Assembly: GCA_904063045.1 (NCBI GenBank)
Contig: CAJFCJ010000020.1
Coordinates: 1,046,916 to 1,110,915 of the forward strand
Source of the DNA: Dimorphilus gyrociliatus
Taxonomy: Eukaryota; Animalia; Annelida
Length of the DNA: 64,000 nt
Direction of reading: 5' to 3'
The notes beneath the pieces were generated by a model that made no database searches, was not told where the DNA came from, and saw only the letters and a list, made by a program, of their open reading frames with translations. This document shows, one piece after another, positions 1-64,000 of the stretch. Within the stretch, counting starts at the first letter, position 1. Each line of letters opens with the position of its first letter. The position numbers and the translations under genes were made by a program.

Positions 1-587
1 TTAAAAGGTTATGTTTATTCAATTTTGTATAAATAAAAAATATAAATATGCTATAAAACAAGTGAAGTATGGAATATTTCTATCGTTTGTCTATAGATAT
101 ATATATATTTGTAAATGCGCGCGTGTGTGTGTCTGTGTGTGTTTATAATATGCTTGAAGGAATGCCAGTAAAAAAAAATCAATAATCAAACACTACAAAA
201 TAAGAATGACTTTGGTAAATAAACATTTATTAAAGTGTAACGAAAATTGAAGAAATTATCATCTAGTTACAAATGATTATACATACACTTTGACCTTTTT
301 ATTACGTTATTTTATTATATCTGGAAATAAAAGGGTTAACCAAATTTGGCCAAAATTTAGATAGGCCATTAGCTTAGAGATTTCAATGCTGTGCATACCA
401 CACTAAGATTGAATACTTTCGATATTTTCTATGGTAGTACCTGTTACGGGCTTGTTTTCTCTTCTCAGCTAATAAAAAATTTTATATTGGATATCTTTTA
501 TATTTCGTCGTTTTAACTTCTTATCGACGAGCGGATGATTATAAAAAACATTGGATATTTCTTATTGAAAATTCGTTAAAGACTAAA

Positions 588-3311
588 ATGAATCAACTTG
601 AAATATCAGTTGGTTTATTATTACTAATAATAGCCACACCTACCTTTTCTAATGAATGTTTTTGTGATGGAACATCGTGTGTCTGTAGAAACTTGAAATT
701 AACTACAATACCTTTAAATTTGAACGAAAATATTGAAGTTTTGTTTATTATCGGCAATCCTATAAGTACTCTTCCAGATGCTGCATTTTCTAGATATAGT
801 AAATTAAAAATCTTAATTTTAAAGGATAATCAACTATCCGATATAAAAGATGGAGCTTTTAACGGACTAGATGATCTAATTGAACTGTCGTTAGAGGGAA
901 ATTTCCCTTTAGAGTCTTTTAGAAGTGAGTGGTTTTATCCTGTAAGAAATTTAAAGAAGCTCACACTATCTTCCAATCCTTTAGTACAAAAATTACCAAG
1001 TAATTTCTTAAAAGATCTAAAATTAGATAGTTTAAATGTTCGTCGATGTAATTTATTAAAAGTTGACAAAGGTATTTTCGCTGAGAATACAACAATAAAA
1101 ACATTGGATTTAAGGCATAATAGAATTGAACGCTTTGAAGACGGCTCTCTCGACCATCTAAAGATGAATTTATCTAATTTGAATCTTGGCTTTAATTCAC
1201 TTAATAAACAAGAGTCTTGGGAAGCTTTTGGAGGAATTCACTTCAATGAATTTAAAATAGACATGAATAATTTACGTAATCTGGATCCATTTAAATACGT
1301 TTCTGCCAAAACGGTTGATTTAGCCAATAATGATCTATCAAATGTAACCTTTGAAGACTTTCCGAATTTTATATCAATAACCCATCTTTTATTGAAAAAT
1401 ACAAGTATTAATTTAAACTATGGATCATTTCGAAATATGCCAAATTTAGTTCATCTAAATTTAGCATCAAATTTGATCGATTATTTGCATTATAGACAAT
1501 TCGAAAATAATGGTAAACTGGATTATTTGGACATTTCAAATAATAAATTAACTGCTTGGAGTTCAGTACACGCAAATTATGCACCAAATATTACCGATCT
1601 TAACCTTCAAGGGAATTTAATTGAAATTTTAGATGGATACGATTTTAATCCTTATTTGCAATTGCAAAGGTTAAACCTGAAAAGTAACCTAATAAAAACA
1701 ATACTGCCAAATACTAAGAGTATATTTGAGAGACTACGAAGCTATAATCTAAATGATAAGATTCTGTTAACGAATAATCCAATTCATTGTAACTGTGAAA
1801 TTAAGTGGCTTGCCGAGTATTCTAATGAAAATGTAGCCTTGAGTGAATTTGATAGTCCAATATGCGCATCTCCCGATTCTCTTAAAAATAAAAAACTTTA
1901 TGGGGACTTTAAGGACAATAATATTGATCAGCTAAGATGCAGTACAGCAAGTATTGACTTTATAGCCAATTCAACTTATACCGTTCAGGAAGGGAATGAA
2001 ATATATATTATGATAGAGATAAATGGAAATCCGGAAATAACCACTGTTGAAATAATATCTATAGATGGAGATGATAACTTTAACCTTTTATACGAATTTT
2101 ACTCAAAACAAGTCTATATACCTCTAAAATTCGTTGGCTCGAAAGAATCTAAAGGAATATATAGAATTATTTCATCAAATTCAGTTCTAAGCAAAAACTT
2201 TACTTTTGAACTCATTGTAGAGTTTCTACCAACAACGACTGAAAGGGATACAACAGTATTTCCTCAAACGGACTCTACCGTTACGAGTAAAGTTCAAGAG
2301 TTTACAACTCTAAATTCTAAAACAACAACTCAAGTGGAGGAACAAACTAAAAACTTTACCGATTCTGATATGGAAGGTAGCTCGGTAACTTTATATACTA
2401 GTTTCCAATCAACAACCTCCAATTCAGAAAATGCTACAAGTTTTGACCAGACAACAAAACAATTTAATTTCAGTAGCACAGAGAGAAATGATAACAGTAC
2501 AATAACTAGTGGAACTGGAGCTAATAACACAGAATCGAATAAAACAACACTAAGTAAAACAAGTAGTCAAACAACAACTACAATCAATTTCTTGTCTTCA
2601 CAATCTGAGAATAATAAAACGACAATATCATCCGAATTAAATACCCAAGAGACAATGGGAACTTCTCAAATAGTAGATGGGGTAACTATTACTTCAGACT
2701 ATGATGGAACAAGATCATCGACTTCAAGTGAGATTTCATCGAAAACGTATGAAACTTCAACACAGATAAATTTTGTGACCCAATCAGTATTAAGCACACT
2801 AAGGAATACACATACCAGCAAAAGCACTTTATCATACACTACATTGTCAACAAGAAGGAAATCAACAAGGACTAGAACAGAAAAATCATTACCTCCATCC
2901 TCCAAGGTTACACCAACTTCACGTATGTCTAAAGACAAGGGTACATTAAGTTCAGCTAGATATAAGCTTTTAATGATTATAGTTGCAGCTATATGCTTAT
3001 TCATGGTAATAATTCTATTATTCTATACGCTATCGTTGAGTTACGCAAATAGAACAACGACATACGGAGGGTCTCGAGATAACTTTTGTGTTTCGGATAC
3101 TCATTCAGGTCTGAGCCAAAAAACTTCGTTGACTACTTTACCAGGAAGTGATCAAGAAGAAGGTGGAACAACTTTTACTATCGTTGGAAAGGTAGAGAGA
3201 AATGGTACAGAAAGAGATATTGTCTCTATCTTGGATGAAACTACACCTTCTAACAGTACACATAGAGCTGAAGGACATAGGAATCCTGTATTTTCTGAAG
3301 ATATTTTATGA
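588..3311 (+). CDS. Single-exon LRR-Ig-mucin-like type I membrane protein (LRIG/LIG-like receptor)
   Basis: 907-aa ORF with signal peptide, LRRNT (CFCDGTSCVC), ~13 LxxLxLxxN repeats, LRRCT (NNPIHCNCEIKWL...PICASP), degenerate Ig-like segment, long Ser/Thr-rich stalk, hydrophobic TM (LLMIIVAAICLFMVIILLFYTL) and short cytoplasmic tail. Confidence 0.85.
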   Translation: MNQLEISVGLLLLIIATPTFSNECFCDGTSCVCRNLKLTTIPLNLNENIEVLFIIGNPISTLPDAAFSRYSKLKILILKDNQLSDIKDGAFNGLDDLIELSLEGNFPLESFRSEWFYPVRNLKKLTLSSNPLVQKLPSNFLKDLKLDSLNVRRCNLLKVDKGIFAENTTIKTLDLRHNRIERFEDGSLDHLKMNLSNLNLGFNSLNKQESWEAFGGIHFNEFKIDMNNLRNLDPFKYVSAKTVDLANNDLSNVTFEDFPNFISITHLLLKNTSINLNYGSFRNMPNLVHLNLASNLIDYLHYRQFENNGKLDYLDISNNKLTAWSSVHANYAPNITDLNLQGNLIEILDGYDFNPYLQLQRLNLKSNLIKTILPNTKSIFERLRSYNLNDKILLTNNPIHCNCEIKWLAEYSNENVALSEFDSPICASPDSLKNKKLYGDFKDNNIDQLRCSTASIDFIANSTYTVQEGNEIYIMIEINGNPEITTVEIISIDGDDNFNLLYEFYSKQVYIPLKFVGSKESKGIYRIISSNSVLSKNFTFELIVEFLPTTTERDTTVFPQTDSTVTSKVQEFTTLNSKTTTQVEEQTKNFTDSDMEGSSVTLYTSFQSTTSNSENATSFDQTTKQFNFSSTERNDNSTITSGTGANNTESNKTTLSKTSSQTTTTINFLSSQSENNKTTISSELNTQETMGTSQIVDGVTITSDYDGTRSSTSSEISSKTYETSTQINFVTQSVLSTLRNTHTSKSTLSYTTLSTRRKSTRTRTEKSLPPSSKVTPTSRMSKDKGTLSSARYKLLMIIVAAICLFMVIILLFYTLSLSYANRTTTYGGSRDNFCVSDTHSGLSQKTSLTTLPGSDQEEGGTTFTIVGKVERNGTERDIVSILDETTPSNSTHRAEGHRNPVFSEDIL

Positions 3312-6300
3312 CATTCAAACTATGTTAATAAGTTCTTTTGTTCGTTATTTTTCTTTTGTTTAGTTTTTTTTTACACTATTGAAGAAGATAGTCTCGTTGT
3401 GTCGGAATTCGTCGAAGTGTTTCATCTATGAATAAATAAGAAAGAGCGTCTAGTCATATTAAAATGTTGCTTATTATTATTATTTTTGAAAAAATTAACC
3501 TAATGAATGTTGTAGAGTATTAAAAAATTAAATCGATTCCGATTATATAATGATGTCCGTAGGCTTAGGCCTTTAGTTTGTTTATTTAAGAGAAAATATT
3601 TCACTAGATCAACAACAATTAAGATACTTATCAGCTTCTAACTACTATCAGTAAGAAAAATGGTATCTTTAATGGTAGAGCTAAAGAATTTTTCTCATTC
3701 CTCGTTGAACTAGAAAGTTAAAGAGAAACTAATAAGCAGTATAAATGAGATGTGTAAGTAATTTATTAATTTAATATCAAATAATAAGCGAATTATCATT
3801 GCCAATCAAATTAATAAAGTCGCACCTTTTGTCTTTTAAAAAAAATTCTATAGCTAAAAATCCTCCCACCAACGTTAAACAATTGAATATTGCTCCTAAA
3901 CTAATCACGATACTCCTACTGCTAAAGAGACCATAGTCTTCGTAATAATCTAGATTTATTATAGTAAATGGTTATTTTTTAAGTAAATCTATGGATTCTA
4001 TAGGATTTTTTATTATAATAGACCTTTTCTGTTCTTTAATTATAAGCTAGAACTTATTAATTTTCTTGTCATGTGTTATTCTTTATTAAATTTCTATATA
4101 AGGGTCAAAATTAGGTAATAAGAATTTCTTTTTTATGTCTAAAAACGAAGTTTTTATAATGAAAAGAGTAATAAAAAGTTAATGTGACCCTTTTTTTCTC
4201 TCTGTCTTTACCTTTCGTCTAAAGGAAAAACTATTAAATGTTGTAGTTAAAGCGTTGTTAGCCTAATCCACAAGACTTATCTAATCCTTTGGTGGCTTTG
4301 CCAGTCCTATTGTAAAAGAATAATTTAGGCATAGACTCTCTCTTAAGTACAACTCATAATTTAAACTTGTATTTAATCCTACCTAACAGACTTTTGGAAA
4401 TGTTGCCTTTGGTTAGCAGTAAGCAAACAGCTAGTACGTAATCGGCGTTTAACGGAAACGTATCAGATGTACACCGCTTTACAGGATTACAATATTGAAA
4501 GGTTAGAATAAGGCCTGTATTACGAACAGTACAACCTTTAAACTACCTGGCTTTTAGATTCCTTCTCAAATGGCATAAAGTGTAATATTTGAAGATCTTA
4601 TTAGGTCAGGACTGGAAATGTGATTAGGAATCCTTTTAAATTACTTTAATTTAGTTTTTTTTTCAGAATAGATTTATTCCTTTCATGATAATTTATTGGA
4701 ATGCAGTTGCCTCGATATGCAAAGTTTCCAGTTCAGCATCGATAATATATGTGCAGGGTCAGGTTCTAAAATCTTTCTTTTTTTATATTTTGCATAACAA
4801 GTCAACTCATTTCTTTCTGTTCAGAGGCATTTATGTATTTTGTTAACGGAAATAAAACGAACGATCATAGGCATTTAGATGGAAACAAAGAGAGAGACAG
4901 AGAGAGAGAGTAAACGAATATTTTAGTTATGCGATTACGATATACTCTAGATTTGCTTAATTAAAAATCGCTACCAAATAGTATATCACTTATCAGATGG
5001 AATTTTTGTACTACGGTTTCATATCGTTATTGCTCACTAGAGGGAATCAAAAAATTTCACTGAAAGTATGCTAAACAGAGAGCCTCTTATCGCGTTTGTC
5101 ATGCCTACTGTATTGTTGCTGACCTGTATCCTGCTTTGTAGGCCTTAAAAACATAGGAAAACATTTTTGTATGAAACTCATTACTCAGAAGAGGCATTAC
5201 AGAACGAGCGGCGGTGGAATTTACATCTCGCAAAGAGACAATGAGTTTACAGCCATCGTTTCTCTGCGACGTGTTACTTGTGCCGACGTTGTATTCAACA
5301 ATAGAAAATAAGGTAGATTCCAGGTAATAGAACTTTTGATGACTATTTGAGTTAAAAGAGTTTATAGTATTTTCTGTTTCTCACCCTCCCGCTCTGTTTC
5401 TCTCTGTGTGTCTGTCTGTCTCTCATTCTCTTTGTCTTTCTATCTAGCGATTAGTAGAGGGTAACAACTCTTTGATACGATAAAATATATGAAAATATTA
5501 AATATTTAAGGAAATTTTGATAAAGATAGTATAAACAAAAACAAAGTGTAAAGGCATATATCTACAGCATCTTTTTAATTAAAAAGAAATTTTACTCTAT
5601 GTTACAAAGTACGCTGTAACATATTTTCATAATACAAAGTAAGATGGTTAAAAAAAAAGGGCAAAAAAAAAAACTTTTTCTCAGATCGCTTGCTCGCTAT
5701 TTATTCTCTTACTTGTCTTAAAATCTTTAGTAGGATATTTACTGCTGACTATTCATAAGAATAAGATTCTTTAACAGATTTACTAATTATCCATGTGGCA
5801 ATTGTTACACATAAATTAAATATATAAAGATTTATGATGTATATGAATACTAACGATTTATTACAAGAGCCATTTATCTTAAATATTAATGGGTTGTTTC
5901 AAGAATTATCGTATATTTTCAGATATTTAGTATATATATATTAGTATATATATATATCTATAAGATATTGGTTATTCTCTACTTACTCAGTTTTATGGTA
6001 ATTTGTCTTTATTAAAATATTTTACTATCAAATCACAAGATGATAGCATATATTAATCCTTTTTCTTTTTTTTTTAAAAAAAAAGGCAAAAATCTGTGAC
6101 AAATTTTTTGTATATAGGAGAAATTTGAACTAGAAACATTTATTCAACTTTAAAAAATACTAAATAGCTATATAGTCAATATCTTATTTAAAAAGGTCTA
6201 TTATACTGTATATTGTTTATATAACTCTTATAAATTAAATTTATAATAATTAACAAGGCAATAGTTAATCATATATTTTGCAGTTGTATCCTTTTTCTGT

Positions 6301-7848
6301 TTAATATTTGAACATTTTCAACAATAGAAATAAATGATTCGAAATGTTACTTGTAATGTCGAAAAGCAGATGGCGTAGCTGGTAATAATTTTGCAATTGC
6401 CATGTTGAAAATTGATCCAGCAACCATTTTCGCTCTTTAGCCTAATAGAATACATATTGTATTTGTACATATGTCAGTACATATCAGTGGATAACTACAA
6501 ATAAGAAGGATAAATATTCAATAGCAGAGTGGTCTGTTTCCATTTCAGAATGAAATAGACGATTTTAGAGCTTGGGAATTTTCCAAAATAATACCAATGA
6601 TTCTAGCAAAGCTGTTATATTAAAAAATAAATTATCATTAGGAAAAAACTGTAAAGCACATTTTCATTAACGAAATAAAACATAATTTATGTTAAAGCCA
6701 TCAATTTATTGTTGACGCAAAACTGTAGCTGGAATTTTTCGTATCTATTTTAAAACTCAAGGCTAAAGTATTATCTTATCAACTACATAAAGAGTGAACT
6801 CAAATACAGTTGAAATCTCATTCGGTAAAAATGTATAGAAAACCATTAACTTTGATCAAATTCGATTCAAAAAATTGTTTTTAATTGTAATTTAGATGTT
6901 TCATTAGGAAATTATTGCTCTTATGTAATGCTTTATTGAAACATACGTATGTCTGTTGTTAAACGCATACTTAAAGTAGTATAATGGCAAATAAATTGGC
7001 ACTAATGCCAAAATTTTACACTTTTGAAAGTTACGACTACGTTTTAAGGTCGACGATACATCCCGAAAGAATAAGTTTGTTGACAGTCTGCCCTTCAAAA
7101 TTGGTAGAAAGCGTATTCGTTCTAAAGACCAATACTGCTGGGGGTAAAGGGAAAATCCAATTGCCTACCTATTAGGCTAAGTCCATTGAAAGGCAAATAA
7201 GGTGATTCTACCTTCCCTTTGTGCCAAAAAAGTCCCTAAAAAAGACAATTTAATAAATGTTTTGTTATTTAAATTTTATCTGGGAAAATACCAAGAGAGG
7301 GACACTGGCTTTAATTAATTTTCATCCCAATAGCGATTTACCATTTTACTTTTTGAATAATCTCGTATTTCAGTAATAAAAATATATAAATATACGATTA
7401 TTTATTGTTTTATTCTTAGACGTCTATTTTAAGAGACATTAGTTTTACTATCATACGTAATATGCAAATGAATATTGATTTTTTTGCTTTATTTTTGTAC
7501 TAATATTCACCAGCTCTCATTGTCAGACAGGAGGTTTTCTATAGAATTTCTCAAGGGATCAATGTCAAATATATAAATTTGCGATTCAAAATAGAACTTT
7601 CCATAAAATCTGCCATTTTGAATATTCATTAGTTTACTATAAATAGTTTGGTATTCCAAAACTAAGAATTAGTCATTGCAATGACGTCACACGATACTCT
7701 TATAAAATATCAACGATCTCTAACAATTTGCCAGTTGCGTATTGGCTCTCACTGACTAACCAACCAGAGACGAGAATTTTACTTAAATTGTGAATATTAA
7801 CCGAGAATATTCAAATTAAAAATACAATAAAATTTCTTATCACTGTAA

Positions 7849-9086
7849 ATGTATCCAGAAATTTCAAACTTTCCATTTGAAGATAGTGAAAATGTTGCAG
7901 CATTGTTGAACGATATTATCCAGGAAGACGGTTTTGCGGAAGGGAATCTTCCTTCGAATTTGGAAGATGATTTCTTAATAGGGGAATTTCTTCCATTAAT
8001 GAAACAAACCGAAGAATATATTGATCAATTTAGAGCTGAAGGTTCAACTGTAAATATAGTTTCTCCCACTGGAGATCAACAACAGTAAGCATTTAAACGA
8101 TAAAGTGATAATTAGATAAAAATTTCTCTTTGTGTTTTTAGGGGTTTTCCACTTTTTCCAGGAAAAAAGTATAAACCTCCTGCATTAAATCACCCGTCAC
8201 TCCTGTCTAGCGACGAGAATATTAGACTGGCTATTATAAGTCAACCGAGTGAAAAACACAGAGCTCGCTACCCGTCCGAAGGAAGCCGTGGAGCAATTAA
8301 AGGTCGAGAACATTTTGAGTATCCAGAAATTCAATTGCAAGGTTATTTTGGTTCATCGACTGTAACATTGCAAATTTTCTTAGCCAACGAAACGGGAAAT
8401 GTAAAACCTCATGGATTATATCAAGCTGTCATAGTAAAAGGACGCCGCCGAAGAGATTGTATCACTAAAGTTATTCAAGATACAAACGTCTTGGAGACAA
8501 AATTAAAGTCTTCCAATAATTATCGTGCCAAGTATGTTTCTTTATTCTAGTTTTTCCGATAACTTCATTTTGTCTAGATGATGCTTCAGGGTCGACTTTA
8601 TTGGAATCTTAAAAATACGAATCCGGGACGCAATCAGCAACAGCAGGAACTTAACAAGTAAAAAATCAAACAAAGTTAGACTTGCGTTTAGAGTATTAAT
8701 TAACGAAAATGATCCATACAATGGAAAGACATTGCAAACTGTTTCTGAAACAATTATTTGCAGTAAGTTAATTCTTTCAAACATGTTAATAAAAAATAGA
8801 AGCAGATATGTAATAGAAATTCGACTTCACTATGCTCTCCCTGCCTGTTGGACTGACACAGAACAACATCATCAAGAGATGCTTACGAAAAGTCGAGTCT
8901 TCTATATATATTTTTTGTCTATTTTTCAATATATAAAAAACATTCCTATGCAAAACATCGTTGTAATTCTATTTTCTTCGTGATAAATTTTCAGCTCAGA
9001 AAAAGGGTAATTCAAACACTATAACTACTACAACACCTGATGATTACTTATTTGCGAATGTTCCGACAACGATTGTAGATTTTTGA
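7849..9086 (+). CDS. NFAT5/TonEBP-like Rel-homology DNA-binding domain protein, 4 exons (~7849-8084, 8142-8531, 8590-8762, 8995-9086), ~296 aa
   Basis: Spliced translation contains SQPSEKHRARYPSEGSRGAIKG, LQIFLANETGNVKPHGLYQA, VDFIGILKIR, KVRLAFRV and LQTVSETIICTQ, matching the NFAT5 RHD. GT-AG sites keep frame and the exon sum of 891 nt is divisible by 3. Confidence 0.8.
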
Positions 9087-9856
9087 CTGATTTCTCGTTT
9101 TTTACACTCGATTAGAGAGAAAAAACGTGTAATTACCAAAAAAATAACAAAATAATCAAAACTATACTCCCTTCCCACTTCCCCAAGCACACTATTACAG
9201 CCAGCAAGCGAGCAAACAAACAAAAGTTGTGATTACTCTTTACTCAGAATGAGGCAATAACTCGTAACTCATCATAAATAGTTACTAAAGACAGTTCTCC
9301 CACCGTCATAACTCAGTTGGATGATCCGGGAAAAACTCTTATTCTTCTTTAGTTGTTATTTTCTCTAGATTCGCGAACAGTTTAATCTATTTCTTTTTTA
9401 TTATTTGACATAACAATTTAAGTTTTTCAGTTTTGTTTTTATTCTTCAGAAATATACAAGGAAAAACTCAAAACTATGTCTTTATTTCTTATCTATTTGA
9501 CGAATCAAATAGATTATTGTAGTTTGTATTACCTAGATATAATTACAGAATTGAAGGATTTTATAAATTTTATATTATAATACAGTATTATTAAAAATAT
9601 TCAAATTTTATTTAAAATATTTAAAAACTACCAACAAGTTGATAATTTTGTCATTGTACACCGTAGACTACCAAGCCTTATTTTTACTTGAAGTTTCCTT
9701 TTCAACAAGAATCGTGTTTACGCATTAAACTATATTGATCTCTTCATTTTCATCTTCAAATGAGATTAAATGAGATAAACTATTCGACAGAGAAGAAGTT
9801 TCTTTAATAACCTCAACAAATTTAACTTCAGGTTTTGCGCTGTATTTTTTTTTATA

Positions 9857-10393
9857 TTATAGAGTTGAATAGAAAAGAAAAAATACTTTTTGAATGGAAT
9901 TTTTACAAGCAGAGGTAAAATAGAAAAAAAAAGGTGTGTCCCCTGCTAGAAGTGCAGCTCGAATTAATGTGTAATTAATATTAAAGATAATTTTAATGAT
10001 ATTAAAACTAGTATATTTCTTTTCCAACTCTAATAAATCTAATAATTTTAAATCGCAATTCTCTAACTTAACTTGTAATTGCGCATCAACTTTTTCAGGT
10101 TTTTCTATATTTTCCACTTGAAAGAGAGTTTGGGCAGAATGTTCTTTAAAACTTGTTCTATGTGGTCTAAAACATTCAGTTTCTTCGTAGCTTATATCCG
10201 GAGTTGGTACTCGATAGATCGCTTCATTTCTTAAAAGTTTTACTAGGACAAATGAAGCAATTATCATGAGAAAGATACCATAAAAACAGATAATTAGGAC
10301 GTTTATAGAACCAGAAGAGCTCTCTTCTATTTCGATTATTGATGATGATTGATTGGATAAATTAGTAGTCCAATTCTCCTCTCCACTGGACAT
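9857..10393 (-). CDS. Small single-pass membrane protein of unknown function (3' end probably spliced, boundaries uncertain)
   Basis: MSSGEENW... Ser-rich N-terminus, one TM segment (VLIICFYGIFLMIIASFVLVKLL), charged cytoplasmic region. The ORF tail looks intron-like, with a possible further exon near 9720-9830 (EVKFVEVIKETSS...). Confidence 0.5.
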   Translation of the reverse strand: MSSGEENWTTNLSNQSSSIIEIEESSSGSINVLIICFYGIFLMIIASFVLVKLLRNEAIYRVPTPDISYEETECFRPHRTSFKEHSAQTLFQVENIEKPEKVDAQLQVKLENCDLKLLDLLELEKKYTSFNIIKIIFNINYTLIRAALLAGDTPFFFYFTSACKNSIQKVFFLFYSTL

Positions 10394-12315
10394 TCAGCAT
10401 TTTTTCTTTTTAGTTAAAAAGTTCAAAACTTCTCGAAATGAATTCAAATTCTCCCCTTTTTATATTTACCTTGTTCTATATTATTTTAATTTTTCAAATA
10501 TATCGATGATGTTTTTGTGGAATGTATTTATGTATTTTTCGTTTTGACGACTAATATTTCCCCAAAATGGCAACTGTACGATAACGCCATCTATAGTGAA
10601 AAAAATAAAATTTTGTCTACATCTTTAGCTACTCTAGTTGTTGTTATTTTAATGAATGAAACAACAAGTATATAGGGTATACAGTATACTATATATGTAT
10701 ACTGTATATATAAATTATAAGGGCAATTACACCCCTCTCTCTGTCTCCTTTTATAATTTAATATAATACATCATACTTTATAAACATTTGATAGTTTGTC
10801 ATAATTAGGTATAAAAGGATACTTATACGTAATACAAACGGAGATAAGTTTCTTTTTCTAATTAAGGTTGTGTCAAACCTACTTATGAATCTCAGTTTAC
10901 GACTTTTATATTCTCTCAGAGAAAAACAAATAAAGAAGTAAAAGAAGAAGAGAGAGTGTGTGTGAAAATAATAATTTCACCAGTGAAACCATTGATATAT
11001 ACGTCATATACATTTTTCTACCAGATTATTTATCTATCTGCCTCCAGAAGCCAACTAAAAAGGGAGCCAAGTAAGGCGAGTCAAGAAGATAGATAGTAAT
11101 TTGTAATACTTGATAAGTTTTCTAAATCTAATCCCTCTATAAATTGAAATAGTAAAACAACTAATAAAGAAGGGAAAAACAGAAAGAAAACAACATCACT
11201 TTCATATACTAGGAAAAAGTTCAAAGAAATATTTACAGTATATTAGGATTAATTATTGAACAACTGTAATATGAGAATATTTCTTTCTCTCTCTCGCTCT
11301 ACTTTCCCAATGTTGAAGCCTTTTAGTTTTGCTTCAGTGTTTAGCAAGTAAATTTTATTCTTTATGAATTAATCCTAAATATTAATACTGCCTTTCTACT
11401 TTTCTAGTACTAGACTATTTTTTTACATTTCACTAAACTTTCTTAAACGATATAGGACTTTAGCATATATCTATTATAGGATTATGTTCAACAGCTTCGT
11501 AATTACTTATAATTCAACCGGTGGAAGATACGTAGCAAAGGTATAATTATATCTCAGTTATATTTCAAACGAAATTAAAGAGCACACAGCATTTTGTATT
11601 TTACAACACATACACTTGTCGGTAAAAAACTAAGTCAGAATTTAATCTATCTTTAATTATATATTTTATAAAGACTTCTGTTATGTTAACTCGCTCTAAA
11701 GTCAACGAAGCAAAGTGTTTAATCTTTTCTGACAAGTAATTATTAACATATTTGATATATTTAAAAGATAAGAAATAGTTTATTGTTTTTTATCTTGGCC
11801 TCTCTGGTTTTCATACCCTTTAATGGTTAGAAAGAATTTTATTAACTTTCTACTATGCGTCTTATTTATTATTTTTGTAAATAAATAATTGTATTCTTTC
11901 CTTCTTTCTTCATTCTATCAACTAAAATCGGAAGAAAGATTTTAATTATAAACAAGTTTTCTTTCTCTTATTTTCATTTATTTATTTCGTAAGAAAAAGA
12001 GAACTTTTAATCTTTACCGTGAAATTGAAGGCTGTCCAAAACAAATAGCTAGTAATAAAGAAACTTTTACAAAAAGAAATATTCAATTGTCAATGCCGTG
12101 AGCAAAGTTTTCAGCGGCTTATACTTCTCTTACAAAACCGATGGCTAAGCGTCTTATTCACCGGACTACTTAGTCAATAATAAGCTCGCTTTCTAGCTAC
12201 TGCAAACACTTCATTTACAATTCTTTTCGGCCTTGTTCAGTCTGATTTCTCGATTCGCTCTTGCGATATTTCTTGTTTTACAGTCAAAGATAACTTTAAT
12301 GGATAAGCCCAAGAA

Positions 12316-15300
12316 ATGATTTTCGTATTAATACTCCTAAGTCTTCCATCCGGATTATACTCCCAATGGTACGCACATGACTATTGGAATTCGAGATTTG
12401 GCGCTCAGGGGATAAACCATCCAAGTAAGTTAAAAATCACCATTTTTGTTTTATTTTCAAATAAAGTAGAATAGTCAATTAAAAAATGAAATTTTAAAAT
12501 TTCAAAGTAAAAGAAAAGAACTTTTTTCTTTAAAAAAAAAGGAGAAAACATGCCAACTAAAGTATTTTATGACATTATCTAATTTTTCGTTTTATAAAAG
12601 ACTCTCATTTTACTGGAATGTGGTCGCATACCGGTAATCGTTACGAAAACTACGGTCCACATCCAAGTGTCTATAACTCGAGAACCTGTAGTGGAGGATG
12701 TACTTGTAACGAACTAGAGTTTTCCGTTAAAAACTGCTATTCAACAAGTGTTACTATAAGAAGTTATGTTTTTCATAACTTTACAGACTTATCGTTTAGG
12801 GATTCAGTACAACAAATGTAAGTAGGTCTCGTTGTTTTTAAATATAGATTGTAAATATTGTATAATTTAATAGCTCTGTCTACCTCTGTGCTGATTTTGT
12901 TGGATTTGGAAATGCAACTTTCCTTCATTTAAATAATCTACGAACGATGTTTGTATATTTATATAAGCTTTATTATTATTATAATAATTAATTATTCTGC
13001 TTTTAATTAAAGATCAATAAGTCGAACAGGTTTAATTCACTTTCCTAATATACAGGGGACCAAAGTTGTTGATTTGTATGATTTTTTTCTTTTTCTTCAT
13101 TCATTTATCTATATCATTAAAGATATTTTTCTTTTATTAATCAATTAGATTATTAATGAAAAATAAAATAAGATTCTTCATTGGCAATCATACAAACTTT
13201 ATCTGGCCTGATGAAACTACAAACATGTTTGTACACATAATAATAAAATAAATAATATTTTCAATATATTCTTCCCTTACCTGCCTTCTCCGCTCAGAAA
13301 TTTGGCCGACAACGAAATTGATTGGGTCCCGCCAAGAATGTTTAGTAATTCAAAAATTAAATACCTGTAAGTGGTATTTATGTACACTTTTTTTATATGC
13401 TATAGATGTTGTTCTATCGTTTAAATATAGGGGTTTGTCAAAAAACAAAATATGGTATTTTCCTTCGGAAGCTGTTGAAGATATGCCAGAATTATTATAT
13501 TTGTAATATACTCATAAAACTACTAAAACACACTTTATTGTATTTTTCTCTTCTTATACGAAAAAACAGAGGTTTAAGCGAAAATGAAATTAAAACCATA
13601 TCAAGCAACCATCTTAGAGCTCTTTCTGGTTCGGTGTTTCAGCATCTGTAAGTCAAAACTTCTAGCATATTCTTTTCTATTTTTAGTTAGAAGTAACAGT
13701 TTATTTTTTTTTAATTAATTATACAAAAGGAATGGATAGGTTTTATTGACAATAATTGTAAGCAAGCGGTAGTTTATTAGTGTTAGAAAAATTCCATTCA
13801 GCTTTGTATACTCTACGTGATCTACCCGAAAAAAGAACATAAACTGTATATCTATATTGTATAAAGAAAAGAAAATCGAACAAAAAACATAAATTAGTCC
13901 TTTGTTTCATTTATTATATATATAACGGATAATTTATTAAAATTAACATTCCTTTATAAACGTTTTCCTCCCATCAGAAACGTCAGCAATAATCTGATCT
14001 ACGATATTCAACCTGGAGCCTTGTCGCAGATAACAACTTTAAAGATATTGTATTAATAATTTTAAATATTCTATAATTTAAGCTTTCTTCATTCCTCTCT
14101 TTTCTCTCTTCTATTTTTAGGGAGTTACACAACAACAAATTGGACAGAATTCAATACGGAGTATTTAAGAATATTACCAATATTGTATACATGTTTGTAG
14201 AGTATACTATTTAATATTATTATCTAAAATACATAACTCTCCCTCCCGACAAACAGTGGTTTACATCGAAACAGTCTAACAATACTGGAACAGGGAGTTT
14301 TTACTGATTTACCTCTATTGAGGGAATTGAGACTACACACTCAAAGGCCTCACTTAACTAATATCTATTATAACGCATTCGATAATCTTCCAAGATTATA
14401 CGAACTGTAAGTCATCCATACGATGTTAGTTTCTTTCGTATTATTAATGCTTATGTATTCTTTACAGATGGGTTAGCGACAACAGGTTAAGAAGTTTTCC
14501 CCATCAAGTTCTCTCTCACCAACCATATATCTACTTACATTCAGTGTAAGTATCCAAATCTTAGATGATTGAATTGTACGCCACCTAGACTACATTATAT
14601 AATTCAAATAAATTATACAAAACGTTAGATGGCGTCTTTAGACTAAAACTCTGTAAAATTATCATTGAGGTTTTCAACTTGGAGCCTGAAAGTAAAATTG
14701 ATATCTTTTCTTTCCTATCTTTCTTTAAGCTGGGCGGATCGTAATTTAATTAATGATCCTCTACATTACGGAAGCGATGGTTTTCCAATTAAGGGTAGCA
14801 CATACGAAGGCCGACGAAAATTTTGGAAAAAATGGATGGAAGTTAACAGATATAATACGATACGCCGACTTTCGCTCAGTTATAATGGAATGACTAAACT
14901 TGGACCTGATGATTTCTGCGAGTTGATAAATTTAAATTATTTATGGCTAGATGGGAATCTTCTAGACGACACAACAGTTCCGGAAAATGCTTTTGCGTGT
15001 CTAAGAAATCTTGTATATCTGTAAGTTTATACCGATAATTTCGTTGTGTTTCTACTCGTTTCATTTGTAGGAGAAAATCTCCGTATAAACACACGCTAAC
15101 ATGTTGACTTAGAAGCGAAAAAATTCTATTAATTAGTTATTAGTTATTACGTAGAAGATATATCTATATACTGCATATATATATATATTATACTATTTAA
15201 AAGAATAGGATCGTATTTTACTAAGAAATAAGTAATTCCTACTTACCGGTGAAGAAAAGGAATTGTACAAGGTTTAACATTTAAAAGTACGTTATAAAAG

Positions 15301-18300
15301 GCGTCTAATAGGAGTAGATTAAAGGAAAACTTTTGCCGTTCTTTAGTCCGGTTTAGGGATATTCATTACCAAGTTTCTTGTTGAAGAATATCATTTAAGA
15401 TGTAAGCCTACTATAAAATTTACTAACAAGTCTTTGACTAATGAAAACTATACCTGACTATTGAATAACGTTGATATTGTTTCTTTTCTTTTAGTAATCT
15501 TGGAGTTAATCGGTTTCAAAATGTTCCGTTATCAGTAAAGAGCGGGGACAACTTGCCAAGGATTCTCACGCTACATATATATTCAAATAGGATAACTTAT
15601 ATTGAAAAGGGCGATTTTTCAGAACTCTCTACTCTTCAAAATTTGTAAGTTGACCTATATAATTAATATTTCTTTCTAAATCGATAATAAGAATAACTTT
15701 TACCTCCCTTCCTTTGAAAGATACCTGCAATCCAACCAGATAACGACTGCAGAAGATGGCTCCTTTCCAACACAGGCGCTTTATCGACTGTACGTATTAC
15801 TGTATATTGTGTATAAATATTAATAATTAATACTTAAATAATGAATTCTATATCAACAGTTACCTGAACTCTAATAGATTTAAATTTACGCATACATCAC
15901 CATTTCATAATTTGAGCAGAGTCATTATTATTAACTTATCTGACAATAGAATTGACGTTATACCTGACAATGCATTCAGTGGTTGTACGGCTCTAACATA
16001 TATGTAAGTATAAGGAAATATATAAAACCAACAAATTATACAATATACTGTATACATACATTTATAGGTATATAACTAATAACCAAGTAAAGAGATTATT
16101 GAAAAATCAGTTTCAAGACTGCCCTTTGTCAGTTATTTTCGAGGGATCCAATAATGATATCAGTTATATAGAAGATGGAACATTCAGTCATATTGTATCA
16201 ATAACCTATTTTTACTTTGGTAATAATAAGTTAACTGAACTTATGAGGGGAGGAGATTTTTATGATGTAACTCATTATAGCCCTGTATTTGATAATAATC
16301 GTATAACAAGAATAAAAAGTGGTACATTTAAAGATTACAGGGTAACCAATCATCTGTAAGTAAACATAAACCAACTTGTAATTAATTAAAATATGCCAAT
16401 TAAGATGATAAACTATGCATATTTGTTTATTTTTAAAAAATAACAGAAATATTCAATCAAATCGTATATCCGTTATTGAACCGTACGCTTTCGTAAACGT
16501 CTATGTGACGTATCATATCTATCTGAGAAATAATTTACTAAATACTCTTGAACCGTACGCCTTCATAAATTTGAGATGTCAAATACTGTAAGTAAATTAT
16601 TATATATTAATAATACTGTCCTGATATCATATGTAATTAATTGATTAAATAGATACCTGAATAACATGAAAATAACCCATGTTGCAAAGAATGTATTCCG
16701 AGGAATGAGCATAAATTTCCTTTATTTGCAAAGTAATAACATAGAATACATTGAAGAAGGAGCTTTTGACGGTCGAGTCAACTATGATCTGTATGCATCT
16801 AAAGACTATAATTACATTAAATATTCTAATTAAACCGACGTTTCTATTTTAAGTCACCTTAATAGTAACGGATTGAAGCATGTTAAAGGTCAAATGTTTA
16901 CTACTGGTAGTTCTGTTGGCCGAACTCTATATATGGGGTACAATAAGCTAAAAGCACTACCAGCAAACGCTTTTGCAGGTATAACAGTTGGGAATGTGTG
17001 AGTAGACTTTTTTTAACTTTAAAGGGATTTTCTTCTCTTTTTTCCCATTTTCAGAGATCTAAGATATAATGAATTATACGCCTATCCCGAAGCTTTAAAT
17101 CCCCTTTTTTTAAGATATATGTAAATATTTTTATTATTAATTATTACATTTACATAATTATCAGAATATTAATTAAGGTTATATTGACTTTTAAGAGATT
17201 TGAGTGGAAATCAGATCAGCGAAATTTTACCAAGCCAATTTGTTGGACAATCTCAAATTTTAACTCTAAGTTTAAATAATAACCAATTAACTTCTCTACC
17301 GAAGGAAACGTTAGCACCACTTGTTAACTTGCAAACTTTGTAAGTAGCTTTTTTAATTTCTTTAGTGTTTTTTTTTTATATGAAAACTTTATTCCTTTTG
17401 GCTTTAAATAGTTCAGCTCAAAGCAACCAACTAAAATTCATCGATACTGACATGTTTGAAGGATTGTTTAAGCTTACGTCTATTGACTTAAGTAGAAATG
17501 ATTTGTCGTCCATTGGGAAATTTCCAAATTTAACCTCATTAACAACGTTAAACTTGGGATATAATAGAATAAATTCCGTTGCATATAATTTTGTTGAATA
17601 TCTCAATCACTTCGGATCATTTAATAGTTTGTAAGTAATAGTTTGTAATTAGCTGTCTTCGCTTTCTTTTGAAGACTACTGATAGTTTTATAGATGTAAT
17701 TATTTCTATTGATTAATTTTTTCTCCCTTTTATAGATTCCTAACATCTAATCCGCTGGCTTGCGATTGTTTTATGTATAGCGCTATGCTGGATCAAGAAG
17801 AGGCCATAAAGGGAGCTACATGTTCAAGTCCTACAGCCCTAACTGGAACTGTGTTCTCATACACTAGCCGAAATAGTCCTACGTATTTCCAAAAGAAAAA
17901 TGATAATTTATTCTCATGCTGTAAGTCCTAGTTAATCTCTCTACTCTTCCTCGTTTCTCTTTCGCCAATGGCACGGATTGAAATTCATTAAAATTATCGT
18001 TTATCTGTAGCGGCGGGTAATGTCACCGCATCAGCCCCTGGAAACGAACAAATACTGGTTGAATGGGATCATCCACCTACAGCATACTATAATGGGCCTG
18101 CCGGCGATCCAGTAACCGATGGATGGTAAGCATTATACTGCACATTTTGCGGAAACGCAATTATCTCAAAATGACAACTCGAAGAGAGGAAGACAAAGAA
18201 TTAATGAAATAATTATATTAAATAGGCAATATCATGTGAAATGCGAATCTGACGTTTCGGGAACAATTACGACGACAACGAGTAATACGCAAGTATTACT

Positions 18301-21300
18301 ACAGAAAAGCGACGGTGTTGTGGGTGATATCCAATACAGATGTAGTGTCGCTCTCGAATTACCTGGGCCTGTAATTAGTGGCTACAGCTACCCTGGAATA
18401 ATAACTACTTTAGCTCCAGTTGTTGCGGCTAATACAACAATCAAAGCCGACGACATCATCCTACCAGTTAGTTACTATGATTTCGAGTAAGTCAAGATTG
18501 TTTCCACGTTTAAAAGAAATAATTTCATTACAATACAAATATTTGAATAGCTACTTGCACAAAGACTTTAACAATATTGGAACAGATACATTCTCTAATC
18601 CAAAGTATGTTCCCAGTCCTTATGGAGCTTGGCTTGCAATTTCAAATACTCCAAGTGCCGATAGTTTTTCTGACTGGTTTAGAAAAATCAATACAAATTA
18701 CGAATATAAAAGATCTATTCTTTTAGAAGGTCTAACAACTACTCTACCAACGAATAGATATTTTTCCAGTGCATTCTTCCCAGTCGATGGTCTTGGTTTC
18801 GGAGACCAAAATCAAAGGGATTGCGATACTAATAGGCATAATTTCGGGTAAGACAGAATTACAACGCAAATTCACTACTTAACTTTGAAGTTACGAATTC
18901 GTACTATACTATTGTATCTTATTACTACTGTAGATTTACATCGGCTATTCGTACTGGATTTGTGTATAAAGGTATTGAGAACATAACAATTGGCGGAGGA
19001 GAAGAAATTTGGCTTTACTTAAATCGGAAATTAATTATCCAAATTAAGACTCCAGCATTAGATACAACAATAAGATGTATGCGAGTTAATTTGTCTCCAG
19101 CGGCTGCTGTAAGTATTTTAAAATTTCCTTTCATCCGTTCGTAGAATGATTATTAAAACCTTCTATATAATACATGAAATAAAATAGAATGGTGGTGGCT
19201 TTATTATACCAGAAGAAGGTTTAGTTACTGGAGGTGTATGCAACATAATTGGACCTGTTGAATCCCAAAAGGTTCATCTAGATCTTGATGTAAGTGACAA
19301 AATTTTCTCCCGATTCCCTCACTAGATAAATAAATAAAACTCTTTTCCTTTTTAAGATTACGGAACGCTATCATTTCACAATCTTTCATACGGAACGAAG
19401 AATGTGCAAATCGAACTTATTCATCGAAACGCAGAGCGTACAATTTATTTTAGACCCAATTGAAGAACCTCCCAAGGATTATCTTGTAAAAGTTGCAGAA
19501 GATGCTCATGAGCATGCTATAGTAGAAACTATTTTCCTGGCAGATACTTTCTCAGCAGGTCCACCTTTCAAAGTTAATATAATAAGGGGTAATTAATATA
19601 AAAATACATCTTTCCGCAATGTTATTTTCTATAACGACTTTCTTTTTGCCATTCTTTTAAAAAAAGGGAACGAAGCAAGGCATTTTACAATAAAAGATAA
19701 TAATGCAGCTAATCAATTAGCCGCAGTTCCCCCTCCAGTAGTACCACCAGTTTACACAAATATCGATGGAATAAATTTTGTTGGTAACTATCGTTTAATG
19801 TTACAAACTGATAATATAAAATTCAATAACTAAAATCCTTATTCTTTTCAACAGAATGCTCTGGTCCTGCTGTTAAGATTCCTGAGGGAAATTATACAAC
19901 AGTAGACAAGTTTACAATTGCTACAGAAACCTTAATCGCAACGGTTAATAATACTCTAGATTATGAAGTTGAAAAAGAGTATACTCTAATCTTAGAAGTA
20001 ATCGATTATTTGAAAGCTACACCATTAACTGGCCAAGTTACATTAAAGGTGAATAAAGCGTGAATTATAGCCGATGCTTACTATGTCGTTAACAAAGGAG
20101 AACAGAAAAGATAATTTCCTGCGTAGAACCATGATCAGGATTCGGCTGTTGCTGAAGTACAGACTGCACACGTATCAGCATCAGCTGGATAATGATTATA
20201 GGGCTACGTGTTACATCTTTCTTTTGCAACACAAAAATTTGTTATTCTATTCACCATCATTAGACGTCTTTAAATATTTGTTCTTTTTGTTTAATTTATT
20301 TAGGTCAAGGTGCAGGACGTAAATGATAATTGTCCAATTTTATCAAATAGGTATAGCAACTTATTCCTCAAGCTCTTGCAGAAAACTTAAAATTATACTC
20401 TTATTTTTCTCCAGGGAATACTTTTACGTTGCAAATCCAGCTCTTCAGCCAACCCCTATTGTAGCCCTTAACGCTTCTGATGAAGACAGTACAATAAATA
20501 AGGAATTGTTTTATCGTCGAAGTAATGTAGTTATTGAGTAAGTTTGCCTGATTAGAATTTATAAAACACATGATAGACTCGCTTTATGTATTGATATATC
20601 TATACAGTATGCATAAATTGTTTCCTTTGCAGTCCACCATTGGATTTGAATCAAACGCTGGACTTACGAAAGGTCATATATGTACGAACGACAAATATGA
20701 CATTCCGAGTAGTAGTAACAGACGGTGGACAGCCAACTAGAGGTACTTTTGCCAATGTTACAGTGGAACTAAGTAATTCCTGTCTAGTGGATGTCTTCTA
20801 TAATCCGATTGAATATAATTACGATGTTGATAATAGGACAGGAGATGTAAGATTAAGAATTCCTCGCTATTGGCATAGAGCATTTGGTAAGAAGAAATAA
20901 AATCCTCTAATAATAGGGATAATATAAAAATGTTAATCTTTCAGAGTGTCTGAAAATACTTGGAATGCAAAAGGGTTTTATACCTGACTCTCTACTATCG
21001 GCATCATCGTCTAAACGACGTAGCCAACCGGGAAGGTCAAGATTGAATATGACAACTCTTAGTGGTAAGTAGTCATGTTTGACATATAATTATTATTATT
21101 ATAATTATTACTATTATTTAGATTTTTACGATAGTCTCACTGGAGGATGGTCGCCCGAAATAGAGGATGAAAATCAGTGGATTCAAGTCAGTCTAAGCGT
21201 TCCGCATATCATCCGAAAAATTCAATTACAAGGCCAAGATAGCGCTGATTATTGGATTACTACGTTTAGAGTCACTTATAGCGATGATAATGTCATTTGG

Positions 21301-24300
21301 AAAGATTTTGCTATTGATGGTTTTGTGCCTCCTGTTAACTGCACAAACTCCTCGTGTTTTTACCAATTAAACGGTACCTCAGATAGAGATACTATTACAG
21401 AAATCTCTTTCGAACCGCCCATTTACGCTCAATATCTAAGAATTCACCCATTAACATGGAATAATGTACCTTCCATGCGATTCGAATTAATAGGGTGCCA
21501 ACAAGAAGAGAAACATTTTCACGACGTTTCTTGCAAACGATGCGAAGCAACGTGGTATTGTCTAGGTGATGGAATTAGGCGGCCGTGTGGTAGATGCTCA
21601 GAAAATGAAACTTGTAATGTTAAACCAACGGAACATTCGTTTGGCATGGCTGAAGAATGTACCTTTTGTCCTTTTGGATGGGTTCGTACTATCTTTAGTT
21701 TGGTTTTTTTTACATAAAATATTAACAATCAAACAAATTTTCAGAAATGCTCAAAAGGTTATGCAACGCCTTGTAATCCAGGATATTATTCAATATGCAA
21801 TGATACTTTCTGTCCAGAAAGCTGTAAGATTTGCGAAGAAGGGTATTCTTGTAGAGGAGGAAAAAAATACGAATGCCATCTTGGAACGTTTTCAAAAGAA
21901 GGACAAGGTAAACCCTTTAATCTGGCAATTAAATATAATATACGTTTATTTCCAATAACGACTCTTTATTTGCAGAATACTGTACTATGTGTCGTCCGGG
22001 CACGTATCAAAATCAGACAGGCCAAACTGAATGTCTAAATTGCCCAAAAGGCTTTACAACATCCAAAATGAAGGATAGATGTAATCCTTGCCCTTTTGGC
22101 TCTTATTCGGATGGAACTGGGCAAAATTGTCAAGCGTGTACAGGGCCTTCGGATTGTCCTTGTATGAAAACCCCATCGCCTTGTTTTAATACGTCAGATC
22201 ATTCCGCCTTGTGCGTTAACACTGGTTCGAATAGCTTTGCTTGCCTTGCTTGTCCACCCGGATACGAGGGTGACGGAATTACGTGTACAGATATAGATGA
22301 GGTACCAAGATTATTAAATTTATAAAAATTTGAACCTAAACAAAATAATATAATATTCAGTGTGCTACAATATCGCCTTGCTGGAACAAGACTGATTGTA
22401 GGAACACAGTACCAGGTTATCAGTGTGAAGAGTGTCGTGCTGGCTATACCGGTAGTTTCGAGGATGGTATGGGAAATAAAATATTTCAAAGAACTTTTGC
22501 CGATTGCAATAAGAAACACGACGAAATAGTAATACAGTCGTGTAACGACATAGACGAAGTAAGTTGAAGACTAGATGCATTAAATTTTATTTATCAATGC
22601 GTGTCTTTAGTGCGAAACCAACAACGGAGGATGTGATCCGAATGCCTATTGTTATAATACTATTGTAAGTACATTTCATCGAATGTTGCCTATTCAAATT
22701 TTTCATTAAAAAATAGGGTTCCTTCAATTGTGGCACTTGTAAGGAAGGCTGGGTTGGAGATGCTTTTTACGGTTGCAAACCGGGAAATTTTTGTATGAGT
22801 GGAGAACACGAATGCCACAAACACGCTACGTGTCTTTATACCGGTCCTGGCGCCTACAAGTGCGAGGTATCTATATTAAAAATTCTGATATAATTAATTG
22901 AGCGCAATAAAAATAATTACTCTTACGCTAGTGTAACAACGGTTGGGCGGGCAACGGCTTTCTCTGTGGTTTAGATCCTGATCAAGATGGAATTGTCACA
23001 GTTCCGATCTCTTGTAATGAAAGAGCTTGTCGAAGGGTATACTTAGGTACAATTGTTAATTTTCTACTATATGTTCGCTAAATTTACTATAGGATAACTG
23101 CCCAACTGTACCAAATTCTGGTCAAGAAGATAATGATAAAGATTGGCTGGGTGATGTCTGTGACGACGATGATGACAACGACTCAGTTTTTGACTTTATG
23201 GTAAACTAATAGATCATATTAAATTAAAATTTAAGAGAAATACTATATGGTATATAATTTTAACAGGACAATTGTCCTTTTGTGAGTAACATAGGACAAA
23301 TTGACGTAGACAATGATGGAGTTGGTGACGCTTGCGATAATTGTATAAATGATTTTAATCCAACTCAAACGGATAGTGATAATGACGGTATTGGCGACGC
23401 TTGTGAAACAGACTCTGACGGTGACGGATTAATAGACACCGCAGATAATTGCCCACAGCACGCAAATCCAGGGCAGGAAGATGGAGACGGCGACAACGTA
23501 GGAGATGTATGCGATAATTGTCCAACGGTAGCAAATTCTGCTCAAACTGACACAGATCAGGATGGCATAGGAGATAGCTGTCACGATACAGATAAGTAAG
23601 TAAAACCCAAAATGAATAAAACAATATTTTTATCATTAATTATAATCAGAGACGGTGATGGAGTATTAGACTTTAAAGATAATTGCGTCATTGTACCTAA
23701 TGGTGACCAATCTGATACGGATGGAGATGGAATAGGTAATTTAATATAATCATTATTATTATTGATTGTTAAACCGATGATAGGATTTAAATTTTAAATA
23801 TTTTTTTTAAAAACCAACCAGGGGATGAATGTGACGATGACGTAGATGGAGATGGTATAGAAAATATTAAAGATAATTGTATTTACGTACCGAATATAGA
23901 TCAATTAGATGCCAACGGCAATCATTTGGGAGATGCTTGTGAAAATGACTTAGATAACGATGGTGTCATTGATACGTTTGACGTTTGCCCTAAGAACAAA
24001 CATGTGCAGAAAACCAATTTTAAGGATGGCACTGCTGTCATTGACTTATATCCTACCGATTCAGAGCCAAATGCTGGTTGGCTAATTCTCAACGACGGAA
24101 AGGAAGTTAGGCAAATTGTCAACACTAACGCAACATCAATGTTTATAGGTATTAACAATACTAATGATTGTTTTCAATTCAACTTATTTATTCACTAATT
24201 TATTCATTTGTTCATTCATTTATTTCGGAATTTGTCTTTCAGCCAGAGATAATCTAGGTCAAATGAATTATGAAGGCACTATGTTTGTTAACGCTGATTC

Positions 24301-26161
24301 TTGTCACGGCTACATTGGTTTCGTTTTCGGTTATCAAAATAATAAACGATTTTATGTAGCAATATGGCGACACATGCATTTAAATTATGGCAATACTCCA
24401 TATAGCGTTGGCTTAAGAGGACTTCAAATAAAGGTTTTGAATATTTTAACTAATTTATTTAACGAGTTATTACGTAATACTTATTCTTAGCTTGTCGATT
24501 CAACAATCACACCTAATCAGAACTTCGCTGAAGCACTATGGCATGTCCAAGATACGGCTAATATCCTAAATGTAATATGGCATGATCCAGAGCTAAGAGG
24601 ATGGAAGTGTAAAACTTCTTATAAATGGTATTTGACCCACAGACCGGATATAGGCTTAATAAGGTTCACAGAATCAATATCACTCTAATTAAAATTTTTA
24701 ATTTCCTGATGTTATATAGAGTCATTATCAAAGAGAACGAAGACCTTATACTCGACACCGGAGATCTATACGACACTAGGATTTCTGGTGGAAGAGTAGG
24801 TATACTGGTTCACAATCAACCCGGTGCAATTTTTTCGTATTTGAGATACCAGTGTACAGATAGGTGAGAAAAACAAATAATAAAATCTACAAGTCATTTC
24901 TTAATGGATACTCCTTATAGGGAAAATATGGCTTTGTCCCTGGACGGTGTTAATGATTATGCTGAATTATATGACATTATAGATCTTAAGCTCAACTTGA
25001 GGCAAGAAAATTTTATCTGCATACTAGTATCTTATTAACATTAAATTTAACTATTCTCCAGCGTTTCTATAGAGGCTTGGATAAAGCCAATATCGAAGGT
25101 TAATTCAACAAATCCTATAATTTGTACAGTGAATCACAAACTCTGTATTTGGGTAGAAAATGACCGATTGAATGCCCAGTATGGAGATGCAAAAATAACT
25201 GGAGCCACCATCATACCGGAGAATCACTGGACTCATATAGCCTTCCAATATAATGCTGAAGGTAAAATCTTTTGCTGTAATTAACGAAAGCATCCTTTTA
25301 ATTCTTTTATTTATTCCTTAAATAGAGTTAATTCTACAAATTTATGTTAACGGAACAAGTGGGGGTACGGACGCGGTTCAGACAGCTGTACCAATATATG
25401 ACTGGGTAATTGAAGATAATAAAGTTCAATTATTATGATTAAGATACTAATATCTATTTATTTAGGGCAACGTGACTGAAACAAATAATACCGTTCTTAT
25501 TGGGTCGGATTCTCAAGATTTTTATAAAGGTCAACTAGATGAAGTAAGTTCCCATCTAATTATACACGAAATATTTGATGATGACGAATTTTTTAATCAA
25601 TTTAATAGATCCGTTTTTACAATATTTTTATACCCACGGCGGAAATTGATCTTCATTGGCAAGACGCCAGTGCAGAAGACTTTGATCACCGACAATATAT
25701 GCAAAGTCATTTTAATATGGACCGTAATACTAATAGTTTGTATTTTCAGAATTATTATTAGTTAGTTGAGCTTTATTGTTAACTTTTTAATATAGTAACG
25801 TTTATCGATGATAAAAGCGATAAAAAACTTAACGCCAAAGTCTACGGGGAACCGAAGATAGTTTCTGTAAGATTTTTAAAATTATTCTCACTTTATAATA
25901 GGGTTCTACTCGACATATTTTCTTATTTTATTGCAGAGTACCCTCGATACAACAAGATTCCGAATGACTTATCCTTCTAATAAACGTAAAAGAAGGAGTG
26001 TTTCGTTTGACGAAAAAATCACAAAAGATGAAGTACCTGAAGACTTGATAGAGGACGAACACTTGAACAATATAGAGGACGATGAAATGAAAGGAACAAA
26101 TATTTTAATGGAATCTGAAGATGGATTCTCTCCTGACAACCATATAGAAATTATTCAATGA
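12316..26161 (+). CDS. Giant secreted thrombospondin-superfamily protein (mega-TSP-like): SP-LRR array-LRRCT-FN3-fibro-slime/PA14-cadherin-F5/8C-Cys-rich/GCC2_GCC3-EGF-TSP type 3-TSP C-terminal-LamG, several dozen exons
   Basis: Signal peptide [16 protein letters not shown] at 12316. Many phase-2 LRR exons at 13.0-17.6 kb, then NPLACDC LRRCT, LDYE and DVNDNCP cadherin motifs, QWIQVSL...SMRFELIGC discoidin, CTDIDEC EGF-Ca, DxDxDGxGDxCD type 3 repeats, [41 protein letters not shown] LamG. Ends after NKRKRRS with an acidic tail. Confidence 0.85.
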
Positions 26162-26747
26162 TGATTTCAAAAAACATACAATAGTAAAACGAAATTATTA
26201 ATAAACAATGAAGTAATCAACCATTTATTGATATATATATATTGTGTATCTCTGCATTTATACTTCCTGTAATCAAGTAACCAACCTTTCAAACTAAGCA
26301 TTAACTGTTTGCAATATATTTTATGTATAATGTTTGAGAAAAATATTTTATTTGCAATATATTTTTATTCTATCGCTAAACTTAGATTCTTTACTAAGGA
26401 CTCTTAAACTCTAAACACTTTCCGACGTCCACTTCTAGCTTCGTTAATTATAAATTTTATTATATTATATATCCTTGACCTTTCAATATTTTATTCGTCT
26501 TTTTAAACTGATTGGTAAGATTTTCTCCTATTGATAAAGTGTCCTTTTTTTAGAGTAGTTCATTAAGTTCTCCCCAACGTGGTTAAATCTACAATTAAAG
26601 TGGTATAGTGTTCCGTTTCCAAAAAATTGGTTGAACTGTACAAGGAACACCTATCAGAAAGAAACTAATTCGACGAAATATTCATTATTGTCGCATCACT
26701 TCTGCTATCGCTCATTTCAATATTAATTTGAATTTAGCGTGTTCATT

Positions 26748-29588
26748 ATGCCTTCAAGTGACAATGCTGTACAAGGAACAAATGATAGTAGTAGTTTAAG
26801 TAAAGCCTCAGCCGCCAATCTAGGTTACTTTCAAGATAGTTATATCAAATACTTTACTTCAAAAAAAGTTCGTCGATCTCCACTCATTAATAGGTAACGA
26901 CATGGGTATTTGATAAAATGTAATCTATAAGTTTCTTTGATTTCTCTCCAGAGGATATTACATAAGGCAAGAGGCTGTTACAAATACTGTAATTCAGTTT
27001 TTAAATACTAAAACCTTCGCCGGCATCGAGAAGCAGGTGGAGTTATTTCCTGTTTTAATGCAGCTTTCATCTTTGCAAACTAATTTTACATGATTTTTAT
27101 AGGTTATATCTCTTGGTGCTGGTTTTGATACCTTATACTTTCGTCTGTTGGAAAAAGACTTGAAACAGGAATTAACTTTCTTGGACGTAAGTTATCCATA
27201 TAATGCACTCCTAACGCACGTGACATTTGATATTTCAAGGTCGATTTCCCAACCGTAATAAGTAGGAAAGTCAACTGTATCAGTGCCATACGAAATCATA
27301 AAATTATTAGTGAAGATGATGGTAAGTAAATATCGCTAATGTTGTTCCCAAGCACATCACTGTTATGTCTTTTAAAAAAGATAAACATCGGTTGGATCCA
27401 AACTACTTTTTGGCTGGCCTCGATATGTGCCAACCTAATTTCTTGAAAAATTTCCTTTCAATATTAAACTGGGCAGGCATGAGTAGGTATGTTCCTACCC
27501 TTGTGCTCTGCGAAGTTGTCTTACCCTATTTGGACAGCGATAAGTAACTATTAACTCTCTTCCCTCAAAGAAATGCTCCTCTCATTCTATTTCATTTTCC
27601 AACAGATATGAGTTAATTATAAATAACATCACAAAAATATTCCCCAACCTAGCGTTTGTTGCATATGAGCAAGTATTGACAGAAAACTGCTTCACCAATG
27701 TAATGTAAGAGTTTTAAACCATTCTTCTATAAGATGAATCTGGTTGAACAACTTAAAAAAGGAATTTTTTTAGGCTTCAACATTTCGAAACAATTGGAAC
27801 TCCTTTAAGAAGTATAGTAAAGTGGCCAACGGTAGCTGAACGCCTCAACATATTCTCTGAATATGATGTAATTAAACATTCTATCTTATTTTAAGAGTAG
27901 AAACACGTTAAACAAATATTTATTTTATTTTACAGAGTGCATGCGACAAGTTTTTCACCTGCAACATGAACGAATACATTAAACATTATCTAAACGAAGA
28001 GGAATTAGTGAGTTTGCTATTTGATCTATTGGTTTAGAATTTTTCATTACTAATTAATGTATTAAATATTTATTTGCCTAACAAACTATTATAAAATTCA
28101 CGATGTAATTTAAAGATATATAAATATAAATATATATTAATATGTACAATATATATATATATATATAATTTATACTTATTTTTAGGATAGAATTGATGAA
28201 TTAGAACCTTTCGATGAACACGAAGAATTCGTGCTCAAGTGCTGGCATTACATACTCTTTATTGCAACTAAAGGATTGTGTTCGATGGTAGAATATCCTC
28301 AAAGTTTCGTTCCAAGTCCCAAGAGTTTTATTAGTGGTAATCTCGATTTGAAGCTACTTGCGATGAAGCCATATATGTGCTACGGACATTCGGCAACAAA
28401 ATTTGGTCGAAATGTTTTACTAATAGGAGGATTTGGTCGTTCACCTGACGGTAGCGATAGCCGAGTTAAAGACATTAAATGTTTCCATCCAGATATCGTC
28501 AACTTCAAGCCTATATCTAGTGAAATTCCCCTTGAGCTAATGCATCACACATCTCATTCAATAAGTGACACTGAAACCCTTTGTATCGGTGGTAGGAAAT
28601 CTCCCCGACAAATTAATTCAGATCTCTACCTCATTAAAGAGAGTATGAAAGAAAATGAGATTGACATTGCGGAGATAAAATGCAACTGTCACAAGGAACT
28701 TTTGCAGAGATGGCGTCATGCAGGAGATATTATAACCTTAAACGGTAAAAATTTAAAAAACAAACTCTTGTCCATAGCATAATGTTAATTAATACGATTT
28801 GATATATTATAGGAAGGAGAGGAATATTTATCCATGGCGGGAAAAGAAACGGTAAAATCATAAGTGATCCCATTATTGTTTGGTTAGACAATTATTCTAT
28901 TGAAAAAGTGTGTTAATTTATATTTTTATTATTACCAGACATTTAAATATTATCAATTGCTTTAGATTGAATTTAAAACTGAGTTACCTTATCTTCATTC
29001 TCATACCATAACTGCAATATCCAACGATACAGCCGTACTTATTGGCGGCTTGGCGAAATCAGGAACATCTTCTTCTGCAGTATATCGATTAAATTTTAAG
29101 GAAAGCACGTACGAAAAAATTCTCGATCGTTCTATTTGTTCAAGGTATTTTATGTTTGTAGAAATGAAATTTGCGATTAATCTATACATTTTTACTCCTT
29201 TTTATAACTAGATTTTCACATACCGTTCATTACCTCAATGACAAGCTAATAATAATTGGAGGTGTAAGTTATGACTCACAATTACCCGATGTGAGTGTAG
29301 TTTGTCTTAATAGATTAAGCGTTTTAAGTAATTATACGTTACAAGCAGAAGAGGATACTCGGGTAATATTTTCAAATATACGATATTACGTTGAAGAATA
29401 TTATTAACAGTCTTTATTTTTCTTTACTATAGCTTGCCTTCCATTGTCATGCTTCTGTTCTTGTCAACGATAATATATATATATTTGGAGGAGGGGGCAA
29501 CTACTTCTCGTTCGGATCTCATTTTAATGAATTCCCGATATTGTTAGAAACAAACGCAATGAGTGCCAATTGGGAGCTGGACGAATAA
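26748..29588 (+). CDS. LCMT2: tRNA wybutosine-synthesizing protein 4 / leucine carboxyl methyltransferase 2 (LCM domain + kelch repeats), multi-exon
   Basis: AVQGTNDSSSLSK, RRSPLINRGYYIR, VISLGAGFDT, ELEPFDEHEEF..KCWHYILFIA, kelch motifs (GHSA..IGGFG, RWRHA) and C-terminal GGGGNYFSFGSHFN. Confidence 0.9.
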
Positions 29589-29912
29589 ATAATTGTTTTT
29601 GCAAATTGCATTCAAACTCATTAATTTTTTTTAAAAACTGACTTCTAATTAAAGAATGTTGCTAAATTGTTTAGAAATGTGTCTTTTTAAAGTATAAAAT
29701 ATACATCGACTACTGAAATAACTAGCGCCATCTCTTTTAAATTCCGAATATTCTAGAACAAGTTTAGAGTTCTCTTGGTCAAGGTCAATTTTGTAATCTA
29801 GAAGAATCGTTCACAATTAAAATATATCCTACGTAATTCATTTTTATCTTTAACGAAATTCGTCTTATTTTATATTTAAAAAGTTAGAAAAAAATTAATT
29901 ATTTCTTACAGA

Positions 29913-31043
29913 ATGGAAAACTTACAATTTGAGTCTTCTCAGAGCGTCTTACTCTTATGGGATTCTCTGCAAGCGTCTGCTTTGCCAGAGATTGTACAAT
30001 TTATCGAAAATAGAGTTGGAAAATCGGGTCGTGTTCAATGTGAAAATGTGTCTATGTTGACAAAATGTAAGATTTTATATAAAATACATGTTGATGAATT
30101 ATTTTATCGATGATTTAGCGAATCACAAGGCATCGAATTTCGATTTGGCCATAAGCGGTTTCCCTTTACCTTCATTTACTGTGCATAGTAATGATCTCTT
30201 GGAGGAAATTGCTCGAATACTTAAACCAGGTGGAAAGTTACACGTCGTTGAAGCTATAACTGATTCAAGAACAGAAAGTCAAATAGCGTCCTCACTAAAA
30301 CTTTCAGGCTTCATATCAATAGAAAAGGTAAAGCACAAATACAAAAGATAATTATAGATTGCTAATTCAACTTAAGTCTGACGCAATTTATTTACAGAAA
30401 TCATTAAAAATTGAAGAAAATCTTTTAAAAGCCTACCAGGAACATTTAAAAGCAAACAACCTGTCATTAAATCTATTCACTTCTTCGAAGCCCAATTTCG
30501 AAATTGGTGCGAAAATAGCCTTGAAATTACCTGGCATGACAGGTAGGGTATTATTTGAACTTAATATTTTTCAATAAAAATGAAATATCCTCCCAAAAAT
30601 ACGTATTTTTAGCTCCAGCTCCTCAACAAACTGTGTGGGCCTTAAACGCAGACGATGCGAATGATGATATGGACATTATTGACACTGATGATTTACTTGA
30701 TGATGCAGACTTAAAAAAACCCGACGCTGAATCCCTTAGAGGTAAAATCTCAAAGAGTTAAACTTCAAAAGATTTTTCAATGAAATAATTATTTAAACTT
30801 ATTCTAGCATCATGTGGAGATGCACAGAAAAAGAAGAAAGCTTGCAAAAATTGTACATGTGGGCTTGCTGAAGAGTTGGAAAATGAAGAAAAATCAAAAG
30901 CACCAGCTCCGAAATCAAGTTGCGGAAGTTGTTACTTAGGCGATGCTTTTAGGTGTGCAAGTTGCCCTTATCTAGGTAGGCCTGCTTTCAAGCCAGGTGA
31001 AAAAGTCTCTCTGACCGATACTCAAATGAAAGCAGACATATAA
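29913..31043 (+). CDS. CIAPIN1: Anamorsin / Fe-S cluster assembly protein DRE2 homolog, multi-exon
   Basis: [11 protein letters not shown] methyltransferase-like domain, [15 protein letters not shown] and [32 protein letters not shown] motifs. Confidence 0.95.
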
Positions 31044-31160
31044 CACCTTACCTAAGATAAAATAAAAATAAATAATGTAAAAATTTTCCGTCAAACGTCG
31101 TCATTTTTCTTTATCAAAAGTTAACAAAGTAACAAATTAATTCTTTGATATCTAGTAATC

Positions 31161-32348
31161 TTAAACTAATTGTGGAATAGTTATAGTTAAAAGATTGTTT
31201 TTCTTCGAAAATTTCGTAGACACTCTTTCCCAATTTATATTTTTCTTGAATTTATATTCCAATTCGTAATTATCTGCCTTTAAAACTAGATCTGTCTGCA
31301 AGATGGGAAAAACAATTTTTAAAGGGCAGTTAATAGAAATATTTAATTTCTAATAGTTTACCTCACTCATATCCAAATCGCAGCTCGAGGCTTTCACACC
31401 GGGAAGAGATATTTTCATTAAGTAAGTTGGTACTCCCTCTTTTATTTCATCAGATATTTTATAAGTAGGAGTCAAATATTTTGGTGCTACTTCTTCTATC
31501 AGACATGTTTTTGTTGCTTTCTCATTAACACCTGGTATAATGATATCAGGATTCTCATTATCTGAACTTTTACGGGTGATGATATCTTCAGTTGTAACTT
31601 CATTTACTGTCTTATGCTCAGGTAACAAAGAAGCTATTGGCGCAAACTCTTTCAAATATTCCATGCTATCATCTGCTTTTTGATTATAAGCTTTTAGCAA
31701 AGAGTTGACTATTGTCTTTAAGTCTCCATGATATAGCTTATTGTCACCTTCTATTTCATAATTTATTCTCAACTTTACATTACGATTTTCCTCAATAAAA
31801 GAAATTGTTAATCCTATTAAGCACTCGCGCTTTTCTGGTGAACCATTTCGACCCATTTCTTCGAGAACTTTTGAATTTAATGCTACAGTTATAGATTTAC
31901 TATCATTGGAAATATCGTAAATTGGTCCCCCAGCTATTGGTACAGGGTGTGTTTCACTCTTTGGTTCAGGAAGACGATTCCATGTAACGAAATTTATATA
32001 TAGGTTTTTTTTTTCATCCAAGTCCTATGATTAAAATAAAACATCTTAGGTTTTTGTCATTGTACGAATTTTTTTGTGCTGCTCAGTGACTACCTTAAAC
32101 TGTACTTTTAAACACATGTGGGGTTCTATGGGCTTTCTTGAATTCACGATTTCTTTTCCAGCCTTTAACTGCTCATCTATGAACTTTCTGTACAAAAGGA
32201 TCGGTTCTCTTAAGGACTAGAAGAAATTTTTGTATGATCAGACTCGCCTGTATTTCGCAGGATCCGTTTCTCTCATGTCATTTAGCATTGACCATATATG
32301 TGATGCTTTCTGAAGATATTTTTCTTTATCAATATTATCTTCATCCAT
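31161..32348 (-). CDS. PIH1D2: PIH1 domain-containing protein 2-like, multi-exon
   Basis: IWSMLNDMRETDPAKYRKFIDEQLKAG, LYINFVTWNRLPEPKSETHPVP and C-terminal CS-like domain ending KFSKKNNLLTITIP. Confidence 0.8.
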
Positions 32349-32791
32349 TCTGGTTAAATCGACTTTTTATAAAACGCCGATTTTAATCTTCTATTCAATA
32401 TGAATTTATCGATGTTTACAATGGCAACGAATATCTGGACTACGCTAAACAATTGAAACGTTTTCGACAATGATTAAGTTCAGTTGCGTTATCTTGAATT
32501 TTCGCATGTTTATTCAATTTGTTTCTCACTGATGTTAATATCAAATTTTATATAGCACTTTTGTAAATTTTTTGGTTTCAATGGAAAAATTGTTAAGAGA
32601 GAAACTTAATTATTTTTTGCTGATGGATCGTCAATTTGAAGAGTTGTGTGTATAATGCTACCATCTCGTAAGTTTTGTAAATTTAAAACTACTTATAATG
32701 AATGCAATAAAACTACGACAACCAGAGAAGCAAAAGTCAGTTCCAACAATTTCAACATTTTTATTTGTTGAAAAACGTTATATACATTAGT

Positions 32792-33441
32792 CTACTTCTT
32801 ACTGAAGTACTGATTAATGGTATCCAAGGCTTCTGTTTCTTTACCATAATCTCTGACAACAACGCAACTACATCCAACAACTTTACGGGCTTTGCCTTCA
32901 CGATCAATTTTACATAATCCAGCCCATTCGCCCAACTTTTTGTTATCATCAACCTGTCAGTAGAAAAAAGTTAGTCATATACACATAGAAATACATATTA
33001 AGCTTCAAATGTTTCAATATAATCAGACAGATGCATTCATCATTATAATATGAAGAGGGCGCATGTAAGTTTCATCATGCTCAAATATACGAAGCATACA
33101 ACAGCAAATTATTTACTATTCACTTACTCTCAGTAAATTGATGCCATGTTCAGCACAGAGAGCTTCTACAAGCTTAACATATCCGGGTTCATCACAATTA
33201 TTTGCAAGAACGCACAGATGTGCTTGACGCTTATCTAATGCTTTGGCACATTCGTGCAATCCTCTGGCAAGGCCATCGGATACCAGGGAGGTTTTAAGTA
33301 CTTCTTGTAGAGCTGTGTAAACGTTCATAGAATCTCCAGTCGCTGGCGACATGGGAACATCATCTCTGAAGAAGTTATAAAGTTAAATGTAAACTTAGTT
33401 GATGGTATTATAGAGACTACATACCCTTCCGCGTCAGACAT
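32792..33441 (-). CDS. RPS12: 40S ribosomal protein S12 (eS12), 3 coding exons
   Basis: [37 protein letters not shown]...[28 protein letters not shown]. Confidence 0.97.
33018..33083 (-). ncRNA. Candidate intronic box C/D snoRNA in RPS12 intron
   Basis: On the minus strand: ATGATGA (C box) ... ATGATGA (C'-like) ... CTGA (D box) within ~56 nt, in an intron clearly longer than the local norm of a ribosomal-protein host gene. Terminal stem is weak and no target was identified. Confidence 0.45.
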
Positions 33442-33612
33442 GGTTTTAATAGCGGATGTCCTCCTATTAGAAAAAATAATGCTCAAGATACATCGAATAA
33501 ATATTTATATACAAGAGCCTAACAAATGATTGAGCTAATTTAGCATTTTAACGTCGAAATTTTTAGATTTTTGTCTACTTACAATGAGCCCAAATAACTA
33601 CACGTGAGGTAA

Positions 33613-33628
33613 CAGGAAAAAGGAAGTT
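33613..33628 (-). promoter_or_regulatory. Pyrimidine-rich TCT/5'TOP-like initiator of RPS12
   Basis: Minus strand AACTTCCTTTTTCCTG upstream of a 5'UTR intron. A near-identical tract precedes RPL24. Confidence 0.55.
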
Positions 33629-34195
33629 ACATCTGTTTCCAAAGATTTTCGTAGACGTAAAATATTAATAAAAAACTTTTAATAATTAATTTTAATTATT
33701 TTCATAAGTATGATATTTTATCAAAAAATATATAAAAATTTACGATTAATGAAAGATCACTTCCGGCAAATCTTCTGGCGCGAAAGAACAAATTGTGAAA
33801 TATCATAATATAAACATTTTCTGATAAGTGGTTCTTAATCAAAAACATTCGGTATTAAGAAGTAAGTAATAAAAAATGAGACTACATTTTTTACCTGAAA
33901 AATGGAAAAATTTTTGTTTTGAAAACTCGACAGTTAAATTATTGTGAATTCTTCAACTTAAGACGAAAAATTCTCTGACCAATTGTAATAGAAACTGGTA
34001 ACAAAGGAGCGCCAAAGCGTTTAAAATAAGATTAAAATAAACACTGACGACATAGCAGTTGTCTGAATACTTTTTAAAACTACTTTAGGTTTTTGAATTA
34101 TTAAATTCCCTTATCCGAAGTCAAAAAAAGTAAACTTTGGTAATTTTTAGCTAAAATCTTTTACTTTCAAAAGCTCCGGACTAAATATAAACGTT

Positions 34196-35625
34196 ATGGA
34201 AATCCAACACAGCAATCATGAAGGGTGAGTTCTCTACGCAAACTTTTAAAATGTTAATAGAAATTCTTCGGCGTCAGCGTTTGAAGAATTTTTTTAAAAC
34301 TGATACAAAAACTGTTTACCCATTTGAAAAAAAACGGTTTTTTTTTCAAAATCATGTTTCAACTTTTTCAGGGCGATAAAGAGTACATCTGCAGTTACAT
34401 TGACAAGGGAAAATGATTTAAATCTATCATCACCATTATTGTTGGGGAAACTAGAGGATATTTCGAGAAAAAGCGCCTCAACAAGAATGGGTACTTTTGG
34501 TCGCCGTCTACATTCGCTCTTCATTGATTATATTAACAAAAAAGATCAGAAAGAGCCACTGCCGAAGATTGACGAATTAATTGAAGCTGGTTTAACTGTT
34601 CAAAGCGAGCCAAACACATCCAGATTTAAAGAAAGTATTCGATCAAAGTTTAAAGCATGGGCAAGGAAGTTGAAAGTAGAAAATGAGATATTAATACATG
34701 CTCAATCGGGAAAAATTGTACTCTGTCGAGAAGATCTCATCAGTGAAATTATGAGAATTCACTCAAGAAACTATTTACCAGGAGATAAACATGTATCAGC
34801 TAGTTCCGTATTTCATACGGTTAGTTCGTTCAAATAATTTGATTCCGTATTATAACAATATATATCTTTACAGATGGACCAGTCTATTTCCATGGGCTCG
34901 TACCAGTTCGGATTAAGTGAGGATGAAGTTCGTGCTATTGTCAGACAATGTCAGGATGTAAAGTGTGCCGCCAAAAGAATCCGCCGAAACAACATTTTAC
35001 AAAAGTGCAAAATATTACAGTTCGACTTACGAAATTCCCTACTATCTTATTTTAGTGTATTTTATAATTTGCAGAGATAGAGAGGAACCGATGGACTACC
35101 AACAAGAACCTCTAGACTTGTCAAAAAAGATGTGTGAAGAAATTCCAACTCGAAATACATTGGATTTCGTCATGAAATTTGATATTGAAAACATGCAAAT
35201 CAGTAATATTATATATAATATGCATTCGAATATTTCATTAGTTACTATATAATTTTCAACAATAATACTATCAACTAATATCTATTTTAGAATTTAACGT
35301 TACTCCAAAGCAAATGAAATATATAAAATTATTTACAGATGATAGCAAGACACCAGAAATCAAGGAGGAATCAAATTCACTCTCAGACCTCCTAGACAAC
35401 AGTAAAATTCCAGTTAATGTAGCTCTACTTCGCGAAGAGACCTTCACAAAGATAATTGAAATAATAAGAAGCTTTAGAGGAATTTTGTTTAAAGAATGCT
35501 CTTCCACAACACCAAAAAAGCGTCCATTGGAGCAAGAGATATCAAAACTTCAAGCCTTGATTCGCCAAGAAAAACTACTTTGTGAGGCTTGCGGTGATCA
35601 TACCATAGAAATCAATGAAGCATGA
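34196..35625 (+). CDS. NOL4-like nuclear protein (integrase-type H2C2 zinc-binding-like domain, PLDLS CtBP-binding motif), ~5 exons
   Basis: SKFKAWARK...EDLISEIMRIH...KH...VRQCQDVKC resembles the NOL4/NOL4L N-terminal domain. Downstream exon has QEPLDLSKK, and the last exon is 35314-35625. Confidence 0.5.
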
Positions 35626-35726
35626 ACAAATTGAACTTTTAGACAACTTTTTACAGAAGTTTTAAATTAAATAATGCATAAATTACAAAAATGCTTTAAA
35701 AAGAGCTAAGTACAATCTTGCACTTG

Positions 35727-36268
35727 CTACTGTCTCTCTTCCCTCATCGCTCGGTATTTATTTAGCTCGTGAGGAAATGTCTTGTTTAGTTCAACCATAA
35801 GATGTCCTCGAAGTTTCTGTGATATTTGAAATATGTGTTCAAGTAATTTAATCAAAATATATTTTTCTTATATATAATATATATTACATTCAAAGCCTCA
35901 ATTTTTCCACGAACTTCTTCATTTTTTGCTTTGGATTTTTCCATGCATTCTTTAGTATATAGTTGAGGATTTCGACCTTGATCAATGTACTCAAAAACAT
36001 CCACTGGAACCTGCACATCTTGTACTGATCCTCTCATTCGATCTAAGTCTTTCATGACTGTTATCATATTATTTCTGTTGAGGGGTTGCAATCAAACAAG
36101 TTAAGATTGAGATACATAATTAGAAATAAGATAAAATAAAACAAACAGTTTCTTGTTTAATACTTCTTGACTCTGTGGCTGAAAATCAGCCACCATAATT
36201 CCTAATTGACGAGAATGTTCAATAAAAAGTTCTAGCTGCTGTTCTAATTGCTCAAATTTATCCGCCAT
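35727..36268 (-). CDS. MED10: Mediator complex subunit 10
   Basis: MADKFEQLEQQLELFIEHSRQLGIMVADFQPQSQ...VQVPVDVFEYIDQGRNPQLYTKECMEK. Confidence 0.95.
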
Positions 36269-36334
36269 CTTTAAATAACTACCGGTTTCTATTTTTCACA
36301 AAAAATATATTACTCCCATAATTCCGTTGCCTGC

Positions 36335-36346
36335 AACTTCCTTTTC
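36335..36346 (+). promoter_or_regulatory. Pyrimidine-rich TCT/5'TOP-like initiator of RPL24
   Basis: AACTTCCTTTTC, 16-27 nt before the RPL24 ATG. Confidence 0.55.
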
Positions 36347-36361
36347 AGAACTTCCGTCATT

Positions 36362-37116
36362 ATGAAGTGAGTGTTTATTGCAAAGATCCTTAAAAATCTC
36401 GTATAATCATCTCGGATAATAAATTAAACCTCATGCTTTGAAAGGATCATAATATTAACTAAACACATAATTAATTTCAGGACCGAGTTGTGCGCGTTTA
36501 GTGGTTTTAAGATCTACCCCGGCCACGGCAAACGTGTCGTGAAAATAGATGGGAAGGTGCTTGTTTCATACTCCTTTGGAGTCCCTATTAATTCGAATAT
36601 TTCGTAGGTCTTTCATTTCATCAACGGAAAATGCGAAAGATCGCAACAATTGAAGCGTAACCCACGCAAAATCAACTGGACTGTCTTGTACAGACGTAAA
36701 ATGAAGAAGAATGCCAGCGAAGAGACATCTAAAAAGAGAACTCGCAGAACTCAAAAGTTCCAGAGAGCTATTACAGGAGCTACTCTTAACGACATCATGG
36801 CTAAGCGTAATCAGAAGCCAGAAGTAAGAAAAGCTCAAAGAGAACAAGCCATCAGAGCTGCAAAGGAAAAACAAAGAGCTAAGGAGCAAGTAAAGAAAGC
36901 CACACAAAAGGTACATTTTTAAATCAATCACAAAATGATATAACAAATAGACAAATCATAAATTATACTTAACATTATCTTTATAATAATTTTTAACATT
37001 GTCTGATGTAATATAGCAATTTATTTGTCTACTAATTACAGGCAACCAAGCAGCCGAAACAGAAGTTCGCTAAAAACCAACCCAAGAGCGCTCCTCGTGT
37101 CGGTGGCAAGCGATAA
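36362..37116 (+). CDS. RPL24: 60S ribosomal protein L24 (eL24), 4 exons
   Basis: MK|[18 protein letters not shown]...[16 protein letters not shown]...[29 protein letters not shown]...PRVGGKR. Confidence 0.97.
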
Positions 37117-37386
37117 ACTTTTAAATATTTTCCGTATTTAAAGTTCTTGAAATAAACGTTCGATTATGACTAAGACATTGAGAAGTCTAGGTGTTAAAAG
37201 AGCTAATTTGATGGTTTTTGACATTGCCTTCACACATAGGGATTAAATTATTAAACAAAGTCATTCATTATTACATTTTTGATATATTTATACCTCAACG
37301 CGCTGCCGGTAGTTTTTACACAAAACGAAACATGCCCAATAGATAGTACACTATCCACATTTAAAATAGCAGAGGTTCTATTTATT

Positions 37387-38770
37387 ATGTTGTTAATAAA
37401 GAAAACAGGATATTTATTGAGCCGACGGTGCCAATCTACGTTTACTAAAGTTTGGCTAAAGAAAGATATAGATTATTGCATTGACCTTGTAAAGTAAGAT
37501 TGAAAATTTTGTAATTCATGAGCGATAATGAATAAGTGAACAGGCAGCACGATTATGAGACTTATATCACAACCTTACTTCTGCCTCAAGAAGCACGAAT
37601 TCCAGTATTTGGATTAAGAGCTTTAAACGTTGAAATAGCAAAAGTATGTACAATAATATTTACTAAATATGCTTTATTAAAAAACTGGTGAATATTCGTA
37701 AGGTGCCGGATTCTGTTACAGATAAAAACACTGGTAAAACTAGATTAATATTTTGGGGAAATTGTATCAAGAGCACAAGTCAGGTTCGTTAATATTTATT
37801 CAATGAATTAACCTAACTTAAAGTATGTATTTTCATTTCTTATCATAAGGGTAAACCACCTAAAACTCCTGTAGCATCTTTACTATCCAAAGTTTTAGCA
37901 AGCTACAAGTTACCCGAAGATCGTCTTCTCGACCTTGTAACCGCAAGAGTTAGTTTTCTTTTTCATTCTTTATTGATATATTCAACTAGAAGATAATATT
38001 TGTTCTAGGAAATACACTTTTCAAGCCAGCTACCTGAAACTATAGCTGATATTGAAAACTATGCAAAGAATACTACTTCTAATCTACTGGAACTAACCTT
38101 AGAGATACTAGGTAATCATCTTTATGTTTTATGAGCCTCTCTTTCAAGTGGTTAAAAATCAACAGGCAGCCCTAATGACGAAGCAAAAAAAATGGCTGAA
38201 TGTGTCGGAAAAGCTCAAGGCTTAACAACAATGTTGAGGGCGGTCCCATTTCACGCAACCTGTGGAAGGATTCTACTTCCAAAAGACCTGTTTGAGAAGG
38301 TTGGCTATTAGCATATAACAACACTAGTTATATTATATATAGATAATTTCAGTACAATCTTAGTTACAAAGAAATTCTTAAAGGTAAATTAACCGATAAT
38401 GGAAGAAACCTTGTTTCAGAAGTTATTAATCTTGTCAATCAGCATTTGGAAGAAGTAAGAAATTACTTAAAATTTCTTTTAATACCAACTTATACATATA
38501 TATTTTTTCTTCGATTAGGCTCGTTCAATAGGAAAAAACTGCGATGCAAAGTTTAGAAATGCTATGCTTCCAGCGGTAAATAACATAACACCATGCTCAT
38601 TGATATTATAACTAAATTTTATTTTTTATCCATTTAAATAGGTAATCATCGAATCATATATTAAACAACTAAAAAAGCAAAATAGAGACCTTTTCCATCC
38701 ATCATTACAAACAAGAACTGCTTTGTTACCTTTAAAATTACTTTTCTATAAAAATATCCGAAAATTTTGA
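37387..38770 (+). CDS. NDUFAF6: NADH dehydrogenase complex I assembly factor 6 (squalene/phytoene synthase-like), multi-exon
   Basis: [59 protein letters not shown]. Confidence 0.9.
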
Positions 38771-39110
38771 AGTAAATTAAATTCTTGTAAAATAAAACCG
38801 CTCTATAATGAAATGATTCATACAATTTAACTGAAGATGTAACACGAGAAATAGAATAGAGAAAGGGAGAAAGAAAGAATGATGAATATATAAGATATAA
38901 TATACGAGAGAGCGAGAAGATAGGCCAGTTTTTCTTTTTTTCCTTGTACAATAACGTTGAGAGAGAATGTTTAAAGTTCGTTTTTCTTTATATTGATTAC
39001 GAGTTCTCAATTTAAATAAGATAAAGGCCAATGAGATTTAGTGAGTACTCTTTGCTGGTAATTTATTTAATTGATATGTAAGGATAAATTCTTTATTACA
39101 CATTAGCCAA

Positions 39111-39680
39111 ATGAATAACAATAATTGGACTTTGAATGATCAAGGTTTAAATGCTCAGAAATCTTCTCAGCATCTTTGCCAGGAGCTACTGAGTGGATTG
39201 AGAGAAAATTTATTGGATGAAAGACAAAGTATGAATTATCGTCTAAAGTATAAAAGTTCTCAAGAACAAAGAAAAAGATATCAGGAGGAAAATTTAAATA
39301 ATCCTTCAAATGTACTATTAGACAGTAGCAAATTAGGTAGATTTTAATTTACTCATATCAATAGGAACAGAAGAGAAGAGCCAATCCATTAGTCTTAATT
39401 AAAAGAGATGTTATAGATGAGTATTTGTATCATAGAGAAGAATTCTTAAAGGGTCTTAAAGTACGATAAATCTTTTATTACAAGTAACTTTCCTTTATCG
39501 TACCCTCAACTTTTTTCTTTAAATAGAAAGGGGAAGTCGTTTATATGTTTCCGGAAACAATTGACTCTGATAGCGTTGAATGCTCCCATCCGGGTAGAAA
39601 AGTATCAGGTAGAGTATTAATTTCTGATATAGACTTTGTTTCTAATGTTACCTTAGAGAAAACGAATTAAATTGATGAAA
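39111..39680 (+). CDS. Hypothetical small protein, exon structure uncertain
   Basis: 78-aa ORF followed by GT-AG-flanked segments with coding-like composition. No recognisable domain, and reading frames do not join cleanly. Confidence 0.3.
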
Positions 39681-39808
39681 GTTCAATACGTGTTATTATA
39701 TTATTTTTTTACAGTTTCTCTCAATTTCGTCTGTTCTTTACTTTCTATACATTTCTCATAGTATTGTGAAACTAAATAGTCATATTTTTTCCTATAAAAG
39801 TCTTCAGA

Positions 39809-40203
39809 TTATGTCTTCTTTGCATTTATTTCATCGAATAACTGATAGAGTTGAACGACTTGATCGTCACTTAGATATTCTAGGCTTTTTTCTGTGAAAC
39901 CTTTTCCAATATCTGGTTTAACTTTTTTTTGTTTCAATTTCATTTGATCAGCAAGATCTCGAGCATAAATCTAGATATTAAAAAACTAATTGTTTTACTC
40001 TGATCTTAATTTACATTATACTTTTAACTTACCGCCCATGCTTTCAGAAAAACATCTACTTGGGGTTTTTCTGCCTTTTTATGAAGTTTAAATTCTTCTT
40101 TTACATATTTATCCCCTAAATATTTCAAATCTTCTGGTAAACTCTTATGAAGTCGTAAAATGCTTTTGTATAAAAAGCGAACTTGTCTTACGTGAGATGT
40201 CAT
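39809..40203 (-). CDS. SDHAF3: Succinate dehydrogenase assembly factor 3 (ACN9, LYR family), 2 exons
   Basis: VRFLYKSILRLHKSLPEDLKYLGDKYVKEEFKLHK...FLKAWAIYA...LSDDQVVQLYQL. Confidence 0.9.
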
Positions 40204-40986
40204 TTCGATCGTCCTCTATTTTCGCTCAATATTTGAAACAAACTACTCTAAATATAAAATATACTTTTATTAGTTAATTAATAATCATAACATAGAAGGT
40301 TTAATGTGATCCAATATCAGTTCAACTTACCATTAAAGATTAAATATTATTTTTTTCGTTAGTTTTACAAAGTTTAGAATGAATGAGTCCTTGAAACCGT
40401 AAAGTTCTCTTAGGTCACAGCTAAACTGGTATATTATCAATTAGAAGAATTTTTAAACTATAAAAATATGATTTAAATAGAAATAATATTAAATTAATAA
40501 GATTTAATGTAAAATAATAAATGACAGATTGCCTTTAATCGATTTATGTAAGATTCAATTTCATATTTCAGTAGCTAAACAAAATTTGAAATAAATATCT
40601 CTTTTCAACAAATTTAATTATACTGATAGATTCACTTTTTTAAATTGCATCTGTTCAGAAGAGAACAGTTTTATATTAAAAGTCTTAAAATTCACATTTG
40701 TAACTACTTTATAATGTTTATCTTCGGAATATACATATTTACACATATAAAATAACATTTAATATAACTAAAAGAATTAATATTTATAAAAATATAAACT
40801 GTAACACGTCTGAAAGACAACTCTTATTTATCTAATTTAATTTTAATCCAAGTAGTCAATCTCTAATTAAGTGAAATGCCTTATAAATATAAAATGTTCT
40901 TTTAGTTAGACTCATTCGTCCTTGACCCTTATGTAGGCCGGGTCAGAAGAAACTTGTTTTTGAGGCAGTTTTGTGTATTAGACACT

Positions 40987-42021
40987 ATGGCAAGACGCTT
41001 TGAAATTTTCTACGATGTTGTATCACCATATTCCTTCATTGGATTTGAGGTTAATATTCATTGTAGGAAGAATTTAATGTACAACCTGAAAAAAATCAAG
41101 AAATTGCATAAAATACATAAATTTTTGTTTATTTATGCTTAAATGTCCATTTTTAATGTAGATGGCATGTCGTCTTAGAGACACTTGGAAGATTAACTTA
41201 CTATTAAAACCGTTTTTTTTGGGCGGTGTTATGAAATCTTCTGGAAACACTCCCCCAGCCATTCAATGCCAAACCAAGGGAATTTACATGATGAAAGATT
41301 TAGAAAATTTATCACGACATTACAATGTACCAGTCAAAATTGATCACGAGGTACTCTAATACATTGTATTGCAAATATAAAATAATATTTTAAGCTAATG
41401 CACTTAGAACTTTGCAAAAGTTGCCTTTGAAAAAACAACTCTGAAACCCATGAGATATCTTACGGCAATTGATATGGCTTATCCTCAATTTACCGAGGAA
41501 CTCTCAAGACAGTTTTGGATATCATTCTTTTGTAAAGTAGATATTTGAGTATTTGATATGTTAAGTCATTTTCTTAAACAAGGAATTAACTAATTTCTCA
41601 GATTCAAGACATAACAGAGCCAGACGTAATTAGAGAAACATCAACGAGAGCGGGACTAAACAAAGAACAAGTAGAAAAGGCTTTTGAAGATGCTACTTCT
41701 TCTGAGACTAAAGAAAGACTAACCAGTCTCACAAAAGAAGCAGTAGAGCTCGGTATCCTAATTTCATCCATAAAACATAAAATTTTCATCATGAATGATA
41801 ATTGCTTTCAATTTTCTTTCAGGTGCTTTTGGAGCTCCCTGGTTTGTCATTCATGGAAAAGATGGCAAACAGCATACAGTGTTTGGATCCGATAGATGGG
41901 GTGTCATAGCTGATATTCTAGGTAAATTTTAAATGAATAGGATATCACATTCTAATATTTTCTTTCTTATAAAACAGATGAAGAGTATCCCGGTCCTATG
42001 AGAAAATTGTCGAAAACATAA
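40987..42021 (+). CDS. GSTK1: Glutathione S-transferase kappa 1, multi-exon
   Basis: EIFYDVVSPYSFIGFE, LKPFFLGGVMKSSGNTPP, GAFGAPW, FGSDR. Confidence 0.92.
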
Positions 42022-42616
42022 AATAAACTACGATTGACAATATGCCCAGAATTCTAACTTGTATTTGAAAGATCGTCAGCAAAATACAGAATAATTTAAT
42101 TATTCAGAATAATTCAATTATTGTTTTCCAGTTGTTATCACTCTAACATAGTTGCAGTCAAATGTTTCAAGGTTAATTAGATAATAAGGTAAATATCGGT
42201 CAGCAACTTATAAATATAATTAAATGTTAGAAACGTCAGCAAAAAACTGAAAATGTTCTGGAACGAAAAAATATATTCTTTAAATTTTAAATTCTTATAA
42301 ACAAAGAAAATCTATATTCGAATTAGTGTTTTGAATCGACAACCAACTAAATTTATATTCAAAATCTGCTACTTTTAGTGAAGAAAAGTACATTAGATTA
42401 ACCTTTAACATAATTTTTTATTAAATATGGTTTTTTCAGTAACAAATCAAAATTTTATATAAAATGGATAAAGAAATACATTCTCTCTTGCGAATTTACT
42501 AAGAAATTTGGCGGTTATCGACAATTTTACCAAATAAAAGTTTTACCAGTTTTCTGAGTTGCTAAGGAGAAACTACAAGTGACTGTCCGAGAATAGGAAA
42601 CTAGAATACTGCAATC

Positions 42617-43980
42617 ATGGCAGGCGGAACTAAAACCGATATGGAAAGAGTGGGAATCTTTAAGGAGATGGAGTACATATCAATTGGAGATAAATATGTA
42701 CCTGCCGGAGCGAGTAAGAACTTATATGACGATGTTAAACAATACTTATGAAAAACGTAATATTCTTTTTCCAGTGGCTTTTAATATTGCTGCCGGTAAA
42801 GGGAAGCAAATTCTTCCCGGTGGATCAAAGGAAAGATCTGCGAAAACAGATGGATATTTTACCGATAAATTTTCAAGGATATTAGAAGGAGAATCCTATA
42901 GGTATTATAAATATAGTTGCATAAAGAAAAACTAACCAGATTATTGATCTGTTATTCTAAATAACAAATAAAGTAATATCTAAACTAAATTATTACGTCT
43001 TTAATCCAAAGCGATCCAATAAAAACAAGACGACAATTCCGTATTCAAGAATCGAAGAAAAACATAGGGAAACCATTTCTTCCTAGTAACGGAGAAAAGA
43101 AACCGTCAGTATCACGATTATACGTGCAATAAACTTTTTTTACTATTTGCAATTGGCTTATGCTGTTCAAACTTCTTTATGTGCATTATAGGTCTGGTTT
43201 GGGTAATCATTATGGTACATTGGGAGGACCAATTGAGTACTTTAAACCAAATGCAAAACCCTACGAATCTAATAAGGGAGAGAAGAGGAATATTGTAACA
43301 AATCCAGGAAAATTAGGAACAGGTTTTGGATACAGTAACGTGACTATTAATAAATTCCCAGAATATAAAGCTGATAGCTATGGACGAGCAGGAGATTTGT
43401 TTAAAGTAAGTATCAATTTATCTGGATAAATGTAATTTATACAGTAGAGTGTTACTTATCAATTAATACATTGTGTATTTTTTTTTTGCTGTATAGAAAG
43501 AAGTTGAAGTCCATAAAAAATCAGTTAAGGGATCAGCATTCAAATTGAATATGCATCCGAAAGCCTACTTCGACGACAATCCATTCAAATCTGATAAGGG
43601 ACAAAGTGGTACACGAAAAGAAAGCACTCTGAAACGAGATCTGAAACCATTTAAACCCAGTTCTCCAGCAAAGAAACCTGGCAATATGCATGCAGGAACG
43701 TTTACAAATTACCCAACACATTCTGAAGATAAATACAAGATCGTCAAATTTGGAAGACCAGTTGATGTCAGAAATAAACACGGAAAAGTATTTGTACCAT
43801 CGCAGGGCCCAAAGAGCACACCTGTAAACTCGGTTGTCAATCAAAATGTTATAAGGTAAGTCTAAACTTGCACGCTAAACAATTCTAAATTATTTAAATA
43901 ATTATTCACATTCATTCCTTTTGTTCAGGTCTATCAACGCTCAAAACTACAAAACTTTGTCATCAGTGATGAGTTATTAA
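42617..43980 (+). CDS. CFAP96: Cilia- and flagella-associated protein 96 (C4orf47/UPF0602 homolog), multi-exon
   Basis: KTDMERVGIFKEMEYISIGDKY, DGYFTDKFSRILEGESY, KRNIVTNPGKLGTGFGY, FKPSSPAKKPG. Confidence 0.85.
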
Positions 43981-44689
43981 ATCATATACTGCAAGTGCTT
44001 GCGATTGTTTATTCGATTAATCAGTTAAAAAATATTAATAATAACCAAATAAAGCAATTAAAAAAGCTATAGAATGTCCATAATTTCTTGATCATTTCTA
44101 ATGTTGAACTTTTCCACTTATATAGCTAATATGATAGGAATTTTATTTATTGAAAATAGAAATCCTTGATATTTTAAGAAGAAATTCTTAAAAAATGTTG
44201 GGTTTGGGGTAGGGAAGGGATTAATGGGAAACGTATCGAGTGAATATATTTTCCTATGTCCATATTTCTAAACCAAATGGGATATCTATGTGAAAGCAAA
44301 AGCCAATTTTAAACAAAAATTGTTAGAAAAGTAACTGAATAATATAATTGAAAAAGTGAAGAAATATAATTAAAAGAAGCACAAAACTACAGATTTTTAA
44401 TTTTAAAGTAAAAATTAAAGGCAAAAAAGAAAAAGAAAACGGTGTATGTAAAGAAATTAGTGAAAAATTAATTAAATTATCAATCTTATAGAAACTATCA
44501 CAAATAAAAACCGTCTTATCACCTGATATATTTGTTTCAATATTCATTTCAATTTGTTGTTAAAAGTTGAAGAGAATTTGTTTTTCTTAAAATTTTTATT
44601 TATAATATTTTTGTCAAATTCTCTTAAAGAGAGAATTTTTATTTTTTCAATTTATCTTTCTTTGTTTTCTATTTTTAAGAGAGAAATTT

Positions 44690-44990
44690 ATATATGCTAT
44701 ATATCTATATACTGTATATACATTTATATATATGGCACGTATTTAGAAAGGAAGAGAAAAGTCATAAATAAGAAAGAACTACTAATTTGAAAAATGTGAT
44801 ACATTGTAAGTATGCTATATACAGAATATATATCTAGCTGTAAATGTATGCATATATATATATATATGTATACTGTACACACATGTATACTATATACATA
44901 GGAGTATATAATAAGGGTCTACTAATCCATATATATATATAGTACATATATAATTTTAGGAAAATACTGTATATTATGTTAATTACTAAT
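44690..44990. repeat. TA-rich low-complexity / microsatellite tract
   Basis: Multiple (TA)n runs interspersed with TACTGTA/TACAC. Confidence 0.6.
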
Positions 44991-45020
44991 ACATCTATAC
45001 AACATTTATACTTAATTAAA

Positions 45021-47824
45021 CTAAACAGTCGATTTTCCGTTATCCATTGATAAATTAATAGCAGATTTAGATTTCGTTTTTTTCTTGTTTGCTACAAACT
45101 TCGATATCTTTCTTAAACTTTTTCGAACGCCCGAAGATGGTTGCGTATGCAAATTACTGATTTGACTTATATCGGATGAAGAGGAAGCGAAAAAATTCGT
45201 ATTTTGCCCGTAGTCTAATCTCTGATCGCTCCCTTTTTCCGAGATGTATGTACTTACCCTTCGTATTGTCCCATAATACATACTAGATTTTCTCTTTACT
45301 CTGTTGTAAAGTCTCTGAAATGAAGGACGATCAGCTGGATCTTGGTGCCAACAGGATTCTATAATTGCAAATAGGTCGGCTGAACAACAAACAGGCCTAG
45401 ATAACTTAACTTCTTTTTGACATATGGCCAAAATCGATTCTTCAACTGTTAGCTGACCAAATGGATATTCTCCAGACAAAACTTCCCACATACATACACC
45501 CGCTGACCACACGTCAGATTTTGACGAATATACTGAATGACGAAGAACTTCCGGTGCTGACCTATTTTGTATCAATGAAAAGCAAATTAACTTCATTCAG
45601 TTAATTGATAAGAATTAATTTTGTCGTTTACATACCATTTTATAGGAATACTCTCATTTTTTGCAGCTTGATAGTGGTCATCCTTAACGTATCTTGCTCG
45701 TCCGAAATCTCCAAGTTTAACTGTTTTTTTATCCGAAACGAAAAAATTCCTTGCGGCTAAATCTCTATGTAAAATGTAACGTTGTTGCTCTAAATACATG
45801 CAAGCAGCCATAATTTGCATTATAACATCTATTTTCGAGTCCATATCGTCGGGAGGGAAGAGCTTTTCCTTCTTCAAGCAATCTCTTAAATTGCCGTGTT
45901 TGAGATACTCACATACAAGATAAAATGTAGAATTTGGTACATAAGAAATACCAACTAATCTTACAATATGCTCGAATTTTATAGGCATCATTACTTTTGC
46001 TTCTTCCATAACATCATCTATATCAGCCGGATGATCTTCGTGTCTGTCAACAACTTTAACTGCAACAGGAATACCTTTATATAAACCTTCATATACTGTT
46101 CCAAAAGCTCCTTTTCCAACAAATTTACTAAATTGGATGCTCAATACACGTCTGTCAATCTTCCATTTTTCCAAAATTTCTTCTCTATTCCTCGCACATT
46201 TTAATGATCGTCTTAATCTGCATACTAGACCATCCTTATCCAAGCTAAAGAATTCTATTAATTCATTTACATCCATAAAAGATCTGTAATGCCCCTCTAT
46301 CATTACATCATTATGCAATCCATTTTTAATAATGTGATAGTGATAAGCTTGTTTAGAGGACATTCCAATAGAAAGATTATATAGATGAGCAGATGATCGC
46401 CGCTTTGGCACTTCGTATACCAGGAAAATACCATCAATAGGTTCAGATCGCAAAAGCACCGTAGCATGTTTAGCAGATAATGGAATGGGATAAAACCAGT
46501 CTGCTTTTGTTGGATCACCTTGCTTCTTCAAATATATATCAGGTATATAATACGCCCAACCTAATTTGTCATAGGCTAAACGAGTCTTGGTTTTCTGGTT
46601 AGCAAACTCTGTTTCAGCTAAAACGAACTCATTTCTCTTAAGGTAAAATTTTTCCTCTAATTCTACTTCGCTATGTTTGTAATCAATCGGTGGTATATAA
46701 ACGGTTGAATCTCCGATTTGAGCATATGATTCATCACCTTCATCCGACGAACTGACTAGATCTACTGTTTGATTGAACACTTGTGAATCGCTTTGACTTC
46801 TTGACTCTAGCGGTAGTACAAGGTCTAAATTGGTCTCCTCAAGTCCACTTTCCTTTGATTCCGATGTTTCTTTAGGTAAATTTGGTGAAGAAGATGAAGG
46901 TACTTGGGGACAAAGCCCGTCTTCGGATTTTGTATTTACTTTGATCGGCGGTAAATTAGTAGGTTTAGGTGGAATGGGCGGAGGGGGTAATTTATGAGAT
47001 TTGGGATAGCTGTCATTACTAGACGATTGAGTAGTATGTAAAGACGAAAGTCCGTCATCATTATCAGTAGGTGGTAGTATTGCTTCTGTAAGTAGAGGTG
47101 GAGGAGAATTTGGTTTTATGTTTACTTCTTCTACTTTACTGACAACATGTACAGGAATGCTTTCATTTCGAGGCTTTGCAGTATCATCATCAATCTCGGA
47201 TATAAGAACTTTTTTAAAGACTAGATCACGTTGTAAAACGACAACTTCTAAATCGTTTTCATTATCATCAGATTCTTCATCAGTAAGAAGAGAGCGCTCT
47301 GAAACACTCCAATGATGGTTGAGATTTTTAGGAATTGAATAACATTGAACGTATTCGTGTTTTATTTCATCTTGTGAATAGAGTACATTTCTAATTGCAT
47401 CTCCTGGCAGTCTAGATGCTTTACTTTCAATTCTAATATTTGAGTGATGTTCAATCTTTTTTCTTGAATCGTCTATAACCATTTTCAATTCGGGGAATTT
47501 TGCTCTTATTTCTTCGAAAACACTATGAACAATATAATTTTCGCTTAATTCCAATCTGTCTAAAAACGCCGCGACACTATCTTCGTTAGAAATTCCTTCT
47601 ATCTTCCAACCAGAAATTCCATTTGGAAGGCACGATAGCAAACTCTGACTATCAACATTCTTAATAATTTGAAGACGACACCTCTTTAGAACCTGTCTTT
47701 CCACAGTAGCAGGTGAATTGTCTTCCATCTTTTTCTCCTTACTCTTTGATCGAAGCCACGGTATGTAAGCTGCATAATTGACATAAGTATTAGGAGACGA
47801 GTCTTTTTGTTTCAATTTGAACAT
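45021..47824 (-). CDS. Non-receptor tyrosine kinase: N-terminal death-fold/CARD-like region, Pro/Ser-rich linker, SH2-like domain, TyrKc. 2 coding exons with an intron near 45560-45635
   Basis: GKGAFGTVY, VAVK, HRDLAARN, DFG, PIKW|SAPE, SDVWSAGV. SH2-like WFY...GIFLV...HYHI. The start ATG is likely 47824, after a splice acceptor. Confidence 0.85.
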
Positions 47825-49198
47825 ACTAAACAAAAGCAATCAGTCGACTGTGCACATAGACTAATGAAATAAATGCAATAATAGTATCTGATTGCCAATA
47901 GGTCTAAATTGTTGAAGCATAGAAGAATTAAAATTTATCAGACAACAGCGAGTAGAGAGAATTAGTTTATTAAAACAGGAAATAATTATTCTAAAAGTGA
48001 TCGGCAAGCAAATAATTTATTCACATTCTGATTAAAGCAGTCCTGATTGAAAGATTTGGAAAAAGCTAACACCAAGAGAGACTGATGTTATATATTTATT
48101 TCTGGTAATATTAGAATACTATACATTCAGTTATACAAGCGCCTTCAAGGATTTGCAATATCGCTCTTAAAAATCTTATACCACTCTAAACTGATACAAA
48201 TTTACCGCTGTTAAACAAACACTGATAAACAATAGAATATATATATATTATATACAGTATATCTACTTTTAAAATAAACCATTACAAGGATATTCAAGAA
48301 ATATTATAACACCAAGAAAAGTTATTAAAAGCGAAAAATTTTATCCAAAAATATTGCTCAGAGCTAAAATCATATTTTTAGATAGATCGTTTTACAAATC
48401 TTAATTATAAGAACATACATCGACTTTCCTTATATTTTCTTTCTTCGTGTGTAAATTCGAGTTCAAATAAACTTTTTTTTCTCTTTGCCGATGATTTTTA
48501 TTTATATTGATTTTTTTTCCAACTTAAACAGGAAGCTAACAAGACATTAATGTCAGTACAAACATTGTAACATTCGTCTTGGAAACTTATCAACCAATTA
48601 AAAACAAATAAAATGTGTACAGAAAACAACGGAAAAATATAATGATATTATTTTTAGATGCCATAATTTAATTTATTTAGCTTATACTGTTAGAAAAACA
48701 AAATAATTTTTAGTAAAGCAAGTTAAACACTCACCTGTAAATAGTTTAGTGGACGATAATAGGAGTTAGTGGCTAAATGATCACACTTGGTGAAAAAAAC
48801 ACTTCAGAGAAGAATTTTTGGTATAGACAATCATTAATAATTATATTAAATTTGATAAAGACTTTGTATTCACATGTGATCAATATTACAAATATTAAAT
48901 CCTAAATGAGCTTTAAATTTGTTATCTGATGATTAAAAAAAAACAGGTTAAAATATTCTTGATTAAGACGTATTTGAGTAAATACGCTTAAGAATAATAG
49001 AAAAAATTTAAATATTTCTTTTCAATGGAAAGCGTAAATCTAAAATAAATTACAATTTATACTTTATAGAATAATTCGAGGAAATTTATTCTACTTCCGC
49101 CATGAGCGAAATTTGATTCCATAGTGATTAACACCTAAAATTTCCTTATGATATACATATTAGTAACCTATTTAGATGAGTTTTGTGCATAATTAAAA

Positions 49199-51482
49199 AT
49201 GACATCTGAGATGTTCGAGAATTTTGCAGAAGTAAGATCATTGATTGCAAGAAAACCATTAATATTTTCACATTGACTATTTCGTAAGTTTGAAATAATG
49301 ATTTTGTTTCACTAGATTGTGGCCTCTGAACAGCTTTCAGAAAATTCATACAAACTCACCATTCCTAAAGAACAAAAAGACAAATATGTAGATCATAGAA
49401 ATAATAAGCTGTGGAATCAGGTAAGTGTTTTTGATGATTTATCTATTTATATACACTTGCCACAACACCTAAGTTACTTATTACATTGAATATTTTTTAT
49501 CTTGGATGAGATTATTATCTTTATCGAAAGAACTATAGATTTATAATATAGTCTTTGGAATTAAAGCAAATGATCTTCAACAGGTTCAAACAGAATCACA
49601 TATGTGTGATGTTACACTAACAGTCAACGCCACACTAAGAAGTTTCAAAATAAAAGCTCATAAATGCGTCCTGTCTGCAGCTTGTGATTATTTTCACGTT
49701 ATGTTTGCCAATCAAATGGTTGAAAACCTATCGAATAAAGTAGACTTGAGTGAAAGTATTCCCGATGTTTCAGCTTTTCGCAGCCTTTTACAATTCTTTT
49801 ACACTGGGAGTATAGAAATTACTTTGCATAATGTTGTTGCACTGTTAGAAATGGCAAGAATGTTTTTTGTGAGCGAGCTTACTACCCATTGCATCGATTT
49901 CTTAACAAATATAGTAACAAAAAGTAATTGTTTGATAATGACTGCCTTGGCTAGTACTTATGATCTAGAAGCTCTCCTTAAGCCAGCAATGAATACGCTG
50001 GAGTTTGTATTTTACTCCCCCTGTTTGAGGAACCAAATCTCAAAGTTAACTTTCGAAGGTATGATCTGGATGTTAAATCAAAGTTGGATAAGTCAATGTC
50101 CGCAGTTCGCCTACGAAAGTATATGCGAGTGGTTAGCGGAGGTAAAGTTAAATGATATACAACTTATCGAATTGATCTCCCGAGTGAAAGAATTATTTGG
50201 TAAAATGTGCGGTACGGATAATATTATTGACATTCTGAAATCTTGGTCTGATAGAGAATCCTTTAAAACTTTGCAAAGATATGACAACGAAGAAATGATT
50301 GTAGTCGACGATAGAAGTAACGTTTTGGAAAATTATGTTTCTTTTAAGTTTTTTTCACCATCAAAGAATCAATGGTATTTTTATGAATTACGTGGAACTG
50401 CAAAACTGTCTCATAGTAAAATATTTCCCGTAAGTACAGCTGAGATACTGGGCACTTTAAAATCTGGAAAAATGCTATTTCGTCAGAATGAGGCATTATA
50501 CTATGCATATGATATAAGAAATCCAGAAAGGAGTTATACAGTTCGAGCTCCCTATAAGGGAAAGACTTGGAAAAATTCTAAATTTGGTTTTTCTAACGGT
50601 GAATTTATATGTATACAAAAGAGTAACGTAGAAACTAGGGTTTGGCAATTCTCCGAAACTCCATCACGAAATAAAAAAAAATGGGTTCTTTGGCGAGGTG
50701 GCAAAATTCTAGAATCTATGAACAAGCCAACTTTTATCAGTGGGCCGAATCATATGATAATATTTTCTGAATTATGGAACGATCCATCATATACAGTTAA
50801 CAGATATATGTATCTCAGGAAGCATGAAGATCCATCATGGATAAAAAAGCTACCCTATCCCTCCTGCCGTTGTAAAGAAAGGATAGCTGAACATTCCCCT
50901 TGGAATACTGCCTTCGTCAATTCTGACATGTCTTGTCGTGATTTATGTTTAACCAGGAAAAATAGCTACAACTCATATAAAGTTCTTACACAAAAATTTT
51001 TTAGAATCTACATTGTCGGTAAATTAGTCAACTCTCCCCAGTGTGAAATCTACGAATTGGATTTAGAAACTCTAACATGGTCATTTCATAACGAACCAAA
51101 ATATATCATCGAGGCAGCAAAAACTTTCCAAATATTTGCCTCTAATGGTGTCACTTTCGCCTGTCATGCATTTCATTCCGAAAAATTGCCAATACTACGA
51201 GCTATAACTGATAATGGGGTAAAAAGTCTGCCAGTTATTGATCTGAAATATGGTGAATTAATAAGATGTATGACTCTTCCAAAATATTTAATAGACTTAG
51301 CAGAAATACTACCAAGTTGTGTTTCATCAGATGAAAATTGTCCAATACTATTCAAACAAAAAACGTATCTTTGTAAAACAAGACTATTTTCTCGCTCTGA
51401 GGACGATGAAGACTATGATGAACTGGAAGACGATGATGTCAGTTTGCTTAATTATGATGCTTATGAGCTCTTTATGTTTTAG
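49199..51482 (+). CDS. BTB-BACK domain protein with degenerate kelch-like C-terminus (2 short 5' exons + large exon)
   Basis: CDVTLTV..KAHKCVLSAACDYFHVMF...FRSLLQFFYTGSIEIT BTB, BACK-like region. Upstream exons MTSEMFENFAE|IVASEQ...WNQ| join in frame. Confidence 0.85.
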
Positions 51483-51801
51483 TTATCGTTTCGTTATACC
51501 TTCAATTTTTCATTTTATAAAGTTCAGTTCGACAGTATTTGTTTTATAGTCGTGTAAATAAAATGGGACCTAATATCATAAAAATCATATTGTATAGACT
51601 ACAATGTGTAGTAAGCAAATAATAAATCTTTTTGGTCACAGCACTTTTATTGATAAATCTTTCAAAAGTACTCACCGGGAAACGTAAGAGTATTGGGATA
51701 GAGGTTGAAGTTTTCTTATTAAAAAAACTGATAGTAACAAAAATGATACGTTTTTACAAGAATGTTGCGAAAATTGCGATGACACAAATGAGTTTTTAAA
51801 T

Positions 51802-54144
51802 TTAGTCGACTTCTTCCATCTTAGATGCATCATCGTCCTCGTCTTCGAGTTTTGGCATCTCTTCCGGAGCTGCTGCATCAGCTACTACTTCATCTTCTTC
51901 ATCAATACCTAAACCAAGTTTCACCATGCGGTGGATTCTGTTCGAATGAGTCTGAGGATCTTCCAAAGAGAATCCAGACGATAGCAGAGAAGTTTCAAAC
52001 AAAAGCAACACAAGATCCTTAACTGACTTGTCATTCTTGTCAGCTTCTACTCTGGCTTTTAGAGTTTTCATGATACTATGTTCTGGATTGATTTCCAAAT
52101 GTTTCTTTGCTGCCATATATCCCATAGTACTGGTATCGCGTAGAGCTTGAGCCTTCATGATACGCTCCATATTAGCGGACCAACCGTATTGTGATGTAAC
52201 GATACAGCATGGAGATGACACAAGTCTGTTGGATACAACGACTTTTTCGACTTTTTTGTCTAAAGCATCTTTCATTACTTTGCACAGTTCTTCGAATTGA
52301 GCTTTTTGCTCTTCAAATTTCTTTTTTTCATCCTCATCTTCTGGAAGCTCTAAGCCTTCTTTAGTAACGCATACCAATTTCTTTCCATCATATTCCTTCA
52401 GTTGTTGAGTGGCATATTCATCGATAGGATCAATCATGTAGAGAACCTCAAAACCTCGTTTCTTTACTCTCTCAACAAAAGCTGAATTTTCGACAGAGTC
52501 TCTAGATTCTCCAGTTATGTAATAGATATCTTTTTGATTTTCTTTCATTCTAGAGACATATTCCTTTAGAGATGACATTTCGTCACCAGATGACGATGTA
52601 TGATAACGTAGGAATTCAGCTAATTTTTTTCTATTGGTACTATCTTCATGGATGCCCAATTTCAAATTCTTGGCAAATTGCTCGTAGAATTTTTTATAAT
52701 TATCTTTGTCTTCTGCGATATCATCGAACAATTCGAGACATTTTTTGACTAAATTCTTTCTGATGACTTTAAGGATTTTGGATTGTTGGAGCATTTCTCT
52801 GGAGATATTAAGTGGTAAATCTTCAGAGTCCACTACTCCCTTAACAAAGCCCAAAAACTCGGGGATCAACTCCTCACAGTTGTCCATTATGAAAACTCTT
52901 CTAACATACAATTTAATATTGTTGCGTTTCTTCTTGCTTTCGAACATGTCAAAAGGAGCACGTTTAGGAACAAAGAGCAAAGCTCTAAATTCCAGTTGCC
53001 CTTCGACAGAAAAATGTTTAACAGCAAGATGATCTTCCCAATCATTGGACAGTGATTTATAGAATTCACCGTATTCAGCTTGAGAAATATCGTCTGGGTT
53101 ACGGGTCCATAATGGTTTAGTTTTGTTGAGCTCCTCGTCTTCAGTGTACTTTTCCTTGATCTTTTTCTTCTTCTTGCCCTTATCTTTTTCTTCCTCATCA
53201 TCTTCCACGTCCTCGATTTTCGGCTTTTCTTCTTCGTTATTATCTTCTTTCTTTTCGTCTTCTTCCTCATCGTCACTAATCTCCTTCTCTCTTTCTTTTT
53301 CCACCAAAAGACGGATTGGATAACCGATAAATTGTGAGTGTTTCTTCACAACGTCTTTGATTCTTTTTTCATCTAAGTATTCAGTTTGATCTTCCTTAAT
53401 GTGCAAAATGATTTTTGTTCCTCTTCCAGGCATTTCAGAATTGTCTGATCGTACAGTGAAAGATCCTCCGGCTGAAGATTCCCACAAGTATTGTTCATCA
53501 TCATTGTTCTTGGTAATAACTTCAACCTATAAAGGAAAATACTTAAGAAACGGCCTCATTGAAAGGTAAACTACTTACTCTGTCGGCTATAAGGTAAGCG
53601 GAGTAAAAGCCTACACCAAATTGACCAATCATGGAGATGTCAGCTCCAGCCTGAAACAATAATATTCGTTAACAAAGAAGATTTATAACTTGAAACCTAT
53701 TTGATATATGATAAATTTTCAGGTTTAATCAGCGTTCTGCATTATATTAAGACGGGGAAAGAATTTTCATCATTGTTCAAACTGTGTAAAAAATGTAGAA
53801 ACAATACATACCTGAAGGGCTTCCATGAATGCTTTGGTTCCTGACTTTGCAATGGTACCCAAATTGTTGACCAAATCTGCTTTAGTCATACCAATACCAG
53901 TGTCCATAATTGTCAAAGTGTTGTTGGCTTTGTCGGGTGTAATTTTGATGTACAAGTCTTTTCCGCTGTCCAGCCTTGAAGGATCAGTAAGACTTTCATA
54001 TCTTATCTTGTCCAAAGCATCGGACGAATTGGAAATTAATTCTCTCAAAAAAATTTCCTTGTTGGAATAGAAAGTGTTGATAATTAAGCTCATTAATTGA
54101 GCAATTTCGGCTTGAAAAGCGAAGGTTTCGGCTTCTTCTTCCAT
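51802..54144 (-). CDS. HSP90: Cytosolic heat shock protein 90 (Hsp83), 3 coding exons
   Basis: [57 protein letters not shown]-terminal MEEVD. Confidence 0.99.
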
Positions 54145-54413
54145 TTTTGCTGTTAAAGTAAAAAGAAACTTTAGAATATTCAAGCACGTGGAACTTAAAA
54201 AGTCGAATAAAAATTTCATTCGTTTAGTAACTTTATACGAATTGAATTTGTTAGGTTATTACCTTGAGTTAATTTTATTATTTGACGTTTAAATGTCAAA
54301 AAAGGCTCTCTTTCAACAAGTGACGGAGTTGTATCTTGAACAACACGAGATTCGAGAATGCACGCTCTCGGAAAATGCCGGCTATTTCTCATGATATTAA
54401 TACGCTGAGAGAA

Positions 54414-54428
54414 TTTCTAGAATTTTCT
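54414..54428. promoter_or_regulatory. Heat-shock element (three inverted nGAAn units) upstream of HSP90
   Basis: TTC-ta-GAA-tt-TTC at 54415-54427, plus a partial TTC-ga-GAA at 54351-54358. Confidence 0.7.
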
Positions 54429-55558
54429 ATCTTAAATGGCAGCTTTATAACAGTAATTAAATATGTTCAAATGTTTAAATATTTTTTTTATGCTTCTTTT
54501 TGAAATAAAATCTTGATTTTATCAAGATTTTGACTTAATAATATAAATTATTTGAAGAACTATTTGCGGATGACATTCCGTTATGTGTTATGTGTCACCA
54601 GTTTTCGCGACTATTCCATTTGGCGCCAATTTCAAATACCTAAAGTTTTTTTACAATTTAAGACATTTTGCTGTGTGCTATTCACCTAAAAGCACTACAT
54701 ACCTGTAATCCAGGACTTAATTAAACAATGATTATTTTTAAAAAAGGAAAAAACTACTTTTTAAAGATATTTACGGAATTAATTAGTGGTGTTTAATAAC
54801 TACGTAAGTAGGGTTGAAATGACTTTATAATTAACAAATACATACTTTATTTAGATAGACTATTACATAAATACATTAGACAAAAAATTGGAGTTTATTC
54901 ATTGTTCAAGAGTTATAGGGACCTTCATCTATAATACGCTAGCATTCGCCTACTTCTGTTTTGCCTCTTTCTTACAAGTAGTAATTGGTTTTAAATTGTA
55001 CATTGAAGCTATCTGTCGGTATTTCATTGAAAATATCTTTTCACTATAGCTTGTTTTTGAAAAAAAGATGAGATATTTGAAGTGGGCTGACCACGTGGTA
55101 AGTAAAATATTGTATGTAGCGAAGTTTTTGTTTGCAATAAAAAGATTTGGATATTTGCTTTATGCGTTTTATTTTAAATCTTGACATTATTGTTGGGGTC
55201 TATGGAAAAAAAACTACTTTTTTATCACGGTCTAAGGTTTTTGGATCACGTGACCATGAATATTCAATATCGTCTGCTTTTTTAAAAGAGGCTTTCACGA
55301 TGTTTTCTATACCAAGGGTCTTGCTAAAATATGACCTAGAATGTCGCAGTCCTAGAGAAATAGTTGAAAGAATCTTGTTATTGATAATATTATCTGAAAT
55401 TATTGAAGAAATAATGTGATAATACTTTTATCGAAAATATGTCATTACAAATTTGATCTTCTTGCTACAAAATTCTATTTCGTTGAAATAAATGCTAAAC
55501 TTTTGCCGAATAATCTCACTTCTTCCTTTATTGAGTTAAACCCATTAGAAGAAACGAA

Positions 55559-58500
55559 ATGGGCGAAGTTGTGAATGTAAGTTATATTTATCGATTTAGA
55601 TGGTTTTGTTAATTAAATCAATGGATACTAAACATAATAAAACTTCTTATAGAACAGTTTTACAACTTTAAAACTTGTTTTATGATTTATTTAAAGTAGA
55701 TCAGGGGTTTAAACTTTTTTGTTTGGGTGATAATCTGATAATTCATCCTCTTCTTGATTAATCATTTTTCTTCAACATGAATTTATATATCGAATGGTAT
55801 AGATTTGAAACATCAATTAGGATGCGTGAAAACTTTTATTACAACTCTATACAGTGTAACTTGATACATAGCATGCCTGCATACAAATTCTATTTTTAGA
55901 ATCCCTTCTGATATCTCTAAGAAAAGTTGCTTTGTTTCAGAAAGATGCTGTTCAAAGATGTGTTCAATTGAAAGAAGAGGGAAATGATCTATTCAAGAAA
56001 GAGCAGTTCGTATCTTTTTAAAAGTATATTGTAAGATCAATTGTTTTATTAAATCATATTTTAGATATAAGGAAGCTGTTAAACTGTATACAAAAGTGAT
56101 TGAAGATGAAAATGGAGTAGAACAGAAGTTAGCTTGTTTTAAGAACAGAGCTGCTTGCTATTTAAAATTAGATAAATATGAGAAGGCTGTAAAAGATTGC
56201 AATGAAGGTATAACACGATCATCTATTTACTTGTATTAAAATCTTTCTTTCTCTTTATTTTAGCTTTAAAACTCCAAGGTAATGACGCGAAAGCTCTATT
56301 TCGACGATGTCAATCATATCTAGCTTTAGAGAAATATGAAGACTCTTACAAGTAAAATAACAAAGTTATTTAATTAATCTCTTTTAAACTATTTGCAATT
56401 ATTTAGAGATGCTATGCTACTATTAAAAGTTGAACCAAAGAATTCAGCAATTCAGCCTATTCTCAGAAAGTTAAATCCAATCATTCAAAATAAGGTAAAA
56501 AAAAAACAATTGATATCAATCAACAGTATAAAACATTACAGGAACTATTTATCATTTTAGGTTGACGAACAATTATCAACTGATAATAAAATAAAACAAA
56601 TGCTAACTTTGGCTTTTTCAACACCCAAATCGGATGATTTGGAAAAGCAAAAACAAGCATTATCGAATTTAATTGTACTGAGCAGAGAAGATTCTACTGG
56701 AAGTGTACTATTGAGTTCAGGAATAGTTGAAAAATTGAAAAATCTTATTAATCAATCGACAGACGATGAAGTTAAATTAAGTTGTATACGTGTTTTAGCT
56801 TGTTTAGTAAAAGATTACCAGAAAAGGGTAAAAAACACAAATTAATTAATCTTGGATTTAGTTTTAGTGTTGGTTTTTTTATTTCTAGGCCGATGAAATC
56901 TTTAAATGCTTTACAGCTAAATTGTTAATTAATCTTATATCTCATAAAAATGAAGATATATCGACGGCAGCAGCATTTCTTACGCAAAAAATTATAACTT
57001 CTCTTATTGAATTAGAAAAATGGAGGCAAGAAAAGGAAGAACACGACAAGAAAAAACAAGAGAACCCTACAATTAAACCATTTGGCCATGTCTTTGAGAA
57101 ATTTGGTAATTATTCCAAACGTAAACTGCATTATATTTTATTAATAATATCGTTATATTAATAGATATAAATTACTTTGAAAAAGTTGAGGAAATTTTAT
57201 TGGGTTTAATGAACATGATAAATAATCACAAAATTCCAGCTGTATCACGGGACAATGTCTTAGAGTTGTTTTCAAAAATTATAACTAGGAAGGATAACTG
57301 CTTAGGGTGGACCAGAAAGTTTATGGAATTGGATGGTTTACAAAAATTGCTTGAAATTAGTGGTAGTATTCCAGACGAACCTATCGTACCATGTACAACC
57401 AACACAAGAATGCATACAACTCTTCTAATGAGCAAAATTTATGATGATCTGTGGGGAGAAAGCGAATTTGATATGTACAAGAAAATTGCTGATGATTATT
57501 TCACGTTAGTTATTGATTAACATTACTATTTTATTCAAAGGACTAGTTGAGAGGAAGATTATTAGTAGGATTATATAAAATTTTCATCTTAAACATAAAA
57601 GGGAACATAGTATTATGTAACCTGAATATATTTTGAGTAAAGATCTCAAATTTCAATCTTATTAACAGAGATATGTTTGGTGATGAAATCATGGAATCAA
57701 AATTGCAAGCGTTACTTACTCTTGCTGCTCTTTTACAAGTAAGCATAATAGTATACAGTGTATTTTAGTTGCAATAATGCGAATTGTACTTTTAAGGGTC
57801 CATACGAAGTGGGAAATCATATATTAGGTAGAAAAGGAGTAATTGAATTGATTTTAGCTCTTGCGGATTCATCTGAGACAAAGTGCATCGTAAGTTTTAT
57901 ACTTTGAAGAGACAGAGTACCTATTTCATTATGAGTAACTCGATATATATTTTCTTATAGAAAGTTGCTGTTGAAGCTCTTGTTCATTCCGCTTCAAAGA
58001 AGGAGAGATGTAGTGGAGTTATTGAACAAGCTGCTCCAATTTTACGTAAATTATACGAACACAGAAATGAGAATATTCGCGTAAGAGCTCTTGTGGTAAG
58101 GAAATTTAGCTTTGGCATTAATTATTCAATAATTTTCCAAAACAATTGTCTAAATGTAATTAAAATTAATCATTTATTCCACCAATAGGGCCTGTGTAAA
58201 TTGTCTTCCTTTGGAGGATCTGATGCTAGCATTAAAGCTTTCAGTGATGGATCTCAATACGAATTCGCCGATGAATGTCGAGGGTAAAAATATTGGAAAG
58301 AAATAATTTGTAAATTATACGTTTCACTTTGTAAACTTCCTCAGATTTCTAAAAAATCCCAGCAAAGATGTTGACTTAAGGCGATGGGCTGCAGAGGGAT
58401 TAGCATTCTTATCTCTTAACGCTGATATTAAAGAGGATCTCATTGAAGATTCAGAGTGTATTCATTCTCTGATTTCCCTTGCCAGAGTGCAAGATAAATC

Positions 58501-59830
58501 TTCTATTTATCCAATATCTCAAGTTTTCACAAATTTGACAAATGCTTTTGATAAAAAAGAAATAGATAAGGAATTGATAGAATTGGCTAAATTTTCAAAG
58601 CAACATGTTCCAGAAGAACATGAAAAAGATGGTGCTAAATTTGTCTCAAATAGAATAAAGAAACTAGTTGAATTTGGAATAACAAATGCTCTAGTTTCTC
58701 TAAGTTCCACCGAAAGTCAAGCGACAAGAGAAGCAATAGCGCGAGTGTTCTTAGCGTGCACGGAGGATATCAAACATAGAGGATTAATAGTTCAACATGG
58801 CGGAGCAAAGGTCAATCCGATTTTCTTTTTCGTAACCATTGAAATTCTTAATATTTAAAAAAAGCAGGCTTTACTTAATCTCCACAAAGATAATACGAAG
58901 CAAGGGAAAGTGAAAGCCGCTCATTCCCTAGCAAAAATTGCTATAACTACTAACCCGGAAATTGCTTTTCCTGGTCAGAGAATGGTTGAAGTAGTTCGAC
59001 CATTAATATCTCTTCTCGGAATAGATAATACAGCATTAGAAAATTTTGAGGCCTTAATGGCACTAACTAATCTAGCGAGCATGAACGATGACAGTATTGT
59101 GTAAGTGACTGTATGACAGATTATTGAAACAGTTTATTTAAATTCATTTTTTTTGTATAGGAAGCGAATTGTATCTGAAAAAGGATTAACATATATTGAA
59201 CATTATGTCTACGAAGAACACGATATGTTAAGAAGAGCTGCCGTAGAATGCTTTTGCAATTTAGTTCAGTATGAAGACGTATGTATTCAACTGTAAATAA
59301 ATAAATAAGTTTATTTATTTAGACATTTTAATAGGTTGCGAAGATTTTTCTAGGAGAAAATGATAGAGTAAAGTTATTCCTTCTCTACTGTACCGAGGAG
59401 GATGAAGCGTTGGTTAGAGCAGCATCTGGTGCTCTAGCAGTGTTAACTTCTGAAGAGGAAATATGTAGGAGAGTTGTCTCGGTAAATATCAATATGTCTA
59501 TTTTTCACTTGGAAAATTTGCTTTTGTTAATTATATCTTGCTTTTCTATTGTAGTGTACAGAGCAGTGGATCGAAATTCTTGGGCTTCTTGCATCTCATC
59601 CTAAACCTGATATTCAACATAGAGGTCTATTTATTATTCAAAATCTAACGTCGTCTTCCAAAGAAACTTGCTCACGTGTAATTGAAAGCGTTTTATTCGA
59701 AGCCTTACAAGCAGTCTCTAGGATAGAGGAACCAGATAGAAAGAATTCAAAATTATGTGCAATGGAAGGATTAAAAAACGCCAGAAAATATGGATTAATT
59801 CAAGCTAATCCAGACTTGGACGAAGATTAA
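55559..59830 (+). CDS. UNC45: UNC-45 myosin chaperone (TPR + ARM/UCS), multi-exon
   Basis: QLKEEGNDLFKK..YKEAVKLY, NRAACYLKL, KALFRRCQSY, VRALVGLCKL, RRWAAEGLAFLS, KAAHSLAKIAITTNPEIAFPGQR, ENFEALMALTNLAS. Confidence 0.95.
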
Positions 59831-60031
59831 CTTTCTAATTGTCAACATTGTGTGCGATTTTATTTTTTAAAGTTTATAATAGCATTTTTATAATTGAAAA
59901 GTTTAACAGAATTTGACAAAAACTACATATAAGGTGTGCAAGGTGAGCCTCAAAGGATATGCATATTTATAGATAACTATTGTCTGAAAACATCTATCTA
60001 AAAATTGTCGGTTTTCCACTTGAAAATATCA

Positions 60032-60907
60032 TTAATCCAAGTACCAAATGCAATCATCTTGCTTGTCTGCAACACCTGTTAACTTTCCATTTCTGATGGC
60101 TAGATATTTCTTTCCGTAATTAGCAAATATTATTACGGCTCTTTCTCCGTTTGTACTAGTTTCATCAGCGATTAATTGCCATTCCTCTGCTCCGTAATGT
60201 TGTCCTTTCGTGTAAATGTAATTACCATTAGGATCATAGCCCAAATATCCATTACTACTGTAATTTTTATAGAAGTAAATAGGAGAGTTCTTCTCTTTTC
60301 TTTCTTCTATCCAAAAGCTCGTTGCCTCAGGACTATTACGCAAGGTCAGAGTGCTTCTGCTGCCCGAAGCTGCATGAACTTTTACTTCTCCACTTTCGGC
60401 CAAATACTTTCCTTGTAATTTATGCTTGAAAGCTCTTCCGGGTTTTACGGCTGGTGGAGCGCTTACAGCTTTTTGGGGTCTAGTCATTTTGGTAACATTT
60501 TCGCCTACTCTATGTACAATCTCTTTGGCAAGCGATTGTATTCTCTTCTCCATATTATTATTCTCTCTAAAATCTATCCATAGCAGGCCGGCAGTTATAA
60601 TGCCTAACCATCCAGTGGCTTTAAAACTTTTCTCAGCCATGACAGGAACAATTTCAATATCTTGTGAATCAGTATAATTTAGCTCTTTTTTACAGTTTTT
60701 TGATTCCGAGTACTGATGGGTCATGAAGCAGCAAACAGCTGCAGCATTATCCACACCATATGCCATACTTTCGTTTATGTTTCCCGTCATTCCACCTTTT
60801 ATATCCATCCATACTGATATACCTAATTTCTCTAATCCATTATAAATTATTTCAACCATAGGTTGAATTCCGTGCTGATAAGATAACATAACATGCTTAG
60901 ACTCCAT
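60032..60907 (-). CDS. Intronless TIR (TIR_2-type) domain protein with C-terminal beta-trefoil-like domain
   Basis: HVMLSYQH..VWMDIKGGM..MAYGVDNAAAVCCFMTHQYSESKNCKKEL..IVPV..GWLGII.AGLLWIDF. The C-terminus has three repeats of KYL/GYL...W typical of fascin/ricin-B-like trefoils. Confidence 0.8.
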   Translation of the reverse strand: MESKHVMLSYQHGIQPMVEIIYNGLEKLGISVWMDIKGGMTGNINESMAYGVDNAAAVCCFMTHQYSESKNCKKELNYTDSQDIEIVPVMAEKSFKATGWLGIITAGLLWIDFRENNNMEKRIQSLAKEIVHRVGENVTKMTRPQKAVSAPPAVKPGRAFKHKLQGKYLAESGEVKVHAASGSRSTLTLRNSPEATSFWIEERKEKNSPIYFYKNYSSNGYLGYDPNGNYIYTKGQHYGAEEWQLIADETSTNGERAVIIFANYGKKYLAIRNGKLTGVADKQDDCIWYLD

Positions 60908-61672
60908 TTCCAATTTTTGTTTGTTTTGTGATCAAGGAGACGCTATTGATTGAATATTTCCTGTTCGTATCGAAGGTGAAGGATCCCTCTTAAGTTGATG
61001 GCTCACTACCGGTATAAGAAATTTATAATCTTCTAAGACATGCTAGTTTGAAGGCAATATTATCAGAATATTTCAGCCATGCTTGACCAACGGAAGACAA
61101 AAAAATAGGTTATTTTCCAGGAAAATAATGCTATATATATTCTTATACAAAATAGCAAAACAAATAATAAAAGAGTTATATTTTGAAATATGCCATAACT
61201 TAAATATACGCTTCATACTGGGTATACTGAAAACAAAGTATACAGTGCATATATATATATACTGTTTATATACTGTATACTTGAAAATACGTCATAAACA
61301 AACTCATACAGAATATACATGAACTGTATTGTGTATTCTCAATACAATGTAAAGTATATACTGTTTAATTAGGTTTTTATATTTGTTTACGTTCTTACTA
61401 TCATAATTATCTAGTTTTACATGTAGCAAAGAACATGGCAACGTCAAAAAATTTGCAAATAAACCAGTAATTTTTTATAATTGAGAAATAGCCGACACCA
61501 ACTCCATCAAATTTGTATAAAACATAAATTCAAAATTTTCATTATCAGATTTAGTAGTATAGTTTTTGTTGTGTACTACATTCAATTATGAAACAGAAAG
61601 GTAATTGTCTTAAATCAGAATGAAAACATTGGGTGGCAGTTAACTGCATAGACAATACTGATAATCCATTTA

Positions 61673-62665
61673 TCATCGAAATTCGTAAATTGGAATGGAT
61701 CTTTCATCAACATAGTCTAATCGGAGTTCTTGAAACCTATAAAAATATTAAATTTTATTTTATAATATAATAATAATAATAAGGAAAAAAATCCTTACTG
61801 CTCTGAATTTGTATGAAAATAATAGCCTTCTATGTCTCCACTAGATTTTTCAAAGCATATATAATAAAATCCAGCAAACGATGCACCATTTATCTCGGTT
61901 ATTTTGTGATCAGGCACCAAAAAATGTTCTTTCCATCTCATAAAAATGTAATCACTTGATTTTAGGGCTTCGTAATCGAATTCATCCGAATTAAATGTCG
62001 TGCGGTAGGGTTGAAATGATTCAAATTTACTCTATAAGAAAGTAAAGCACTTGTATATAGAAGAACACAATAAGTCTTAGAATCAGTATTTATAAAGATT
62101 TTAATAATGATAGGGGAAAAACGTAATTCTCTAGAATTCATTATACGTTATTTATAACTAGTATCAAAGAACGTTTAAAAGCTCCGAAACGTGTAACATA
62201 AATCTATTATCGAACACACCCATATTAGGCATAAATACTCACCCAATGCTTTTTATCGGTATCCTCTTTCGCGTGCCAACGCCGAGTTAAAAAAGGAAAT
62301 TTCTCACTAATAATCTCACCATCAAAAAAAGTAGTTAAATTTGGAAATTCATCTGTTAAGCCTTTGATTTTCAAATAGCCACATACGTAATTTTGCTCTA
62401 AATCTACATACTGCAATTATATAAATAGGATTAAAATAACAATTTACAATTGTACGACAGTGATCTAGATATAGTTGAATTAATGGATACAAGAGTTGAA
62501 TACGAAAGAAGATCAAACCTGGATTGTAACTTCAACTTCGTACGTCGATCCTTTAGACGTCTGTGCACCGGAAAATTTTGCACCCGAATATAATCTCGTC
62601 GTTTGAACCCCCGGTTGCTTAGAGTTTGCCGGTAGTGGGGGAGTAATATTTAACAAACCAGGCAT
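61673..62665 (-). CDS. GID4: GID/CTLH complex substrate receptor GID4, 4 exons
   Basis: [25 protein letters not shown]|YVD...[26 protein letters not shown]...[33 protein letters not shown]. Confidence 0.93.
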
Positions 62666-62741
62666 AGTTTAGAAGTAAATTGACAATTCGAGTGCTATTC
62701 GCCAGAACAAGACATAAAGCGTTCTGTTTCCGAATAGGCAT

Positions 62742-62752
62742 TGCGCATGCGT
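62742..62752. promoter_or_regulatory. NRF1-like site upstream of GID4
   Basis: TGCGCATGCGT ~80 nt upstream of the GID4 ATG, in very AT-rich context. Confidence 0.45.
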
Positions 62753-62964
62753 AGTATAACAAAGTTGCATTCTGGGTAAAAGTTGAGAAATTTAAGTACT
62801 AACCAAACGCCTTAGCAGTTTAATTTTTCAATTAAAGTATTAACGAATTTTACAATGAAAATAGAAGCTATAGATAAGGACACTTTCTAATTCATAATTT
62901 CAAGTATTCATTCATTTATTTCGCTAAGATAGTGTAAATTTATTCAGATTCATATAAATATAAA

Positions 62965-64000
62965 TTTAAGTCATTCTATTTATCCTTTTCGAATTGGAAG
63001 TTTCACTATTAGTAGTTAAATAGACAAACAAAGCTGCTGCAGCCAATTTTGCTTCACTTGTATATGTTTCAACATTATGAAACCATTCGACATTCCCCCA
63101 CTTTTGTGTCTAATTACAAAGTAAAATTAAAATAATTAGTATCTTTTAAAAGAAATGAAAAATTAAATTTATTATAGAAAAACTGTTATAAATGATACCA
63201 TCTTGCGTTAAAAAATATAAAATTATCTACCTGATAATCCTGTTCTAATCTAGATAAACTGACTGCTGTTTCCACGCTTATTTTTTTATCCACTAAAGAA
63301 AGTGCTAAAATAAAAGACTTCAACGTCTCAATCACTTGTTGAAATCCTGCGGAAAAGATAATAAAAATAAACGTCTTATAATTATAACATCCTATGCTAT
63401 TTCTTTAATTATTAACCGAATAAAGCCAATTCATTATAAGAATTAAGGTGTTGAGTGAATATTTGTTTCGTTTCCTTTGAGATGTTCAACATACCAATAC
63501 CATATGTCAAACCAATGTCAACATTATATCTAGAAAAATCAGTAGCCTTTTTTATATTGTATCGGAAAAAAGGATTTTTTGCACAAGTTTACCTTTCATT
63601 TGCCCATTCTATTATAGGATTCCATTTTTCGTTTTGAAGTTTAACTAAATCTTCCGGTTCTTTCATTCTGTAGCTAAGGAATTGGTTCAGTTGATATTTA
63701 ATATTTAAAGAAATAAGCGAAAGCTAACCATATCGTATCAGTATCCAAAAACTCTAACATCCCATTGATCGTTGTCACTTTATCCCGATGAGTTGGATTA
63801 TCAATTGATATATTGCAGAGAGATGTCTATTTTTTAGAAAGAAAAATATTGCCCTGTGAATATCCTTTTCTATAAATATCAAAATATACTTAATATATGC
63901 ATATTGTATTTTTTGATAACATCTTCTTGTGATTCCCATTCATTAAGGACCGCCAAGGCTAAAGCTTCCGTTGGTACAATGAATAAATTTCCTCCAGGTG
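62965..64000 (-). CDS. ATPAF2: ATP synthase F1 assembly factor 2 (ATP12), 3' part; 5' end lies outside the window
   Basis: ALAVLNEWESQEDVIK, KWNPIIEWA, VETAVSLSRLEQDYQ|TQKWGNVEWFH...AAAALFV. Confidence 0.88.

Follow-up and report, generated by a model that had tools for sequence, protein, structure and literature searches.

A single-exon gene of Dimorphilus gyrociliatus joins a putative NAD+-processing TIR domain to a predicted beta-trefoil and belongs to an apparently ancient animal family

The window, a stretch of 64,000 nucleotides of the Dimorphilus gyrociliatus genome, carries on its minus strand a complete coding sequence of 291 codons in a single exon (60035..60907), as read from the open reading frame list and the sequence. 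It runs from the ATG at 60905-60907 to a last codon at 60035-60037, followed by the stop codon TAA at 60032-60034, where the preliminary description had placed the gene; the stored 291-residue protein is a 100% match to the product of this reading frame. An in-frame stop lies eight codons upstream of a TTG at 60913, which is itself two codons upstream of the ATG (ten codons in total). Therefore, an N-terminal extension of the protein is impossible without splicing. RNA-derived contigs span the entire reading frame with zero joints, and in the same contigs the flanking UNC-45-like and GID4-like genes show GT..AG joints of 56-211 nt. Run X3 is regarded as RNA-derived because its contigs carry these spliced joints in the neighbouring genes, and contigs of run X1 match the locus at an identity of at least 99%. 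The gene is real and transcribed. It is a single-exon coding sequence among spliced neighbours, as had been proposed.

The 3' untranslated region (59853..60031, minus strand) is delimited by RNA contigs and includes AATAAA at 59859-59864 on the gene strand; a contig of run X2 covers 59853-60590 and contig 8 of run X3 covers 59554-60454. The 5' flank, with the promoter and the 5' untranslated region, is placed from contig 9 of run X3 at 60908..61672 (minus strand, boundaries approximate), and this interval probably also holds the 3' untranslated region of the upstream GID4-like gene, the last exon of which ends in ...IPIYEFR and a stop at about 61673. Contig 9 is unbroken from 61734 down to 60480, with spliced GID4-like exons upstream on it. 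In a relative from run X2 that is about 94% identical, 11 of the 15 listed differences in the coding sequence are synonymous, and the 3' untranslated region has about 24 differences and a 9-nt gap in 182 nt. As judged from sequence, the gene is under purifying selection.

The highest 19-residue Kyte-Doolittle mean of the protein is 1.17; therefore, neither a membrane helix nor a signal peptide is predicted, in agreement with the preliminary description, and the product would be a cytosolic, soluble protein of two domains. The first of these, the TIR domain, comprises residues 2-138 (60494..60904, minus strand), as delimited by Pfam, VIA, and profile matches. Its reported TIR_2 type agrees with Pfam (PF13676: residues 6-124, E 1.3e-18; the score of 68.1 bits exceeds the curated gathering cut-off of 28, and 1-119 of the 122 model positions are covered). 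Glu75 (codon GAG at 60683..60685, minus strand), within SKNCKKEL, is the putative catalytic glutamate on helix alphaC. It had been recognised in NCKKEL from the sequence alone, and it is found to be invariant across 30 orthologues and, in profile alignments, opposite SARM1 E642 (KEI) and the glutamate of Cat1 (DEL), so that the helix alphaC position of SARM1 E642 and ThsB E85 is occupied by glutamate. A BB-loop-like stretch, D35-G42 (MDIKGGMTG; 60782..60805, minus strand), was located by profile alignment to SARM1; D35 and G42 are invariant among orthologues and lie opposite SARM1 D594 and G601, which we take to have a functional BB-loop role. When the family TIR profile was compared with solved structures, it matched Cat1 (1.6e-5), SARM1 (7e-4), TIR-1 (5e-3), and one bacterial SEFIR domain, and none of the TIRs of TLR, MyD88, and IL-1R among these structures was matched at E <= 0.01. 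ThsB was matched by PADLOC at E 1.6e-5. In a single-sequence search of solved structures, ArtA was returned at E ~0.9, a chance level, and was discarded. A prediction of the two-copy (homodimer) complex gave a score of 0.00 and returned "no answer".

Enzymatic data are available for two members of the family from fishes. In Table S4 of a recent survey (bioRxiv 10.64898/2026.04.20.719644), in which isolated TIR domains were expressed in E. coli and the catalytic glutamate was defined by a 3-A structural criterion, two members are entered as active: Latimeria H2ZXV5 (296 residues, TIR 3-140, E74), for which the recorded outcome is NAD+ depletion, and Clupea A0A6P8EVF3 (E74), for which it is cADPR. 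According to the main text of the survey, no cyclic products accompanied the loss of cellular NAD+ with the Latimeria TIR. The E74 of both proteins corresponds to Glu75. Both carry the family signature MLSYQW...CKKELNY; its third stretch is ITAGLLW, which Latimeria has unchanged and Clupea has as LTAGQLW. The earlier NADase idea is thus borne out at the level of the family, for isolated TIR domains and on the evidence of a preprint; for the Dimorphilus protein itself we infer the activity by analogy. Asn71 replaces the Trp that SARM1, plant TIRs, and Cat1 have four residues N-terminal to the glutamate. Since that Trp is missing from both active fish TIRs as well, with Asn or Ser at the position, the replacement is probably harmless and was discounted as an objection.

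The glutamate by itself is no proof of NADase activity, and according to the same preprint it is also present in some TLR TIRs. It may be asked, then, whether the protein is a non-catalytic adaptor, its TIR being only a protein-protein scaffold in some TIR pathway, TLR/IL-1R-like or otherwise, and its trefoil serving to recruit a partner. In VIA comparisons the TIR is as similar to scaffold TIRs (Hydra TRR-2, Z 17.4; MyD88, Z 15.7; MAL, Z 15.6) as it is to that of SARM1 (Z 16.4, rmsd 2.0, 125 residues aligned), and adaptor or regulator roles have been proposed for conserved cytosolic TIR proteins of invertebrates (PMC6321704). However, the two family members were enzymatically active on expression, the sequence profile singles out catalytic TIRs among solved structures, apart from the one SEFIR domain, and Glu75 has stayed invariant for more than 600 million years by our own estimate of the age. 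A purely adaptor role appears quite improbable.

The TIR is followed by a linker (residues 139-154; 60446..60493, minus strand), the length and sequence of which vary among orthologues and the centre of which is predicted to be disordered (pLDDT below 50 at residues 141-148 in the full-length model). The second domain, of 137 residues (155-291; 60035..60445, minus strand), was identified by AlphaFold2, Foldseek, and VIA. AlphaFold2 models it as a 12-strand beta-trefoil with a pLDDT of 91, in which a Trp ends each of the three subdomains (W199, W243, and W288). Foldseek matched solved trefoils at E 2e-6 with TM 0.7-0.8, and in VIA the best trefoil match had Z 18.7, with 117-119 of about 123 residues aligned at an rmsd of 1.5 A. 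The beta-trefoil first guessed from sequence repeats is therefore what the structural searches return, and the C-terminal domain is predicted with confidence to adopt this fold. The full-length model (pTM 0.86) hints at a fixed arrangement of the TIR relative to the trefoil.

The subfamily of the trefoil is less clear-cut. No Pfam family lies above its cut-off in these 137 residues. Weak sequence signals point to SeviL (E 0.007), FGF, and RicinB_lectin_2; for the R-type lectin families (PF00652 / PF14200) the best E is 0.037, in 5 of 28 members and below the cut-off. Of the QxW motif the Trp alone survives, as xxW (SFW, EEW, and CIW). By alignment, an Asp at the canonical lectin place is present in the middle subdomain only (D225), a reading based on the canonical sugar-binding positions of R-type lectins. 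Fascin (PF06268) gives no Pfam match, and a single trefoil is present here as against four in tandem. In VIA, the Z score is 17.8 for fascin-1 and 17 for both ricin-type lectins and FGFs, MIR and IP3-receptor trefoils are also among the structural matches, and neighbours in the Atlas are mostly RicinB_lectin_2. Since the Z scores are tied to within 2 units, assignment of the domain to a lectin, fascin, FGF, or lipoprotein subfamily was dropped.

The distribution of the domain is narrow. A word search for the trefoil found it only in the TIR-trefoil fusion family, and an exhaustive search of 1.84 billion representatives with the trefoil profile gave 79 matches, mostly fragments. Among the full-domain matches that were scanned, those with a recognisable partner domain were P0150 and P0168, both with TIR_2; three long multi-stretch matches (P0157, P0167, and P0194) have unrelated or low-complexity Pfam matches and were rejected as spurious. 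The Atlas search with the two-domain shape yielded one chordate cluster of the same family and TIR-only overlaps, and nothing else. No bacterial protein with the same trefoil subtype was present among the scanned profile and Atlas matches. It appears from these searches that the subtype occurs almost only fused to TIR_2. Of the related TIRs, one is fused to a RicinB_lectin_2 domain above the Pfam cut-off (P0089), and another has a weak F5/8 type C match below the cut-off (P0096).

Full-length orthologues with 60-68% identity were found in an annelid, a nemertean, a flatworm, an acoel, and cnidarians, and the teleost orthologues are 37-47% identical. The orthologue proteins, taken as the databases give them, have coverages of 98-100% and lengths of about 290-300 residues; examples are those of Owenia fusiformis (P0002; E 1e-126, 99% coverage), Nematostella vectensis (P0010), and Megalops (P0049). 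They belong to an unnamed family of "TIR domain-containing proteins" that share the TIR signature SYQW, NCKKEL, and ITAGLLW and the same C-terminal domain. In databases and in the survey cited above only the TIR is given for this family and the trefoil is unannotated. The Dimorphilus gene is thus a member of a family already catalogued, from which it differs in lacking five conserved introns and, relative to Owenia, in its gene neighbourhood; what is new is the hidden trefoil and the intron loss. In the tree the Dimorphilus protein is sister to that of the annelid Owenia (support 91/88) and is no lineage oddity, the fishes are monophyletic, and the anthozoans cluster, a topology consistent with vertical descent. 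Tetrapods, arthropods, nematodes, and molluscs are absent from the named matches to the family. A homologue labelled "Opistho-2" in EukProt, if genuine, would put the origin in unicellular holozoans. With 1:1 orthology across phyla, the comparisons indicate an ancient, nearly always single-copy animal gene.

Gene structure offers a further line of evidence. Introns were mapped by reading the split codon alone at each junction. Owenia, Tubulanus, and Nematostella have five introns (six exons) in common at the same positions and in the same phases, after or within residues 46, 67, 113, 172, and 222 in window numbering (phases 2, 0, 2, 1, and 1), and the last two are also present in Megalops. Horizontal origin, which had been raised as a possibility, was rejected in view of the range of orthologues from Cnidaria to teleosts, the place of the protein beside Owenia in the tree, and the shared animal introns. 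Because the five introns are shared by these three animals and none is present in the Dimorphilus copy, its intronless state is secondary; the single exon in place of six is a derived state that leaves orthology unaffected.

The loss probably occurred via cDNA. The intermediate would be a reverse-transcribed mRNA, whether the gene was retroposed and its parent copy lost or was converted by its own cDNA. All parental introns are missing, as in a processed retrogene, and to this extent the retroposition suggested earlier fits; the other marks of such an event are wanting, as the locus has no poly(A) tract, the search of the 78-Mb genome for paralogues found the trefoil only once, with no intron-bearing parent or relic elsewhere, and no target-site duplication is evident. 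The only flanking direct repeat, of 15/16 nt (59885-59900 and 61472-61487), was rejected as such a duplication, as about 0.3 are expected by chance, on our estimate, in 2.4 kb of DNA with 70% A+T; RNA contigs cross both copies.

The absence of a poly(A) tail and a convincing target-site duplication would also fit the removal of the five introns one by one in place during genome compaction, with no cDNA intermediate. Five separate losses are conceivable because, according to its genome paper, Dimorphilus gyrociliatus has lost introns generally, has fewer of them than other annelids, and shows this loss as one of the correlates of compaction (PMC7854359). On the other hand, both flanking genes retain several short introns, whereas here all five are gone, including the 5'-proximal ones, no second copy or relic exists, and the neighbourhood is unlike that of Owenia. 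Mog1, which adjoins the Owenia gene, lies in Dimorphilus on contig C24, not C20; this position fits relocation but proves nothing, and it is uninformative as to whether the loss took place in situ or with relocation. Overall, stepwise loss seems possible but somewhat doubtful, and loss via cDNA is the simplest account. The Dimorphilus copy is also a clean example of complete intron loss: the five introns are at least as old as the ancestor of cnidarians and bilaterians, and the genome that lost them has otherwise been called conservative.

Several known systems resemble the protein in part. SARM1 and TIR-1 likewise have a TIR_2-type domain, with the catalytic Glu and the BB-loop Asp and Gly in alignment (rmsd 2.0 A at Z 16.4), and are conserved cytosolic single-copy proteins with a non-TIR regulatory domain, the latter role being a prediction in Dimorphilus. 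In contrast, the Dimorphilus protein has neither ARM nor SAM and carries a C-terminal trefoil as its putative regulatory module, and its TIR is only 17% identical to that of SARM1, with Asn in the place of the Trp discussed above. Thoeris ThsB and the CRISPR-associated Cat1, the latter the best profile match among solved structures, share the layout of a TIR with a variable sensing domain; unlike these, the Dimorphilus gene is an animal gene with no operon partner, whose orthologues have animal introns. R-type lectins (SeviL), fascin, FGF/IL-1, and MIR share with it the twelve-strand trefoil and the Trp that closes each subdomain (Z 17-19), although the Dimorphilus domain is below every Pfam cut-off with its shortened QxW motif, and the protein is cytosolic, whereas secreted lectins and FGFs are not. 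Plant PP2-A5 (TIR + phloem protein 2) is also one soluble protein with an N-terminal TIR and a C-terminal lectin-type domain (PMC12355970); however, its PP2 domain is a beta-sandwich rather than a trefoil and the lineages are unrelated.

Taken together, it is likely that the Dimorphilus protein is an orthologue in which an NAD+-processing TIR is regulated by a trefoil that binds a ligand or partner, its introns having been lost secondarily and most simply via cDNA. As a proposed mechanism, the N-terminal TIR would act as an NAD+-processing enzyme using Glu75, self-association of the TIR should be needed to form the active site, as in other catalytic TIRs, and the trefoil, on binding its ligand or partner, would most likely control where or when the TIR assembles; the regulatory role of the trefoil is thus a deduction of ours.

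Whether such an enzyme serves immunity is a separate matter. It may instead be a housekeeping enzyme of second-messenger or NAD metabolism, making cADPR or ADPR either constitutively or subject to metabolic control, with the trefoil anchoring it to the cytoskeleton, membrane phosphoinositides, or an endogenous glycan and with no pathogen sensing. Single-copy status in the genome and 1:1 orthology would suit this role, as would the structural ties of the trefoil to the actin-binding trefoil of fascin and to those of MIR and the IP3 receptor, and most animal TIRs in the survey made cADPR without depletion of NAD+ (bioRxiv 10.64898/2026.04.20.719644). Between the annelid and cnidarian orthologues the trefoil is also more conserved (70-74% identity) than the TIR (52-67%), which is unusual for pathogen-recognition lectins. 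Nevertheless, by depleting NAD+ the coelacanth member behaves as a death or abortive effector does; repeated loss of the family, as suggested by the groups absent from the named matches, is unexpected for a core enzyme; and close relatives of the TIR are fused to lectin-type modules. A housekeeping enzyme of this kind is therefore regarded as rather unlikely. As to an immune role, the single-copy 1:1 orthology and the trefoil identity between annelid and cnidarians are more suggestive of a housekeeping or regulatory ligand that is itself conserved than of recognition driven by pathogens.

One tentative scheme goes further, and we hold it to be possible without favouring it. The trefoil might be an autoinhibitory sensor of a conserved endogenous small molecule or glycan, and the family might represent a second, SARM1-independent, ligand-gated switch that destroys NAD+ or makes cADPR. 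Such a switch would go back to the ancestor of cnidarians and bilaterians, or to unicellular holozoans if the "Opistho-2" homologue is genuine; many marine invertebrates and fishes would have retained it, and tetrapods, arthropods, and nematodes would have lost it. The usual model animals lack the family; tractable animals that have it are Nematostella, Clytia, Macrostomum, and several farmed fishes. In the 2026 survey its members figure as TIRs with nothing else recognisable. With a strongly conserved trefoil always attached, what looked like a "TIR-only" enzyme becomes a candidate pair of sensor and effector, the ligand-binding domain of which is defined and testable.

The TIR gene is encoded on the minus strand of the window, where an open frame from an ATG at 60907 to a TAA stop at 60032-60034 reads as 291 residues. 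The start methionine is identical in every sequence of a 30-orthologue alignment, and eight codons upstream of a TTG at 60913, itself two codons before the ATG, the frame is closed by a stop. Therefore, no upstream coding exon is expected, including one that adds a conventional receptor architecture, the objection named in the preliminary description. Neither a signal peptide nor a membrane helix was found in the 291-residue protein (highest 19-residue hydropathy mean 1.17), and the observation of a single-exon frame at this place, free of both, is confirmed. The G+C content of the gene region is 0.36-0.39, versus 0.26-0.32 in the flanks. Upstream, at 61078-61345, X3 contig depth is raised over a short AT-rich repeat of TATATACTGT units with several loose contig ends, probably a dispersed small repeat in the 5' flank of the gene.

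The Pfam model TIR_2 covers residues 6-124 (E 1.3e-18), and the classical TIR model PF01582 does not match the protein even at E 1. Glu75, in SKNCKKEL, is invariant among the 30 aligned orthologues, as are D35 and G42 in the loop corresponding to the BB loop. When the family TIR profile was compared with all solved chains, matches were limited to Cat1 (1.6e-5), SARM1 (7e-4), C. elegans TIR-1 (5e-3), and a bacterial SEFIR domain; in the profile alignments SARM1 E642 faces Glu75, and D594 and G601 face D35 and G42. PADLOC matched the worm TIR to ThsB (1.6e-5). The assignment to a SARM-like or bacterial type of TIR with a glutamate at the catalytic position is thus borne out by sequence. In structure comparison, Hydra TRR-2 (Z 17.4) and MyD88 (Z 15.7) score as close as SARM1 (Z 16.4, rmsd 2.0 A over 125 residues); since scaffold TIRs are as near as SARM1, fold comparison cannot tell an enzyme from an adaptor.

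Two family members tested as isolated TIR domains in E. coli were located through the family signature in Table S4 of a 2026 preprint on animal TIR enzymes (bioRxiv 10.64898/2026.04.20.719644). The Latimeria chalumnae protein H2ZXV5 (296 aa, TIR 3-140, catalytic residue 74) was active, depleting NAD+ and forming no cyclic product, and the preprint text picks out this TIR as depleting cellular NAD+ without cADPR isomers. The Clupea harengus protein A0A6P8EVF3 (catalytic residue 74) was active and gave cADPR at 4 h. Judged by eye, the TIRs of Latimeria and the worm have an identity of roughly 55-60%. Therefore, the proposed NADase activity is supported at the level of the family, though only for isolated TIR domains in E. 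coli; the activity of the worm protein itself is putative. The words trefoil, ricin, lectin, and fascin are absent from the preprint text, and the second domain has gone unnoticed.

Residues 155-291 match no Pfam family above the cut-off; weak matches were to FGF in 8 of 28 members and to RicinB_lectin_2 in 5 of 28, and a profile of the domain matched the mussel lectin SeviL (E 0.007). AlphaFold2 with the orthologue alignment predicted the domain alone as 12 strands (pLDDT 91), which Foldseek and VIA-align place firmly among the beta-trefoils. Solved matches were the FGF-1-derived Symfoil (Z 18.7, rmsd 1.5 A), the first trefoil of Fascin-1 (Z 17.8), ThreeFoil (Z 17.7), Botulinum HA33 (Z about 17), FGF1/2 (Z 17), and SeviL (Z 16.8), as well as MIR domains. 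The model therefore agrees with the suggested fusion to a beta-trefoil-like C-terminus. Since the FGF, fascin, and lectin scores are tied, the domain is not assignable to one subfamily; its ESM Atlas neighbours are for the most part ricin-type. Each of the three subdomains ends in a conserved tryptophan (W199, W243, and W288 in the orthologue alignment), a reduced form of the QxW motif.

Between the worm and cnidarians, the trefoil is more conserved (70-74%) than the TIR (52-67%). Scored alone, it matched the same TIR-bearing family only. An exhaustive HMMER search of 1.84 billion representative proteins with the trefoil profile gave only 79 matches at E <= 0.001, and almost every one is a short fragment of a family gene; among the longer ones scanned, the two that match over the full domain next to a recognisable partner, P0150 and P0168, carry TIR_2. 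On these searches the trefoil appears to be specific to the TIR fusion. Three long matches in multiple stretches look spurious, and a weak one (E 4e-5) is to P0202, a 570-aa library protein in which an interferon-induced 6-16 (Ifi-6-16) domain accompanies a RicinB_lectin_2-like region. The nearest TIR relatives outside the family carry other carbohydrate-binding-type modules: P0089 joins a TIR 59% identical to that of the worm to a Pfam-detectable RicinB_lectin_2, and in P0096 an F5/8 type C module is matched weakly, under the Pfam cut-off. P0089 is a 500-aa single-frame protein (L028:3001-4503, an ENA metagenome contig) with its identity measured over 128 residues and a different, longer C-terminus; a dynein heavy-chain fragment next to it marks the contig as eukaryotic.

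A word-index search found 99 relatives. Full-length orthologues with 60-68% identity occur in Owenia (annelid), Tubulanus (nemertean), Macrostomum (flatworm), Convolutriloba (acoel), and many cnidarians, including Nematostella, Exaiptasia, Porites, and Rhopilema; Clytia is lower (54%), teleosts have 37-47%, and many metatranscriptome contigs of no named organism match as well. The teleost proteins are all named 'uncharacterized' or 'TIR domain-containing protein'. In a search from a fish member, teleosts were the only vertebrates, and none of the named matches was a tetrapod, shark, arthropod, nematode, or mollusc, which indicates, but does not prove, repeated loss. A full-length homologue with 57% identity, P0031, comes from EukProt 'Opistho-2', which corresponds to Pigoraptor chileana, a unicellular filasterean; unless this sequence is a contaminant of that transcriptome, the family is older than animals. 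A maximum-likelihood tree places the window protein next to Owenia (support 91/88), with the fishes in a single clade of species-like order and the anthozoans clustered. This topology fits vertical descent with no hint of horizontal transfer, and the horizontal origin once considered is not borne out, with orthologues from cnidarians to teleosts. Many teleost entries (P0084-P0088, P0108, P0109, P0112, and P0114) have 228-239 aa and cover about 77% of a full-length fish orthologue, and the herring protein that was assayed is similar (236 aa); the last trefoil exon may be missing from these entries, through annotation or real truncation. The nearest TIR paralogues in the worm genome (L002, L003, and L004, on contigs C12, C31, and C9 of G000; 30-37% identity) are long single open frames with ARM-like repeats ahead of the TIR; L002 and L003 also have a SAM-like tail behind it, and all three keep an S-x-x-C-R-x-E motif.

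In Owenia, Nematostella, and Tubulanus the orthologous gene is split into six coding exons, with the same five introns after or within residues 46, 67, 113, 172, and 222 of the window protein (phases 2, 0, 2, 1, and 1); Megalops has at least the last two in common. The worm gene has none of the five. Introns in this genome are about 60 nt, and the flanking UNC-45-like (plus strand) and GID4/VID24-like (upstream, minus strand) genes have kept theirs, so the contrast with intron-bearing neighbours is real. Intron loss is known to have accompanied genome compaction in Dimorphilus gyrociliatus (PMC7854359), which leaves stepwise loss of the five introns as the less likely alternative; all five are missing together, for which a cDNA intermediate is the simplest explanation. 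Of the suggested retroposition, secondary intron loss is supported, since all five shared introns are gone, but neither a poly(A) remnant nor a convincing target-site duplication is left at the locus. No second trefoil copy was found in the 78-Mb genome, even at E 10, making the worm copy the sole one. Mog1, the neighbour of the Owenia orthologue, sits on another contig in the worm.

Contigs of run X3, which was made from the source organism, have GT..AG joints in both neighbouring genes, which marks the run as RNA-derived. Two X3 contigs cover the TIR frame without a joint, save a 25-nt gap between them (60455-60479) that X1 and X2 contigs bridge; assembled contigs such as those of the three runs give no reading of transcript ends, strand, or level. 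Contigs of X1, a coral metatranscriptome, have at least 99% identity over 60250-60786, which places the worm, or a strain very close to it, in the coral sample; X1 contigs match the GID4-like gene (61519-62561) at at least 99% too. X2, a marine metatranscriptome, holds a relative with about 94% identity. Eleven of its 15 listed coding differences are synonymous and the other four replace a residue conservatively (I>V, N>D, L>I, N>T), and its 182-nt 3'UTR has about 24 differences and a 9-nt gap. One X3 contig (60480-62698, minus strand) joins spliced GID4/VID24-like exons (62698-62519, 62410-62243, 62031-61797, and a last one at about 61736-61673) to the 5' half of the TIR frame with no interruption, which may reflect read-through, overlapping UTRs, or an assembly merge; operons and trans-splicing are excluded in this species by the genome paper (PMC7854359). 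Another (58866-60454) runs from spliced plus-strand UNC-45-like exons (introns 59101-59160, 59279-59334, and 59481-59553) across the 3' half of the TIR frame, and the 3' ends of these convergent genes overlap or abut. Farther away, 53770-54219 (minus strand) is the first coding exon of a cytosolic HSP90.

A potential mechanism can be described as follows. NAD+ would be cleaved or cyclised by the TIR using Glu75. Since the active site of catalytic TIRs, as in SARM1 and bacterial filaments, is formed between two subunits, assembly is the likely control point. In the AlphaFold2 model of the whole protein (pLDDT 88.9, pTM 0.86) the linker is short and predicted disordered, and the orientation of the trefoil is predicted to be fixed. 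The trefoil would be the obvious candidate controller of assembly, whether through a bound ligand or as a tether for the enzyme. The extreme conservation of the trefoil favours a conserved ligand over varied microbial surfaces; a glycan, actin, an inositol phosphate, or a nucleotide is possible. As a whole, the earlier interpretation is partly supported: it holds for the enzyme class and the secondary intron loss and fails for a horizontal origin, and its proposed ligands and immune role are candidate readings. The gene adds one new member to a family that has been catalogued without receiving a name, with its TIR activity reported in the preprint; the points added here are a hidden beta-trefoil, apparently family-specific, and the complete loss of introns.
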